In this document: piece after piece, positions 1-64,000 of the stretch
Position numbering within the stretch: the first letter of the stretch is position 1
Layout: every line of letters begins with the position of its first letter
DNA from: Candidatus Eiseniibacteriota bacterium
GTDB lineage: Bacteria > Eisenbacteria > RBG-16-71-46 > JABDJR01
Length of the DNA stretch: 64,000 bases
Assembly (NCBI GenBank): GCA_963783375.1
Contig: CAWANH010000028.1
Location: forward strand, 1,824,001 to 1,888,000
Direction: 5' to 3'
The notes under the pieces: generated by a model
Databases searched by the model: none
What the model was told of the DNA's origin: nothing
Seen by the model: only the letters and a program-made list of their open reading frames with translations
Translations under genes and position numbers: made by a program

Positions 1-1
1 C

Positions 2-3000
2 GATGCCGACGCCGCCTACATCCTGGAACAGACCGGGGCGACGGTCCTGATCGCCTCGGGAGAGCGGGAGCTGGACAAGGTCGAACGCCACCGGGCGTCG
101 CTTCCCGCTCTCCGGTCGGTGGTGACCTTCGATCGGGTGCGGGAAGGCCGCGAGGCACGATCCCTCTCCGAGATCGTGGCCCGGGGCCGCGCTCTCGACC
201 GCGACCGTCTGGAGCGTGAGCGGCAGGGGATCGAACTGGACGCCCTCGCCACCCTCATGTACACCTCGGGAACCACCGGGAAGCCCAAGGGCATCCGCTT
301 CTCCCAGCGGAACCTGGTGTCCAAGCGCTTCGCCCGGGCCCTGGCCCTCTCCGAGATCGGCGACCACGACGTGTTCCTGGCCTACCTCCCCCTCTACCAC
401 ACCTTCGGGCGGTACCTGGAGCTCTGGGGCTCGATCTTCTGGGGGGCGGCCTACGTCTTCCTCCCCGACCCGTCGATCGAGAACCTGCGGGAGAACCTCC
501 GCCGGATCCGTCCCACCGTGTTCATCAGCGTGCCGAAGAAGTGGATGGAACTCTGGGAGGAGATCGGCCGGCGGGTCGACGTGGAGCTCGATCCCGACGA
601 GAAGCTCCTGGCCGCGACCCGGGAGGTGGTGGGGGACCGGCTTCGCTGGGGGATCTCCGCCGCGGGATATCTCGCCCCGGAGATCTTCCGGTTCTTCGCC
701 CGGCAGGGGGTGGAGCTGTTGAGCGGCTTCGGCATGACCGAGGCCACCGGGGGGATCACCATGACCCCGCCCGGCGGCTACCGTGACGAGAGCCTCGGGA
801 CGCCGCTCCCCGGGATCGACGTGGACCTGGCCCACGACGGCGAGATGCTGATCCGCGGCCCCTACGTGATGCTGGGCTACGAGGATCCCGAGGGCGGGGC
901 GAGTTTCGACGACCGGGGCTGGTTCCACACCGGGGACCTGATGGAGCGGGACGAGGACGGTCATTATCGCCTGGTGGACCGGAAAAAGGAGATCTACAAG
1001 AACATCAAGGGGGAGTCGGTGGCCCCCCAGCGGGTGGAGAACCTCTTCCGGGATTTCGACGAGATCGCCCGGGTGTTCCTGGTCGGGGATCACAAACCCT
1101 ACAACACGCTCCTCATCGTGGCGAATCCCGACTACGACGAGGTGGACCTCGGGGCCATGAGCGAGAGCGAGCGGCGGGATCATTTCCGGTCGCTGGTGGT
1201 CTCGGTGAACCGGTTCCTCGCCCCCTACGAGCGGGTGGTGGATTTCGCCCTCGTGGACCGGGACTTCTCCGCCGACCGGGACGAGCTCACCCCGAAGGGC
1301 ACCTACCGCCGAAAGACCGTGGCCCGGAACTTTGCCGCGGTGATCGACACCCTGTACCGGCGGGTCCACCTCAAGTCGGACGACCTGGGGGTGGAGATCC
1401 ACGTTCCCAACTGGCTCTTTCAGGCCCTGGGTCTGACCGCGGGGGACGTCCGGCTCGCCGGCGGCCGCCTCACCCTGGCCCCCACCGGGGCCTCGCTCAC
1501 CGTCGAGAGCCGGTCGCGGGACGCGGAGGGCGAGGTGGTGCGGATCGGCTCCTGCCGCTACCTGGCGCGACGACGGGTGGTGGATCTGGGGGCGCTCCTC
1601 GCCTCGCCCGCCCTCTGGCTCGGTAACGAGGAGCTGGTGGGTCTGGCCCCGCTCGAGACCTCGGCGCGGGTCCGCCGGGCGCGCCCTCCCCGCGATCTTG
1701 CGCTCCTGGGGCGCGCCGTCCCCTATCACCCCGGCGGCGATGAGCTGGACCGCCTGCGGCATGCCCTGGTCGATCCCGGCCCGGGGCTGGAGGAGCTGGA
1801 TCTGGCCGCCCGCGCCCTGGCCTCGCCGGCCGAGGAACACGGCCTCCTGGCTCTTTCGGTGATGGCCCGGGCGCTGCGGAGCGAGGAGGGGCTCCTTCTC
1901 GACACCGCGCTCACCGCGCTACGCGGGGCCTCGGACGTGCGGACGCCGGCGATCCGGCGCCGCGCCTTCGAGATCCTCTTTCCCGCGGAGCGGGAACACC
2001 AGGTCCCGGCCACCCTGGATCGGTTCCTGGGCGGGGCGGAAACGCTTCTGGACGAGCCCACCATCGCCCGCCTGTGCGGGGAAGCGCTGAGCGCGGAAAA
2101 GATCCAGGCGTTGATCCGCCATGCCCGGATCGCGGTGGAGGCGGCGGCATCGGAAGACGACCCCGGCCTCGGGACGGCGGCGTCCCTCCTCCGGCTCCTG
2201 GCCGCCTACGGAACCGGCCATCCCGCCGCGTTCGAGCCCCTCCGCGCGGCCCTGGCCCGGGCCCAGGTCTCCGCCTTCCCGCCGTCGCTCCGGGAGGAGG
2301 CGGCCCGGGGACTGGACCGCCTCACCGAGGGGTTCCGGGACTGGCTGGGACCGGTGCGGCCCATCGCGGTCGATCCCGACGAGGGGAACGAGTATCGCTG
2401 GGAGGACGTGGTGACCTTCGAGGACACGGTGTCCGAGGAGGACCGGCGGCGGATCCTGAGGGCGATCTCCACCACCGGGCTCGTCCGCGAGGCGGTGTAT
2501 CTCTTCTCCGGCGAGGCGCTCCTCCAGCTCTCGGACATCCCCCGGGGGGGAATCTGGGTGAGCCTGCTCGGAGCCCGCCACGGCCGGGCGGTCTACCGCC
2601 TCACCGCGCACACCCGCCGGCAGGGCTCCTTCGACCTGGCCCTGAACGTGAACCACCGGGAGAGCGCAGCGGAGATGATGGCGGAGGTCCGCTGGTTGGT
2701 GATCACCGGCGAGGGCGAGGGCCGCGGCCCATTGGTGGAAAAATTCGGGGGCTACTGGCCGGAATTCGATCTATGGACCGAGGAGTTCATCGCCGGGGAG
2801 ACCCTGGACCGGGTGGTGGCCCGCCTGGCCCAGCGGCGGGCCGAGGACCCGGTGGACCGGCTGCGGCTGGTCTGGCCCTTCTTCGTGTACAGCGCGGCGG
2901 GGGCGTTCCTGGACTTCTGGAACCGCACCGGACGGCGGTACGCGCTCGCCGAGCCCTCGGCGGGGGACATCATCGTCCCCACCCACGACTACCAGACCGG

Positions 3001-4087
3001 AACCCGCATCGTTTCCATCGCCCGCCGGCGTTCCGCCCCGCCGGTGGGAGAGCTCCTGGATGAACTCTGGAACCACCTGGTGATCCCGATGGTGGAGCGG
3101 CACCCGGTCCTGGACGGAGTGGCCCCTCCGGACGAGCTCTTGACCGCGTTCCTGGAGGTGGTGGGGGTTCACGCGGGGACCGCGCTTCTCGCCGACGCGC
3201 AAGGAGGGACCGGACCGGTGACCGGCGCGGTGGACGGGTATCTTCGCGAGGTGGAGCGCGAGGGCTTCGTTCCCCGGCGCCTCCGCTCGGCGATCGATCG
3301 CTACCATCGATGGGCGGCCCTGGCTCCCGACGCTCCCCCTCCGGCCCTGGCCCAGACCGTGCAGGAGCTTTTCGAGACCTATCGTCTGGCCGATCTCCTC
3401 CGCGAGTACCCCGACACCCGGGTGCGGTTCTTCCGGGAGACGGTGTTCAGGGAGGGGCCGGAGCCGGTGACCCGGGGGCTGGACTCGCTCCTTTCCACGC
3501 TCCGCGAGCGCACCCTGGAGGGGGACGATCTGGTGGACCGGCTGAGCGAGCTCCGAATGCACCTCGAACCCGGTTCGCCGGGGGAGTACTTCCTGGCCCG
3601 CCTCACCTACCCGCACCTTCGGCCGAGCGACGAGGCGGGCTTCCTCTCCACCGACCTCGGCGGCGTCCGCCAGACCGACATCGTGGTGTCGCTGGAGGAC
3701 AACCAGGGGCGCCCCTACCAGGTGCGCCAGCCGGTGAATCCCAAGGAGGTCGGCCGGCTCCACCGGCTCTTCCTGGGGGCGAAGCTCGACGTGCAGTTCC
3801 GCGCCGAACACCGCTACCTGGTGGCGGTGAACGAGCGAGGAAGTCTCATCGGCGGCATCTTCTACGACCCGGACGAGGAGAACCGCTCCGCCCACCTGGA
3901 GAAGATCGTGGTGGCCGAACGGTACCGGAAGCTGGGGGTGGGGGAGGGGCTCATGAACGAGTTCTTCAACCGGTTGAAGACCGCGGGGGCGGAATCCGTC
4001 ACCACCGGATTCTTCCGGCCGAGCTACTTCTACCGCTTCGGCTTCACGGTGGGGAAGCGCCGGGCCGGTCTGGTGAAGTCCCTGTGA
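2..4087 (+). CDS. 5'-truncated multidomain protein: long-chain acyl-CoA synthetase (AMP-binding) + helical region + kinase-like region + C-terminal GNAT
   Basis: Frame is open from base 2 (DADAAYILEQTGATVLIASG...), so the true start lies upstream. AMP-binding motifs YTSGTTGKPKG, GFGMTE, GWFHTGD, DRKKE, ELTPKG. C-terminal GNAT motif LEKIVVAERYRKLGVGEGLM...YFYRFGF. Confidence 0.85.
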   Translation, partial: DADAAYILEQTGATVLIASGERELDKVERHRASLPALRSVVTFDRVREGREARSLSEIVARGRALDRDRLERERQGIELDALATLMYTSGTTGKPKGIRFSQRNLVSKRFARALALSEIGDHDVFLAYLPLYHTFGRYLELWGSIFWGAAYVFLPDPSIENLRENLRRIRPTVFISVPKKWMELWEEIGRRVDVELDPDEKLLAATREVVGDRLRWGISAAGYLAPEIFRFFARQGVELLSGFGMTEATGGITMTPPGGYRDESLGTPLPGIDVDLAHDGEMLIRGPYVMLGYEDPEGGASFDDRGWFHTGDLMERDEDGHYRLVDRKKEIYKNIKGESVAPQRVENLFRDFDEIARVFLVGDHKPYNTLLIVANPDYDEVDLGAMSESERRDHFRSLVVSVNRFLAPYERVVDFALVDRDFSADRDELTPKGTYRRKTVARNFAAVIDTLYRRVHLKSDDLGVEIHVPNWLFQALGLTAGDVRLAGGRLTLAPTGASLTVESRSRDAEGEVVRIGSCRYLARRRVVDLGALLASPALWLGNEELVGLAPLETSARVRRARPPRDLALLGRAVPYHPGGDELDRLRHALVDPGPGLEELDLAARALASPAEEHGLLALSVMARALRSEEGLLLDTALTALRGASDVRTPAIRRRAFEILFPAEREHQVPATLDRFLGGAETLLDEPTIARLCGEALSAEKIQALIRHARIAVEAAASEDDPGLGTAASLLRLLAAYGTGHPAAFEPLRAALARAQVSAFPPSLREEAARGLDRLTEGFRDWLGPVRPIAVDPDEGNEYRWEDVVTFEDTVSEEDRRRILRAISTTGLVREAVYLFSGEALLQLSDIPRGGIWVSLLGARHGRAVYRLTAHTRRQGSFDLALNVNHRESAAEMMAEVRWLVITGEGEGRGPLVEKFGGYWPEFDLWTEEFIAGETLDRVVARLAQRRAEDPVDRLRLVWPFFVYSAAGAFLDFWNRTGRRYALAEPSAGDIIVPTHDYQTGTRIVSIARRRSAPPVGELLDELWNHLVIPMVERHPVLDGVAPPDELLTAFLEVVGVHAGTALLADAQGGTGPVTGAVDGYLREVEREGFVPRRLRSAIDRYHRWAALAPDAPPPALAQTVQELFETYRLADLLREYPDTRVRFFRETVFREGPEPVTRGLDSLLSTLRERTLEGDDLVDRLSELRMHLEPGSPGEYFLARLTYPHLRPSDEAGFLSTDLGGVRQTDIVVSLEDNQGRPYQVRQPVNPKEVGRLHRLFLGAKLDVQFRAEHRYLVAVNERGSLIGGIFYDPDEENRSAHLEKIVVAERYRKLGVGEGLMNEFFNRLKTAGAESVTTGFFRPSYFYRFGFTVGKRRAGLVKSL

Positions 4088-4094
4088 GCGGACG

Positions 4095-5636
4095 ATGACC
4101 AAACCGCGCCCGGACGGTCCGGCGAAGCCGTTGATCGGGGTGACCGGGGCCACCGGCTACGTCGGGGGCCGCCTGATCCCCCGGCTCCTGGACGAGGGCT
4201 ACCGGGTGCGCTGCCTGGCCCGAAGCCCCGAGAAGCTCGCCGGCCGCCCCTGGCGGGACCGGGTGGAGGTGGCGCGCGGGGATCTCCTCGACCCCGGTTC
4301 CCTGGCCCCCTTTCTGGACGGGCTCCACGCGATCTACTACCTGGTCCACGCCATGGCCGAGGGGGAGCGCGGGTTCGAGGAGCGTGACCGGCGCGCGGCG
4401 CGGGGACTGGCCGAGGCCGCCGGACGCGCCGGGGTCCGGCGCATCATCTATCTCGGCGGGCTGGGGGAGACCGGAGCGCACCTCTCCCGGCACCTGGCCA
4501 GCCGGCTCGAGACCGGGCGCGCCCTTCGCGAGGGCCCGGTGCCGGTGACCGAGCTTCGCGCCGCGGTGATCGTCGGCTCGGGGAGCATGTCCTTCGAGAT
4601 GATCAAGGCCCTGGTGGAGCGGCTCCCCTTCATGATCACCCCGAAGTGGGTGAACACCCGGAGCCAGCCCATCGCGATCGGCGACGTCCTCCGGTATCTC
4701 ACGGGGTGCCTCGAGGAGGAGCGGACCGCCGGCGGATCCTTCGACATCGGAGGCGCCGACATCGTCACCTACCGCGACATGATGACCGGCTACGCCCGGG
4801 CCCGCGGGCTCCGGCGGATCATGGTGCCGGTCCCGGTCCTGAGCCCAAGGCTCTCGTCCTACTGGGTGGATCTCATCACGCCGATCCCCGCCTCCTACGC
4901 CCGGCCGCTCATCCAGGGGCTCCGGAACGAGGTGGTGGTGCGCGACGACCGCATCCGCTCCCTGGTGCCGTTTCAGCCCATGGGCTACGACGAGGCGGTC
5001 CGGCGGGCGGTGGCGCTCACCGACCAGGGCCAGGTGGAGACGCGCTGGACCGAGGCGTCGCTTCCCTACACCCATCTCGGCCGGATGGGGGGGGCCGGTC
5101 CGGGCGCCTCCGGCGGGGGCCCGGCGGCTTCGGGGGCGGGGCTCGGCCCGGCGGGGCCCGGCGAGATCGAGGACGTTCGGAGCGCGCCCTCCGCCGCCCC
5201 CCCCGAGGCCGCGTGGCGCGCGGTGTCGGGGCTCGGCGGCCGCCGCGGGTGGTACGCCTACGACACCCTCTGGAACCTTCGGGGCATCATGGACCGGATG
5301 ATGGGTGGGGTGGGAATGCGTCGCGGCCGGCGCGACCCCGACCGGCTCCGCCCTGGGGACGCCCTCGACTTTTGGCGGGTCGAGACGGTGGAGCCGGGTC
5401 GCCTGCTGGTGCTTCGGGCCGAGATGAAGGTGCCGGGGGAGGCGTGGCTCGAGTTCCGGATCGAGCCGGAGGGGGACGGGTCCACGTGCCGGATCTTCCA
5501 GCGCGCGCGGTTCCGCCCGGTTCGGTTCTGGGGGCGGGCGTACTGGACGGCGCTGTTGCCCGTGCACGCGGTGGTGTTCCGGGGGATGCTCCGGGCGGTC
5601 TGCGAGCGCGCGGAGCGGATCGCGGGGGGGAAGTAG
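4095..5636 (+). CDS. YbjT-like atypical SDR NAD(P)-binding protein with C-terminal DUF2867
   Basis: VTGATGYVG Rossmann motif, SRHLASRLETG; C-terminal GGRRGWY..LW..RG..D..MGG and LRAEMKVPGEAWLEF. Confidence 0.85.
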   Translation: MTKPRPDGPAKPLIGVTGATGYVGGRLIPRLLDEGYRVRCLARSPEKLAGRPWRDRVEVARGDLLDPGSLAPFLDGLHAIYYLVHAMAEGERGFEERDRRAARGLAEAAGRAGVRRIIYLGGLGETGAHLSRHLASRLETGRALREGPVPVTELRAAVIVGSGSMSFEMIKALVERLPFMITPKWVNTRSQPIAIGDVLRYLTGCLEEERTAGGSFDIGGADIVTYRDMMTGYARARGLRRIMVPVPVLSPRLSSYWVDLITPIPASYARPLIQGLRNEVVVRDDRIRSLVPFQPMGYDEAVRRAVALTDQGQVETRWTEASLPYTHLGRMGGAGPGASGGGPAASGAGLGPAGPGEIEDVRSAPSAAPPEAAWRAVSGLGGRRGWYAYDTLWNLRGIMDRMMGGVGMRRGRRDPDRLRPGDALDFWRVETVEPGRLLVLRAEMKVPGEAWLEFRIEPEGDGSTCRIFQRARFRPVRFWGRAYWTALLPVHAVVFRGMLRAVCERAERIAGGK

Positions 5637-5647
5637 TCGACGGTCGC

Positions 5648-7285
5648 CTACGCCAGCCCCTCGGTCTCGAGCTTGGCCCTGGCCATCTTCCCCGGCTTGG
5701 TGCGGGCGCCCTTCTTGACCAGCGCCTCCAGGAGCTTCGCCCCCAGGACCTTGAGCGCCCCGGGCCGCTCGACCAGGTTGAACCCGATGAGGTACTGCCC
5801 CTCCGGCCCCAGCGCGCGCGCCTCCTTCTTGAGCCGGGCGGCGAGGCTGAACTTGGGGTCTTCGGTCAGGCCGGCCAGCGTCTTCACCGCCTGGCGGACC
5901 TTGGGAGACTGGGGCTCGGCCGATTTCCCCGCCCCGAGGAGCATCATCAACCCGAGCTGGAACCGCGCCTCGGCATCGAACGCGGTCTCGCGCGAGATGA
6001 GCCGGAGGTCCCGTTCGCCGTCGGCGTAGCGCCGGGCGGTCCGGGCCTTCATGGCCCGGGCATAGAACGCCTTGTAGTAGGCGGCGGCGTCGGCGTTCCG
6101 GAACAGGTGGAGCAACGGCTCCATCCTGCGGTCCCCCTTGTCGAGATGCTTCATGGCCGCGTCCGCCACCTTCTTCCGTTCCGCCGGGGTGAGCGCGGCG
6201 GCGTGGGGCTTCACCAGGTGGACCAGCTCCCACGCCCGGTCGGGATCCTTCTCGGCCAGGAGCTTCGGGAGCAGCAACCCCGGTGCCTGCTCGGAGTTCT
6301 TGAGCGCGAACACCGCCGAGCGACGGAGCTGCTCGTCGCCCCCCTCCAGGAGCCCCACCAGGATCTCCGCGCCGCGCTTGCCCTTGGATTCGGCGATCTT
6401 CCGCACCGCGAATTGCCGCACCTGGGGGAAACGCCCGCCGATCAGCCGCTCCAGGTCCTTCCCGTGACCCGCGGGGAGCGTGGTCCGCTCCAGGATCAAG
6501 AGCGTGGGGTCCACCACGTCGTCGAAGTTGGGGTCGTCCAGGTAGGGGAAGATCACCTCCACCACCTTGGCCGGAGCGCTCCGCCCCTGGAGCGTGTGGC
6601 GGATGGCGTGAAGGGCGTGGCGGCGGGTGGCCCGGGGAAGCTCGGGGGCGGTGTGCTTGAGTAGTTCGGGGATCGCCTCGCCCTGGGCGAGGTGGCCGAG
6701 GTAGATGATCGCCGAGTTCACCGCCGAGCGTGAATCGGAGGCCGCCTTGCTCTTCAGAAACGTCAAGACCGTCCTGGCGGCCGCCTTCCGCTCGGCCGGG
6801 CTCAGGTTCCCCACGTCGGCCCGGAGCGCCCGCCCCACCGTCTTCACCAGCTCGAAGTTCGGTTCGAAGAACGCATCGAGAACGATCCGGAGCGACTCGG
6901 CGGTGTGCATCCGGGCCAGGATCTCGTAGAGGACGCGCTTCTGCTGGAAGTCGGCTCCGGCCAGGGCCTTCTTGACCGCGGGGAGCGCCGCCTTCCCGCA
7001 CCCCGCGATGGCCAGCGCCCCGGTGTCGCGGAGCTCGCCCTGGGCCTGGAGGAGCGGGAGGAGTTCCTTCAGGGCCGCCGCGTTTCCCACCGCGCCGAGC
7101 GCGCGGGCCGAGGCCAGGGCGAGCGGGAGGTTGTCGCCGCTCCCCAGCTTCTTCCCGAGGGCCTTGACCACCGCGGGTTCCCTGGGAGCCAGGGCCCCCA
7201 GGACCACCGCGGCGGCGATGGACTCCTCCACGGTGCCCTTCTCCAGGAGCGAGACGATCTTCTTGAGGTGCGCGGTCATGGCCAT
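5648..7285 (-). CDS. HEAT/ARM-repeat protein, function unknown
   Basis: Repeated helical units (ARALGAVG, ALAIAGCG, AIIYLGHL, AVRKIAE, AVFALK); start is uncertain (7297/7285/7279). Confidence 0.75.
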   Translation of the reverse strand: MAMTAHLKKIVSLLEKGTVEESIAAAVVLGALAPREPAVVKALGKKLGSGDNLPLALASARALGAVGNAAALKELLPLLQAQGELRDTGALAIAGCGKAALPAVKKALAGADFQQKRVLYEILARMHTAESLRIVLDAFFEPNFELVKTVGRALRADVGNLSPAERKAAARTVLTFLKSKAASDSRSAVNSAIIYLGHLAQGEAIPELLKHTAPELPRATRRHALHAIRHTLQGRSAPAKVVEVIFPYLDDPNFDDVVDPTLLILERTTLPAGHGKDLERLIGGRFPQVRQFAVRKIAESKGKRGAEILVGLLEGGDEQLRRSAVFALKNSEQAPGLLLPKLLAEKDPDRAWELVHLVKPHAAALTPAERKKVADAAMKHLDKGDRRMEPLLHLFRNADAAAYYKAFYARAMKARTARRYADGERDLRLISRETAFDAEARFQLGLMMLLGAGKSAEPQSPKVRQAVKTLAGLTEDPKFSLAARLKKEARALGPEGQYLIGFNLVERPGALKVLGAKLLEALVKKGARTKPGKMARAKLETEGLA

Positions 7286-7397
7286 GGGCGGGAGCATAGG
7301 ACGGGGGCGCGGCCCTGCCAAGCGCCGGCGACAGGGGGGATCGACCGGCGCGAGACGCCGGAGCGCGAGCCCGGGGATCGACCGGACGCGGCTCGAT

Positions 7398-8369
7398 TCA
7401 GATCCCCGCGAACACCCCCGCCGCGGCCAGGGCCACGGTGAAGGCGCCCCAGAGGATCTCCCGCACCCCGACCTGGCGGGCGGTGGCCGGGCGCCGGATC
7501 GCCGAGAGCCCGTAGAACGCCCGCGCGGTGAGAACCGCCACCGCGGCGAAGCCCAGCCAGGGAACGAGGCCGAAGGCGGCCAGAGCGAGCGTCCCCAGGA
7601 GCCCCACCGCCTGGGCGCCCTCGACCGGACCGGGGGCCGCGGCCTGGCCGCGTTCCAGCCGGAGCCGGGCGCGGACGTAGAGCACCGACGGGGCCGCCCG
7701 GGCCACCATCAATCCCCAGAGCCCCAGGGCGGGAAACAGGGCCCAGCCCCCGCCGAGGGCCAGGGCGGCCACCGTCGAGGTGAGGGCGATGGGGGCGGCA
7801 AGCTCGGCCACCCAGGCCCGGCCCCGGTTCCGGAGATCGAAGGCGAGCATCAGCACCGCCGGCGGGGCGGCCAGGGCCATGGGGATGAGGAGCCGCCCCC
7901 CGCCGAGCGCCAGCGCTCCCGCCGCCGCGGCTGCTCCCACGAGCCCGAGGAGCGCCATCGCCCGCTCTGCCGCCGCGGTTCGGGGATAGCGCTTCCCGCG
8001 CCGGCGGTCGGAGAGCCAGAGCTTCAACGGTTGGCGGACCAGGAACCCGGCCGCGGTGGCCAGCGCCACCAGCGCGCCGGCCCGGGAGAACGCCACCAGG
8101 AGCCCCAACGCGATCGGCTCGGCCAAAAAACCCCACGCCCCGTGCTCGGTGGGGAGCAGGAGCTTCCGGATGGAAACCGGAGCCGGGTGGCGCGGGGAGC
8201 GGGGCGGCGCCCCGGCCCCGGGGTGGGGCGCCTCGGATGGGCGGCGCGACAGGCCGGGGGAGGCCGGAGCGGTGCGCCTTCCCCCGCCGGTCGCCGAGGG
8301 CGCCCCCGCACCGGTCTCCCGACCCGCCCCGTCCACCGACATGAACGCCGACCGCCCGCGCGGAATCAC
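7398..8369 (-). CDS. YwiC-like membrane protein
   Basis: LLPTEHGAWGFL and ARQVGVRE signatures with multiple TM helices; the GTG start overlaps the stop of the upstream ric gene. Confidence 0.8.
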   Translation of the reverse strand: MIPRGRSAFMSVDGAGRETGAGAPSATGGGRRTAPASPGLSRRPSEAPHPGAGAPPRSPRHPAPVSIRKLLLPTEHGAWGFLAEPIALGLLVAFSRAGALVALATAAGFLVRQPLKLWLSDRRRGKRYPRTAAAERAMALLGLVGAAAAAGALALGGGRLLIPMALAAPPAVLMLAFDLRNRGRAWVAELAAPIALTSTVAALALGGGWALFPALGLWGLMVARAAPSVLYVRARLRLERGQAAAPGPVEGAQAVGLLGTLALAAFGLVPWLGFAAVAVLTARAFYGLSAIRRPATARQVGVREILWGAFTVALAAAGVFAGI

Positions 8370-9070
8370 GCCATCGATTCCTCGGCGGCGACCGCCTGGG
8401 GGAAGAGCACGTTGTTCTCGAGGTGCACGTGGCGATGGAGGTCCGCCTCCAGCTCCTCGAGCGCGTGGAGCATCACCCGGAAGGTGTTGCAGGCGTCCTC
8501 GGGAGGGGTGTACCCGCCGGTCAGGGCGCGGAAGCGCTCCAGGTCGGCGGCCGCGTCGTCGTGCTCCAGCATCATGACCCGGATGGGGTTCGCGATGCTC
8601 CCGCAGTGGGCTGCCCCGTCGCCCCCGACCGCCATCTGGCGGAGCATGGGGAAGAGCACCGCCTCCTCCTTGGCCATGTGCTGGTTCAGGACCATGTGGA
8701 AGTTGTCGTAGACGCTCTTCAGCTCCAGGACCTCGGGGTGGCGGGTCCCGTGGGCGTTGGCGACCTTCTCGGTCAGCCCGGCCAGCCGGGGGAGTGCGGT
8801 CCGGAGATACGCGTGGTGGGTCTCCATGATGTGATCCACCAGCTCGGAAAGCCCCATGTCGGCGAAGCGCGGCTCCGCCTCGTCGCGGTGCGCGCCGTCC
8901 GAGGCCTCGAGATCCGCGATCACCGCGGCTTCATCCAGGCCGCGCTCGCGGCAGGCTTCGGCGAGGGGCTTCCGCCCCCCGCAACAGTAGTCGATCCCGT
9001 GCTTCTCGAAGACCTCGGCCCGGCTGGGGCGCTCGGTCACCAGGTTACCGACGGTGAGAGTGGAGTCCAT
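8366..9070 (-). CDS. ric: Iron-sulfur cluster repair di-iron protein (RIC/ScdA/YtfE)
   Basis: IDYCCGG motif, hemerythrin-like HHAYLR, HMAKEEAVLFP, EHD, HVHLENNVLFP. Confidence 0.95.
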   Translation of the reverse strand: MDSTLTVGNLVTERPSRAEVFEKHGIDYCCGGRKPLAEACRERGLDEAAVIADLEASDGAHRDEAEPRFADMGLSELVDHIMETHHAYLRTALPRLAGLTEKVANAHGTRHPEVLELKSVYDNFHMVLNQHMAKEEAVLFPMLRQMAVGGDGAAHCGSIANPIRVMMLEHDDAAADLERFRALTGGYTPPEDACNTFRVMLHALEELEADLHRHVHLENNVLFPQAVAAEESMA

Positions 9071-9176
9071 GTCGTATCTCCTTGTGGTTCGAAGGCCGGC
9101 GGCCGGTCTCTTCCGGTCGCCATCAGGATAACCGGCGCCCGCCGCGGGCGGAGGATGCGGCGGACGCCCCGATCGA

Positions 9177-11480
9177 TCAGCGCCGGTACGCTCTCCGGGC
9201 CGCGCCGGTCGAGGCCGGAGCCGACGCCCGCGCCGGGAGCCCCGCCCACCGCGTCCGTAGCCCGAGCACGAAGGCCACCACGCAGACGATCCCCACCGTG
9301 AACACGATGTCCCCGATCGCCCGCATCCAGCGCAGGTTCTGCATGAGCGGGGTGCCCAGGAACTCCGCCGACCGCGCGTACCAGAGCCCCTGGTGCATGC
9401 TGGCCCAGGTCTGCATGAGCCCCACCGGAAGGAGGCTCAGGGTCACCATCAGCACGAGCCCGGCGTTGAGGCTCCAGAACCCGACGGCGAGGAGCTTCGA
9501 GTTCCACACCCGGTCCAGGGAGAACCCGCGGAGGCAGAAGAGCGTGAGGCCGATTCCCAGCATTCCGTACACCCCGAAGAGCGCGGTGTGGCCGTGGACC
9601 GCGGTGGTGTTCAGCCCCTGCATGTAGTAGAGGGCCACCGGCGGGTTGATGAGGAAGCCGAAGAGCCCCGCCCCCACCAGGTTCCAGAACGCCACCGCCA
9701 CGAAGAAGTACACCGGCCACTTGTAGGCCTCCATCCAGGGCCGGGTCCGGGTGAGCTTCAGGTTGTCGTAGGCCTCGAAGCCCACCAGCACCAGGGGCAC
9801 GATCTCCAGCGCCGAGAACGTCGCCCCCAGGGCCAGGACCGCGGTGGGGGTGCCGGTGAAGTAGAGGTGGTGGAAGGTGCCGAGGATCCCTCCGAAGAGG
9901 AAGATGATGGTGGAGAAGAGGACCGAGGCGGTGGCGGTGGTGAGCCGCACCAGCCCCAACCGGGTGAAGAGGAAGGCGATGGCCGCGGTGGCGAAGACCT
10001 CGAAGAAGCCCTCCACCCAGAGGTGCACCACCCACCAGCGCCAGTACTCGGCCATGGCCAGGTTGGTGTGGCGGCCCCACATGAGCCCGGCCCCGTAGAA
10101 CGAGGCGATGGCCACCGCGGAGACCGTGAACATGCCGAGAAGGCTCTTGCTCTCGCCGGGTTTCCGGAACGCGGGCCAGAGGCCCCGCACCATGAGGGCC
10201 AGCCACACGAAGAGCCCCACGAAGAGGAACGCCTGCCAGAACCGGCCGAGGTCCACGTACTCGTAGCCCTGGTGGCCGAACCAGAAGCTCATGGCGTTCC
10301 CCATCTTCTGCTGAACGGAGAGCCACTCCCCGGCCATGGAGCCGGCCACGATCACCAGGAGCGCGGTGAAGAGGAAGTTCACCCCGAAGCGCTGGAACCT
10401 CGGTTCGCGACCGGAGACCGCCGGGGCGATGAAGAGCCCGGTGGCGAGCCAGGCGGTGGCGATCCAGAAGATGCCGAGCTGGGTGTGCCAGGTCCGGGTC
10501 ACCGCGTAGGGAAGGTACCTGGCCAGGGGAAACCCGTAGAACCCTTCCCCCTCCACCCCGTAGTGGGCGGTCACGATGCCCATGGCGATCTGGGCCAGCA
10601 TGAGGAGGCCCACCACCCAGAAGTACTTGAGGGTGGCCCGCATGGACGGGGTGAGGTTGAGGTTCATCAGCGGGTTGGTCTCGGGAACCACCGCCGGCGG
10701 CTCCTCGCGGCGGCGCTGGACGGCGAAGAACCAGACCAGCCCCCCGATCCCGGCCAGCAGCACCACGAAGCTCACCACCGACCAGAGGATGATGCTCTGG
10801 GTAGGGAGGTTGTCGATCAGGGGCTCGGCCGGCCAGTTGTTGGTGTAGGTGATGGCGGACCCCGGGCGGTCGGTGCTCGCGGCCCACGAGGCCCAGAAGA
10901 AGAACGCCCCGAGTTCGCGGCGCCGCTCCGGGGTCTTCAGCACTCCGGTGGGAAGGGCGTAGGCCTTCCGGAGCCGGACCATCTCCGGGGTGGCGGTCTC
11001 GCCGAAGAGGTCGGCGTAGTGGGCGGCGACCGCCTGGACGGCCTCGGCCCGGAGCGGCGAGACGGTCAGGGTTCCGGTGGCCGGGTCGTAGGTGTTGGTG
11101 CGGATGTCCTGCTTCAGCCGGGCCTTGAGCGCGGCCTGGGCTTCGGGGTCGAGCTCGGCGTAGGGAACCCCGTGGTCGGTGCGCGCCCAGGCGTCGAGCA
11201 TCCAGACCGCCTCGCGGTGCAGTCCGTCCGCGGACCAGTCGGGGGCCACGTAGGCTCCGTGGCCCCAGATGCTCCCGATCTCCTGGCCCCCCATGGACTG
11301 CCAGACGTTCTGGCCGTTCCGGATGTCCTGGCCGGTCATGAAGACCCGGCCGTCGGGGGTGGCCACCCGCTCGGGAATGGGAGGGGCCTGGCGGTAGATC
11401 TCGGTCCCGAAGTAACCCAGCACCCCGAAGGAGACCAGGGTGACCAGGATGAATCCGATCCAGAGCTTCTTGACGTTCAT
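9177..11480 (-). CDS. norZ: Quinol-dependent nitric oxide reductase (qNor)
   Basis: GSIWGHGAYVAPDWSAD, TNNWP, HLWVEGFFE, GTFHHLY, HGHTALFGVYG heme-copper oxidase motifs; 767 aa single subunit. Confidence 0.95.
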   Translation of the reverse strand: MNVKKLWIGFILVTLVSFGVLGYFGTEIYRQAPPIPERVATPDGRVFMTGQDIRNGQNVWQSMGGQEIGSIWGHGAYVAPDWSADGLHREAVWMLDAWARTDHGVPYAELDPEAQAALKARLKQDIRTNTYDPATGTLTVSPLRAEAVQAVAAHYADLFGETATPEMVRLRKAYALPTGVLKTPERRRELGAFFFWASWAASTDRPGSAITYTNNWPAEPLIDNLPTQSIILWSVVSFVVLLAGIGGLVWFFAVQRRREEPPAVVPETNPLMNLNLTPSMRATLKYFWVVGLLMLAQIAMGIVTAHYGVEGEGFYGFPLARYLPYAVTRTWHTQLGIFWIATAWLATGLFIAPAVSGREPRFQRFGVNFLFTALLVIVAGSMAGEWLSVQQKMGNAMSFWFGHQGYEYVDLGRFWQAFLFVGLFVWLALMVRGLWPAFRKPGESKSLLGMFTVSAVAIASFYGAGLMWGRHTNLAMAEYWRWWVVHLWVEGFFEVFATAAIAFLFTRLGLVRLTTATASVLFSTIIFLFGGILGTFHHLYFTGTPTAVLALGATFSALEIVPLVLVGFEAYDNLKLTRTRPWMEAYKWPVYFFVAVAFWNLVGAGLFGFLINPPVALYYMQGLNTTAVHGHTALFGVYGMLGIGLTLFCLRGFSLDRVWNSKLLAVGFWSLNAGLVLMVTLSLLPVGLMQTWASMHQGLWYARSAEFLGTPLMQNLRWMRAIGDIVFTVGIVCVVAFVLGLRTRWAGLPARASAPASTGAARRAYRR

Positions 11481-11604
11481 GGCGTTCGCGTCTCTCCCCC
11501 CGGTCTCCGCGGCCCCCCCCAGGGGGCCCGTTCCGGGCTTCAGGATCCGGCCGGCGCGTATCGTCCCGGGTCTGGGGCGGGAGGCCGGATCGATGTCCTG
11601 AGAG

Positions 11605-11690
11605 GGAGTATCGCACAGATTGATAGATATAAGGACCTTTTTATCTTGAATAAGTAACGTCTAGAAAATAGAATGGTTACAGGGCAGGTA
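11605..11690. promoter_or_regulatory. AT-rich divergent control region between qNor and Rrf2, with candidate regulator sites
   Basis: AT-rich patch in a GC-rich genome. Crp/Fnr-like TTGAT-AGAT-ATAAG at 11620-11633 and imperfect palindrome TAAGGACCTTTTTATCTTGA at 11630-11649. Confidence 0.4.
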
Positions 11691-11767
11691 AGCTTAGGCA
11701 CCCCGGATACCGGATGTTAGCATGCGATTGTCCGGCTTGACGCCCCAAAACGGGCGGGAGGAAGTGG

Positions 11768-12205
11768 ATGATCTCGCAGACCGCTGAATACGCCCTTCGA
11801 GCCGTCGTGTTTCTGGCCGAGAATCCCGACGCCCGGTGGACCACCCAGTCCATCGCCGAGGTCACCCAGGTCCCCGCCGGATACCTGGCCAAGGTGCTCC
11901 AGAATCTGGCCCGGGCCCAGGTGGTGGATTCCCAGCGGGGGGTACACGGAGGGTTCTCCCTCCGGAAACCCTCCTCCCAGCTCACCGTGCTGGAGATCAT
12001 CCAGGCGGTGGACCCGATCCGCCGGATTCGCGAGTGCCCCCTGAAGTTGGAAGCTCACGCCCACGAGCTCTGCCCCCTCCACTCCCGGTTGGACCAGGCC
12101 ATGGCCATGATCGAGAAGAGCTTCGGCGAATCCGTGATCGCCGATCTCATGACCCGGCCGACCTTTGCCAAGCCGGCCCCCCAGCCCGAGGAGAAGCGGG
12201 CCTAG
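11768..12205 (+). CDS. Rrf2 family transcriptional regulator (probable NO-responsive regulator of the qNor operon)
   Basis: ISQTAEYALRA, YLAKVLQNL, SQRGVHGGF, CPL...HELCPLH; divergent from norZ-ric-ywiC. Confidence 0.9.
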   Translation: MISQTAEYALRAVVFLAENPDARWTTQSIAEVTQVPAGYLAKVLQNLARAQVVDSQRGVHGGFSLRKPSSQLTVLEIIQAVDPIRRIRECPLKLEAHAHELCPLHSRLDQAMAMIEKSFGESVIADLMTRPTFAKPAPQPEEKRA

Positions 12206-12507
12206 CCCGGTCGCGGACCGGGCCGCCATCTCGTGAGCAAACCGGGCCTGGGCGAACCCCCGGGCCCGCCGCCGCCCCCGACTTCCCTCCGCGCCGGCTG
12301 TGTTATGCTCGGGCCACCATGCAAATCCTACCGACCGGGCACGCCCATCCCGCCACGGGAATCGTTTGGTCTGCGGTACCCCGCGGGCTCTAGCCCGCCT
12401 GCCTGCCCTCTGCTATTCCTTTTTGTTTTCCAACCGGTAAACGAAACGCCCGCCCACCCCGACCGTAGGGACAGGGGGGGCCGCGGCGCAGGGAGATCCG
12501 AGACCTC

Positions 12508-15150
12508 ATGACACGACCGGAAATGCCCAAGACCTACGATCCGCGCGCGACGGAGCCTCGGATCTATGCGCGGTGGGAGGAGGCCGGCGCCTTCGCCGCC
12601 CGCCCCAACCCGGACAAGCATCCCTTCACCATCATGATCCCTCCGCCCAACGTGACCGGGATCCTCCACATGGGGCACGCCCTGGACAACGCGCTCCAGG
12701 ACACCATGATCCGATTCCGGCGGATGCAGGGATTCGAGGCGCTCTGGCAGCCGGGAACCGACCACGCCGGGATCGCCACCCAGAACGCGGTGGAGCGCGC
12801 GCTTCGCGACGAGGGGAAGACCCGCCACGACCTGGGGCGGGAGGCGTTCGTGGAGCGGGTGTGGCAGTGGAAGGAGGAGAAGGGCGGGCACATCCTTCGC
12901 CAGCTTCGCACCCTGGGGGCGTCCGCCGACTGGGATCGCGCCCGGTTCACCATGGACGATGGGCTCTCCGCCGCGGTGGCGGAGGTGTTCGTGCGGCTCT
13001 ACGAGAAGGGGCTCATCTACCGCGGAAACTACATCGTCAACTGGTGCCCGCGCTGCCACACCGCCCTCTCGGACGAGGAGGTGGAGCACACCCAGGAGCA
13101 GTCGAAGCTCTGGTACGTCCGCTACCCCCTGAAGGACGAGCCGGGGCGGTTCGTGACCGTGGCCACCACCCGGCCCGAGACCATGCTCGGGGACACCGCG
13201 GTGGCCATCAACCCCGAGAGCCCCCGGACCGCGCATCTCCGCGGGAAGACCGCGGTGCTCCCCTTCATCGAGCGGGAGCTCCCGATCGTCGAGGACGCCT
13301 ACGTCGAGGCGGATTTCGGGGCCGGGGCGCTCAAGGTGACCCCCGCTCACGACGTGAACGACTTCGAGATCGGAAAACGCCACGACCTCCCTGCGGTCAC
13401 CGTCCTGGACGAGGAAGGGAAGGTGAACGAGAACGGCGGTGAGTTCCGGGGGCTGGACCGCTACGAGGCCCGGAAACGGATCGTGGCCCGCCTGGAGGAG
13501 ATGGGGCTCCTGGAGAAGATCGAGGAGAACCCCAACGCTCTCGGCCGCTGCCACCGGTGCAATACCGTGGTGGAGCCGCGGCTCTCCACCCAGTGGTTCG
13601 TCAGGATGAAGCCGTTGGCCGAGCCGGCCCTGGCCGCCCACCGGAATGGCGACGTCCGCTTCATTCCCGAGCACTGGGGGAAGACCTACACCCACTGGCT
13701 GGAGAACATCCGGGACTGGGTGATCTCCCGCCAGCTCTGGTGGGGGCACCGGATCCCGGTCTGGTACTGCGACGGCTGCGGGAAGGAGATCGTCGCGCGA
13801 ACCGCGCCGGAGGCGTGTCCCGACTGCGGAGAGAGCGAACCGCGCCAGGACCCCGACGTCCTCGACACCTGGTTCTCGTCCTGGCTCTGGCCGTTTTCGA
13901 CCCTGGGCTGGCCCACGGAGACCCCGGACCTGGCCTATTTCTATCCGACCCGCTGGCTCACCACCGGGCCCGACATCATCTTCTTCTGGGTGGCCCGGAT
14001 GATCATGGCCGGGATCGAGTTCACCGGCGCGGTGCCCTTCCGCGAGGTCTACCTCCACGGGATCGTCCGGGACGAGAAGGGGCGGAAGATGTCGAAGAGC
14101 CTCGGGAACAGCCCCGACCCCATCGACATCATCCAGGAGTACGGGGCCGACGCCCTCCGCTTCACCCTGATCGCGCTCACCCCCACCGGTCAGGACGTCC
14201 AGTTCAGCGCCCAGAAGTGCGAGCTGGGGCGAAACTTCGCCAACAAGATCTGGAACGCGAACCGGTTCCTGCTCATGAACCTCGAGGACTACGACCCGAG
14301 GGCCGAGACGGCGGAGCCCGACCTGGCCGACCGCTGGATTCTCTCCCGGCTGGACCGGGTGATCGGGTCGGTGAGCCGGGCGCTGGAGGAGAACCGCTTC
14401 TCCGACGCCGCCTGGGCCCTCTATGATTTCTTCTGGAAGGAGACCTGCGACTGGTACCTGGAGCTGGCCAAGACCCGGCTCTACGGAGACGATCTTCCCG
14501 CGCGGCGCCGGGCCCAGGGAACCGCGGTCACCGTGATGCGGGAGGGGTTGGCGCTGCTCCATCCGCTGTACCCGTTCCTGACCGAGGAGATCTGGGCGTT
14601 CCTCCCCGGCGGCCCGGACGCGTTGATCCGCGCGCGCTGGCCGGAGCCCGCCGGTCGCCTCGACGAGGCGGCGGAGCGGGAGATGGCGCTCCTCCAGGGG
14701 GCGGTCATCGCGATCCGGAACATGCGGGCGGAGATGAACGTGCCGCCGGGAAGCCGGGTGTCGGTGGTGGTGAAGGCCGGGGCCGAGGCGGCCTCGGTGC
14801 TCGAGCGGGGGCGCGCGTTCCTGGAGAGCCTGGCCAGGGTGGAGTCGATGACCGTCGGGCCCGACCTGGCCAAGCCTCCCCAGTCGGCGAGCGCGGTCTT
14901 CGAGGGCACGGAGATCCACCTTCCCCTCAAGGGGTTGATCGATCTCGAGGCCGAGGGCCGGCGGCTGGAGAAGAAGCGGGACGAGCTGACCCGGGGGATC
15001 GAGGCCGCGGACCGGAAGCTGGCCAACCAGCAGTTCGTGGACCGGGCCCCGGCCGAGGTGGTGGCCGCGGAGCGGGAGCGCCGGGAGAGCATGGCCGCGG
15101 ACCTGGAGGCGGTGGAGCGGAACCGGGCCGCGCTCCTGGACGAGAGCTAG
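12508..15150 (+). CDS. valS: Valine--tRNA ligase
   Basis: PPPNVTGILHMGH, KMSKS, DW.ISRQLWWGHRIP, C-terminal coiled coil. Confidence 0.98.
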   Translation: MTRPEMPKTYDPRATEPRIYARWEEAGAFAARPNPDKHPFTIMIPPPNVTGILHMGHALDNALQDTMIRFRRMQGFEALWQPGTDHAGIATQNAVERALRDEGKTRHDLGREAFVERVWQWKEEKGGHILRQLRTLGASADWDRARFTMDDGLSAAVAEVFVRLYEKGLIYRGNYIVNWCPRCHTALSDEEVEHTQEQSKLWYVRYPLKDEPGRFVTVATTRPETMLGDTAVAINPESPRTAHLRGKTAVLPFIERELPIVEDAYVEADFGAGALKVTPAHDVNDFEIGKRHDLPAVTVLDEEGKVNENGGEFRGLDRYEARKRIVARLEEMGLLEKIEENPNALGRCHRCNTVVEPRLSTQWFVRMKPLAEPALAAHRNGDVRFIPEHWGKTYTHWLENIRDWVISRQLWWGHRIPVWYCDGCGKEIVARTAPEACPDCGESEPRQDPDVLDTWFSSWLWPFSTLGWPTETPDLAYFYPTRWLTTGPDIIFFWVARMIMAGIEFTGAVPFREVYLHGIVRDEKGRKMSKSLGNSPDPIDIIQEYGADALRFTLIALTPTGQDVQFSAQKCELGRNFANKIWNANRFLLMNLEDYDPRAETAEPDLADRWILSRLDRVIGSVSRALEENRFSDAAWALYDFFWKETCDWYLELAKTRLYGDDLPARRRAQGTAVTVMREGLALLHPLYPFLTEEIWAFLPGGPDALIRARWPEPAGRLDEAAEREMALLQGAVIAIRNMRAEMNVPPGSRVSVVVKAGAEAASVLERGRAFLESLARVESMTVGPDLAKPPQSASAVFEGTEIHLPLKGLIDLEAEGRRLEKKRDELTRGIEAADRKLANQQFVDRAPAEVVAAERERRESMAADLEAVERNRAALLDES

Positions 15151-15242
15151 ACCGACCCCCGCGGGGCCGGCGACGGATTTCGAGCGGGCCGATAGACCGG
15201 GAGCGCGCGGTGCGTTCCCGACATCACCGGGAGGTGATCCTC

Positions 15243-16649
15243 ATGAAGACGTTGAACGTGAATCGCAAGCACTCGTTCGTCGCCGCGGCGGCCCTGGCCG
15301 TCCTGTTCCTCGCCGGGGGTGTGGCCTTGGCCGCTCCCGGCGGGAGCGCCGAACACGAATCGGTGTCCCTGACCGTCTACAACCAGAACTTCGCCCTGGT
15401 GAAGGACGTCCGCGTCCTGGATCTGGTCAAGGGGAACCAGGAGAAGCGGATCGACGACGTGGCCGCCTCGATCGATGCCACCTCGGTCCACTTCGCCGCC
15501 CTCGATCATCCCGGGGACGTCGCGGTGCTGGAGCAGAACTTCCAGTACGACCTGGCCTCGGCCGACCGGTTGCTCGACCGCTACCTGAACCTGAAGGTCA
15601 CCGCGGTGCTCAAGGATGGGACCACCCGGGAGGGGACCCTCCTCTCCCATGACGGAAACTCACTGGTTCTCGCGGCCGACGCCGGCGGAGCGGTGCTGGT
15701 GAACCGCGCCGAGGTGCGCGACGTCCGGCTGGGGGAGATCCCCGGCGGATTGGTGGTGAAGCCCACCCTGGTCTGGACCCTGGCCAGCGACCGCGCCGGG
15801 AAGGAGCGGGCGGAGATCTCCTACCTCACCGACAACGTCAACTGGCACGCGGAGTACGTGGCGGTGGTGAACCAGAAGGACACCGGCTTGAAGCTCGACG
15901 GATGGGTGTCCCTGGACAACAAGTCCGGGGCGACCTACCGGAACGCCAAGCTGAAGCTGGTGGCCGGGGACGTCCACCGGGTCCAGCCGGAGCAGCCGAT
16001 CCGACCCATGGTCTCGGACATGATGCAGATGAAGGCGGCGGGGGCCCCCCAGTTCGAGGAGCACCCGTTCTTCGAGTACCACATCTACACCCTCGAGCGC
16101 CCGGCCACGGTGGCCGACCGCGAGACCAAGCAGCTCTCGCTCTTTCCTTCCGCCGTCGCCTCGGCCCGGAAGGTCTTCACCTACGACGGCCAGCGGAACC
16201 CCAAGGACGTCACGGTGGAGATGGAGTTCGCCAACGCCAAGGACAACGGCCTGGGGATGGCGCTACCGGCGGGAAAGGTCCGGGTGTTCAAGGAGGACGC
16301 GGACGGATCGCTGGAGTTCGTGGGGGAGGACGCCATCGACCACACCCCCCGGGACGAGAAGGTGCGGGTGTACCTGGGGAACGCCTTCGACGTGGTGGGG
16401 GAGCGGACCCAGACCGACTTCCAGCGGATCTCCAACCGGACCACCGAGCAGAGCGTGAAAATCGAGGTCAGGAACCACAAGAAGGAGGCGATCCGGGTCA
16501 CGGTGGTGGAGCACGTCTCCGGGGACTGGACGATCACCCAGAAGAGCCAGGACTTCGAGAAGAAGGACGCCCGGACGATCGAGTTCACGGTTCCGGTGGC
16601 CGCCGACGGAACCGCGACCGTGACCTATACCGTGCGGACCACGAACTAG
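15243..16649 (+). CDS. Secreted DUF4139/DUF4140 family protein
   Basis: Signal peptide, SLTVYNQNFALVKD, EQNFQYDL, LPAGKVRVF, EDAIDHTP; GAGGTG RBS before ATG 15243. Confidence 0.85.
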   Translation: MKTLNVNRKHSFVAAAALAVLFLAGGVALAAPGGSAEHESVSLTVYNQNFALVKDVRVLDLVKGNQEKRIDDVAASIDATSVHFAALDHPGDVAVLEQNFQYDLASADRLLDRYLNLKVTAVLKDGTTREGTLLSHDGNSLVLAADAGGAVLVNRAEVRDVRLGEIPGGLVVKPTLVWTLASDRAGKERAEISYLTDNVNWHAEYVAVVNQKDTGLKLDGWVSLDNKSGATYRNAKLKLVAGDVHRVQPEQPIRPMVSDMMQMKAAGAPQFEEHPFFEYHIYTLERPATVADRETKQLSLFPSAVASARKVFTYDGQRNPKDVTVEMEFANAKDNGLGMALPAGKVRVFKEDADGSLEFVGEDAIDHTPRDEKVRVYLGNAFDVVGERTQTDFQRISNRTTEQSVKIEVRNHKKEAIRVTVVEHVSGDWTITQKSQDFEKKDARTIEFTVPVAADGTATVTYTVRTTN

Positions 16650-16679
16650 CCGGAATCCCGCCGCTCCGGACGACGCAGA

Positions 16680-16714
16680 GAACCGCCCCAGGGGTGACCC
16701 CCCCGGGGCGGTTC
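16680..16714. terminator. Hairpin between convergent genes (probable bidirectional terminator)
   Basis: GAACCGCCCC...GGGGCGGTTC inverted repeat followed by GCGTTT. Confidence 0.6.
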
Positions 16715-16770
16715 GCGTTTCGAGCCGGAACCGGGCGCGGGCCCCGGAGATGACGGCGTTCCACGACTCC

Positions 16771-17376
16771 CTACTGGAGCTTCGACGCCTCCCGCCTGGC
16801 CAGGGGGATCAGGTCCTCGGCGAGGATCCCCGGCGCGCTCGCGCATCCCGCGTATTCGCGGTCGAAGGTCGCATCCACCGTGACCACGATGTTGCAGGGG
16901 ATCTCGTTCACGCACTGCTCGGAGGGACCGCTCACCGTGATGCTGCTGGTGGCGGTCATGGTGAAGTGGGTGTCGCTCAGCACCGTGATCTTCCCGGTGA
17001 TGGTGGTGGTGGTGATGCAGGGCTCGGTGGTGTCGGCGTAGGTGCACGTGAAATCGATGTGATCCGAGGCCTCGGTGACCGAGCAGGAGCCCAGCTCCCC
17101 GTCACTGAAGTCCGTGATGCTCTCGCCGTTGGGATCGCACACCGTATCCGCAAAGGTCTGGTTCAGGCCGGGGATCTGGTTGCAGACCCCGCCCCCGGTG
17201 TAGGAACCGGTCAGGTGGGCGTTCCAGATCCCGGCCTTGATGTTGAGGTTCTCGAAGGTGCCGGGGTCCACCCCGCCGCTGCTCCCGTTCTTGTTGTCGT
17301 TCCCCCCGCAACCCAGGGCGACGGCGACGGCGAGGACGGGAATCGAGGCCAGAAGGAGTCGGGTCATGAGCTTCAT
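16771..17376 (-). CDS. Cys-rich beta-strand lipoprotein (paralog 3 of tandem array)
   Basis: Lipobox VALGC, LNIKAGIW motif, Thr/Cys-rich, RBS GGAGG. Confidence 0.75.
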   Translation of the reverse strand: MKLMTRLLLASIPVLAVAVALGCGGNDNKNGSSGGVDPGTFENLNIKAGIWNAHLTGSYTGGGVCNQIPGLNQTFADTVCDPNGESITDFSDGELGSCSVTEASDHIDFTCTYADTTEPCITTTTITGKITVLSDTHFTMTATSSITVSGPSEQCVNEIPCNIVVTVDATFDREYAGCASAPGILAEDLIPLARREASKLQ

Positions 17377-17550
17377 GGGGGGATACCTCCATCGGGTGGG
17401 CGGAATGGGATGGGTGGGCCTGAGGCGTCGATACTACGGAGATCGAATCGGATTGCAAGAGGGCTCCCGGGTTCTCGGCAAGGCGGAGTCCGCGGAATAC
17501 CGAACCCGTGGGGATCGGGGACGGCAAGGGCGGCCCCGCGCGGCCGACGG

Positions 17551-18156
17551 CTACGGCGCGGGAATCACCCGGGCCAGAACCGAGTCCAGGAGCCGGCTCA
17601 CCCGCTCCGGGCTTGCGGAGAGCGTATCGGATGGGCAGCCCTCGGCCCCATCGCTGCTCATCCAGGTCCCCGTCACCACCGCGTGGGCGGTGCAATCCGA
17701 AACGTAGCTCCTGTACACCGAGCAGGGGGGGTCGGGTCCGGTGAGGGTCTCGCGCTGATCGGTGGTGATGGTGAAGGTGGTGTCGGTCACCGTCCCCTGG
17801 CCGCTCAGCTCGATCAGGATCTTGCAGGGATCCACGTTGGACACCGTCCCGGTGCAGTCGAAGGTGAAGCTCTCCCCGTCCAGGTTGACGTCGCAGGCGA
17901 ACCGGAACGCGCCCCCCCCGGCGGTGAAATCGACCCCGCAGAGGGTGTCGGAGACGGTCTGGGTGACCGGGGACTTGGCCGCGCAGGAGTCGGCCCCGGT
18001 GTAGGTCACCACGCTCACCACCTCCCAGGTTCCGTTGCGGACGTCCACGGTGGTGGGCGTCTTCGGGGTGGAACTCGACCCGCCCCCGCAGCCGATCGCC
18101 GCCGCCGCGGCCAGGAGCAGGAGGGTCCGTCCGATCCGTATCAACCTGTGGGTCAT
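17551..18156 (-). CDS. Cys-rich beta-strand lipoprotein (paralog 2)
   Basis: Signal MTHRLIRIG...AAIGC, VDVRNGTW motif, DTLC/FDCTG cysteine pattern. Confidence 0.75.
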   Translation of the reverse strand: MTHRLIRIGRTLLLLAAAAAIGCGGGSSSTPKTPTTVDVRNGTWEVVSVVTYTGADSCAAKSPVTQTVSDTLCGVDFTAGGGAFRFACDVNLDGESFTFDCTGTVSNVDPCKILIELSGQGTVTDTTFTITTDQRETLTGPDPPCSVYRSYVSDCTAHAVVTGTWMSSDGAEGCPSDTLSASPERVSRLLDSVLARVIPAP

Positions 18157-18203
18157 GCGTTGCCTTTCGCCGATTCCGGGGTCTTCGCCCCCCCTTCGGG
18201 TCC

Positions 18204-18716
18204 TCACGATCCGCTCGAGCAGGGCCCGGGATCCTTCCACTGGCCGGTCAGGTTCACCAGATAGGTGCAGGCGGGGGTTCCGTTCGAGGCCACCTCGACC
18301 GTCATGTTGACCGAGAAGTACTCACGATTCTGGGCGATCACCCCGGAGCCGCTCCCGCTGTAGCTGATCACCGCCGTCCCCACCTGGTAGCTCCCGTTGC
18401 AGTTGCCGGTAATCTGGCTCCCGCTCACCGAGAAGGTGCAGTTGATCCCGAACCCCTTGGCCTGCTGGGCGAGGTCGATCCCGTCGCAGAAGGCCAGGCT
18501 CCGCTGGTCGGGCTGGATGGGGATGCACGATCCCGACTGGCTGGTGAAGGTCATGGCCAGATCCCAGTTCCCGGGCTTGACGTCCAGCACCGCGGCCTTC
18601 TCGTTCCCGTTTCCCCCCGGGTCGGTCACCCCGCCTCCGCTTCCGTTGCAGGCGGCGAGCAGGGGAAGGACGGCGGCCAGGGCGAGGAGGAACATCCGGG
18701 TCCGGGTTCGCTTCAT
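18204..18716 (-). CDS. Cys-rich beta-strand lipoprotein (paralog 1)
   Basis: Lipobox LLAAC, LDVKPGNW motif, RBS AAGGAG. Confidence 0.75.
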   Translation of the reverse strand: MKRTRTRMFLLALAAVLPLLAACNGSGGGVTDPGGNGNEKAAVLDVKPGNWDLAMTFTSQSGSCIPIQPDQRSLAFCDGIDLAQQAKGFGINCTFSVSGSQITGNCNGSYQVGTAVISYSGSGSGVIAQNREYFSVNMTVEVASNGTPACTYLVNLTGQWKDPGPCSSGS

Positions 18717-18858
18717 GACGGCTCCTTCGAGCGGTGGTCGAGGTCTCGGCGGCGCCCCACCGGGAGCGTCCCGAATCGTGAACGGACGATTCTGACCGCT
18801 CCCCGTGGGGTTTGTCCACTGTCACCGGTCATCGGCCGGGTCGTATACTCTCTTGCCC

Positions 18859-20874
<2,016 letters not shown>

Positions 20875-20924
20875 GGCAGTTCGCCCCCGCGGACCCGGGC
20901 CGCCCGGGGAGGAAGGAACGGATC

Positions 20925-21827
20925 ATGACCGCGCGCACCGCCTCGGCCCTCGCCGGGATCCTGGCCGCCATCGTCGCCCTCGCGCCGGAGGGAGGGGCCT
21001 CGGGGGCCGCTCCCCCCGAGCCCTATCCCATGGCGAGCGGGTGGGCTTCCCGTCCCGCTTTCGCCGACGGAAAGGCCGAGGTGAACACCTACCGGGCGGT
21101 TCTCCACCGCGAGGGGGCGGACCGGGAGACCCGGGTCTACACCCTCCTGGTGGCCGAAGACCTGGATCCCGGTCTCCTGGTCAAGGCCGACGACTGGAAA
21201 CGCCCCGGGCTGCTGCGCGCGTTCAAGTACGCGGTCCAGGCCGACACCCAGGTGGGGATGGCCCGCTACCGGGAATCGGTGAACGTGTTCTTCCAGGCGG
21301 ACGGGTGGCGTCCGGTGAAGCTGGTCCACGCCCACGAGGACTGGTGCGGCATCACCTCCGAGCTCTATGAGAACTTCGGCGACCGGAAGACCTTCCGCTG
21401 GACGAGCTACTGGGAGAAGGACGGAGGCTTCGGGGAGCGCACCCCCGAGGTCTCGGCCCGGGCCGTCCCCGCCGATGCGCTACCCGCCTGGGTGCGGGGG
21501 CTGGATCTCCACGACGGGCTGGCCTTCGACGTGGAGCTCCTCCCGAGCCTCGAGGGCTCCAAGGTCCCCGCCTTCGAGCCCGCCACCGCCCGGCTCACCG
21601 TCACCGGCCCGGTGGACGTGACCGTTCCCGCGGGGACCTTCTCCTCCTGGGAAGTGCGGATCGGGACCGGGTCCGGAGGCTTCGAGGCCGCGGTGGAGGC
21701 CGCGTTCCCCAACCGGGTGGTACGGTGGACGGACGGCAAGGGCCAGACCTTCGCCCTGGAGAAATCCCAGCGGGTGGCCTACTGGGACAAGAACGCCCCC
21801 GGCGACGAGAGCCTGCTTCGGCCCTGA
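20925..21827 (+). CDS. Secreted hypothetical protein
   Basis: Signal peptide, host-like codon usage, AGGAAGGA RBS; DGKAEV, EDWCG, VTVPAGTF, YWDKN motifs. Confidence 0.7.
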   Translation: MTARTASALAGILAAIVALAPEGGASGAAPPEPYPMASGWASRPAFADGKAEVNTYRAVLHREGADRETRVYTLLVAEDLDPGLLVKADDWKRPGLLRAFKYAVQADTQVGMARYRESVNVFFQADGWRPVKLVHAHEDWCGITSELYENFGDRKTFRWTSYWEKDGGFGERTPEVSARAVPADALPAWVRGLDLHDGLAFDVELLPSLEGSKVPAFEPATARLTVTGPVDVTVPAGTFSSWEVRIGTGSGGFEAAVEAAFPNRVVRWTDGKGQTFALEKSQRVAYWDKNAPGDESLLRP

Positions 21828-21867
21828 TTCCCGCGGGAACCCTCCGGGGCCCGCAAGGAGGAGTTCC

Positions 21868-22683
21868 ATGACCGTGAAACCGACCCTGGCCGCCCTCGCC
21901 GCGCTCTGCCTGCTGGGGGCCGGCGCCGCCCGCGGCGCCGAAACCCCCGAGGCGACGGCGTCCTCCCCCAAGGCCGAGAAGATCGTCCGGAAGATGATCG
22001 AGGCCCACGGAGGGATGGATCGCTGGACGAACGCCCCCACCGTGAGCTTCACCGACGAGATCATCCCCGCCTCGAGCCGCGAGGGCCGGCGCATGCACGT
22101 GACGGTGGAGCAGGGCCCCCGCCGGGTGTTCATCGACGTCCCGGGGAGCGGGGCCAGCCTGGCCTGGGACGGGGAAAAGGCCTGGAGCGTGAACTGGAAG
22201 AGCCCGATTCCCCCGCGGTTCCTGGTGCAGCTCGACTACTACTTCCTCTGCCTGCCGTGGCTCACCCAGGACGACGGGGTGATCCTCGGTCCGCCGGGAA
22301 CCGCCCGCCTCTGGGACGACCCCACCGAGTACGTCACCGTGCGCATGACCTTCGCCGCCGGGGTGGGGGACACTCCCCGGGATTACTATCTCCTCTACAT
22401 CGATCCCGAGAGCCATCTGCTCAAGGCCTGCGAGTACATCGTCACCTACGCCGCCCTCCTTCCCCCCGGGGTGGAGCACACGCCGCCCCATACCCTGGTG
22501 GTCGACGACTACGTCGAGGTCGACGGGCTCCGGGTTCCCACCGGCTACACCACCTACACCGCCGATCATCGGGAGTATCTCCACTGCACGGTTTCGGACT
22601 GGTCCTTCAGCAAACCCTTCGACGCCTCGCGGATGGTCATGCCCGAGGGAGCGGTGGTGGACACCACCAGCCCGACCCGCTGA
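21868..22683 (+). CDS. Secreted hypothetical protein (LolA-like/DUF6503-like)
   Basis: Signal peptide, KMIEAHGG.DRW, YYFLCLPW, GDTPRDYYLLYIDP; AAGGAGGAG RBS. Confidence 0.7.
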   Translation: MTVKPTLAALAALCLLGAGAARGAETPEATASSPKAEKIVRKMIEAHGGMDRWTNAPTVSFTDEIIPASSREGRRMHVTVEQGPRRVFIDVPGSGASLAWDGEKAWSVNWKSPIPPRFLVQLDYYFLCLPWLTQDDGVILGPPGTARLWDDPTEYVTVRMTFAAGVGDTPRDYYLLYIDPESHLLKACEYIVTYAALLPPGVEHTPPHTLVVDDYVEVDGLRVPTGYTTYTADHREYLHCTVSDWSFSKPFDASRMVMPEGAVVDTTSPTR

Positions 22684-22765
22684 GCCGCCCACCGGCTCCC
22701 TGGCCGGCGGCGGCCGGATCGGACCGGGTCCCCGTCCGCGGGCTTCCTCGTGTAGGATTCGGGGC

Positions 22766-23665
22766 ATGAGCGCGTCCATGCCCGATCTGAAGCTCGTCCT
22801 CCCCCTCGTCGAGGCCGCCCTGGCCGAGGACGTGGGGCGGGGCGACGCCACCACCGAGGCCACCGTCCCCGAGGGCGCTCCGGCCCTGGCCGAGATCCGG
22901 GCCAAGGAGGCGGGGGTGGTGTGCGGGTTGGCCGTGGCCCGGGCGGTGTTCGCCCGGCTGGACGACCGGGTGGTCTTCGAAGCGGACGCCGCCGACGGCG
23001 ACCGGGTGGCCCCCGGGACGGTGGTGGCCCGCCTTCGCGGGCCGGCCCGCGCGCTCCTCACCGGGGAGCGCACGGCCCTGAACTTCCTCCAGCACCTCTC
23101 GGGGATCGCCACCGCCACCCGGCGGGCGGCGGACCTCCTGGAGGGGACCGGGGTGCGGATCCTCGATACCCGGAAGACGGTTCCCGCCATGCGGGTCCTG
23201 GCCAAGTACGCGGTCCGCTGCGGCGGGGGGACGAACCACCGCCAGGGTCTCTTCGACATGGTCCTGATCAAGGAGAACCACATCGCCGCCGCGGGGGGGA
23301 TCACCGCCGCGGTGGCCCGGGCCCGCAAGGCCCATCCCGAGCTGGCCCTGGAGGTCGAGGTCACCAACCTGGACGAGCTGGCCGAGGCTCTGGCCGCGGG
23401 GCCCGACCGGGTGCTTCTCGACAACTTCGACCCCGGGAAGGTCCGTGAGGCGGTGGCGGCCATCGCCGCCTGGTCGGCCGAGCCCGGACGAAGCCGCCCC
23501 GAGGTGGAGCTCTCCGGCCGCATCACCCCCGAGACCGCCCTCGACTACGCCGTCCCCGGCGTGGACTTCATCTCCTCGGGCGCGCTCACCCATTCGGTCC
23601 GGGCCCTGGATCTCTCCCTGGATCTCCGCCTGGCCCCGGACGGCGCCTCGGTGGGCGGCCCCTGA
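22766..23665 (+). CDS. nadC: Nicotinate-nucleotide pyrophosphorylase (carboxylating)
   Basis: ALAEDVGRGDATT, ERTALNFLQHLSGIAT, DTRKT, NHR.GL.DMVLIKENH, LLDNF, GALTHS. Confidence 0.97.
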   Translation: MSASMPDLKLVLPLVEAALAEDVGRGDATTEATVPEGAPALAEIRAKEAGVVCGLAVARAVFARLDDRVVFEADAADGDRVAPGTVVARLRGPARALLTGERTALNFLQHLSGIATATRRAADLLEGTGVRILDTRKTVPAMRVLAKYAVRCGGGTNHRQGLFDMVLIKENHIAAAGGITAAVARARKAHPELALEVEVTNLDELAEALAAGPDRVLLDNFDPGKVREAVAAIAAWSAEPGRSRPEVELSGRITPETALDYAVPGVDFISSGALTHSVRALDLSLDLRLAPDGASVGGP

Positions 23666-24462
23666 TGCAGCTCACCGCGGCCAACCTGCAACTCGCATTT
23701 CGGAACTCGGACTTCGTCCGCCATTTCTTCTTCTACCCGTCCATCGGCTCCACCAACGACAAGGCCAAGGCGCTGGCCCAGGTCGGGACCGAGGAGGGCA
23801 CCCTGGTGGTGGCCGACGCCCAGACCTCGGGGCGGGGAAGGCTGGCCCGGAACTGGTTCTCTCCGGCCGGGCTCGGTCTCTACGTCTCGATCATCTTCCG
23901 CCCCCAGGTGCCGGCGGAGTCCGCCTCCGGGATCCTGATGGCCGTCACCCTGGCCGCGGCGGAGGCGGTGGAGAGCGAGCGCATCGGCGGGGTGGTGGGG
24001 ATCAAGTGGCCCAACGACCTCATGATGGAAGGGCGGAAGCTGGGGGGGATCCTCTGTGAGATGGGGGTCCAGGGCGGGGTGCTGGAGTGGTGCGTGGCCG
24101 GGCTGGGCCTGAACGTGAACCATACCCCCAAGGACTTTCCGGCCGAGATCCGGGAAAAGGCGGTGTCGGTGCGCGAGCTCTGCCACCGGCGCCTGGACCG
24201 CCTGGCCATCCTGCTCCGGCTGGTGGAGCGGGCCTCGGCCAACTACGATCTCTTCCGCCGGGAGGGGACCGAGGCCCTGGCTCCCGCCTGGCGCCGCCGT
24301 TCCTCCATCCTGGGACGCGAGGTGCGGGTGGAGACCTCGGGCGAGGTGGTGGTGGGAACCGCGGTGGGGATCGAGCCCGACGGCGCGCTCCGGGTCCGGC
24401 TGGAGAGCGGCTCCGAGGAGGTCCTCCACGTGGGGGACGTCCACCTCGTCCAGGTGCGTTGA
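23665..24462 (+). CDS. birA: Biotin--[acetyl-CoA-carboxylase] ligase (no N-terminal HTH)
   Basis: STND, QTSGRGRLARNWFSP, KWPNDL, KLGGIL, GLNVN; TGATG coupling to nadC. Confidence 0.95.
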   Translation: MQLTAANLQLAFRNSDFVRHFFFYPSIGSTNDKAKALAQVGTEEGTLVVADAQTSGRGRLARNWFSPAGLGLYVSIIFRPQVPAESASGILMAVTLAAAEAVESERIGGVVGIKWPNDLMMEGRKLGGILCEMGVQGGVLEWCVAGLGLNVNHTPKDFPAEIREKAVSVRELCHRRLDRLAILLRLVERASANYDLFRREGTEALAPAWRRRSSILGREVRVETSGEVVVGTAVGIEPDGALRVRLESGSEEVLHVGDVHLVQVR

Positions 24463-24523
24463 TCGACCCCGACCCGGCTCCCCGGCCCTTCGGAGAGTCG
24501 ATCCGAGAGGAACTTCACCGGCC

Positions 24524-25876
24524 ATGAACCGTTCCCCCCGCGAACTCGCCCACCGCTGGTTCCGCCAGCCCATCGTGGACTTCTTCGAGACCGAGGCCTC
24601 GGGCGGGATCATCCTGATCCTGGCCACCGCGGTCGCGCTCCTGTGGGCCAACTCTCCCTGGCGCGACGCCTACCACGACCTCTGGCACGCCCACGCCGGC
24701 CTGTCCTTCGGGAACCGGGGCCTCGATCTTTCCCTCCATCACTGGATCAACGACGGGTTGATGGCGGTGTTCTTCTTCTACGTGGGGCTCGAGATCAAGC
24801 GAGAGCTTCTGACCGGGGAGCTGGCCTCGTGGCGGAAGGCGGCGCTCCCCGCCATGGGGGCCCTGGGCGGGATGCTGGTCCCGGCCGGACTCTACGCGCT
24901 CGTGAACGCGGGCGGGGACGGGGCGGCGGGATGGGGGATCCCCATGGCCACCGACATCGCCTTCGCCATCGGCGTCCTGATGCTCCTGGGGAAACGGATT
25001 CCCCTGGGGCTCAAGGTCTTCCTCACCGCCCTGGCGGTGGTGGACGACCTGGGGGCGGTCCTGGTCATCGCGGTCTTCTATACCGCCGGGATCTCCTGGT
25101 GGCACCTTCTGGCCGGGATCGGGGTCCTGGCCCTGATGACGGTGGCGGCGCGGCTCGGCATGCGGCGGCGGCTCTTCTTCGCCGCGGCGGGGATCGTGGT
25201 CTGGTACCTCTTTCTCCGGAGCGGGGTCCACGCCACGGTGGCCGGTGTGCTCGCCGCGCTGACCGTGCCCCATGCGGTGGCCAAGGGGCGACGCGAATTC
25301 GTGGACCGGATGGACGAGGTCACCGACGCGATCCTGGAGCGTGAGGAGCGCGGGGCCCCGGTCACCGACGAAGAGCACGAGGTGGCGCTCCAGACCGTGC
25401 ACGACCTGGCCGAGAAGGCCGGGTCCCCGCTCCAGCACATGGAGCACCAGCTCGCTCCCTGGGTGGCCTACGGGGTGATGCCGGTCTTCGCCCTGGCCAA
25501 CGCCGGGCTGGAGATCGACGCCGGCGCCCTGGGCCGGGGCCTCGCCGATCCGGTGCCCCAGGGCATCCTCCTCGGCCTGGTGGCCGGGAAGCAGGTGGGG
25601 GTCTTCGCCTTCTCGTGGCTCGCGGTCCGGCTCGGGTGGGCCCGGCTTCCGAGCGGAGTGAACTGGAGAAGCCTCCACGGGGCGGCGGTCCTGGCGGGGA
25701 TCGGGTTCACCATGTCGCTCTTCATCGCCAACCTGGCCTTCGGCGCCGGCGCGCTCCTGGAGGAGGCCAAGATGGGGATCCTCCTGGCCTCGGCGGTCTC
25801 GGCGCTGGCTGGAGCCGCGCTTCTCCTCGGCGCGCCCGGTTCCCGGCCGGCGGAGACCGCGACCGGCGGGCCCTGA
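24524..25876 (+). CDS. nhaA: Na+/H+ antiporter NhaA
   Basis: WINDGLMAVFF, GLEIKRE, GWGIPMATDIAF, LAVVDDLG, GIGFTMSLFI. Confidence 0.96.
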   Translation: MNRSPRELAHRWFRQPIVDFFETEASGGIILILATAVALLWANSPWRDAYHDLWHAHAGLSFGNRGLDLSLHHWINDGLMAVFFFYVGLEIKRELLTGELASWRKAALPAMGALGGMLVPAGLYALVNAGGDGAAGWGIPMATDIAFAIGVLMLLGKRIPLGLKVFLTALAVVDDLGAVLVIAVFYTAGISWWHLLAGIGVLALMTVAARLGMRRRLFFAAAGIVVWYLFLRSGVHATVAGVLAALTVPHAVAKGRREFVDRMDEVTDAILEREERGAPVTDEEHEVALQTVHDLAEKAGSPLQHMEHQLAPWVAYGVMPVFALANAGLEIDAGALGRGLADPVPQGILLGLVAGKQVGVFAFSWLAVRLGWARLPSGVNWRSLHGAAVLAGIGFTMSLFIANLAFGAGALLEEAKMGILLASAVSALAGAALLLGAPGSRPAETATGGP

Positions 25877-25962
25877 CCCCGTATGATCGGGTCCGGCCGA
25901 CTCGTGGCGCCCGCGGCGATCGGTCGCTGGTGAAGGTCCCGGGCCCAGGAGGTGCCTCCGCG

Positions 25963-26829
25963 ATGCGGTTCGTCAAGATGGAAGGCTGCGGAAACGACTA
26001 CGTATTCGTGGACCGCGGGATCGGCCCCGACCCGGTGGAGCCGGGCGCCCTGGGGGACCCGGGCGCCTTGGCCCGGCGGATCTCCGATCGCCACCGCGGG
26101 GTGGGCTCCGACGGCCTCATCCTGCTCCTTCCCGGGGAGGGCGCCCCGGTCCGGATGGTCATGTACAACGCGGACGGCTCCGAGGGGCGCCTGTGTCTGA
26201 ACGGCCTCCGCTGCGCGGCCAAGTACGCGGCGGACACCGCGGGGGGTGGCCCCGACGCCTTCGACGTGGAGACGGCGTCGGGCCGGTTTCCGGTGCGCGT
26301 GTTCCGAGGCCCCGACGGCGCGGTGGCCGAGGTCGAGGTGCGGGTTCGAACCCCCGATTTCCGCCGGAGCGCCCTTCCCGCCCTCGGGTCCGAACCCGGG
26401 ATCTGGGGAGAGGTCTTCCCCGCCGGCGGCATGGATCTCCCCGGCTACGGGGTGAGCGTTGGGAACCCCCACCTGGTGCTCTGGGCCTCCGACGAGGAAG
26501 CGCTCCGGCGCGCTCCCCTGGAGGCGATCGGGGAGCCCCTGGAGCGCGATCCCCGGTTCCCCGAGGGGATCAACGTGCACCTCGCCGCCGATCGGAAGGA
26601 GGGCGGCTTCGTCATGCGCTCCTGGGAGCGGGGATCGGGGATCACCCTGGCCTGCGGGAGCGGGTCGGTGGCGGTGTTCGCGGTGGCGCTCCGGCTGGGG
26701 CGGGCGGAGAGCCCCTCCGTGGTCGAGATGCCGGGGGGCGAGGTCCGCATGCGCGCGCTCGAGGACGGAGCGATCGTCATGACCGGCCCGGCCCGGGAGG
26801 TCTTTCGGGGGGAGTGGCCGGGGGCCTGA
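25963..26829 (+). CDS. dapF: Diaminopimelate epimerase
   Basis: FVKMEGCGNDY, NADGS...CLNGLRC, GNPH, ERGSGITLACGSG; AGGAGG RBS. Confidence 0.93.
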   Translation: MRFVKMEGCGNDYVFVDRGIGPDPVEPGALGDPGALARRISDRHRGVGSDGLILLLPGEGAPVRMVMYNADGSEGRLCLNGLRCAAKYAADTAGGGPDAFDVETASGRFPVRVFRGPDGAVAEVEVRVRTPDFRRSALPALGSEPGIWGEVFPAGGMDLPGYGVSVGNPHLVLWASDEEALRRAPLEAIGEPLERDPRFPEGINVHLAADRKEGGFVMRSWERGSGITLACGSGSVAVFAVALRLGRAESPSVVEMPGGEVRMRALEDGAIVMTGPAREVFRGEWPGA

Positions 26830-26844
26830 CCGGAGCGGCCGGGG

Positions 26845-27378
26845 TCAGACCGAGGCGTCGCGGTGGCGCGCGATCGGAAGCCGGTCGAGCCGCTCGAGCA
26901 GCACGTCCCGGGGCTCGTCGGGAAGGAGGGGTGCCACGAGTCGCGCTCCCCAGCTCAGGTAGGGGACCATCGTCGATCGGGCGAGAATCGGGCTCGAGGG
27001 CTCGAGGAAGAGGGTGAGCCCGAGGACGATGAAGAGGCCGATCACCAGGGCCCGCACCACCCCGAACGCCCCCCCCAGGAGCCGGTTCAGGGGGCCGAGC
27101 TGAGCCAGCTCCACCACCTTCGTGATGAGCCAGGCCAGGAGCGCCGCCACGATCAGGGTGCCCACGAAGAGGAGCACCAGGGCCGCGGCGTAGGCCGCGC
27201 TCTGGTTGGGGATCCAGCGGGCGAGGGCGGGAGCGAGCCGGGGGCTCAGGAGAAAGGCCACCAGGACCCCGGCCAGAACCCCGGCCAGGGAGAAGATCTC
27301 CTTCACCAGGCCCTTCCAGAGCCCGCCGAACACCGAGAGCGCCAGGATCACCAGGAGCGCCACGTCGAGAACGTTCAT
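26845..27378 (-). CDS. cvpA: CvpA family membrane protein
   Basis: GLWKGLVKE, NRLLGGAFG, 4-5 TM helices. Confidence 0.88.
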   Translation of the reverse strand: MNVLDVALLVILALSVFGGLWKGLVKEIFSLAGVLAGVLVAFLLSPRLAPALARWIPNQSAAYAAALVLLFVGTLIVAALLAWLITKVVELAQLGPLNRLLGGAFGVVRALVIGLFIVLGLTLFLEPSSPILARSTMVPYLSWGARLVAPLLPDEPRDVLLERLDRLPIARHRDASV

Positions 27379-28823
27379 CCGCCGCCGTTCATCGCCGGTT
27401 TTCCCGGCCCCGCCTGGAACACCCGGGCCTCGAAGACCTCGATCCGCGCGTTTCCCCGCCAGGCGTCGGGGGGGAGGCCGGCCTTGACGCAGGTCTGGGC
27501 GAGGAGCGTCTCCCGGTCCCAGCCGTACTCGTCGGCCAGCTGCGGAAGCAGGAGTCCCCGCCGGTGTCCGGAGGTGATGATGACCCCGTGCCGTCCCGCC
27601 ACGACCTCCTCCGGGTCCGCGACTTCGCGGGGCTCGCTCAGCACGCTCACCTCCACCGTCATCTCCTCCATCTCATCGGGACTCACCGGGTTGAAGCGCG
27701 GGTCCTCGTGGGCCGCTCCCCGCGCCGCCCGGGCCACGGCCTCCCAGAGGGGGCGCCCGCGCTCGAGGGTGCCGATGCACCCTCGAAGGTCGTGTCCCCG
27801 CCGGAGGGTGACGAAGGCGCGGCCGGGGCGGCGGAGCGCGGCGGTGAAACGCGGGACGGCGAGGCTCGGGTACGGCGCACCGACGGGGGTCCGGGCCGAC
27901 TCGAAGGCGAGGGAGAGGAGCGCGTCGGCCTCGGCGGGGCTGATCTCGATCTCGTGGGCCATGAACTCCACCTTCCGGGGGGGCATGCCGCGATAGAAGG
28001 CGGCGGCGAGGTAGCCGACCACGCTCTTCACCTCGCCGTTGGCGTCGGCGCTGTCCGCGTAGCGCAGCACCGCCGAGCCCTCGGCGCCGGCGATCCCCGC
28101 CCCCAGCATCACCGAGACCAGGGGATCCCCCCCGCAGGCCTCGACCCGGCCCTCGCGCAGATCCTCCCAGAGCGACGTGGGGGCGAAGGCGCGCACCAGC
28201 TCCTGCACCCGGCCGTCGAGCTTTCGGGCCACCTCCCGCGGATGATAGTGGGAGAGATCGGTCGAGGCCACGAGCACCACCTTCGGGTTGTCGAGGGCCC
28301 GGGAGAGGAGGTTGGCCAGCTGCTCCACGTTGGTGCGGGAGCGAAAGCCCATGAGGACGGGGACGATGCGCGCCCGGGGGAGCACGCGCTGGAGGAACGG
28401 GAGCTGGACCTCGAGGGAGTGCTCGCGGCGGTGGGCTTCGGGTGCCGCCCGGACCCCGGCCCCGGCGCCCAGGAAGAGATCGGCGAGCTCGACGTCGATG
28501 TCCACCTCGCCGAGGGGAGTGCGGAAGGCGCCCTCGGGATAGATCGCGATTCCCTCGAACCCGATGTAGTGATCGGGGCCCACCAGGACCACGGTGTCCA
28601 CCGCGCGGCCCTTGAGACAGGCGAAGGCCTCCGCGGCCACCTGACCCGAAAACGGATAGCCGGCGTGGGGGCAGGCCAGGGCCCGGACCTCCCGGTCGGG
28701 ATCGATCCGGGGCGTCGCCCGGCTCAGGAGCAGGTCGATCTGTTCGGTGAGCGCTTCGGGATCGCTGGGGTAGAAGGTTCCGGCCACCGCGGGCTCGCGG
28801 ACCGGACGCGAGGGACCAACCAA
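27375..28823 (-). CDS. AmmeMemoRadiSam system protein B (MEMO1) - protein A (AMMECR1) fusion
   Basis: REPAVAGTFYP, PHAGY, EHSLEVQLPFLQ, STDLSHY, VVGY; then AFVTL..LRGCIG, DPRF, GLLLPQ, KAGL. Confidence 0.92.
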   Translation of the reverse strand: MVGPSRPVREPAVAGTFYPSDPEALTEQIDLLLSRATPRIDPDREVRALACPHAGYPFSGQVAAEAFACLKGRAVDTVVLVGPDHYIGFEGIAIYPEGAFRTPLGEVDIDVELADLFLGAGAGVRAAPEAHRREHSLEVQLPFLQRVLPRARIVPVLMGFRSRTNVEQLANLLSRALDNPKVVLVASTDLSHYHPREVARKLDGRVQELVRAFAPTSLWEDLREGRVEACGGDPLVSVMLGAGIAGAEGSAVLRYADSADANGEVKSVVGYLAAAFYRGMPPRKVEFMAHEIEISPAEADALLSLAFESARTPVGAPYPSLAVPRFTAALRRPGRAFVTLRRGHDLRGCIGTLERGRPLWEAVARAARGAAHEDPRFNPVSPDEMEEMTVEVSVLSEPREVADPEEVVAGRHGVIITSGHRRGLLLPQLADEYGWDRETLLAQTCVKAGLPPDAWRGNARIEVFEARVFQAGPGKPAMNGGG

Positions 28824-28970
28824 ACGCGAATCCTCCCCGCAGGTGAAATTGCCGAACTCACGGTATCATCGCGCGGTAGCGGCCACAAGTGCCCGCCGGG
28901 GGAGGGCCCGTGCGCTCCCGGGTCCTCGCCCGAGCAATTCCCGGTCCGCCACCGCCCGCGTCCAACCTCG

Positions 28971-28999
28971 TTGACACCCTTCGGGGCCCAAACTATGCT
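28971..28999 (+). promoter_or_regulatory. Sigma70-type promoter of leucine dehydrogenase
   Basis: TTGACA (28971-28976), 17 bp spacer, TATGCT (28994-28999). Confidence 0.75.
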
Positions 29000-29005
29000 T
29001 TTTTC

Positions 29006-29033
29006 CGCATCGCATCGCATCGCATCGCATCGC
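29006..29033 (+). repeat. Pentanucleotide microsatellite (CGCAT)5 plus CGC
   Basis: cgcatcgcatcgcatcgcatcgcatcgc read directly from the sequence. Confidence 0.9.
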
Positions 29034-29112
29034 TTCCGCGGCGGCGGCGGGCCGTCGCGTCCCCGCTCACCCGACGCAACAGGTCATCACCCTCGGAAAC
29101 AAGGAGTCGCGT

Positions 29113-30225
29113 ATGCCCGGCGGGGTCTTCGAACGCATGGGTCTCAGGGACCACGAGCAGGTCGTCTTCTGCTCGGACAAATCCACCGGTCTCCGGGCGA
29201 TCATCGCCATTCACAACACCGTGCTCGGCCCGGCCCTCGGCGGTTGCCGGATGTGGCCCTTCGCCAGCGAGGACGAGGCCCTGGAGGATGTGCTCCGGCT
29301 CTCCCGCGGAATGTCGTACAAGGCCGCGGTGGCGGGGCTGAACCTGGGCGGGGGGAAGGCGGTCATCATCGGCGACCCCAAGAAGCAGAAGTCCGAGGCC
29401 CTCTTCCGCACCTTCGGCCGCTTCGTCCACAGCCTGGGCGGGCGCTACATCTCCGCCGAGGACGTCGGCACCAACGTCAACGACATGGAATGGGTGCGGA
29501 TGGAGACCCCCTACGTCACCGGCATCAGTCGCGCCCTGGGGGGAAGCGGCGATCCCTCGCCCTTCACCGCCCGCGGGGTCTACATGGGGATGAAGGCCTG
29601 CGCCCGGTGGGCGGGGGGAAGCGACGACCTTTCCGGCCTGACGGTGGCGGTCCAGGGCCTCGGGCACACCGGCTACTACCTGACCGAGTACCTTCACCGC
29701 GAGGGCGTGAAGCTCTACGTCACCGACATCGACGAGGACATGGTGCGGAAGGCGGTCGATGAGTTCGGAGCGGAGGCGGTCTCCCCCGACGCCATCTACG
29801 ACATCGAGGCCGACGTGTTCGCCCCCTGCGCCCTGGGCGGGGTGGTCAACGACGACACCCTTCCCCGGCTCAAGGCGCGGATCATCGCCGGTTCCGCCAA
29901 CAACGTGCTGAAGGACGAGGATCGCCACGGCCCCATGCTCCGCAAGGCGGAGATCCTCTACGCCCCCGACTTCGTGATCAACGCGGGAGGGCTCATCAAC
30001 GTGGCCAACGAGCTCGAGGGCTACAATCAGGAGCGGGCGAAGCGGCAGGTGGAGACGATCTACAACATCCTCATGGAGATCTTCGCGGTCTCCAAACGGG
30101 ACGACGTGCCCACCGCCCTGGCCGCCAACAAGGTGGCCGAGCAGCGCATCGAGAAGATGTCCCGGGTGAAGCGGACCTGGGTGGGGCCTCAGGACCTGGC
30201 TTCTCCCCGCCGCCGCCACCGGTAG
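29113..30225 (+). CDS. ldh: Leucine dehydrogenase (Glu/Leu/Phe/Val dehydrogenase family)
   Basis: [61 protein letters not shown]. Confidence 0.93.
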
Positions 30226-30305
30226 CCGCGGGCGGATCTCCGGATCCACGCCGGCCGGGGACGCCGTTCCGGTCGAACCCCCCGCCGGTCGGCCGGGGCG
30301 GGACG

Positions 30306-32154
30306 CTAACGCGTTCCCAGGGCTTCCAGGATCCCCCCCGCCATTTCGAAGCGGTTGAAGGGGGGCATGAGGTAGGCGCCCTGGCAGAGCGGCCGCACCC
30401 GGTTCACGAACTCGATGGCGATGGCCACGCCTTCCTCGAGCCCGTGTTCCCCCGCCCGGTGCATGCGTTCGCGGATGGGGGCGGGGACCATCATGCCGGG
30501 GATCTCGTTGTGGATGAACTCGGCGTGGCGGGCGTTGCGAAGCGGAAGCACCCCCACGCAGATCGGGATGGGCAGCGGTCCGAAGCGATCCAGGAACCGC
30601 TCCAGGTCGTCGGGGTCGTAGATGGGCTGGGTGAAGATGAAGTGCGCCCCGGCGTCGATCTTCCGCTGGAGCTTGTCGATCTCGGCCGCCGGGTCCACCG
30701 CGGTGGGGTTGGCGGCCACGCAGATCCGGAACTGGGTGGGCTCGTCGGTGGGGCTCCCGGTCAGATCCTTCCCCCGGTTGAGCGCGGTGATGAGGCGGGT
30801 CAAGGACACCGAATCCAGGTCGAAGACGTCGGTGGCCTGGAGGTAGCCTCCCACCTGCACGGGGTCGCCGGTGATGGCGATGACGTTCCGGATGCCCAGC
30901 GCATGGGCCCCGAACAGCTCGGACTGAGTGCCGAGAACGTTCCGATCCCGGCAGGCCATGTGGAGGAGGGTCTCGATTCCCGCGTCGCGCTGGATGATGT
31001 GGCAGAAGGCGCTCGGGCTCATCCGGGGCCGGGCCAGGGGGCTGTCCGCCACGTTGATGGCGTCGGCGCCCTTGCCCTTCAGATACACCGCGCTCTTCAC
31101 GAAGCGCTCCACGTTCACCCCGCGCGGGGGGTCGATCTCCACCGAGACCGCGAAGCGGCTCCCCAGCATCTCGAAGAAGCCGGAGGGACGCGCGATTTCC
31201 GGGGCGGCCGGAGCCGGGTGGGGCTCGGCCACCTCCACCGCCGGAGCGTGTCCGGGACGGCGGGGGACCTGTCCCCGGACGGCCTGGGCCAGGGCCTCGA
31301 CGTGGTTCGGGGTCGTCCCACAGCAGCCGCCGATCCCCGCCGCCCCCAGCTCCACCGCCCGCCGGGCAAACTCCCCCAGGTACTCGGGGGAGGAGAGGTA
31401 GAGGTAGCGGCCGCCGACCAGGCTCGGGAGCCCGGCGTTGGGCATCACCAGCACCGGGACCGAGGAGGCGGGGACGAGCTTCTCCAGCACTTCGAGCACG
31501 CCCTGGGGTCCCACGCTGCAGTTGGCCCCGATCGCCGCCGCCCCCTCCGCCGACAGAAGCCGCGCGGCCTCGGCGGGCTTGTTCCCCACCAGGGTCTTCC
31601 CCTCCTCGGTGAAGGTCAGGAGCACCACCACCGGCACGCCCAGGTCGCGGCACGATCGGAGCGCGATCAGCCGCCTCGTCGAGGTTGGTCTGGGTTTCCA
31701 CCACCAGGAGATCGGCCCCCGCCTCGACCAGGGCCCCGCCCTGCTCCCGGTACGCCTCGCCTGCCTCCTCGGGGGTGACGTGGCCGATCGGCACCAGGTG
31801 TTTTCCCAGGGGCCCCATCGACCCCGCCACCAGCGCCCGGCCCCCCGAGGCTTCCTTGGCCAGACGGACCCCGGCGTGATTGATGGCGCGGAGCTCCCCG
31901 GCATGGTTCCCATCGGCCAGCCGGTAGCGGTTCGCCCCGAAGGTGTTGGTCTCCAGGATCTCCGCCCCCGCCTCTACGTAGGCCCGGTGCACCCCGCGGA
32001 CCAGGTCCGGCTGGGAGAGGTTCAGGGCGTCGAAGCACTGGGAGAACGGGATTCCCGCCTGGTACAGCATCGTCCCCATGGCCCCGTCGAAGACGACGAC
32101 CCGGGATTGGAGAAGCTCGGAGAAATGGGAGCGCGAACGGGAGGTTTCAGGCAT
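30306..32154 (-). CDS. yitJ: Bifunctional homocysteine S-methyltransferase/methylenetetrahydrofolate reductase, with one +1 frameshift near 31671
   Basis: DGAMGT and ETNTFGAN in one frame; GANCSVGP, GGCCGTTP, VEIDPP, CRDRN, TQPIY in another. Removing one G in GAGGCGGCTG restores DEALIAL. Confidence 0.88.
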
Positions 32155-32358
32155 TCGACCGACAAGTATAGCAGGGGGGAGGGGCGCGGCGGCATCTCCG
32201 GGCGCCGGCGAAACCGAGGCCACGGCGGGCGCTCACCGCCGTGGCCGGATCGGGGCCGGAGTGATAAGATTCCCGGCCCGACGGGTCCCCGGACGGGGCG
32301 CGCGGCCGCGGGGGCCGGGCGGACCGTCGACCGCCCACGAGACCGGCGAACCAACCCC

Positions 32359-32976
32359 ATGATCGAAGTCCAGCTTACCGACATCGACCGCTCCTTCGCC
32401 GACCGCCGGGTATTGCGGGGGATCAACGTCACCCTGCGGGGGGGGGACCGCCTCCTGGTCCGTGGCCCCAACGGGAGCGGAAAGAGCACCCTCCTCAAGA
32501 TCTTCGCCCAGCTCCTCACCCCCACCGGGGGGACGGTCCGTGTCACCGAGGACGGGGCCGAGCGGGATGAGGCCTGGCGGCGGCGGGCCACCGGCTACCT
32601 CGCCCCCGACCTGGTCCTCTACGAGGAGTTCTCGCCCCTCGAGAACCTGGACTTCTTCGGTCGGCTCAGGGGGATCGGCCGTGATCACGCCCGGGACGGT
32701 GCCCTGCTCGACCGGCTGGGGCTGGGAAAGCGCCTCCACGACCCGGTGGGGACCCTCTCCACCGGCATGCGCCAGCGGGCCAAGCTGGCCTTCGCTCTGC
32801 AGGCCGGGCCGCGGCTCCTTCTCCTGGACGAGCCCGGATCCAACCTGGACGCTCCGGGGCGCGAATTGGTGACCAAAGCGGTGGACGATTATGCGGGGGG
32901 TGGGGGTATAGTGGTCGTGGCCAGCAACGACCCGGCGGAGTTCGGGTTGGGGACGAGCACCCTTGAGCTGGCTTAG
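32359..32976 (+). CDS. ccmA: Heme exporter ATP-binding protein
   Basis: GPNGSGKST, LSTGMRQR, LLLLDEP; first gene of the ccm operon. Confidence 0.88.
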   Translation: MIEVQLTDIDRSFADRRVLRGINVTLRGGDRLLVRGPNGSGKSTLLKIFAQLLTPTGGTVRVTEDGAERDEAWRRRATGYLAPDLVLYEEFSPLENLDFFGRLRGIGRDHARDGALLDRLGLGKRLHDPVGTLSTGMRQRAKLAFALQAGPRLLLLDEPGSNLDAPGRELVTKAVDDYAGGGGIVVVASNDPAEFGLGTSTLELA

Positions 32977-33631
32977 GGGCGCCCTGGCCATTCTGGCCAA
33001 GGACGTGCGTTCGGAGGTGCGGACCCGGTCTGCCCTGAACGCGGTGGTGCTGTTCGCGGTGGTCACCCTGACCGTGGTCAGTTACTCGTTGGGGGGCTTC
33101 GGGTTATCGCCGGAGGTGCACTCATCCCTTCTCTGGATAATCTTGTTCTTTGCTGCGATGGCGGGCCTATCCCGTACGTTTGTGGTCGAAGCGGAGAGAG
33201 GGACGGAGCGGGCGCTGAGGCTGTCGGCCTCGGGCCCTCAGATCTACCTGGGAAAGCTGCTTTTCAATCTCGCGCTTTTGGGTCTACTTGACCTGATTCT
33301 GATCCCGCTCTTCCAGGTGCTGTTGCCGATCCGGGAGGCGAACTGGGGACTTCTCTTCACGGGGTTGGCCCTGGGGAGCGTGGCCCTGGCCGCGTCCACC
33401 ACGCTGGTGGCGGCCATCGTCTCCCAGGCGGGGGTGAAAGGAGCGCTCTTCACGGTGCTCTCCTTTCCCATCCTGATCCCGGTCCTGGTGGCCGGGGTGG
33501 GATCGACCCGGAAAGCGATGATGGGAAACGGGTTCGCCGACGCCGGAACCGAGATCCAGCTTCTGGTGTCATACGCCGGGGTGATGATCACCCTGGCCTT
33601 CCTGCTCATCGACTTCGTGTGGCAGGAATAG
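32963..33631 (+). CDS. ccmB: Heme exporter protein B
   Basis: KDVRSEVRTR, EAERGT, LFTVLSFPILIP; 6 TM helices; TTG start overlapping ccmA. Confidence 0.9.
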   Translation: MSWLRGALAILAKDVRSEVRTRSALNAVVLFAVVTLTVVSYSLGGFGLSPEVHSSLLWIILFFAAMAGLSRTFVVEAERGTERALRLSASGPQIYLGKLLFNLALLGLLDLILIPLFQVLLPIREANWGLLFTGLALGSVALAASTTLVAAIVSQAGVKGALFTVLSFPILIPVLVAGVGSTRKAMMGNGFADAGTEIQLLVSYAGVMITLAFLLIDFVWQE

Positions 33632-33642
33632 GAGGAACCGGA

Positions 33643-34347
33643 ATGGGCAAGCTGGCCAAGTGGGTCCTGGGCATCTGGATGGTGGCGGCCATCGTCCTGT
33701 CCTTCACCTATGCCCCCGAGGCCACCCGTCCCAACTTCGGACACCTCGACCCGGTGACCGGCCAGCCGCTGATGCAGCCGTGGCCCGCCTTCCGCATCTT
33801 CTTCTTCCACGTCCCCGCGGCCTGGATCGCCGTCCTCGCCTTCGCGGTGGCCATGATCGTGAGCATCATGGTGCTCCGCCGGCCCCGGGAGCGGCTGGAC
33901 GACATCGCCCTGGCCAGCTCCGAGCTGGGATTCCTCTTCTCGGCCCTGGCCCTGGTGAGCGGGATGATCTGGGCGCGGCTGGAGTGGGGAGCGTTCTGGA
34001 ACTGGGACCCCCGCCAGAACACCATTCTCATCCTCCTCCTCATCTACGCCGGGTATTTCACCCTGCGCTCGGCGGTCCCGGATCCCCTCAAGCGGACGCG
34101 ACTTGCCGCGGTGTACTCGATTCTGGCCTTCGTCACGGTGCCGTTCCTGGTCTTCCTGGTGCCGCGGATCATGGACAGCCTCCATCCCTCGCCGATCATC
34201 AAGACCGGCCCGCGGAGCGGGTCCATGAATCCCCGTATGCTCCAGGTATTCTTCATGTTCCTCGTAGGGTATACCGGGCTCTACGTTTGGATCCTGGCTC
34301 TCAAGGTGCGGAGCCTGGGGCTCTCCCGGTGGGTGCGTGCGCAATGA
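33643..34347 (+). CDS. ccmC: Heme exporter protein C
   Basis: RIFFFHVPAAW, WGAFWNWDPR (WWD domain), SLHP; GGAGGA RBS. Confidence 0.92.
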   Translation: MGKLAKWVLGIWMVAAIVLSFTYAPEATRPNFGHLDPVTGQPLMQPWPAFRIFFFHVPAAWIAVLAFAVAMIVSIMVLRRPRERLDDIALASSELGFLFSALALVSGMIWARLEWGAFWNWDPRQNTILILLLIYAGYFTLRSAVPDPLKRTRLAAVYSILAFVTVPFLVFLVPRIMDSLHPSPIIKTGPRSGSMNPRMLQVFFMFLVGYTGLYVWILALKVRSLGLSRWVRAQ

Positions 34348-34469
34348 ACCCGACCTACGCTATCCTGATTGCCATCATGGTCATCTGGGTGGGGGTGTTC
34401 CTGTATCTGGTCGCCCTCGACCGCAAGCTCGACCGGATCTCCAGGGAGATGAAACGTCATGAAAGGTAA
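34344..34469 (+). CDS. ccmD: CcmD-like small membrane protein (41 aa)
   Basis: MNPTYAILIAIMVIWVGVFLYLVALDRKLDRISREMKRHER: one TM plus basic tail, ATGA overlap with ccmC, located between ccmC and ccmE. Confidence 0.8.
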   Translation: MNPTYAILIAIMVIWVGVFLYLVALDRKLDRISREMKRHER

Positions 34470-34926
34470 ACGGAGACTCATCATCGGGCTGATCGTGCTG
34501 GGAGTGTTCGGCGCCCTGGCCGCCAAGAACATGAACCGCACCATCACCCCCTACGTTTCCTTCAACGATGCCAAGGCGAGCGAACGCCCGGTCCAGGTGG
34601 CCGGTTTCCCGGACCACCCCAAGGCCTATTTCGATCCGTCGAGCGGGCTGTTTCGCTTCACCATGACCGACGAGGACGGCGAAACGATGCCGGTCTCCTA
34701 CGAGGGGGCGCGCCCGGGAAATTTCGACCAGGCCCAGAGCGTGGTGGTGGTGGGCCGCTACCATCAGGGGACGCTTCAGGCCAGCCAGATCCTGGTGAAA
34801 TGCCCCTCCAAGTACCAGGCCGAGGAAGAGGCGGGGATGGAACATCCCGGCGAACCCGGCTCCTCACCTGATACCGGAACCGATTCCGGGGCGAAGACCG
34901 CGGCCACCGCGGCGGAAACGGATTGA
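34459..34926 (+). CDS. ccmE: Heme chaperone CcmE, CxxxY (System I*) type
   Basis: N-terminal TM, YEGARPGNF, ASQILVKCPSKY. Confidence 0.92.
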   Translation: MKGKRRLIIGLIVLGVFGALAAKNMNRTITPYVSFNDAKASERPVQVAGFPDHPKAYFDPSSGLFRFTMTDEDGETMPVSYEGARPGNFDQAQSVVVVGRYHQGTLQASQILVKCPSKYQAEEEAGMEHPGEPGSSPDTGTDSGAKTAATAAETD

Positions 34927-34930
34927 TCCG

Positions 34931-37495
34931 ATGATCACGTTCGGTTATGGGCTACTCATCTTCGCGGCGGTGTCGACCGGGGTGGCCATGCTCGGGTACC
35001 TGCCCGGACTCCGCAAGGACTCGGGTTCGGCCAACCTGAAGCTGGCCCGCCCGGCGGTCTACGTGAGCACCCTGGCCGTGGTGGCCACCGCGGCATGGCT
35101 CTGGCACCTGATCCTCAGCCACCAGTTCCAGTACAGCTACGTTTTCCGGTACTCGAACCTCGAGATGCCGTTCAAGTACGTGGTGGCGTCGTTCTGGGGC
35201 GGCCAGGAGGGGACGTTCCTGCTCTGGGCCACCTACGGCTCGCTGCTGGCGCTCTTCCTGAGGTTCAAGGCCCGCCAGTACGAGGCTCCGGTTCTCTTTT
35301 TCTACCTGGGCATCAACCTCTTCCTGATGCTGATGCTGCTGAAGGCCAACCCCTTCGCGCTCATGGCCCAGGTCCCGGCGGACGGGAACGGCCTGAACCC
35401 GCTGCTTCAGGACCCGTGGATGACCATTCATCCGCCGATCATGTTCTTCGGGTTCGCCTCCCTGGGCATTCCCGCGGCCTACGCCATGGCCGCGCTGGTC
35501 AAGGAGGACTGGGACAACTGGGTGCGCCGCGCGATCCCCTTCACCACCTTCGGGGTGATGGCCCTGGGAACGGGGCTCCTCCTGGGCGGATACTGGGCCT
35601 ACAGCATCCTCGGCTGGGGCGGCTTCTGGGGCTGGGACCCGGTCGAGAACTCGTCCCTGGTCCCGTGGCTGGTGGCGGTGGCGCTCCTCCACAACCAGGT
35701 GATCCAGAACAAGAAGGGGATCTTCCGCCGGATCAACATCTTCCTGGCCATGCTCCCCTTCGTGCTCCTCACCTACTCCACCTTCCTCACCCGGAGCGGG
35801 GTGCTTGCCGACTTCTCGGTGCACTCGTTCACCGATCTCGGGATCAACCAGTTCCTGGTCGCGTTCATGGTGGTGTTCCTGGGCGGCGGGCTGGCGCTGT
35901 TCGCGTTCAAGTTCCGCCGGATCCCGGTGGACAAGATCCAGGCTCCGCTCTTCAGCCGGGAGTACTTCATCTTCCTGGGTTCGCTGGCCTTCGGTCTCTT
36001 CGCGTTGTTCGTTCTTCTGGGCACCTCCTCGCCCCTCCTCTCCAGGCTCTGGGGCCATCCCGCGAACGTGCAGCCCGAGTTCTACAACCGGACCGGCCTT
36101 CCCTTCGCCATCCTGATCGGCGTTCTCATGGGGGTCTCGCCTTTCCTCTTCTGGAGCCGGAACGACTTCCGGGCGGTCCTGCCCAGGCTCATGTGGCCGG
36201 TCGGGGCCTCGGTGATCGCGCTCCCGATCCTCTACGTTGCGGGGGTCAAGAACCTGGAATACCTGGCCATGCTGGACGCCGGGATCTTCGCCGCCCTGGG
36301 CAACGCCACGGTGATGGTGCTGGTGATGCGGCAGAACTGGAGCGGGATCGGCGGCTACCTGGCCCACATCGGAATCGGGCTGGCCATGATCGGCATCCTC
36401 ACCTCCACCGGTTTCGGCGAGAAGAAGACCGTGGTCCTTCCCCGGGGCGAGGAAGTCCGCGCGGTGGGCTACGGATTCAAGTTCATGGGGGTCCGTCCGA
36501 TCGAGGACGGGAAGAAGAACGCCTACGACGTGGCGCTCCGCACCGCGGGCGGCGCCTACCTCGTTTCCCCCACCATGTTCTTCAGCGACTTCAACGGCGG
36601 CATGATGAAGAAGCCGGCCATCCAGCCCTTCTTCGTCCGTGACGTCTACCTCTCGCCCATCGGGTACGCCCAGGATCGCTTGAGCGACCGCATCGAGACC
36701 CCGCTCATGCTCATGCCGGACAAGCCGCAGACCCTGAACGGCATGACCTTCACCCTGAAGGACATCCAGACCACCGCCATGGCCGACGACGGGCACGGAC
36801 ACGACTCCCAGGGCCAGGACGTGACCGCCACCATCCTGGCCGAGGCGGGGGGGGAGAGCGTCACGATCAAGCCGGTGCTCAAGACCTTCGCCGACGGCCA
36901 CACCGAGGTGGCTCCGGCCATGGTGCCCGCCACCGGCTCCCAGGTCACCCTGGAAGCGGCCGGGGCGATGGTGAGCGCGGCCAAGATCGGGGTGGGGCGG
37001 CCTCCCCTGGTGCTCAGCCAGGGTGAGTCCGGGACCCAGGGGGAGTACACGATCACCCTCCAGGGATTCGACGTGGAGCAGGCGACCCGGCCCGGGGGCA
37101 GCGTGAAGGTCTACGCCCACTCCACGGTCTCGGTCGGCGGGCAGGAGTACCACCTGCAGCCCGGCCTGATCAGCCGTCCCGGGCAGGACGAGCTCGAGTC
37201 CATCGAGGCCCCGATCGGGCGGACCGGGATGAACCTGGTCCTGGCCGACCTCGAGGCCACGACCGGCAAGGCCCACTTCCAGGTGGCTCCCACCCCCCAG
37301 GAGTATCTCTACGCCGAGGCCAGCACCAAGCCCTTCATCGTGCTCCTGTGGATCGGGACCGCGGTGGTCCTGATCGGGCTGGTCATGTCCACCCTGAACC
37401 GGGGCCGGATGGCGGGGCGCCTCTCCGCCCAGGTCGCGGGGAGCAACAAGAAGGTCGCGGTGCTCAAGAAGAACGGGAAGCGGCACGCGGCGTAG
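34931..37495 (+). CDS. ccmF: Cytochrome c synthetase CcmF with an enlarged periplasmic region
   Basis: [60 protein letters not shown]. Confidence 0.93.
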
Positions 37496-37612
37496 TCGCG
37501 GGCGGTTCGGCGGGCTCTGTTCGGCGGAAGACAATTCGAGGCCCCGGGTGGTTCACCCGGGGCCTCGGTACTTCGAGGCGCGACGCGCCGCTCCGCGCGG
37601 GGGCGACCCGGA

Positions 37613-38827
37613 TCAGGAGCGGTCGCCGGGCTCCAGGAACTCCCGGTGGAGCGCCCGCTGGGCGGCCTCACGGCTCCCGCGGAACCAGGAAGGTGAGGCT
37701 CAGGTTCCCGGTGTCGAAGGCCGAAGGCACGATCCCCGCCGCGGCAAACGCGCGCTGGGCCCGGGCGGCCACCGCGGGGGCGTCCAGGACCCCGGTTCCC
37801 ACCACCGAGACCGAGGCGTGCTCCCGGCCGACGGTCATCCGGCCGCCGTGTCGCACGGTAAGCTCCTGGAGCTTTGCCAGCAGGTCCTCCAGCTCCGGCC
37901 GGACCGGCATGTGGAAGGCCAGGTGGGTGCGCGCGGCGTCCCCGTACTGGTGGAGCGCCACCGCCTCGTCCAGAAGCGTCGTCCAGAGCCTCGAAGAAGG
38001 CGATGCGGGAGTCTCCGGAGAATTCCAGGTCCTCCATGCGCACCTCGGCCACCCGGTCCCGCCCGGTCACCGCCGCCACCTCGGGTCCCGATTCGATCGG
38101 TTGTCCTTCCACCAGGGTTCCCGCCCCCTTTCTGAACGTCGAGCGCACCTGGAAGGGGAGCCGCCGTCGCCGGGCCAGCTCCACCGCCCGCGCGTGCATG
38201 ACCCCCGCCCCGTGGCAGGCCAGCTCCAGCATGGTATCCCAGCTCACCCGGCGAAGGAGCCGCCCCGCGGGAACCGTTCGCGGATCCGCGGTCATCACCC
38301 CCGCCACGTCGGTGTAGATCTCGCAGAGATCGGCGCCGAGGCCCACCGCCAGGGCCACCGCGCTGGTGTCGCTTCCACCCCGGCCCAGGGTCGTCACCTC
38401 CTTCTCGCGGCTCACCCCCTGGAAGCCGGCCACGATCACCACCCGGCCGCGGTCCAGCTCGGGGCCGATCCGGATGGGGCGGATCTCGAGGATGCGCGCC
38501 CGGGTATGGGCGGTGTCGGTGATGATGCCGCTCTGGCTCCCGGTGAAGGAGATCGCCGCCACCCCCCGGGTCTCGAGAGCCATGGAGAGAAGGGCCATGG
38601 AGATGCGCTCGCCGGCGGTGAGGAGCATGTCCATCTCGCGGCGGCTCGGCCGCTCGGTGACCCGGGCGGCCAGGGTGAGGAGCCGGTCGGTGGTGTGCCC
38701 CATGGCCGAGACGACCACGACGACGCGGTCCGCCGGCCCGGTGGCGGGCGGCGATGCGGTCGGCCACCCGCTGGATCCGCCTGGGGGTGCCGACCGAGGT
38801 GCCGCCGTATTTCTGGACCACCAGCAC
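37613..38827 (-). pseudogene. lysC: Aspartate kinase broken by three frameshifts (pseudogene or sequencing errors)
   Basis: [48 protein letters not shown] domain, ending ALHREF; frame switches near 38730, 37977 and 37672. Confidence 0.85.
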
Positions 38828-38924
38828 GCGCGCCTCCCTACGACCGATTCGGCCGCCCCGTTTGGCGGGGGCCTGGAACACCCGACGGAGTATAGGGTTG
38901 GACGGCCCGGAGGTCAAAATTCCG

Positions 38925-38953
38925 TTGACGGGCGCGCCACCGGGCTATAGTCT
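38925..38953 (+). promoter_or_regulatory. Sigma70-type promoter of tRNA-Gly
   Basis: TTGACG (38925-38930), 17 bp spacer, TAGTCT (38948-38953). Confidence 0.55.
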
Positions 38954-38984
38954 TTTCGCTCCCCTGCTGGGGGTCGGATTTCGA

Positions 38985-39060
38985 GCGGAAGTAGCTCAGC
39001 TGGTAGAGCTCCACCTTGCCAAGGTGGTTGTCGCGGGTTCGAGTCCCGTCTTCCGCTCCA
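38985..39060 (+). tRNA. tRNA-Gly(GCC)
   Basis: GCGGAAGTAGCTCAGCTGGTAGAGCTCCACCTTGCCAAGGTGGTTGTCGCGGGTTCGAGTCCCGTCTTCCGCTCCA: 76 nt cloverleaf, anticodon GCC, encoded CCA. Confidence 0.98.
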
Positions 39061-39153
39061 TTTCTTCCTCCCGAGCGCCGCTCGGTCTCCAAACACGAGA
39101 GGGTGCCCACCCTATGGTGATCGCCCTTGTGAAACGTGGTTCCCAGGTACTCG

Positions 39154-42100
39154 CTACCGGATGACGACTATTCTCCGGGTCGCTTCGAACGTCCCAGCCC
39201 GAAGCCGGTAGAGATAAACGCCGGCGGCGGCTGGTTGCCCCGAGCTGTCCGCTCCGTCCCAGGCGATCTCGTGCCTGCCCACGGGCAGGACCTCCCGGGC
39301 CAGGGTGCGCACCAGCCTCCCGGTGACGTCGAACACCTCCAGTGAGACCGCTGCCTCTGCCGGCAGGTCGAAGGCGATGCGGGAACCCGCTCGTAGCGGA
39401 TTGGGCATGGCTCCTCGCAGGGCGAATACGGTGGGAGTTACCGATCCTTCGCCCACTGCGGTGACCGACCCGGAGGATGCCGGGTCACTCTCGTTGCCTG
39501 CGTAGTCCAGGGCGGTGATCTTGTAGAAGACCGATCCCGGATCGGCGGGGGAGTCCTGCCAGGAGGTCGTAGCGGTCTCGTGAACCAGGGTTTCCGGGCC
39601 GGGTAGGAATCCGGGGTCGGTGGAGCGGTAGACCCGGAAGTATTGAAAGTCGGGTTCGGGAGCAGGATCCCAGGACAGGCCCACGGCACCCACGCTGAAG
39701 ATGGCAGCGAGCCCCTGGGGCACGCCGGGAGCGAGGTTGTCCACAGAATACCCGCTGTCGGGATGGGAATCAAAGAAGACCCCGGGTGTCGCCGTGAGTG
39801 CACTCACCATGAAGGTGGTCACGTAGAGGCCCGAGGCAATGGTGGAGTCCGCGAGGGTAGGAACGATCACGGCGTAGTCGTCCTCGACCCGGACCGGCAC
39901 CGTGGTGAGGAAATCCCATCCTGCGGCCTGCATCGTCGCGGCGTGCTGTGCGGTGGCATGGGAGAGGCCCGAGTACGAGGAAGGCACGAGCGTGGGGGAG
40001 GGACCGGACAGGCCCGGGTCGATCTTCCGGTAGACGGCGTACTCCACGATCTGCTCGGGATCGCCGATGAAGTCGTGAGCGCTACGACGCCACTCCACGC
40101 GGACCTGTCGGCCCTGGTCGTTGGGGACGTCGCCGACCGCGGTGATCTCACCGAAGTCGTTGAGCCACTCGGCGGTGACACCCGTGACCTTCGGGCTTTG
40201 CCCGACATACTCCAGGCTCGAGCGCCAGATCAAGTCGGTCCCGGACGCGCCGAACGTCGCCCATTCACCCGCAACGACGCTCTGGAAATTGAGACCGTCG
40301 TCGGCACTGAGCTCCCAAGAGATCCCCGGCGTTTCGGAAGGCACTACGCGGCCCTTCAGGATTACATCGTCGGCGCCGTCCACGGCCACGGACCGTGCAC
40401 TGTTGTTGGCCAGATCCGACTCATCCTGGAGAAATTGAACGATCTGGATGTCGTTATTGGAATTGGTCCCCACGAATGCGTGGTGGCCGGACACAGCGAT
40501 GCGGCGCGCTGTGGACCCCGGCAGATCCAGCACGCCGATCTCTCCGGGGTCTAGTGGGTCTGAGATGTCCAGAACATAAAGTAGAGACGTGCCAGAAGTG
40601 CCAAGAATAGCAACATCCCCGGTGACATCGACACCGGCGATATTCGCTCCAGGGTCAAATACCGACGTGCTTGACAGGGCCGCAGGATTGGTCGCGTCCA
40701 TGAGAACGAGACCGTAGCCGCCAACGAAGACATTGTCTCCGGCGACGGCGATTTGCCCGGCGCTGCATAGACACACGGAAATGTCGTCCAGCAAGACGAG
40801 CCCCGAGGGATTGGTGATATCAATGCTGTAGAGCGAAGTGCCGCTGGTAAAGAAGGCCGTGGCGCCGTCGATCTCAATGTCGCCGGGGAATCCGTTCAGG
40901 ATGATCAGAGAATCCAAGAGAACCGGTGCACCCGGGTTTGAGATGTCCAGCGCACCGAATCCGGTCCACTCTGCCCCGAAGTACGCGACCCCGCCGGCAA
41001 TGTTCACCGTTCGGGTAGTCCCCACAGTGGGATGCGTGGACAGTGGGACCGGGGAGGAGGTGTCGGATATGTCCACAAGGATGACTCCCGCTGTGTCCGC
41101 GGCGAGGGCGGCCAGATCTCCGCTCACAGACACGTCCCACACCTTGGGCGCGCCGGGCGGCACATAGTTGCCCACCTCCATCGGCGCGGCGGGATCAGTT
41201 ACGTCGAGAATGCGCAACCCACCGGTGGAGCTGGCCGAGTAGAGGAGATTCCCGGAGACTTCGACTCCGTCGGCTCTTCCGGTGAGGGAGAGCCCGGCCA
41301 CTGAAACCGGCGGAAAGGCGTCGGCCACGCGAATGATCCTGAGCCCCTCACCGCTGTCGGCCACGAAGGCGTGCTTTCCGGCGGTCTCGATGCCCGCCGC
41401 GGTTCCCGGGGTGTCCAGGGTCTGAACAATCGTGGGAGCGGCGGGATTGCTCACGTCCACGACCTGGAGGCCGTCGCTCCCGTCGGCGACAAGAACGCGG
41501 TCACCGTCGGCAACCACCTTGGAGGCGGAACCGGGAGTGTCTACGGTGCCCACGAGCGAGGGGCTCGTGGGATCGGTAACGTCGATGATCTGAAGCCCGG
41601 CGCTTCCGTCGGCCACATAAGCGTAGTTTCCATCCACAAAGACGCCGAAAGCGCTCCCGGGAGTATCGTAGGCTCCTTCCAGGGTCGGCACCGAGGGGTT
41701 GCTGATGTCGATGATCTGCAGTCCGGAATTGAAGTCGGCCACGAAGACAAGACTGCCCTCGACGAACAGGTCCGCCACCAGGTGCGCCGTATTGAAGGAT
41801 CCGAGCAGGGTGGGGCTGGTCGGATTGGAGAGATCAAGCACTTCGATGCCGGAGAGACCTACGCCGATGACGGCCAGGTTACCTAGGACGGCAACCTTGT
41901 CGGGAGTGGTTGCGGGGTTGTAGAACCCGACCAGGGTCGGTGTGGTCGGGTCGGCAATATCAACCACGAGGAGGCCCGGGGTCCCATCGGCAAGATAGGC
42001 ATAATCGCCGTACAGGGCCACATCCTGGACGTTGTTTGCCGGTCCGTAGGTTCCGGCGATGCCAGGAGCCGTGAGGTCGGAGACGTCGATTACCTGAAGA

Positions 42101-42360
42101 CCCGAGGAAGCATCAGTCACGAACGCGTAATCCCCGGCTACCGCGAGAGCGCGTGCGTTTCCCGGAGTGTCCACGGAACCCACTGTAGCGGGGGAGAACG
42201 GGAAGAGTCCTAGTTCGCCATCCCCGGTGTTCCAGTCGGCGGTGGTGTTCAGACTGTCCTTGAATACGGTGGTCGTGAAGTCCTCCGTGTAGGTACCCGC
42301 GAAGGCAGGGAAGGGGGCGATGCAAAGGAGCAGCGCAAGAAGTCTGATGCGATCGGCCAA
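39154..42360 (-). CDS. Secreted LVIVD-repeat beta-propeller protein with FN3-like and C-terminal FlgD-Ig sorting-like domain
   Basis: Signal peptide, about 14 L.I.D(V/I)S.P..P repeats, DVPNDQG domain, DNLAPGVP, PNP...VFDVTGRLVRTL...WDG...GVYLYRL tail. Confidence 0.88.
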   Translation of the reverse strand: MADRIRLLALLLCIAPFPAFAGTYTEDFTTTVFKDSLNTTADWNTGDGELGLFPFSPATVGSVDTPGNARALAVAGDYAFVTDASSGLQVIDVSDLTAPGIAGTYGPANNVQDVALYGDYAYLADGTPGLLVVDIADPTTPTLVGFYNPATTPDKVAVLGNLAVIGVGLSGIEVLDLSNPTSPTLLGSFNTAHLVADLFVEGSLVFVADFNSGLQIIDISNPSVPTLEGAYDTPGSAFGVFVDGNYAYVADGSAGLQIIDVTDPTSPSLVGTVDTPGSASKVVADGDRVLVADGSDGLQVVDVSNPAAPTIVQTLDTPGTAAGIETAGKHAFVADSGEGLRIIRVADAFPPVSVAGLSLTGRADGVEVSGNLLYSASSTGGLRILDVTDPAAPMEVGNYVPPGAPKVWDVSVSGDLAALAADTAGVILVDISDTSSPVPLSTHPTVGTTRTVNIAGGVAYFGAEWTGFGALDISNPGAPVLLDSLIILNGFPGDIEIDGATAFFTSGTSLYSIDITNPSGLVLLDDISVCLCSAGQIAVAGDNVFVGGYGLVLMDATNPAALSSTSVFDPGANIAGVDVTGDVAILGTSGTSLLYVLDISDPLDPGEIGVLDLPGSTARRIAVSGHHAFVGTNSNNDIQIVQFLQDESDLANNSARSVAVDGADDVILKGRVVPSETPGISWELSADDGLNFQSVVAGEWATFGASGTDLIWRSSLEYVGQSPKVTGVTAEWLNDFGEITAVGDVPNDQGRQVRVEWRRSAHDFIGDPEQIVEYAVYRKIDPGLSGPSPTLVPSSYSGLSHATAQHAATMQAAGWDFLTTVPVRVEDDYAVIVPTLADSTIASGLYVTTFMVSALTATPGVFFDSHPDSGYSVDNLAPGVPQGLAAIFSVGAVGLSWDPAPEPDFQYFRVYRSTDPGFLPGPETLVHETATTSWQDSPADPGSVFYKITALDYAGNESDPASSGSVTAVGEGSVTPTVFALRGAMPNPLRAGSRIAFDLPAEAAVSLEVFDVTGRLVRTLAREVLPVGRHEIAWDGADSSGQPAAAGVYLYRLRAGTFEATRRIVVIR

Positions 42361-42652
42361 GGATGACCCTCCAATCGATTGCCGGGATGTGAAGAGAGCG
42401 AGGTTCAGCGAGGTCCCTGAACGCGAGCAAAAAGCAGATAATTACTATAGCAAATTAGAGGTCTCAGGCAAAAGCGCCTCGCGACTCCGGTTTTCTTTGC
42501 TCGCCTATTCGGCCCTCATTCAGTCTGAGGGTCACGGTCTGTTACTCTCTGTCACACCTCGGGCCTGGAGCGGGCCACCCTTACGCATCCACTGCCTTTG
42601 CAATACATTGTCCCACAGCAATATACGGAGCTGGGCTGAATCAGGCGCTCTT

Positions 42653-42699
42653 CCTTGCCAAGGTGGTTGTCGCGGGTTCGAGTCCCGTCTTCCGCTCCA
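42653..42699 (+). repeat. att direct repeat (displaced 3' half of tRNA-Gly)
   Basis: CCTTGCCAAGGTGGTTGTCGCGGGTTCGAGTCCCGTCTTCCGCTCCA, identical to 39014-39060. Confidence 0.95.
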
Positions 42700-42705
42700 C
42701 TTCTT

Positions 42706-42734
42706 CGGGCGGCCGCCGGGCCGCCCGCTTTCTT
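42706..42734 (+). terminator. Intrinsic terminator following the displaced tRNA fragment
   Basis: CGGGCGGCC-GCCG-GGCCGCCCG 9-bp stem followed by CTTTCTT. Confidence 0.65.
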
Positions 42735-43140
42735 GGGCGGCCGGTGCCGTGTTTCCCCCCCTCGACCAGGACTGTCTCCGAAGGCCTCTCTTGAACTCCT
42801 CGAATTTCCCGGCATGCCCTTCCCGCTCGCACCAGGAACGGACGGCCTCCAGATCCACCGCCCGGTCTCGCCACGGCAACGGCCTGACTCAAGACCGATC
42901 GGTCGTTCCAGTGGAGGCCGCCGACGCCCGCCCGGCATTTCTCCTCCCGCCCTCCAAATCCGAGGCCCGGACGGTGCAGCCTGAAGGCGGATGGTGTAGC
43001 CTCGCCGCGATCGAATCGGGAAGGCCCGGTTCCCCCCGCCGCGCGGGGGCCGGGCCGCGGGGAGTCGTGGCGAGGGTTGCGCTCCGGCGCCCCGCATCCC
43101 GCCGGACCATGCACGGAGACCTTCGGGTCGGGGAGGGTCC

Positions 43141-44304
43141 ATGCCCAGGAACGCCTTCAGGACGGCGGTGGTGACGGCGGTCCTCGCCGCCTCGGCGCTC
43201 ATCGCGCGAAACGCCTACACCATACCGCGCTATTCCGCCCGCTACGGCCAGGAGTGCAGCCTCTGCCACATGAACCCCACCGGGGGGGGCGAGCGCTCGC
43301 TCTACGCCAGCCAGTACCTCGTCCCCAAGGAGATGGCGGTGGTGAAGCTGGACGAGGAGGCCCGGAAGAAGATCGACCCCCAGCTCAGCCGCACCATCAC
43401 CGCCGGGGTGGACCTCCGCACGTTCTTCTTCCGGTCGAACAGCGAAACGCCGAACCTGGCCTTCGACACCCAGGACTTCATGCAGATGGAGGGAAACCTC
43501 TACCTCCACCTCCAGCTCGACGACCGGTTCTCCGCCTACATGTCCCGCGGGATGTCGGGGGAGTACGAGGTCTTCGGCATGGGCTACATCCTGCCCCTGA
43601 ACGGCTACGTCAAGGTGGGGCGGTTCATGCCCGCCTACGGCTGGCGGTTCGCCGACCACACCTCCTTCGTCCGGGAGCTCATGGGCTTCTTCCCTCCCAC
43701 CCACACCGACGTGGGGATGGAGGTGGGGGTTCATCCCGGGCGGGGAGCGGTGAGCCTGGCCCTTCTGAACGGCGCCCGGGGTTCCATTCAGGACGGCGAC
43801 AAGAACCTGGCCGTGGTGGGCCGGGCCTCCTACCGGTGGACGATGGGGACGGCCCAGGCCGCGCTGGGGGGCTCGTTCTACCGCAACCGGAAGGATTTCC
43901 TGAACACCCGGTACCAGTTGGGGGTGGGCGGCACCGACCGGACCGCGGGAGGGGGGTTCGGGTACCTGAGCGCCGGACCCGTCACCTGGGTGGGGGAGGC
44001 GGACGTGTCCCGGAACACCTTCCCGGGCCCGGCCGACAGCACGCGCACCTACTGGTTCACCACCCACGAGCTGACCTGGGACTTCATCCAGGGGGCGGAT
44101 CTCCGGGGGACCTTCGACTACCTGGACCCCGACACCGACCAGGACCTCCCCACCTACTCGCGGTACGGAATCGGGGCCGAGGTGATGCCGTATCCCTTCG
44201 TGAAGGTGACCGGGATGGTGAACTTCTGGCGGAGCAAGCCGGCGGCGGGGATGGCCAAGAACGACTACACCCAGGGGGAGCTGCAGGTCCATTTCTTCTA
44301 TTGA
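43141..44304 (+). CDS. Monoheme cytochrome c - outer-membrane beta-barrel fusion (Cyc2-like architecture)
   Basis: Signal peptide, IPRYSARYGQECSLCH immediately after cleavage, amphipathic beta strands, C-terminal ELQVHFFY. Confidence 0.75.
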   Translation: MPRNAFRTAVVTAVLAASALIARNAYTIPRYSARYGQECSLCHMNPTGGGERSLYASQYLVPKEMAVVKLDEEARKKIDPQLSRTITAGVDLRTFFFRSNSETPNLAFDTQDFMQMEGNLYLHLQLDDRFSAYMSRGMSGEYEVFGMGYILPLNGYVKVGRFMPAYGWRFADHTSFVRELMGFFPPTHTDVGMEVGVHPGRGAVSLALLNGARGSIQDGDKNLAVVGRASYRWTMGTAQAALGGSFYRNRKDFLNTRYQLGVGGTDRTAGGGFGYLSAGPVTWVGEADVSRNTFPGPADSTRTYWFTTHELTWDFIQGADLRGTFDYLDPDTDQDLPTYSRYGIGAEVMPYPFVKVTGMVNFWRSKPAAGMAKNDYTQGELQVHFFY

Positions 44305-44379
44305 GCCGGCGCCGACCCGGTCCGCCCGCCCCGCGGAACCGGCCGGGTGGGCGACCGGGGGCCGAGAAAGGAACCCACG

Positions 44380-44982
44380 ATGAAAGCCGTGACCCTGGTG
44401 GCGCCGATCCTGGCCGCCGCCGTTCTCGGAGCGGGAAGCGCTTCCGCCGCCCGGTATCGGATCGCTCCCGGCGGGAAGAACCGGGTGACCTTCGTCTCCA
44501 AGGCCACCATGGAGACCTTCGACGGGCACACCGACCAGGTCACGGGGACGGTGGAGTTCGATCCGGCCGCCCTCGCCGACAGCGCCCGGGTCCACGTGGA
44601 GGTGGACCTGGCCAGCCTCGACACCGGGATCGAGCTTCGGAACCGCCACATGCGGCAAAACCACCTCGAGACCGACACGTACCCCAAGGCGGTATTCGAC
44701 GGGGGACGGATCCTCGAGCCCTCGGCGGGAGCCCTCGGCGCCGGGGCGGCGGTGACCTTCGCCCTGGCCGGGAGCCTCACCGTGCACGGGGTCACCCGCC
44801 CGGCCGAGGTTCCGGTCCGGGTCTCCCGGGACACGGTGGACGGGAAGGATGTCCTTCACATAACGACCTCGTTTCCCCTTTCCCTCGCCGACTACGGCAT
44901 CGACCGGCCCCGGTTCCTGGTCCTGAAGCTCAGCGACCGGCAGGAGATCCGCCTCGATCTCACCGCCGTGTCCGTCCCCTGA
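44380..44982 (+). CDS. YceI family periplasmic lipid/polyisoprenoid-binding protein
   Basis: Signal peptide, SLDTGIELRNRHM, LET..YP, GSLTVHGVTR, DYGI. Confidence 0.9.
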   Translation: MKAVTLVAPILAAAVLGAGSASAARYRIAPGGKNRVTFVSKATMETFDGHTDQVTGTVEFDPAALADSARVHVEVDLASLDTGIELRNRHMRQNHLETDTYPKAVFDGGRILEPSAGALGAGAAVTFALAGSLTVHGVTRPAEVPVRVSRDTVDGKDVLHITTSFPLSLADYGIDRPRFLVLKLSDRQEIRLDLTAVSVP

Positions 44983-45083
44983 CCCCGGACCCCCGCGCGC
45001 CCTCGGCGGAGGGAATCCGGGCCGGCAATGGTGTATCCTCCCCCGGGGATAGGAATTCAGGAGGGTGGGACGCGGTGGGCGCC

Positions 45084-45878
45084 ATGACACATCTTCAAAG
45101 ACCGGAGTTCAAGGTACGGGCGCTCCTCATCGGGGAGCACATCGATCTCCGCGCGCTCGAAGCCACCGAGCGGCTGTCCGCATCGCCCCTCACCGTGGCG
45201 GTGAGCGGGGGCGGGGTGGCCGTCCTCTTCCGCTACGGCGTCATTTCGTTTTTCGACGTCGCCCCCATGGAGGAGGCCGCATTCCTGACCGGGCTCAAGC
45301 CCCTGGTGGGCGGGGCCCTGGACCGTCCGGAAACCGAATCCCTGGAGATCCGGATCGACCCTTCGGCGGTGGAGGGGATCAAGGGGAACGCCGTCGCGCT
45401 CCTGGACGCCGAGGTGCCCCGGCTCCAGGTGGTGGCCGACGTCCTGGGCAAGAGCGTGATCCTCGCCTACTACGAGACCAAGGTCAGCCGCTCCTTCGAT
45501 CGCATCGAGCCCTTCGCCCAGAGCCTGGAGCGCAAGGGGAGCGGCACCCGCCAGGGGAAGGCCCTGCTCCGGATGCTGGGCGGGGCGCTCTTGAGCGAGG
45601 AGAGGATGGTGGGACGGGTGGAGGTGGGCGACAAGCCGGAGATCCTCTGGTCCCGGCCCGACCTGGAGAGTCTCTATGTGCGGTTGGAGAAGGAGTTCGA
45701 GATCCGCGAGCGGCACCAGGTCCTGGTCCGGAAACTCGAGCTCATCTCCCGCACCGCCCAGACCGTCCTCGAACTGCTCCAGAACAACCGTACGCTCCGG
45801 GTGGAGTGGTACATCGTGATCCTCATCGTGGTGGAGATCCTGGTGAGCCTCTACGGGATGTTCTTCCACGGCGGTTGA
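45084..45878 (+). CDS. RMD1 family (DUF155) protein
   Basis: LFRYGV, LGKSVIL.YYE, DKPEILW, EFEIRER, RVEWYIVILI. Confidence 0.85.
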   Translation: MTHLQRPEFKVRALLIGEHIDLRALEATERLSASPLTVAVSGGGVAVLFRYGVISFFDVAPMEEAAFLTGLKPLVGGALDRPETESLEIRIDPSAVEGIKGNAVALLDAEVPRLQVVADVLGKSVILAYYETKVSRSFDRIEPFAQSLERKGSGTRQGKALLRMLGGALLSEERMVGRVEVGDKPEILWSRPDLESLYVRLEKEFEIRERHQVLVRKLELISRTAQTVLELLQNNRTLRVEWYIVILIVVEILVSLYGMFFHGG

Positions 45879-45912
45879 TCGGACGCATTGCGCGTCCGTC
45901 GGGAGGCGAGTC

Positions 45913-46785
45913 ATGAAACGGATCCTGGCGGCCGGTATCCTCGTCCTGGCGCTGGCGGGTTGCCGGAAGGAGAACCCCATGGCCGACAACGTCCAGAGCC
46001 TGGTCGACGCCGAGCGGGGGTTCGCCCGGAACGCGATCGCCCTCGGCATGCAGACCGCGTTCATGAATGCCCTGGCCGACGACGGGGTGGTCTTCCGGCC
46101 CTACGCGGTGAACGGGAAGGAGTTCTACCGGGACCGCGAGGATCCCGAGGGTGACTTGATCTGGGCCCCGGAACGGGCCGAGGTCTCGACCGCCGGCGAT
46201 CTCGGCTACACCACCGGCCCCTGGGAGTTCCGCCGCGGCGGAACCGAGGGCGAGGTGCTGGCCACCGGCCGCTACATCTCGGTGTGGACCCGCGGGAAGG
46301 ACGGGGTCTGGCGCCTGGCCGCGGACATCGGCACCTCGGGTCCGGCGGGCGGGGCGATGCCGGACAGCGTGGACGTGACCGGGCCATCCCGCCGCGCTTC
46401 GGTCCCCTCATCCGAGGCCTCGCTGGAAGCCCTCCACGCCCTGGACCGGCAGATCTCCTCCGCCGCCTACAGCCGGGGGACCGCGGCCGCCCTGGAACCC
46501 CTGGGGGCCGCCGATCTCCAGGTCTACCGGAACGATCGCGACCCCGCCCTCGGCCGGGGAGACGCGTTGATCGCCCTCACCGCTCTCGACGAGAAGATCG
46601 GTTACGACCCGGAGGGCGGCGGGATCGCCGCGTCCGGTGATTTCGGCTTCACCTACGGGCGCACCACCCGGGCTCCGAGCGCCCCGGGGGAGGCGGGTCC
46701 GGAGGGAAGCTATCTCCGGATCTTCAGGGCCGACTCCGATCACCGGTGGACGGTGGCCCTGGACGTGGCGGTTCCGGGGGACTGA
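45913..46785 (+). CDS. Lipoprotein with tandem NTF2-like (DUF4440) domains
   Basis: Lipobox LAGC; duplicated AGDLGYTTG / SGDFGFTYG and Y.SVW / YLRIF motifs. Confidence 0.8.
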   Translation: MKRILAAGILVLALAGCRKENPMADNVQSLVDAERGFARNAIALGMQTAFMNALADDGVVFRPYAVNGKEFYRDREDPEGDLIWAPERAEVSTAGDLGYTTGPWEFRRGGTEGEVLATGRYISVWTRGKDGVWRLAADIGTSGPAGGAMPDSVDVTGPSRRASVPSSEASLEALHALDRQISSAAYSRGTAAALEPLGAADLQVYRNDRDPALGRGDALIALTALDEKIGYDPEGGGIAASGDFGFTYGRTTRAPSAPGEAGPEGSYLRIFRADSDHRWTVALDVAVPGD

Positions 46786-47053
46786 TCGCTTCCGGGCGCC
46801 GCGGGAGCGGGATGCGGCGACCCCGCGCAGGCCCCGGCTGGCGGGTTTTCGGTCGTGGCGTTAAGGTTGGAGGACTGAACCGGGGGCCCCGACGGTAGTC
46901 ACCAGCGTGGCGGGGCGGAGCCCGGCATTCCTTATCCGATCGCATTTTGTCCGGGATACCGGCGGCCGACCCGGCGGTTCCGCGCCACACCTGAAACAAT
47001 CGGCTCCGCGGAACGGACCGGCTGCGATCGCGGGGTCTCCAAGGCGGTAAACC

Positions 47054-47821
47054 ATGGCACGTTTATTTTCCATCAAATCGTGGGCCTTTATACTGGTTTC
47101 GGCGCTCCTGGCCGGCGGAACGGCTCCGGCCCGGGCCGACGACAAGCCCCCCTCCGACCGCGAGCTCGCCACCGCCGTCCGGCGACAGCTCCTGAAGCAC
47201 GGAATCGAGGCCGGCGACAACGTCACCGTGACGGTGGCGGACTCGGTGATCACCCTGGAGGGCGCCGTTTCCACCCTGGCCGAACGGATGCAGGCGGTGC
47301 GGGACGCCCGCGAAGCCGAGGAGCGCTACCGGGTGGTGGACCGCCTTGCGGTGGCCCCGTCCGGTCTCAGCGACGTCCAGATGGAGCAGCGGATCACCGA
47401 CCGGATCCAGAGCTTCGTCTTCTACAACATCTTCGATTGGGTGGCGCCCGAGGTGAAGTCGGGGACGGCGACCCTCACCGGTTGGGTGGTGGAACCCTGG
47501 CACCAGGGCCAGTACGTGAAGCTGGCGGCCCGGGTTCCGGGGGTCACGGCGATCAAGAACGAGATCCGGGTCCTCCCGGTCTCGGTGTACGACGACCAGA
47601 TCCGGCGCGAGGCGGCGCGCGAGATCTACGACGACCCCCTCCTCCAGGGCTATGCCTACGACATCAGCAAACCGGTCCACATCATCGTGGACAGCGGACG
47701 GGTGACCCTCCTGGGGTGGGTGGGTTCGGAGGCGGAGAAAGCCTGGGCGGCGAGCCTGGTCGAGTTCCACACCGACGCGGTGGACGTGGTCAACGATCTG
47801 GTGGTGAAATCGAAGTCGTAG
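47054..47821 (+). CDS. Periplasmic BON-domain protein (three BON domains)
   Basis: Signal peptide; ITLEGAV, ATLTGWV..VPGVTAIKNEI, IIVDSGRVTLLG..VVNDL. Confidence 0.85.
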   Translation: MARLFSIKSWAFILVSALLAGGTAPARADDKPPSDRELATAVRRQLLKHGIEAGDNVTVTVADSVITLEGAVSTLAERMQAVRDAREAEERYRVVDRLAVAPSGLSDVQMEQRITDRIQSFVFYNIFDWVAPEVKSGTATLTGWVVEPWHQGQYVKLAARVPGVTAIKNEIRVLPVSVYDDQIRREAAREIYDDPLLQGYAYDISKPVHIIVDSGRVTLLGWVGSEAEKAWAASLVEFHTDAVDVVNDLVVKSKS

Positions 47822-47894
47822 ATCGTTCCTGGATTCCCCCGGCGCGGGAATCGGAATCGGCGCCCGTGACGGTATTCCAAAAGGAGACCAAGCG

Positions 47895-49310
47895 ATGGCG
47901 GAAGCCAAACAACACATCGGGATGATCGGGCTGGGGGTCATGGGGAGGAACTTCCTCCTGAACCTGGCCGACCACGGCTTCTCCGCCGCCGGTTACGACA
48001 AGGACGCGGAGAAGGTGAAGGCGCTCCGGGAGGAAGGGAAGGAGAAGGCGGTGAAAGGGGCGGATGGCGTGGAGGAGTTCCTGGGGCTCCTCGAGCGGCC
48101 CCGGGCGGTCATGCTCCTGGTGCCGGCGGGAAAGATCGTGGACTCGGTCATCGACGAACTGGTGCCGCACCTGGATGACGGTGATCTCATCATCGACGGC
48201 GGGAACTCCCGCTTCACCGACACCGACCGGCGCGCGGAGGCCCTCGCCGCGAAGAAACTGGGCTTTCTGGGGGTGGGAATCTCCGGCGGGGAGAAGGGAG
48301 CGCGCTTCGGTCCCAGCATGATGCCGGGCGGGCCCCCGGAGGTCTACGAGCGCGTGCGGGAGATGTTCGAGGCCGCCTCGGCCACGGTCGATGGCCAGCC
48401 CTGCGTGACCTGGCTCGGCCCGGGTTCCGCCGGGCACTACGTGAAGATGGTTCACAACGGGATCGAGTACGGCCTCATCCAGCTCCTGGCCGAATCCTAC
48501 GATCTCATGAAGCGGGGCCTGGGGCTCGACAACGACGAGCTTCACGACGTCTACGCCGACTGGAACGAGGGCGAACTGGCCGGATTCCTGATGGAGATCA
48601 CCGCGGACATCTTCCTGAAGCCGGACGACCGGGCCGACGGGCGCCTGATCGACGCGATCAAGGACCAGGCCAAGCAGAAGGGGACGGGGAAGTGGACCTC
48701 CCAGGACGCCATGGACCTTCAGGCGCCGGTCCCCACCATCGACGCCGCGGTGGCCTGGCGCGACCTCTCGGCGTTCAAGGAGGAGCGGGTCCAGGCCGGG
48801 GAGACCATGCGGGGTCCCGCCGCCGAATTCGACGGCGATCGAAAGGCGTTCCTGGCCCGTCTCCGCGAGGCGATGTACGCGGCCATGGTCGCCACCTACG
48901 CCCAGGGGCTGGCCCAGCTCCGGGTGGCCTCGAAGGCCTACGGGTACGACCTCGACCTGGAAGCGGTGGCCCGGATCTGGCGCGGCGGCTGCATCATCCG
49001 GGCCGCTCTCCTGGAGGACGTCCGAAGCGCCATGAAGGGTCGACCCGACCTTCCCAACCTGCTCCTCGATCCCGGATTTCAGGAAAGGCTGGCCGGGCGA
49101 ACCCCCGGGCTCAGGGAAGTGGTGCGGACCGCGGCGGACATCGGGCTTCCCGTGCCCGCCCTCATGGCGTCCCTGGCCTACATGGACGGATACCGGAGCG
49201 CCTGGAGCCCGGCCAACCTGATCCAGGCCCAGCGGGACTACTTCGGCTCCCACAGCTACGAGCGCGTCGACGCCGAAGGCGTCTTCCATACGCGGTGGCA
49301 GGAAGGCTGA
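47895..49310 (+). CDS. gndA: 6-phosphogluconate dehydrogenase, NADP-dependent
   Basis: [55 protein letters not shown]. Confidence 0.97.
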
Positions 49311-49365
49311 ACGCGGCCGGGGCCATCCGCGGCGCCTCGAGCGTCCGCGCCCAGGAGGATTCATC

Positions 49366-50907
49366 ATGGACGACCCGGTCGAGTTCGGCCCCACCATCCT
49401 GACCATTTTCGGGGCCGCGGGAGACCTCACCTGGCGGAAGCTGGTGCCCGCCCTCTACAACCTGTTCCTGGATCGCCGCCTCCCCGGGCGGTTCGCGATG
49501 ATCGGCGTGGACGGGCGATCCATGAAGGACGGCGAGCTGAGCCGGCGCCTGAAGGAGGGCGTGAACCGCTTCTCGCGCCGGGGAAAGGTGGAGACGGAGA
49601 GGTGGGAGGAGTTTTCGAAGTCCCTCACCCAGCTGGTCATCGGCGACTTCGAAGGTGAGGACCTCTATGCGAACCTGGTCGAGGCCATCGCCGGCATTGA
49701 AGCCGGGTGGGGAAAGCCCGCCGACCACGTGTTCTACCTCGCCACCCCGCCGGCCATGGTGGAGACGATCGTCGAACATCTCGGAGCGGCGGGATTGGCC
49801 CGGCGCCGGGAGCGGTCCCGGGTGGTGGTGGAGAAGCCGTTCGGTCACGACCTTCAGAGCGCGCGCGACCTGAACCGCCGGATCAACCAGGTCTTCCACG
49901 AGCCCCAGATCTTCCGCATCGATCACTACCTGGGGAAGGAGACCGTCCAGAACATCCTGGCCTTCCGGTTCGCCAACGCGCTCTTCGAGCCGCTCTGGGA
50001 CCGCCGGAGCATCGACCACGTGCAGATCACCGTGGCCGAGGAGGTGGGGGTCGAGCATCGGGGGAGCTATTACGACCGGGCGGGGGCGCTCCGGGACATG
50101 GTCCAGAATCACCTGTTCCAGGTCCTCTGCCTGGTGGCGATGGAGGCCCCGGTCTCCTTCTCCGCCGACGAGATCCGCGCCAAGAAGGTGGACGTGCTCC
50201 ATGCGGTGCGCCGCATCCGGCCCGAGGAGGTTCACGAGCTGGCGATACGGGGGCAGTACGGATCGGGTTGGATCCGCGGACGGAAGGTCCCCGGCTACCG
50301 CGCCGAGGACGGCGTGGATCCGGACTCGGTCACCGAGAGCTTCGTCGCGCTCAAGATCATGGTCGACAACTGGCGCTGGCAGGGGGTGCCCTTCTACCTC
50401 CGCACCGGGAAGCGGCTCCCCGCCAAGGTGTCCGAGGTTTCGGTGCAGTTCCGGCCGGTCCCCCACCAGGCGTTTCCCGCCTCCTCCCTCGAGGACTGGC
50501 AGCCCAACCGCCTGGTCATCCGGATCCAGCCCGACGAGGGGATCCTGCTCCGGATCCAGGCCAAGCGCCCGGGGCTGGACCTCCGGCTGAGCCCGGTGGA
50601 CATGCACTTCAAGTACAAGGAGGCGTTCCGGGCCTCGCCCCCCGAAGCCTACGAGACCCTGCTCCAGGACGTGATGCAGGGCGACGCCACCCTCTTCATG
50701 CGCGCGGACCAGGTCGAGGCGGCGTGGGCGGCGATCGCCCCGGTGCTCGAGGTGTGGGAAGCGGCCCCCCCGGTGGAGTTCCCGGACTACGCGGCGGGAC
50801 GCTGGGGCCCCGAGGCGGCGGAGGAACTGGTGGCGAGGGACGGGCGGAGCTGGATCCTGCCCACGGTGATCGAGGAGCGGAAAGAAGAGAAGCTCCGCGA
50901 GGGTTGA
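49366..50907 (+). CDS. zwf: Glucose-6-phosphate 1-dehydrogenase
   Basis: [40 protein letters not shown]. Confidence 0.97.
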
Positions 50908-51077
50908 GCCGGCCCGCGGCCGAAAATCCGACTCTCCATATCCGGTTTCAATGATTGGAAAACACTTATCGATCCTGATGTCGGGTAGTCCCTCCGGCAT
51001 AAGAGGACTATTCTGCTCGCCAAACTTCGGAAACGTCCCCGTGGCGGTCTTGGGTCATGCAGGGAAAGGGGTGGGCC

Positions 51078-53315
51078 ATGACGAGTTTGGTCCGGTTGGA
51101 CGCTTCGAATGAATCGCTCCTGAAGACGCTCCCCGGTGACGAGATCCGCCAGATCCTGTGGCGTTTTGCCGACCGGTTCGACCTCCAGATGATGGTCCAG
51201 TCCTCCCGCACCGTGGCCCGCGGACCGGTGGCGCGGCTGGTGGCGGCGGGGGGGCGGAACTCCCACGAGTGGACCCCCGGCAAGGCCGAGCTCCTCACCG
51301 CCTATGACGCCGCCGGCATCACGTCGGTCTTCATCGATCCGGAGTACGGCGGGTTCCTGGAGGGGCCGAAGAACCTGGCCATGGCGCTCACCGCCTTCGA
51401 GCTGGCCTGGGTGGACGGGGGAGCGGCCACCGGCAGCATGGCCGGGCACCTCGCGCTGGCCCCCATTCACGAACGCGGCACTCCCGAGCAGAAGGCCACC
51501 TACATGGGCCGCGCCGTACCCCCCGGTCCCGACGGAGAGGGCCCGTGGCGGGGCGCCTTCTGCCTGACCGAGCCGCTCCCCTTCGTGGGGGTGGACACCG
51601 GGGTGCTCTCGGGCCGGGTCCGGGTGGCGGCGTGGAAGGACGGCGAGGAGCCGCTCCTGACCGTGGAGAAACGCGGGCGGTTCATCACCAACATGGGCTT
51701 TGCCGACTTCGTGACCGCGGCGGTGGACTCGGGGGATCCCCGGATCAAGGGAAGCTGCATGGTCATCCTGGAGAAATCCGACCCCGGCACCTTCGACCGC
51801 GGCGCCCCCACCCGGAAACTCGTCCATCAGCTCTCCTCGACCCGGGACCCCATCCTGAACCTCACCGTCCCGGCAAGCCGCATCATCGGGGGCTACCGGA
51901 TCGAGGACGGGGTGATCGTCCCCAACTTCTCCCACGGGGAGGTCATCGAGTCGGTCTTCCGCCGGACCCGGGTCACCGTGGGGCTCATGACTTCGGCCAA
52001 GCTCCTCTCCGCGGTGGAGCCGGTCATTCGCTACCAGCGGGGCCGTTTCCGGGGCGGGGCGGCCGAGGTTCCCGGCACGCCGCGCCACGATCTGGGCCTC
52101 CAGATGAAGGAGGACGCGCTCAATCGCCTGGTGGACGTCTGGGCGGCGGGAGAGGCCGGGGCCTCCCTCGGCTTCGCCACCGCGCGCTTCTTCGACGACT
52201 TCGATCCCCTGGACCGGGGCCGCGAGGAGATCTTCACCGAGGCCGGACTTCCGGCCGGCCGCGCCCGCATCCGCGCCCTGGCCGCGCGCGAGGCCTCGGT
52301 GGTGGAGTACGTGCGCCTCTCGTCACGCCCCGGCGCGGATCCCGCCGCCTACCGGACGCTTCACGAGGACCGGCTGGTGCGGTTCCTGGCCGCGGACGCG
52401 GTGGCCAACGTCCTCTGCCCCGCGGTGAAGCTCTGGAACACCGGCCAGGGGGCCACCATGATGCGCGAAGCGGTGAGCCTCATGGGGGGCTACGGGATCA
52501 CCGAGGATTGCCCCGGCTTCCTCGGCCAGAAGTGGATGGACGCCCAGCTCGAGGCCACCTACGAGGGACCGGAAGCCGTCCAGCGCCGCCAGCTCTCGGT
52601 CACCATGACCCACCCCGCCTTCCTGGCCTGGTTCGAGGTGTGGATCCGCGAGATGCGGGAGGTGGCCTCCGTCCGGCCCGGGACCGGAGCCTGCGCCCTG
52701 GCCTCGGCCATGGAGCTCTGGCGGTGGACGCTTCGCCACCTGATCGATTCGACCGACGCCGAGGGACGTCCCCTCTATCGCGACCAGCGCCAGGGAGTGA
52801 CCTTTCCCATGGCCGACGCCCTGGCCTGGCTCCTGGCCTCCCGCGCCCAGATCCTCGACGTGATGGAGCTCGCCGGAGGCGGGCCGAACGGCCCGGATTC
52901 GGTGGAGGGGCTGGCCGGCTCCGTCGCGTTCCTCACCGATCTTTGCCACGTTCAGGCCGCCCGGGCGGCGGGGGAGGCGGCGCGGATAGCCACCGAACTC
53001 ATCCACGGCTACAACCGCCATCCGGTCTGGGACGAGACCGCGTGTGATTGCTATCTCGCCGGCGACCTCGACGCCCTGGAATCGGTGATGAGCGGAATCG
53101 CCGCTTGCGCCCGGGGTCTCGCCGACGTGATCGAGGACGACGGAAGCCATCCCGCCAAGGCCGGACCCTGCGTCCGTCCGCGGGGTCTCGAGCCCTTCGA
53201 GCGGCGGCGGGCCAAGCTCGACGGCTGCCTGACCGGGGCCCGGCTGGCCAGGGACCGGGCCGCCCGCGCGCTCACCTCGGTCATGATCCCCGAAGCGCTG
53301 GACTACCCGGCGTGA
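51078..53315 (+). CDS. Large acyl-CoA dehydrogenase family flavoprotein with a Cys-containing C-terminal extension
   Basis: AFCLTEP, RFITN, MGGYGITED, ATYEGPEAVQ. Confidence 0.85.
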   Translation: MTSLVRLDASNESLLKTLPGDEIRQILWRFADRFDLQMMVQSSRTVARGPVARLVAAGGRNSHEWTPGKAELLTAYDAAGITSVFIDPEYGGFLEGPKNLAMALTAFELAWVDGGAATGSMAGHLALAPIHERGTPEQKATYMGRAVPPGPDGEGPWRGAFCLTEPLPFVGVDTGVLSGRVRVAAWKDGEEPLLTVEKRGRFITNMGFADFVTAAVDSGDPRIKGSCMVILEKSDPGTFDRGAPTRKLVHQLSSTRDPILNLTVPASRIIGGYRIEDGVIVPNFSHGEVIESVFRRTRVTVGLMTSAKLLSAVEPVIRYQRGRFRGGAAEVPGTPRHDLGLQMKEDALNRLVDVWAAGEAGASLGFATARFFDDFDPLDRGREEIFTEAGLPAGRARIRALAAREASVVEYVRLSSRPGADPAAYRTLHEDRLVRFLAADAVANVLCPAVKLWNTGQGATMMREAVSLMGGYGITEDCPGFLGQKWMDAQLEATYEGPEAVQRRQLSVTMTHPAFLAWFEVWIREMREVASVRPGTGACALASAMELWRWTLRHLIDSTDAEGRPLYRDQRQGVTFPMADALAWLLASRAQILDVMELAGGGPNGPDSVEGLAGSVAFLTDLCHVQAARAAGEAARIATELIHGYNRHPVWDETACDCYLAGDLDALESVMSGIAACARGLADVIEDDGSHPAKAGPCVRPRGLEPFERRRAKLDGCLTGARLARDRAARALTSVMIPEALDYPA

Positions 53316-53347
53316 GCCCCGATCCGACGGGCGTGGGCGAAGGCGGC

Positions 53348-55195
53348 ATGGATCCCGGGACCCCGGCCTCGCGCCAGGGCATGGACGTGGACGTGGTCTG
53401 CGTGGGCTTCGGCCCCGCCACCGGCGGGTTTCTCACCACCCTGACCCGGGCCATGGCCGATCCCGGGAACGCAAGCGCGCTTCAGAGCCGCGTCATGCCC
53501 GGGATGCCGCTCCAGGTTCTCTGCTACGAGCGGGCCGACGATCTGGGCTTCGGGGTCTCGGGGGTGGTGACCCGGGCGCGCGGGATTCGCGCGTCGTTCC
53601 CCGATCTCGTCCCCGCCGACATTCCCATGGCCCACCCGGTGACCGGGGAGAAGGTCGTCTACCTGATGGATCCGGTGGGAGCGAGCCGTCGATCGCGGAC
53701 GCTCAGGACCGTGGACGCCGCGCTCCGTCCCTTCCGGGGCGCCGACCACGCCCTGGAGCTGCCCGTCATCCCCGAGTTCCTGCGGAAGGACGAGGGGATG
53801 CTGCTCTCCATCGGGCAGTTCAACCAGTGGGTGGCGTCGAACCTCATGGCGTCGGGTCTGGTGCAGCTCTGGCCGGGGATGCCGGTGGCCGAGCCCCTCA
53901 TCGAAGACGAGAAGGTGATCGGGGTGCGACTGGCCGACCAGGGGACCGATCGGCGCGGCCGGCCCGAGGCCGGGTACCTGCCGGGCATGGATATCCGGGC
54001 CGGACTCACCGTGGTGGGGGACGGTCCGGTGGGGCCGGTGGGGCAGAAGCTCGAGGCGCACTTCGGAATGCCCGAGGGGAAGCACCACCGCGACTGGGCG
54101 GTGGGGATGAAGATGGTGCTGGAGCTTCCCCCGGGATCCCCGCTCGCGCCGGGGACGGTGATCCACACCCTGGGCTTTCCCGAGCCGGAGATCTTCGGCT
54201 TCCTCTACGTCTACCCGGGGGGGATGGCGTCGGCGGGGATCTTCGTTCCCTCCTGGCTCCGGAGTCCGGTTCGCACCGCCTACCGCACCCTCCAGCACTG
54301 GATGCGCCACCCGTACCTGTGGCAGCGGCTGGAGGGGGGCGCCATGCGCTCCTGGGGAGCCAAGACGCTGGCCGAATCCGGACGGCGGGGGGAGCCGCGC
54401 CTGGCCGGAGACGGCTACGCCCGGATCGGCGAGGGCTCCGGGAGCACCAACGTGCTCACCGGTTCCGGGGTGGACGAGGCGTGGACCACCGGGGTTCAGC
54501 TCGCCGAGGGGGTGATCGAACTCCTCGCCGCCGGGAAGCCGTTCACCCGGGAGAACCTGGAAGCGACCTACGTGCGCCGGCGGCGGGACAGCTGGGTGGA
54601 GGCGGAGGCCCGGACCGCGGAACGAGCCCGGGACGGGTTTCAGCGCGGAGTGGTCCAGGGACTCATGGGCATGGGGCTCACCGGCGTCACCGGTGGCCGG
54701 CTCGCCATCGGCTCCACGCCGAAGCGTCCTCACGAGCATGTCCCCCGGCTCGAGGAGTACGTCCGGGAGTGGATCCCCGCCGGGAAGCTGGAGCGGATCC
54801 GAGCGGAGAGCGCGGCCTCGGGAACGCCGCTTCGCGATTCGGTGATGGCCGCGGCGGGCTGGCCGGAAGTCCCCCTGGACGGAAAGCTGCTGGTCACCCA
54901 CCAGGATGCGCTCCTCATGGGGGGAAAGGTCCAGGCCGCTCCCGGCTACGCCGACCACGTGACCTTTGCCGACCCCGGCCTGTGCGAGTCCTGCGGGGAG
55001 AAGCTCTGCATCGAGATGTGCTCGGGCCAGGCGCTCACTCCCGGGGAGCATGGGGTGCCCCGCTTCGACCGCGAGAAGTGCGTCCACTGCGGCGCGTGCC
55101 TCTGGAACTGCTCGAAGCCCCGGCCCGGGGACCCCGAACGGGGGAACATCGAGTTCGGGGCGGGCGCCGGCGGCCTGCACTCCGCCGAGAACTGA
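53348..55195 (+). CDS. ETF:quinone oxidoreductase-like (FixC-FixX fusion)
   Basis: DVVCVGFGPA FAD motif, GDGPVG, WGAKTLAESG, C-terminal CESC..C..C and CVHCGAC..C ferredoxin motifs. Confidence 0.85.
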   Translation: MDPGTPASRQGMDVDVVCVGFGPATGGFLTTLTRAMADPGNASALQSRVMPGMPLQVLCYERADDLGFGVSGVVTRARGIRASFPDLVPADIPMAHPVTGEKVVYLMDPVGASRRSRTLRTVDAALRPFRGADHALELPVIPEFLRKDEGMLLSIGQFNQWVASNLMASGLVQLWPGMPVAEPLIEDEKVIGVRLADQGTDRRGRPEAGYLPGMDIRAGLTVVGDGPVGPVGQKLEAHFGMPEGKHHRDWAVGMKMVLELPPGSPLAPGTVIHTLGFPEPEIFGFLYVYPGGMASAGIFVPSWLRSPVRTAYRTLQHWMRHPYLWQRLEGGAMRSWGAKTLAESGRRGEPRLAGDGYARIGEGSGSTNVLTGSGVDEAWTTGVQLAEGVIELLAAGKPFTRENLEATYVRRRRDSWVEAEARTAERARDGFQRGVVQGLMGMGLTGVTGGRLAIGSTPKRPHEHVPRLEEYVREWIPAGKLERIRAESAASGTPLRDSVMAAAGWPEVPLDGKLLVTHQDALLMGGKVQAAPGYADHVTFADPGLCESCGEKLCIEMCSGQALTPGEHGVPRFDREKCVHCGACLWNCSKPRPGDPERGNIEFGAGAGGLHSAEN

Positions 55196-55262
55196 ACCGG
55201 AGCGGAAGCCGGGCCGATCGCGCCCCGCGCCGTCCGACACCGTCGAGGGAGACCCAAGACCC

Positions 55263-56072
55263 ATGAACGAACCCTTTCACATCGTGGTGTGCGGGAGCCT
55301 GGTGCCCGACCCGCTCCAGACCCTGGAGCCGGTCATGGGGCCCCAGGGGCCCGGCCTGAAGAACGAGATGATGCTCCCCTCGGTGCTCGACCCCTGGGCC
55401 GGTCACGCCCTCTACGAGGCCGCGCACCTGGCCGCCAAGCACCCCGGAAGCCGGGTGTGGCTGGTGAGTCTCGGCCCCAGGGCCAAGCTCCAGCAGCTCA
55501 TGATGAGCGTGGCCCAGAAGGTCCCCTTCGAGCTGGTGGCCCTGGACGGACCCGCCGGGGGATTCACCGACGCCCACCAGACCGCCGCCGCCCTGGCCGG
55601 GGCCATCGGCGACATCGCGGGGCTCGACCGCGAGCGAATGCTCCTCTTCGGAGGCTGCGCCTCCGCGTCCCGCGACGCCGGGGTCACCCTGTCGATGGTG
55701 GGGGAGCGGTTGGGGATCACCGACCAGTTCCTGGCCGTGGACGAGCTCACGGTGGAGCCCGCGGGTTCGCTTCGGGTGAAGGAGCGGATCGAGGGGGGGC
55801 GCTACCTGGCCTCGGAGTGCGCGGGACCGCCCGCGGTGCTGGCCTGGGCCACCGGGTCGCTCCCCGAGCCGGCCAACAATCCCCAGGTCGGGATGCAGAA
55901 CATGCGCCTCCTCATGCCCGCGCTCCAGAAGGCGACGCCGGTGGCGCCGGCGCCGGGCGGGGCGACGTTCCTGGAGGTGGAGCTTCCCCGGGGGAAGCGG
56001 GAGACGCGGGTGGTGAGCGACCTTCCGGTCGAGGAGATCGCCCGGGAAATCGTGGACTGGATCCAGAGCTGA
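55263..56072 (+). CDS. etfB: Electron transfer flavoprotein beta subunit (divergent)
   Basis: HIVVCGSLVPD, LDPW..HALYEA, SLGP, FGG.AS...DAG; located between ETF-QO and etfA. Confidence 0.8.
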   Translation: MNEPFHIVVCGSLVPDPLQTLEPVMGPQGPGLKNEMMLPSVLDPWAGHALYEAAHLAAKHPGSRVWLVSLGPRAKLQQLMMSVAQKVPFELVALDGPAGGFTDAHQTAAALAGAIGDIAGLDRERMLLFGGCASASRDAGVTLSMVGERLGITDQFLAVDELTVEPAGSLRVKERIEGGRYLASECAGPPAVLAWATGSLPEPANNPQVGMQNMRLLMPALQKATPVAPAPGGATFLEVELPRGKRETRVVSDLPVEEIAREIVDWIQS

Positions 56073-56082
56073 GGAGAACGCG

Positions 56083-57120
56083 ATGTCGAACGAGAAGATC
56101 CTGATCCTGGTCCACACCGATTCCGACGGGACCCTGCCGCGAATCGCGCGGGAAGCGGTCGGCGGGGGGCGGGAGCTGGCGGGCGCCCTGGGGGCCGGCT
56201 TCGTTCTGGGGGTGATCGGGGCGCGGGTCCGCGAAGCGGCGGACGAGTTGGCGGGGGCGGGCGCCGCGGAGATCCTGGCGGTCACCGGGCCCGATTTCGA
56301 GGCCTCGAGGTATGCGAGCGACGCGGCCGCGGTCGAGGCGCTGGCCCGGGAGGCGGAGGCGACGATCGTCCTCGCCCCGGCCACCGCGCGGTTCTCCCGG
56401 GCGCTTCCCGGAGCGGCGGAGCGGCTCGGCGGGCGGATCGACACCCGGGTGGCGGCGATCGCCGCGGTCGAGGGCCAGGTGCGAATCCAGCGCTGGTTCT
56501 ACCGGCAGCGGATGCTCGGCACGCTGACCCGTTCCGAGCGGCCCTGGTTGCTGGCGGTGGACGGAGGCGGATTCGCGCCCTTCGAGGGCGAGCCGGGCCG
56601 GGCCGCGCTCCGCGAGATCCCGGTGGCGCTCCCGGAAGGCGCGCGGCGCACCGCGGTGACCGGAGAGGTGGCCGCGGGTTCCGGGGCCTCCACCATCCGC
56701 CCCGACGCCCCGCTCCTCTTCGTGGCCGGCGCGGGATGGATGAAGCGGCAGGCCGACGGAGCCGCCCACGTCAAGGACGCCGAGGGGCTGATCCGGAGCT
56801 TCCTGGACCGGAGCCAGGCGTCCTTGGGGAGCAGCAAGTCCCTGGTGGACCAGACCGGCGACGGGGGGGAGGTCATCTCCTTCATGAGCCACCTGAACCA
56901 GGTGGGGCAGACCGGTTCGAGTCCGCGCCATCCCAAGGGTCTCGCCACCTGCTGCCACGGCGAGGAGCCGCACGTCGTCGGCTGGCGGTTCGTGCGGGAG
57001 CGCCGGGCGGTGAACCTCGACCCGGGCTGCGGTTGGGCGCGGGGAAAGGCCGACGTGGTCTACGTGGCCGACGCCTTCCAGGTCATGGCGAAGGTGAACG
57101 AGCTCCTCGCCGAAAGCTGA
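56083..57120 (+). CDS. etfA: Electron transfer flavoprotein alpha subunit (divergent)
   Basis: QVGQTG, VAGAG, LGSSKSLVD, AVNLDP, ADVVYVADA. Confidence 0.85.
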   Translation: MSNEKILILVHTDSDGTLPRIAREAVGGGRELAGALGAGFVLGVIGARVREAADELAGAGAAEILAVTGPDFEASRYASDAAAVEALAREAEATIVLAPATARFSRALPGAAERLGGRIDTRVAAIAAVEGQVRIQRWFYRQRMLGTLTRSERPWLLAVDGGGFAPFEGEPGRAALREIPVALPEGARRTAVTGEVAAGSGASTIRPDAPLLFVAGAGWMKRQADGAAHVKDAEGLIRSFLDRSQASLGSSKSLVDQTGDGGEVISFMSHLNQVGQTGSSPRHPKGLATCCHGEEPHVVGWRFVRERRAVNLDPGCGWARGKADVVYVADAFQVMAKVNELLAES

Positions 57121-57191
57121 CCGCCTCGCTCACGAAGCGGCTGGAGAAGCTACCGGCCCGGTGCGCGCCCGCGGAGGCTCCGGCGCGGGAG

Positions 57192-57656
57192 CTACCACCG
57201 ATGGTAGGCGGGATGGCCGGGCTTCACCGCCACGAACACTCCGCGGCAGGTGTCGCACACCTTGCCGCCGGCCTCCAGCGACGCCTCCACCACCGCGCGA
57301 TCCCCCGAGGACTCGACCACCCGGGCCCTGAGGGTCAGCGGTCCGTCCGAGGGCGTGGGGCGGAGCAGCTTCACCGCGAACTCCGCGGTCACCGTGCAGG
57401 GAGGGGCGTCGTCCCCTGCCTTCTCCATCAGATGGATGGCCGCGCACCAGTTGGAGTGGCAGTCGAGCAGCGTCCCGATGATCCCGCCGCTCACCACGTT
57501 CTCGAAGGCCTCGTGGTGCTTCTCCGCCCGGAAGATCGCGGTGAGCGCATCCCCGTCCCGGAAGCTCCGGATGCGAAGTCCCTTGGGATTGGCGGGGCCG
57601 CAGCCGAAACAGGCGTTCTGGGGGGCGTAGCGTTCCTGGACGCTCTGCTCAGTCAT
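57192..57656 (-). CDS. PaaI family hotdog-fold thioesterase
   Basis: CFGCGPANPKGL, SGGIIGTLLD, VTA..VKLLRPTP. Confidence 0.88.
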   Translation of the reverse strand: MTEQSVQERYAPQNACFGCGPANPKGLRIRSFRDGDALTAIFRAEKHHEAFENVVSGGIIGTLLDCHSNWCAAIHLMEKAGDDAPPCTVTAEFAVKLLRPTPSDGPLTLRARVVESSGDRAVVEASLEAGGKVCDTCRGVFVAVKPGHPAYHRW

Positions 57657-57879
57657 GGTGGAACTCCTCTCGGGCCGTCAAGGGTATCGGTCCATGGGGA
57701 AGAGTGTACCAGCGGCGGCGAAACGGCCTCCACCGCCGAGTCCGCCGGCCCGGTTTCGCCGCCGGTACGGGCCCTCGCGGCACGGTATGAACTTCACTTC
57801 CAGAAGTCCGACCTGTTCGTGAACCGGGACCGCACCGGCCGCGTGAGTTCCCTCCCGCCTTGAGGTAGGATGTCGAGCC

Positions 57880-60825
57880 ATGCGCAGGGGGATCCTCATC
57901 GCCGCACTTCTCTCCTTCGTCCTTGCACCGAGTCCGGCCCCGGCCGCGGACCTGCACGTCATCCTCCCCCGGAGTCCCGACGACTGGAAGGTCGTGAGCA
58001 ATCAGGGGGACGTGAACTACCGGATCCGCATGGAGACCGTGAGGGGCTACCCGGATTCGGTATGGGCTTTCGAGACGGAGACCGACCCCCAGTGGGGTCA
58101 CGAGATCAGTTTCCGCTACGATTTCGCGGAACACGGGATCCCGGTCCAGGCGATTGCCGACGCCGAGTTCTGGCGATGGTACTGGTACGTCCGGAACCGG
58201 GCCACGGCCGACTTCGTCAGCATCACGCTATACGATCACGAGGGACACGGGGTGTCTCTCGCCACAACGCCTGCCCAGTACGATTACCGTGCGCTGACCC
58301 TGGTCTTTCCCGATCGCTACCGGGAAGCCCACATGACCCTCCGGGAGACCTACGAATTCAGGCTCCGCACCCACGCCCTCTTTGACTCGCTCCTCGACGT
58401 GGCCGGAATCGATCTCGGGCTCCACGAGCCGGTCGACCAGACGGTGCTCCTGGGTCCGATCTCCTTTGGGCCCGCCCCGGCCGGGCCGATTCCCCCCTCT
58501 CCCCGCGCGCTCCTGCACCGCACCGAGGAGAGCAAGTTCCTGTGCGCCGATCTGGACCGGGACGGCGTGGTCGAGGTCCTGACCCCGTGGACGGCGGGAG
58601 GGAAGCTCTGGCGCTACGACGCGGGGAGCCGCCGGTTCCGCCAGGAGGAGCGAGAGGATCCGTTGAACCGGCCGGAGCCCTTTCACCTGATGGCGGCGGG
58701 GGACCTGGACGGCGACGGGGATCTGGATCTGGTGACGGTGGATCCCGACGACGTCACCCTGCGCGTGCTCCATCGCCGCCGCTTCGGATGGTCCCAGGAT
58801 ACCTTGCACGTGCCGCTCCCCGAGCCGGCGGCGATCCTGACCTGCATGGCCCTGGCCGACGACGACGGGGACGGGCGGCTGGACCTCTTCCTCGGCTATC
58901 ACCTCATCGGTTCCACGGTCACGGGGCGGGTGTTCCGTCTCGGCGGCGGCAAGGGGGGAGGGTTCGGACGGCCCCGGGACATCCCCGCCACGGCCGGCGC
59001 CACCGGCTGGGGGGTCTACGAGATCGAGCTGGCCGACATGGACGGAGACGGCGCCCTGGACCTGATCGGCGGGTCCGGCGGGAAAGGAGCCTACGTCTAC
59101 CCCGGCGACGGATCGGGCGGGTACGGGGAAGGGCACCTCCTGGACCGGCTCTACGGTTCGGGCTTCCTCCGCGGGTTTCATCTGGCCGACGTGAACGGGG
59201 ACGGCCTCCTCGACGTCTTCGTCGGCCTGTACAACAACTCGGGGCGGGCCGGGGAGACCGGCGAGAACCGGCTCTGGCTGAACGAGGGGGGATTCCGGTT
59301 CCGGAACGTCGCAGGCGAGGCGGGGGTGACCGGTATCCGCTGGACCGATGACGCCGCCTTCGCCGATATCGACGGCCACCCCGGACCGGAGCTGGTGGTG
59401 CTGGATGACGAGGAGATCACCGCCTACGACCTCACGCCCCTGGCCGGGTACGACGCATCGGGGGACGAGCCGGCCCCCAGGGTGCGGCACCGGGTTCTCT
59501 ACGACAACTCCGAGGTCACGGCCTCGTCCCGGTACATCGCCTGCCAGGATCTCGACGGAGACGGCCGGGTGGAGCTCATCCTGTCCCGGGACAACGGCCC
59601 TCTGGTGGTGCCGCTCCCGGACTCCGGTCCGGTGCGGAGCGTGGAGGTGGCCGGACTGGGACCGGGGGGAAACGGTTTCGGGGACGTGATCCGGGGGGAC
59701 GGGGCCCGCCCGTGGGCCCTCCCCGTCCTCTCCACCCAGCGGCTGGGACCGGTTCCGTTCCTGGTGGCGGCGGACGAGCCGGTGTCGCTGAGCCCGGGGC
59801 CGGCGCGGAGGTCTCCCGCGCGCCTGCTCCGGGCCGGATCCCGAGAGGTGCTGCGCCCCGCCGGCCGGACCGGTTGGCGCGCCCGGTTGCGCTGGCAGAC
59901 GCCCACGCTGTGGGAGTACCCGGTTCTGGCCTCCCGGCGCCCGGGGGTCCGGGCGGCGTTCGCCGTCATCCTGATCGGGGCTCTGGGAGTCCTGGCCGTG
60001 CACCTCCGGCGTCGGCTGGGGCCGAGCAGGGAGGAGCGTTGGCGGGTTCTCCTCGCCCGGGTCGGGTTCTCGAGCCACGCGGCCTGGCGCACCGGGCTCA
60101 ACCACTTCGTGCGGGCCGCGAACCAGATCCAGGAGGAGAACGACGGAGACGGTCCCCTCCCGGAGGACCAGCAGGCCCGTTTGCGGGAGCTGCTTCCCCC
60201 CGAGTTGCTCCGGACCCTCGGGGAGGCGGTGGAGACCGCCGCCTCCCTCGATGTGGAGGGGGCGCGCTCGGCCGGGCGGGCGCTCGACGAGCTGGATCGG
60301 ATCCATCGCGGCCCCGTCTCCGCCCCCGACCGGCTGGCGGAGGCCGGGCGCACGCTCGTCTCCTCCTTCGGCCTCATGCAGCGGACCCTGGCCGGACGGT
60401 TCTCCTGCGAACCGCAGCCGGTGCTCGATCGGGTGCGGCGTTTCCGTTTCCAGGATGGCGAGGCCCCGCGCATCGAGTGGGGAGGAGGCCCCCCGGACCT
60501 CATCCGCCGCTTTCCGATCGGAGCCGAGGACCTGTTCGCCTGCCTGGACGAGCTGATCCGGAACGCCGGCAAGAAGGTCCCGGTTCCCACCCGAATCGGG
60601 GTGACGGTCCGCGCCCGGGGAGACAAGGTGGCGGTTCTGGAGGTGCACGACGACGGCGGGAGCCTGGAGTCGGAGCGTCGCCGCAGCGACCGGCAGGGGA
60701 CCCGGACCGGCGTCCAGCGGATCGACGATCTTCTCCGCCCCTACGGCGGACGTCTGGAACTCGAGGACGCCGAGGGGGGAGGAGTCCTGGCCCGGGTCCT
60801 CGTGCCGCGGTTCGACCTGGATTGA
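57880..60825 (+). CDS. Membrane-anchored FG-GAP/VCBS-repeat sensor with degenerate histidine-kinase domain
   Basis: Signal peptide; multiple D.DGDG..D repeats; TM AAFAVILIGALGVLAV; SHAAWRTGL, ELIRNA, VHDDG, GTRTG...GGRLEL. Confidence 0.75.
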   Translation: MRRGILIAALLSFVLAPSPAPAADLHVILPRSPDDWKVVSNQGDVNYRIRMETVRGYPDSVWAFETETDPQWGHEISFRYDFAEHGIPVQAIADAEFWRWYWYVRNRATADFVSITLYDHEGHGVSLATTPAQYDYRALTLVFPDRYREAHMTLRETYEFRLRTHALFDSLLDVAGIDLGLHEPVDQTVLLGPISFGPAPAGPIPPSPRALLHRTEESKFLCADLDRDGVVEVLTPWTAGGKLWRYDAGSRRFRQEEREDPLNRPEPFHLMAAGDLDGDGDLDLVTVDPDDVTLRVLHRRRFGWSQDTLHVPLPEPAAILTCMALADDDGDGRLDLFLGYHLIGSTVTGRVFRLGGGKGGGFGRPRDIPATAGATGWGVYEIELADMDGDGALDLIGGSGGKGAYVYPGDGSGGYGEGHLLDRLYGSGFLRGFHLADVNGDGLLDVFVGLYNNSGRAGETGENRLWLNEGGFRFRNVAGEAGVTGIRWTDDAAFADIDGHPGPELVVLDDEEITAYDLTPLAGYDASGDEPAPRVRHRVLYDNSEVTASSRYIACQDLDGDGRVELILSRDNGPLVVPLPDSGPVRSVEVAGLGPGGNGFGDVIRGDGARPWALPVLSTQRLGPVPFLVAADEPVSLSPGPARRSPARLLRAGSREVLRPAGRTGWRARLRWQTPTLWEYPVLASRRPGVRAAFAVILIGALGVLAVHLRRRLGPSREERWRVLLARVGFSSHAAWRTGLNHFVRAANQIQEENDGDGPLPEDQQARLRELLPPELLRTLGEAVETAASLDVEGARSAGRALDELDRIHRGPVSAPDRLAEAGRTLVSSFGLMQRTLAGRFSCEPQPVLDRVRRFRFQDGEAPRIEWGGGPPDLIRRFPIGAEDLFACLDELIRNAGKKVPVPTRIGVTVRARGDKVAVLEVHDDGGSLESERRRSDRQGTRTGVQRIDDLLRPYGGRLELEDAEGGGVLARVLVPRFDLD

Positions 60826-60861
60826 GCCGGGGCGGGCGGTAGCACACGCCCGCCGGAAGGC

Positions 60862-62046
60862 CTACGAGGGGACCTCGCGTTCCTCCTCTTCCAGGTGGGC
60901 GAAGGTGGGAAGCACCTTCTCGAACACCAGGAGCAGGATGAAGGGGATGACGAGGATCACCACCGCCGCCCCGATACCCTCCTTGTCGAAGAGCCCGGGC
61001 ACGTAGGTCTCCCGGAATCCCCGCATGCTCTTGGAGAACATCTGGCCCCCGATCACCACGTTCCAGCGCATGGCCAGCACCTGCATGAGCAGGAGGAGCG
61101 AGGCCACCATGGTGAGGGTGTTCCGGATGCGCTCGTGCATGTAGCGGTCCAGCAGCACCACGATCATCAGGAGGATGAAGGGGATGAGACCCCCCAGCAC
61201 CATCTGGATGGAGATGAAGGAGATGGAGAGCTGGTGGGTGAGGAGGTGGCTGATGACCTCCCACTCCTCGGCCTTCTCGTAGGCCAGAGTCATGATCTCC
61301 AGGATCTCCAGGGTCAGGGTCATGATGAGGAAGAGCCAGAGCCAGCGGGCCATGGTGGAAATGGCCGGCTGATCCACCGCCCAGCCCTTGAGCTTCATGG
61401 CCACCTGGTAGAGCACGATGAGGAGGGCGATCCCCGACACCATGGCCGAGAAGAGGAAGACCACCGGCATGAGCGGGGTGGACCACCATGGGTTGGCCTT
61501 GAGCGCCCCGAAGAGAAAACCCACGTAACCGTGAAGGAGGCAGGCCATGGGGATGCCCACTGCGGCCAGGACGCGGATGATCTTGTGATCGAACTGCAGC
61601 GCTTCGTCGGAGAGGTCGTAGACCCCCAGGGCGAGGGTCGCGTAGAACCCCCGCTTGAACCCGGTGTTGGCGGCCGCCCTCCGGATGATGTCGGGCCGGA
61701 ACACGAACCATACCTCGAGGAGCAGGATCAGGAAGTAGCTCGCGTAGAGAATGCCGAAGCCGGCCATGGCCGAGGTGAAGTGCGGGGTGACCACGATGTT
61801 GAGGGCCCGTTCCGGATGCCCCAGGTGGTTCAGGAGCGGAAACGTGGCCACCACCAGGAAGCACAGCGCGGTGGCCAGGGCGAATCGCCCCAGCGGCCTC
61901 AACTCCTTCTTGCCGAACACGTGGTACAGCGACGAGACCAGGAAGGCCCCCGCCACCAGCCCGGTGATGTAGGGGTACATCACGATCATCAGGCTCCAGG
62001 CGATGTGGATGTCGTTGGGGAAGAGATAGCCGGTGAGTTCGGGCAT
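60862..62046 (-). CDS. NrfD/PsrC family membrane quinol-interacting subunit (CbcU-like)
   Basis: W..MIVMYPYITGLVAG, HLGHPERA, TSAM, HGYVGFLF, P..FL.SA..SG, MRWNVVIGGQ. Confidence 0.88.
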   Translation of the reverse strand: MPELTGYLFPNDIHIAWSLMIVMYPYITGLVAGAFLVSSLYHVFGKKELRPLGRFALATALCFLVVATFPLLNHLGHPERALNIVVTPHFTSAMAGFGILYASYFLILLLEVWFVFRPDIIRRAAANTGFKRGFYATLALGVYDLSDEALQFDHKIIRVLAAVGIPMACLLHGYVGFLFGALKANPWWSTPLMPVVFLFSAMVSGIALLIVLYQVAMKLKGWAVDQPAISTMARWLWLFLIMTLTLEILEIMTLAYEKAEEWEVISHLLTHQLSISFISIQMVLGGLIPFILLMIVVLLDRYMHERIRNTLTMVASLLLLMQVLAMRWNVVIGGQMFSKSMRGFRETYVPGLFDKEGIGAAVVILVIPFILLLVFEKVLPTFAHLEEEEREVPS

Positions 62047-62048
62047 GA

Positions 62049-62849
62049 CTACCGGACCTCCATGTCCAGCCCCAGGTAGAAGCACTGCGGCTTGGTCAAG
62101 AGTTCGGGCTGAAGGACCAACACGCGCTGGGTGGCCAGGATCTGGTTGATCGGGTCGTCGGAGTTCTTGCGGTCCCCGAAGATGCGCGCCCCCACCGGGC
62201 AAACGGTGACGCAGGCCGGTTTCAGGCCCTTGGTGATCCGGTGGTAGCACCAGGTGCATTTGTCCGCGGTGTGGGTGCGGGGGTCGATGAACCGGCTTCC
62301 GTAGGGGCAGGCCTGGACGCAGTATCCGCATCCGATGCAGCGCTTCTTGTCCACCAGCACCACCCCGTCGCGGGTGGCGTAGGAGGCGCCCACCGGGCAA
62401 ACCTGGGTGCACGGGGTGGCGTCGCAGTGGTTGCAGAGCTTGGGCACGAAGAAGGCCTTGCGGATGATCTTCTCCTGGGTCTCGGACTCGAAACCCTCGG
62501 CTCCACCGTCCGGCGAATCGACGTAGGCCCGGCCCTCGGTGGGGATCTCGTAGCGCTCCACCCAGGTGCGGTACATCCCCTCGGCGACGTCGTTCTCCGC
62601 CCGGCAGGCCCGGACACAGGCCCCACAGCCGATGCACTTGGTGGCGTCCACCAGGTACACCCAGCGGTGCTTGTCCCAGTCGTAGTCCGGGGTCGCCAGG
62701 GCCCGGGCGGATTCGGGAAGGAGAATCCCCAGCACGGTGGAGGCGGCGAGAGCGCCCCCCGCGGCCACCGCCTTCTTCAGGAACTCCCGGCGGGTGGGAT
62801 CGGCCTTGTCCAATCGATCTAGGGTCGCGGCTTTCGGTTCAATGGTCAT
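62049..62849 (-). CDS. Tat-exported 4x[4Fe-4S] protein (NrfC/CbcT-like)
   Basis: TRREFLK Tat motif; CIGCGACVRAC, CNHC..PC..VCP, CIGCGYCVQACP, KCTWC..PAC..CP. Confidence 0.92.
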   Translation of the reverse strand: MTIEPKAATLDRLDKADPTRREFLKKAVAAGGALAASTVLGILLPESARALATPDYDWDKHRWVYLVDATKCIGCGACVRACRAENDVAEGMYRTWVERYEIPTEGRAYVDSPDGGAEGFESETQEKIIRKAFFVPKLCNHCDATPCTQVCPVGASYATRDGVVLVDKKRCIGCGYCVQACPYGSRFIDPRTHTADKCTWCYHRITKGLKPACVTVCPVGARIFGDRKNSDDPINQILATQRVLVLQPELLTKPQCFYLGLDMEVR

Positions 62850-62880
62850 GGAGCGCTCTCCCTGGGTTCGCCGGTCGGGT

Positions 62881-63369
62881 TCACAGAGGCGAGTGGGGGT
62901 CATGGCAGTCGAAACAGGCCCGGGGGCCCGGCTCCCCTCCCATATCCTCGACGTGTTGCCGGGGCTGGATCTGGGGAAAGCCCTCGGGACGCGCGTTCAG
63001 TTGCTGGTGGCACCGGAGGCAGAAGTCGCTGGACTGGGGCACCGACATTTCGGCCACGACGTCCCCGTCCTTGATGTGCGTGGCCAGGGGGGCGTGACAG
63101 ATCTCGCAGTTCACCTTCTCGTGAACTCCCTGGTCGTGGGCCGAGACCTTGTCGTCGTGGCACTCAACGCACGAGGCGGAGCCGTCCCCATGCCGGACGG
63201 GCAGGGCCCGGTACTCCCCGACGCTGGCCGCGCGATAGGGCCCGTACTTCCCCCAGGTCGGGGGAGTGGCCAGGGAGCGAAGGATGATCAGGGCGACGAC
63301 GCCGAGCAGGAACAGGAACCCCACCCGGAAGACGTGCTTGGAGTGGGCGAGGGGGCTACGAGGATCCAT
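62881..63369 (-). CDS. Membrane-anchored tetraheme cytochrome c (CbcS-like)
   Basis: N-terminal TM; CVECH, CEICH, CLRCH, CFDCH. Confidence 0.9.
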   Translation of the reverse strand: MDPRSPLAHSKHVFRVGFLFLLGVVALIILRSLATPPTWGKYGPYRAASVGEYRALPVRHGDGSASCVECHDDKVSAHDQGVHEKVNCEICHAPLATHIKDGDVVAEMSVPQSSDFCLRCHQQLNARPEGFPQIQPRQHVEDMGGEPGPRACFDCHDPHSPL

Positions 63370-63823
63370 CGATGTTCTCCCTGCGTTCGGGTGAGGCGGT
63401 GAATGCAGTGGGGAGCGATTCGGGGCGGAACAGCCAGGTCAGGAACCCGGGATGGCCCGGGGACTGGGAGGCCGGTTCGACATTCCAGGGGCCCGGCTCC
63501 GGGGCGAACAGCCAGGCCCAGAATCCCCGGCGGGCGACGGGCTCCGGACCCGTCCCGGCGTTTCGGGGGCACAATTCCGGGGCGAAGAGCCAGGACCAGA
63601 ACCCGGGATCGCCGGCGGCCTTCGAACCCGGTTCATCGACCTGGGGAGGCGGTTCCGGGGACAAGAGCCAGGCGACAAGGCCGGGAGCCCGGGGTGAGGA
63701 GCCCGGGGACGGGGGCGCGGGCAGAGCTTCGGAAGCGGACACCCAGCCCAGGAACTCCTGAATCCGCCGGAAGGAGGACTCCCTTCCCGACGACCGGGGA
63801 TCGCTCGAAGGTGTGTTCCTCAA
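63356..63823 (-). CDS. Small protein with five amphipathic (G)FxxWLFxPE repeats
   Basis: GGAGAGGTGA RBS and TTG start; stop overlaps the cytochrome start; repeats FLGWVSASE, GLVAWLLSPE, GFWSWLFAPE, GFWAWLFAPE, GFLTWLFRPE. Confidence 0.65.
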   Translation of the reverse strand: MRNTPSSDPRSSGRESSFRRIQEFLGWVSASEALPAPPSPGSSPRAPGLVAWLLSPEPPPQVDEPGSKAAGDPGFWSWLFAPELCPRNAGTGPEPVARRGFWAWLFAPEPGPWNVEPASQSPGHPGFLTWLFRPESLPTAFTASPERRENIDGSS

Positions 63824-64000
63824 TGCCGGCTCACCTCTCCGAAAACGGGTTCGACTATCGGGACAGCGAACGAACGACCGAACGAACTTCCGGGCAAAGC
63901 AAACCAGGAGTTCCAGATCCGGAATGACACCTTGGTTTCTAGCGGACCGGGGCGGTCGGGAAAAGCATACAATTTGGATATCTCAATACCCTTTTTTGCA

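Follow-up and report, generated by a model that had tools for sequence, protein, structure and literature searches.

The window analyzed here, a stretch of 64,000 nucleotides from an uncultured Eisenbacteria lineage, contains a tRNA-Gly(GCC) gene with a foreign-looking island of 3.6 kb at its 3' side. The island carries one predicted secreted surface-protein gene and is flanked by a perfect 47-bp direct repeat (39014-39060 and 42653-42699), whose copies lie 3,639 bp apart, start to start. The repeat is followed by one mismatch (T at 39061, C at 42700) and then by six identical bases, which end at 39067 and 42706 respectively; with the upstream bases counted, the alignment covers 60 nt at 95% identity. 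The chance level is 13 nt, the best 3'-anchored match of this tRNA across 20 random 30-kb windows. The identity block begins at tRNA position 30, 2 nt 5' of the 7-nt anticodon loop (39016-39022), and the non-identical left arm is still similar to the chromosomal arm (7/10 bases). A terminator-like hairpin corresponding to that at 42706 is located directly 3' of the tRNA both in contig C10, an empty haplotype in the same assembly, and in genome G002; the hairpin at 42706 is therefore the displaced original terminator of the tRNA gene. The 3' half of the intact tRNA would then be the copy supplied by the element (attL). The features are listed in Table 1. An initial annotation of this DNA had already described the duplicated tRNA 3' half, the continuing identity and the displaced terminator, all of which the alignments confirmed; its reading of the arrangement as a footprint of the tyrosine-integrase type is supported by the repeat geometry and the displaced terminator.

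Table 1. Features of the tRNA-Gly(GCC) island and its right flank (positions in the window).
Feature	Position	Strand	Basis or remark
tRNA-Gly(GCC), intact	38985..39060	+	ARAGORN; the tRNA of empty haplotype C10 is identical
Left repeat copy (attL identity block), 47 bp plus 7-bp trailer; begins 2 nt before the anticodon loop	39014..39067	+	
Non-coding left end, 86 bp, with small minus-strand hairpin at 39100-39113	39068..39153	.	
Cargo gene, 1,068 aa, intact ORF, convergent with the tRNA	39154..42360	-	Pfam, NCBIfam and PDB sequence matches; codon usage
Non-coding right end, 292 bp, with a site at 42444-42471 (minus strand) that resembles a promoter for the cargo, and a putative attP-derived arm	42361..42652	.	
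Right repeat copy (attR), displaced original tRNA 3' half plus trailer	42653..42706	+	Sequence beyond it matches the empty C10 site at about 89% identity
Terminator-like hairpin with T-rich tail, displaced from the tRNA gene	42706..42734	+	
Outside the element: frameshifted 3' remnant of a presumably nucleotidyltransferase-like gene	42765..42917 (left coordinate approximate)	-	Alignment to C10

A single long ORF fills 3,207 of the 3,585 interior bases; it matches surface-protein families only and no relaxase or conjugation gene. Pfam, NCBIfam and PDB sequence searches found LVIVD repeats, a fibronectin-III-like domain and a FlgD_ig/T9SS type A C-terminal domain in its product. The sorting domain at the C-terminus scored 28.7 bits with TIGR04183, a modest margin over the cut-off of 23 (NCBIfam), and the N-terminus, judged by eye, resembles a signal peptide. 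The product is similar to the LVIVD surface proteins (PF08309), for which the accessible text of PMC2447325 gives repeats of 42 residues, in combining such repeats with a C-terminal domain above the TIGR04183 cut-off. It differs from the known members in having no close solved relative; the PDB sequences that match it best do so partially (E about 1e-9 to 1e-7). From its sequence, the cargo is predicted to be a T9SS-secreted beta-propeller surface protein, and the number of repeats suggests that it may have a two-propeller architecture. Outside the PorK/L/M/N core, profiles of the T9SS machinery that matched the host genome above cut-off were SprA_N, PorV and, weakly, PorP.

The GC3 of the cargo gene is 0.754 as compared to a median of 0.897; among 2,164 ORFs of at least 200 aa, selected heuristically, it is at the 2.4th percentile, and among 76 FlgD-tailed ORFs it is second lowest. 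Hence the foreign-looking codon usage and the one intact gene noted in the initial annotation are both evident. The cargo family is large (of 8,000 scored candidates, 447 match at E <= 1e-50), and its members are not generally linked to tRNAs. No tRNA-Gly or tRNA-fragment signature occurred near any of the 34 metagenome homolog loci, nor a tRNA-Gly at any of the 42 genome homolog loci, and the cargo had no viral match.

The insert is absent from C10, whose left flank is 94% identical, and from seven of seven family genomes; this absence in the sister haplotype and in all seven relatives shows the island to be a real insertion. Empty sites in relatives, which the initial annotation had named as a check, hence exist.

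The absence of an integrase, also part of that annotation, holds for remnants as well. When 25 tyrosine-recombinase frames of relatives were compared with the island by tblastn, the best match (E 0.011) was inside the cargo ORF, and the non-coding ends gave no match better than E 0.54. The genome itself, which is 97% complete, contains no tRNA-island-type integrase according to searches with PF00589, PF07508 and the same 25 frames; a tyrosine integrase aimed at tRNA-Gly, which had been proposed for a search, was not among the matches. The five PF00589 matches, four of them distinct, comprise proteins whose sequence and size resemble XerC/XerD, one integron integrase that scores above cut-off and one degenerate protein of integron-like type. 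The integron integrase is encoded at C28:633617-634765, 1.2 Mb from the island. We rejected an integron gene cassette, since the island is not in an array at attI beside IntI; no attC site was seen by eye in 39068-39153. An IME or mobilizable genomic island with its own integration and excision functions was also rejected, because these searches found no recombinase.

Near-identical cargo is present in three other records, and contigs from public runs match the island interior at 99-100%. Related cargo also occurs in the records P0003 (87% over the part compared) and P0124 and in X4 contigs. A Logan contig with a one-residue variant of the cargo has a length of 3,645 bp, as expected for a repeat-bounded 3.6-kb unit, and the unit size is therefore stable in at least two data sets. 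In a comparison with another assembly, 2 of 1,068 cargo residues differed and 6 of 387 in the neighbouring gene (Fisher p 0.006, on the assumption that both proteins of that assembly are on one contig, as both list 23,361 bp). The higher conservation of the cargo hints at a recent lateral spread. Among the joints listed, which came from assembled contigs of five of the eight listed runs, neither a circular nor an empty-site joint occurred; this is not evidence of absence.

The tRNA islands of the genus show a graded decay from an intact integrase over a fragment to a 300-bp scar. At tRNA-Met, G003 has a full-length integrase frame; at the same site in G001 a 111-aa C-terminal fragment is followed by a gene with a T9SS tail. 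In both genomes these islands keep the integrase at the position of the left end of our island. At tRNA-Leu(TAA) of G003, a scar of about 300 bp to the tRNA copy holds only the 3' end of a gene. The genome under study, G000, has an integrase fragment beside tRNA-Cys; downstream of the tRNA-Met at C28:1448508 lies a region of low GC3 that contains no integrase.

We favor the explanation, with a probability of about 0.6, that the 3.6-kb segment is a deletion-reduced remnant of a larger tyrosine-integrase element, similar to a cis-mobilizable element (CIME), in which both attachment sites and a single useful gene remain. A circular element, with an attP carrying the tRNA 3' half, would have recombined within the 7-nt anticodon loop, which would restore the tRNA and push the old 3' half and terminator downstream. 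The integrase and transfer genes would then have been lost in an internal deletion, most likely beside attL, where the genus-mates keep theirs, and the gene for the predicted surface protein would have been left. The unit may now be inherited vertically or spread between strains via homologous recombination of its flanks; it would be excised only if a cognate integrase arrives on another element. For this particular element the decay is suggested by analogy with the islands of its genus-mates.

Such a reduction is further favored by a clean deletion of about 3.65 kb that is located 210 bp to the right of attR and, weakly, by one X4 contig that joins the 5' end of the cargo to a damaged 22-bp tRNA end and skips 262 bp. 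The lack of a parent element, the perfect repeats over 47 bp, the conservation of the cargo and the stable unit size count against it, as does the fact that the island is free of any gene fragment while the genus-mate remnants contain fragments. The initial annotation had listed a reduced remnant as its alternative; this reading fits better than the mobile cassette that it preferred, because the islands of the genus show stepwise decay, although no larger, integrase-bearing island was found at the same tRNA-Gly site in relatives.

The preferred reading of that annotation was a non-autonomous single-gene cassette mobilised in trans. In the form considered here, a 3.6-kb circle with attP would owe its integration, and any later excision, to a tRNA-Gly anticodon-type integrase that a transient phage or ICE supplies. 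We consider this unlikely. It would account for the lack of gene debris, for perfect cores whose arms around the anticodon loop match in part, for the conserved cargo and for the same unit length inferred in an independent contig. Family members have other small integrase-free modules at this tRNA, which also fit a cassette: in G004 it is occupied by a BrnT unit of 720 bp, in G005 and C10 by a pair of nucleotidyltransferase-like and HTH genes. However, the G004 unit has a different core of 17 bp at the tRNA 3' end and its ends are not similar to those of the island. Further arguments against a cassette are that G000 has no cognate integrase, that the right end is unique among 206 genomes, that arm-type repeats common to both ends were not above shuffles, and that no tRNA-Gly was seen at the homolog loci examined. 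Furthermore, FlgD-tailed genes are not enriched at tRNAs, neither within 2 kb (3/47 vs 2.1 expected, p 0.33) nor within 5 kb (7/47 vs 4.8, p 0.20), with 47 of the 57 tRNA/tmRNA calls and 99 of the 103 FlgD matches used (three haplotype duplicates and one match overlapping a doubtful tRNA call were dropped). No alternative cargo was found between shared ends either, so that the suggested swapping of FlgD-Ig-tailed proteins at tRNA loci finds no support here. Were a cassette at work here, lineages that have a type IX-like secretion system would gain a further route for the turnover of their surface proteins. We doubt even more that Eisenbacteria carry purpose-made integrase-free single-gene circles, which ride on the anticodon-type tRNA integrases of passing elements and bring T9SS-tailed surface proteins, already suited to the secretion system of the host, to tRNA-Gly. 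Such circles would amount to an integron-like refresh of a surface repertoire of about 100 proteins without an integron.

The gene could also have entered without any integrase in this host. Foreign donor DNA with the gene beside a tRNA-Gly 3' half would enter, and the tRNA half be duplicated, through homology-facilitated illegitimate recombination or a single crossover of the RecA type. The genome has no suitable integrase, and the locus is generally prone to gains and losses that involve no att repeats, as seen in the gene pair of C10 and the 3.65-kb deletion. Yet a homology of 47-54 bp is short for RecA recombination and the left arm, even where not identical, retains its similarity to the chromosomal arm. 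Moreover, the identity block starts immediately 5' of the anticodon loop, which the accessible part of PMC4383910 documents as a sub-site of integrases, and we regard this route as improbable. By far the least probable explanation is an assembly error, either a chimera or a wrongly resolved repeat, in a metagenome-assembled genome that contains several haplotypes. The assembly has many duplicate haplotype contigs, and the frameshift in the upstream aspartokinase gene would fit an error, but the island is inside a 2.04-Mb contig, and the near-identical cargo in other records, the matching public-run contigs and the 3,645-bp Logan contig argue against it. The misassembly that the initial annotation had considered is hence not borne out; the support for the junctions is indirect, because no listed contig spans the whole island.

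We also searched for a parent element and for second copies of the ends. The tRNA-Gly(GCC) exact pattern was scanned over 201 and 206 genomes; 156 of the 206 have no such pattern and are uninformative, and an anticodon-type second copy was present in 0 of the 49 other genomes carrying it. Double matches turned out to be contig-end overlaps of one tRNA (G146, G158), a full second tRNA (G006) or short 3'-end copies on a 2.4-kb contig of doubtful origin (G057). A viral scan gave 23 loci, all of them complete low-GC tRNA genes and none an attP, while a 17-nt arm pattern gave four loci, none followed by tRNA sequence. In BLAST searches of the right end against phage and plasmid records, only the tRNA part matched among the best 15 of 49 and 15 of 204 matches, and no parent element was matched in the viral, phage or plasmid collections. 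The right end, including 42480-42652, for which the initial annotation had proposed a search for other copies, has no second copy in G000 or in 205 other genomes of the phylum; matches of 22-49 bp in four of these (E 0.003-0.009) were judged to be chance. The left end was searched within a whole-locus query over 41 genomes, with 144 weaker matches beyond those listed, and against 18 integrase loci, where a 17-bp match in G006 was not beside a tRNA end and was also judged to be chance.

The accessible text of PMC4383910 describes tyrosine recombinases as the only ones known to target tRNA genes and counts 2,083 of 3,919 Islander islands as anticodon-centred. Like these A-site islands, the present one combines a full tRNA with a same-orientation 3' fragment downstream, at a distance within 2-200 kb, and has a block that starts at the anticodon stem-loop. 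Unlike them it has no integrase ORF, and the integrase filter described there would reject it; because an integrase is required, Islander-type searches miss such units. It also resembles the CIMEs among the streptococcal ICE/IME derivatives (PMC7563491, PMC5704250, as far as their accessible text goes), in that attL and attR are kept, the target gene is restored and cargo is present without an integrase or transfer gene; its 3.6 kb is within the 1.2-13 kb given for these very common elements (PMC7563491). It differs in standing alone, with no ICE or IME in tandem, in its parent, which was not found and could be a prophage or other island, and in its uncultured Gram-negative host and T9SS-type cargo. 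An integrase-less remnant is a common and known kind of scar and opens no new mechanism. As a remnant, the locus would show cleanly, next to the matching empty allele of its own assembly, that an uncultured lineage can acquire a predicted surface protein and lose the vehicle afterwards.

The deletion in the right flank (42914-42917 relative to C10) took out an HTH gene and the ancestral trio of GNAT-DUF3335, RimK and RLAN, and its junction is bridged by a contig of run X2. The gene remnant at this junction we take, from its motifs, to be nucleotidyltransferase-like. The insertion (3,639 bp) and the deletion (about 3,650 bp) are nearly equal in size, which we treat as a coincidence.

ARAGORN places a single tRNA gene in the window, a tRNA-Gly(GCC), and the last 47 bases of this gene are repeated exactly 3,639 bp downstream. 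After one mismatch the identity continues for a further 6 bases, and the anticodon loop begins two bases after the start of the repeat block. As a control for chance, the best 3'-anchored match in 20 random 30-kb windows was 13 nt. A 9-bp hairpin and a T-rich tail come after the distal copy. The island interior consists of one ORF of 1,068 codons on the minus strand (the cargo), with non-coding ends of 86 bp on the left and 292 bp on the right. At 0.754, the GC3 of this ORF falls below the median of 0.897 and lies at the 2.4th percentile of a heuristic selection of 2,164 ORFs; among 76 FlgD-tailed ORFs it is the second lowest. The sequence observations of the initial annotation, namely the repeat with its extension, the hairpin and T-tract, a single ORF with atypical codon usage and the lack of integrase or transposase remnants, all hold.

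The island is a true insertion. In the source assembly, which is 97% complete and comprises 4.73 Mb in 29 contigs, some small contigs are duplicates of main-contig regions at about 92-99.9% identity. One of these, the sister haplotype C10, spans the locus (94% on the left side, with an identical tRNA) but has no island, and its tRNA leads directly to the hairpin and the sequence found 3' of the distal copy in the window. At this locus the cargo and an anticodon-type second copy are likewise absent from the three genus-mates, as they are from four further members of the family (the contigs of two of the latter, G005 and G007, stop within 5 kb). The comparison for empty sites proposed in the initial annotation was positive, in C10 as well as in these seven relatives.

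Compared with C10, a stretch of about 3.65 kb is missing from the window a short way to the right of the right repeat copy. The deletion, whose junction is spanned by a contig from public run X2, took a three-gene block (GNAT-DUF3335, RimK-like ATP-grasp and RLAN) that genus-mates keep at the locus; its size matches that of the inserted island within about 10 bp. The frameshift in a nearby gene, which we take to be aspartokinase-like from sequence likeness, is either an assembly error or the mark of a pseudogene.

Positions of the features discussed (bare coordinates refer to the window; G, source or related genome; C, contig; L, extracted locus)
Feature	Position	Strand	Remarks
tRNA-Gly(GCC)	38985-39060		
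47-bp repeat	39014-39060 and 42653-42699		
Deletion junction	42914-42917		relative to C10
Aspartokinase-like gene	37309-38830	-	one extra base vs C10 near 37980, frameshifted
BrnT gene and small downstream ORF	L025:14780-15516 (G004)		inside 720-bp unit
Nucleotidyltransferase-like + HTH pair	L001:2679-3556 and L028:1420-2304 (approximate)		C10, G005
One-gene units with tRNA-end copies	L105:1-2380 (G057:C2)		
SprA, PorV, PorP-like matches	G000:C29:766884-768215, C29:141266-141955, C28:1483310-1484146		
Tandem repeats 3' of four tRNA-Ser genes	G000:C29:1087226, 1091001, 1125269, 1126494	- (all)	about 105-112 bp
Tandem repeats 3' of tmRNA	G000:C3:189336		81 bp
tRNA-Leu(TAA) segment	L110:3461-7246 (G000:C29:957460-961245)		
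Integron integrase	L111:3618-4765 (G000:C28:633617-634765)		over cut-off
Short tyrosine recombinase family	L151-L153, L155, L157, L160, L162, L163, L165		
Fragment of the same family	G000:C29:39653-39811		

No piece spanning the whole island was among the contig pieces listed. A misassembled repeat, which the initial annotation named as a refutation, is nevertheless unlikely because three further records hold nearly identical cargo proteins, stretches of the interior recur at 99-100% in contigs from public runs, and a Logan contig with a one-residue cargo variant measures 3,645 bp. This would be the length given by a 31-mer graph (31 being, we assume, the word size of Logan) for an interior bounded by 54-bp repeats; we regard an assembly artefact as highly improbable. 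According to PMC4383910, a tRNA with a displaced fragment marks an integrated island, tyrosine recombinases are the only kind known to target tRNA genes, and 2,083 of 3,919 islands are anticodon-centred; the same sub-locations appear in bioRxiv 10.1101/2020.11.02.365908. Because the repeat geometry fits this literature and the element-side arm shares 7 of 10 bases with the chromosomal arm, we infer with good confidence that a tyrosine integrase inserted the island at the anticodon loop of tRNA-Gly. Set against this geometry, integrase-free recombination is quite improbable.

The initial annotation favoured a cassette mobilised in trans, which could let FlgD-Ig-tailed proteins be swapped at tRNA loci. 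Four distinct genes of the source genome match PF00589: two are XerC/XerD-like in sequence and size, one is an integron integrase and one a degenerate integron-like protein. Two serine-recombinase matches were found on other contigs. None of these is a candidate helper, and the tRNA-Gly-targeting tyrosine integrase for which a search had been proposed is not among the PF00589 genes. Nor did the proposed search for further copies of the right end find any in this genome or in 205 others of the phylum; the two ends of the island have no common repeats above chance. The exact tRNA-Gly(GCC) pattern is present in 50 of the 206 genomes, and the source genome alone among these 50 carries an anticodon-type second copy. 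FlgD-tailed genes are not enriched 3' of tRNAs (7/47 within 5 kb, 4.8 expected). With no helper, a unique right end and no such enrichment, the swapping system has no positive support. Other genes do occupy the locus in some relatives, but no different cargo lies between conserved ends. In G004, from the wider family, a 720-bp BrnT unit ends in a 17-bp repeat that matches the tRNA 3' end perfectly. In G005 and C10 a nucleotidyltransferase-like gene and an HTH gene (64% identical between the two) lie directly 3' of the tRNA; the pair was not detected in five further relatives, its first gene has no Pfam or NCBIfam match, and together they look like a putative type IV toxin-antitoxin pair. Within the family, DNA has thus landed at tRNA-Gly(GCC) repeatedly. 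Since these occupants use a different core or none, they indicate a hot spot, not a shared cassette system. Overall we consider a trans-mobilised cassette unlikely.

The reading we prefer, at a probability of about 0.62, is the alternative named in the initial annotation, a reduced remnant, here CIME-like. Decay can be seen beside other tRNA genes in the genus. In genus-mate G003 a full-length integrase frame directly adjoins tRNA-Met; at this site genus-mate G001 keeps the integrase's last 111 codons only, followed by a T9SS-tail gene. Also in G003, all that separates tRNA-Leu(TAA) from a worn copy is a scar of some 300 bp with nothing but the 3' end of a gene, and in the source genome an integrase fragment adjoins tRNA-Cys. 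The window, too, shows loss of DNA in the 3.65-kb deletion beside the island. In a shallow contig from run X4 the cargo 5' end is joined to 22 bp of a damaged tRNA end; this single joint, with one side below 30 bases, might represent a further-eroded island allele. Against a remnant, searches of genomes, viral contigs, phages and plasmids yielded no parent element, the island lacks gene debris and its core repeats are perfect. Furthermore, relative to another assembly the cargo differs at 2 of 1,068 residues and a neighbouring gene at 6 of 387 (p 0.006, assuming from equal listed length that both proteins share one contig), a difference that suggests spread in recent times, either through homologous recombination or through true mobility. 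CIMEs are defined in PMC7563491, and identically in PMC5704250, as elements whose recombination and transfer genes have been lost and whose att sites remain; the former calls them very prevalent and puts those with cargo at 1.2-13 kb. The island shows all three structural features (both att sites, no recombinase gene, no relaxase or conjugation gene), but no ICE/IME parent was found, hence "CIME-like" only. It is a real, well-delimited insertion and another case of a known element type; a literature search covering few subscription journals did not find the island itself described.

In Pfam the cargo matches LVIVD repeats (E 1e-94) and FlgD_ig, and in NCBIfam a T9SS type A sorting domain barely over the cut-off. 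About 14 repeats would give two seven-bladed propellers, and the product is predicted to be a secreted beta-propeller surface protein whose tail is probably a secretion signal, not a flagellar part. The family is large (of 8,000 candidates scored, 447 match at E <= 1e-50) and is not generally tRNA-linked: tRNA-Gly occurs in 0/42 homolog loci from genomes and 0/34 from metagenomes, where many contigs are short, and other tRNAs in 2 and 3, respectively. Profile searches of the source genome found SprA_N, PorV, a weak PorP match and 103 FlgD_ig matches. Together with the FlgD/T9SS-tailed proteins, about 100 in number, these components point to a type IX-like secretion system in the lineage; we found no paper on such secretion that names the phylum Eisenbacteria.

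Several other loci are of note. On a G057 contig that may be a binning contaminant, the 3' part of tRNA-Gly is followed by 14-bp and 26-bp tRNA-end copies between single small genes, each copy preceded by a similar motif, as an array of one-gene units. Each unit of the tandem repeats behind tRNA-Ser and tmRNA genes ends in the RNA gene's last 16-18 nt, giving 2 to 5 extra 3'-end copies; the repeats are similar to the tRNA-linked ones of E. coli. A 19-bp, one-mismatch copy of the tRNA-Leu(TAA) 3' end lies 3.7 kb downstream in the source genome. The DNA in between holds a small ORF and a Ser/Thr kinase-PD40 gene in convergent orientation. In G001 the kinase is missing from this locus and its closest match lies elsewhere; the segment is possibly a second, older integrase-less islet. 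Several low-GC3 genes follow the integron integrase, as far as about C28:649600, and probably make up a chromosomal cassette region. Finally, G001, G003, G004 and G006 each have several copies of a short tyrosine recombinase (about 190 aa) that seems to consist of the catalytic domain alone; these copies often lie near T9SS-tail genes.
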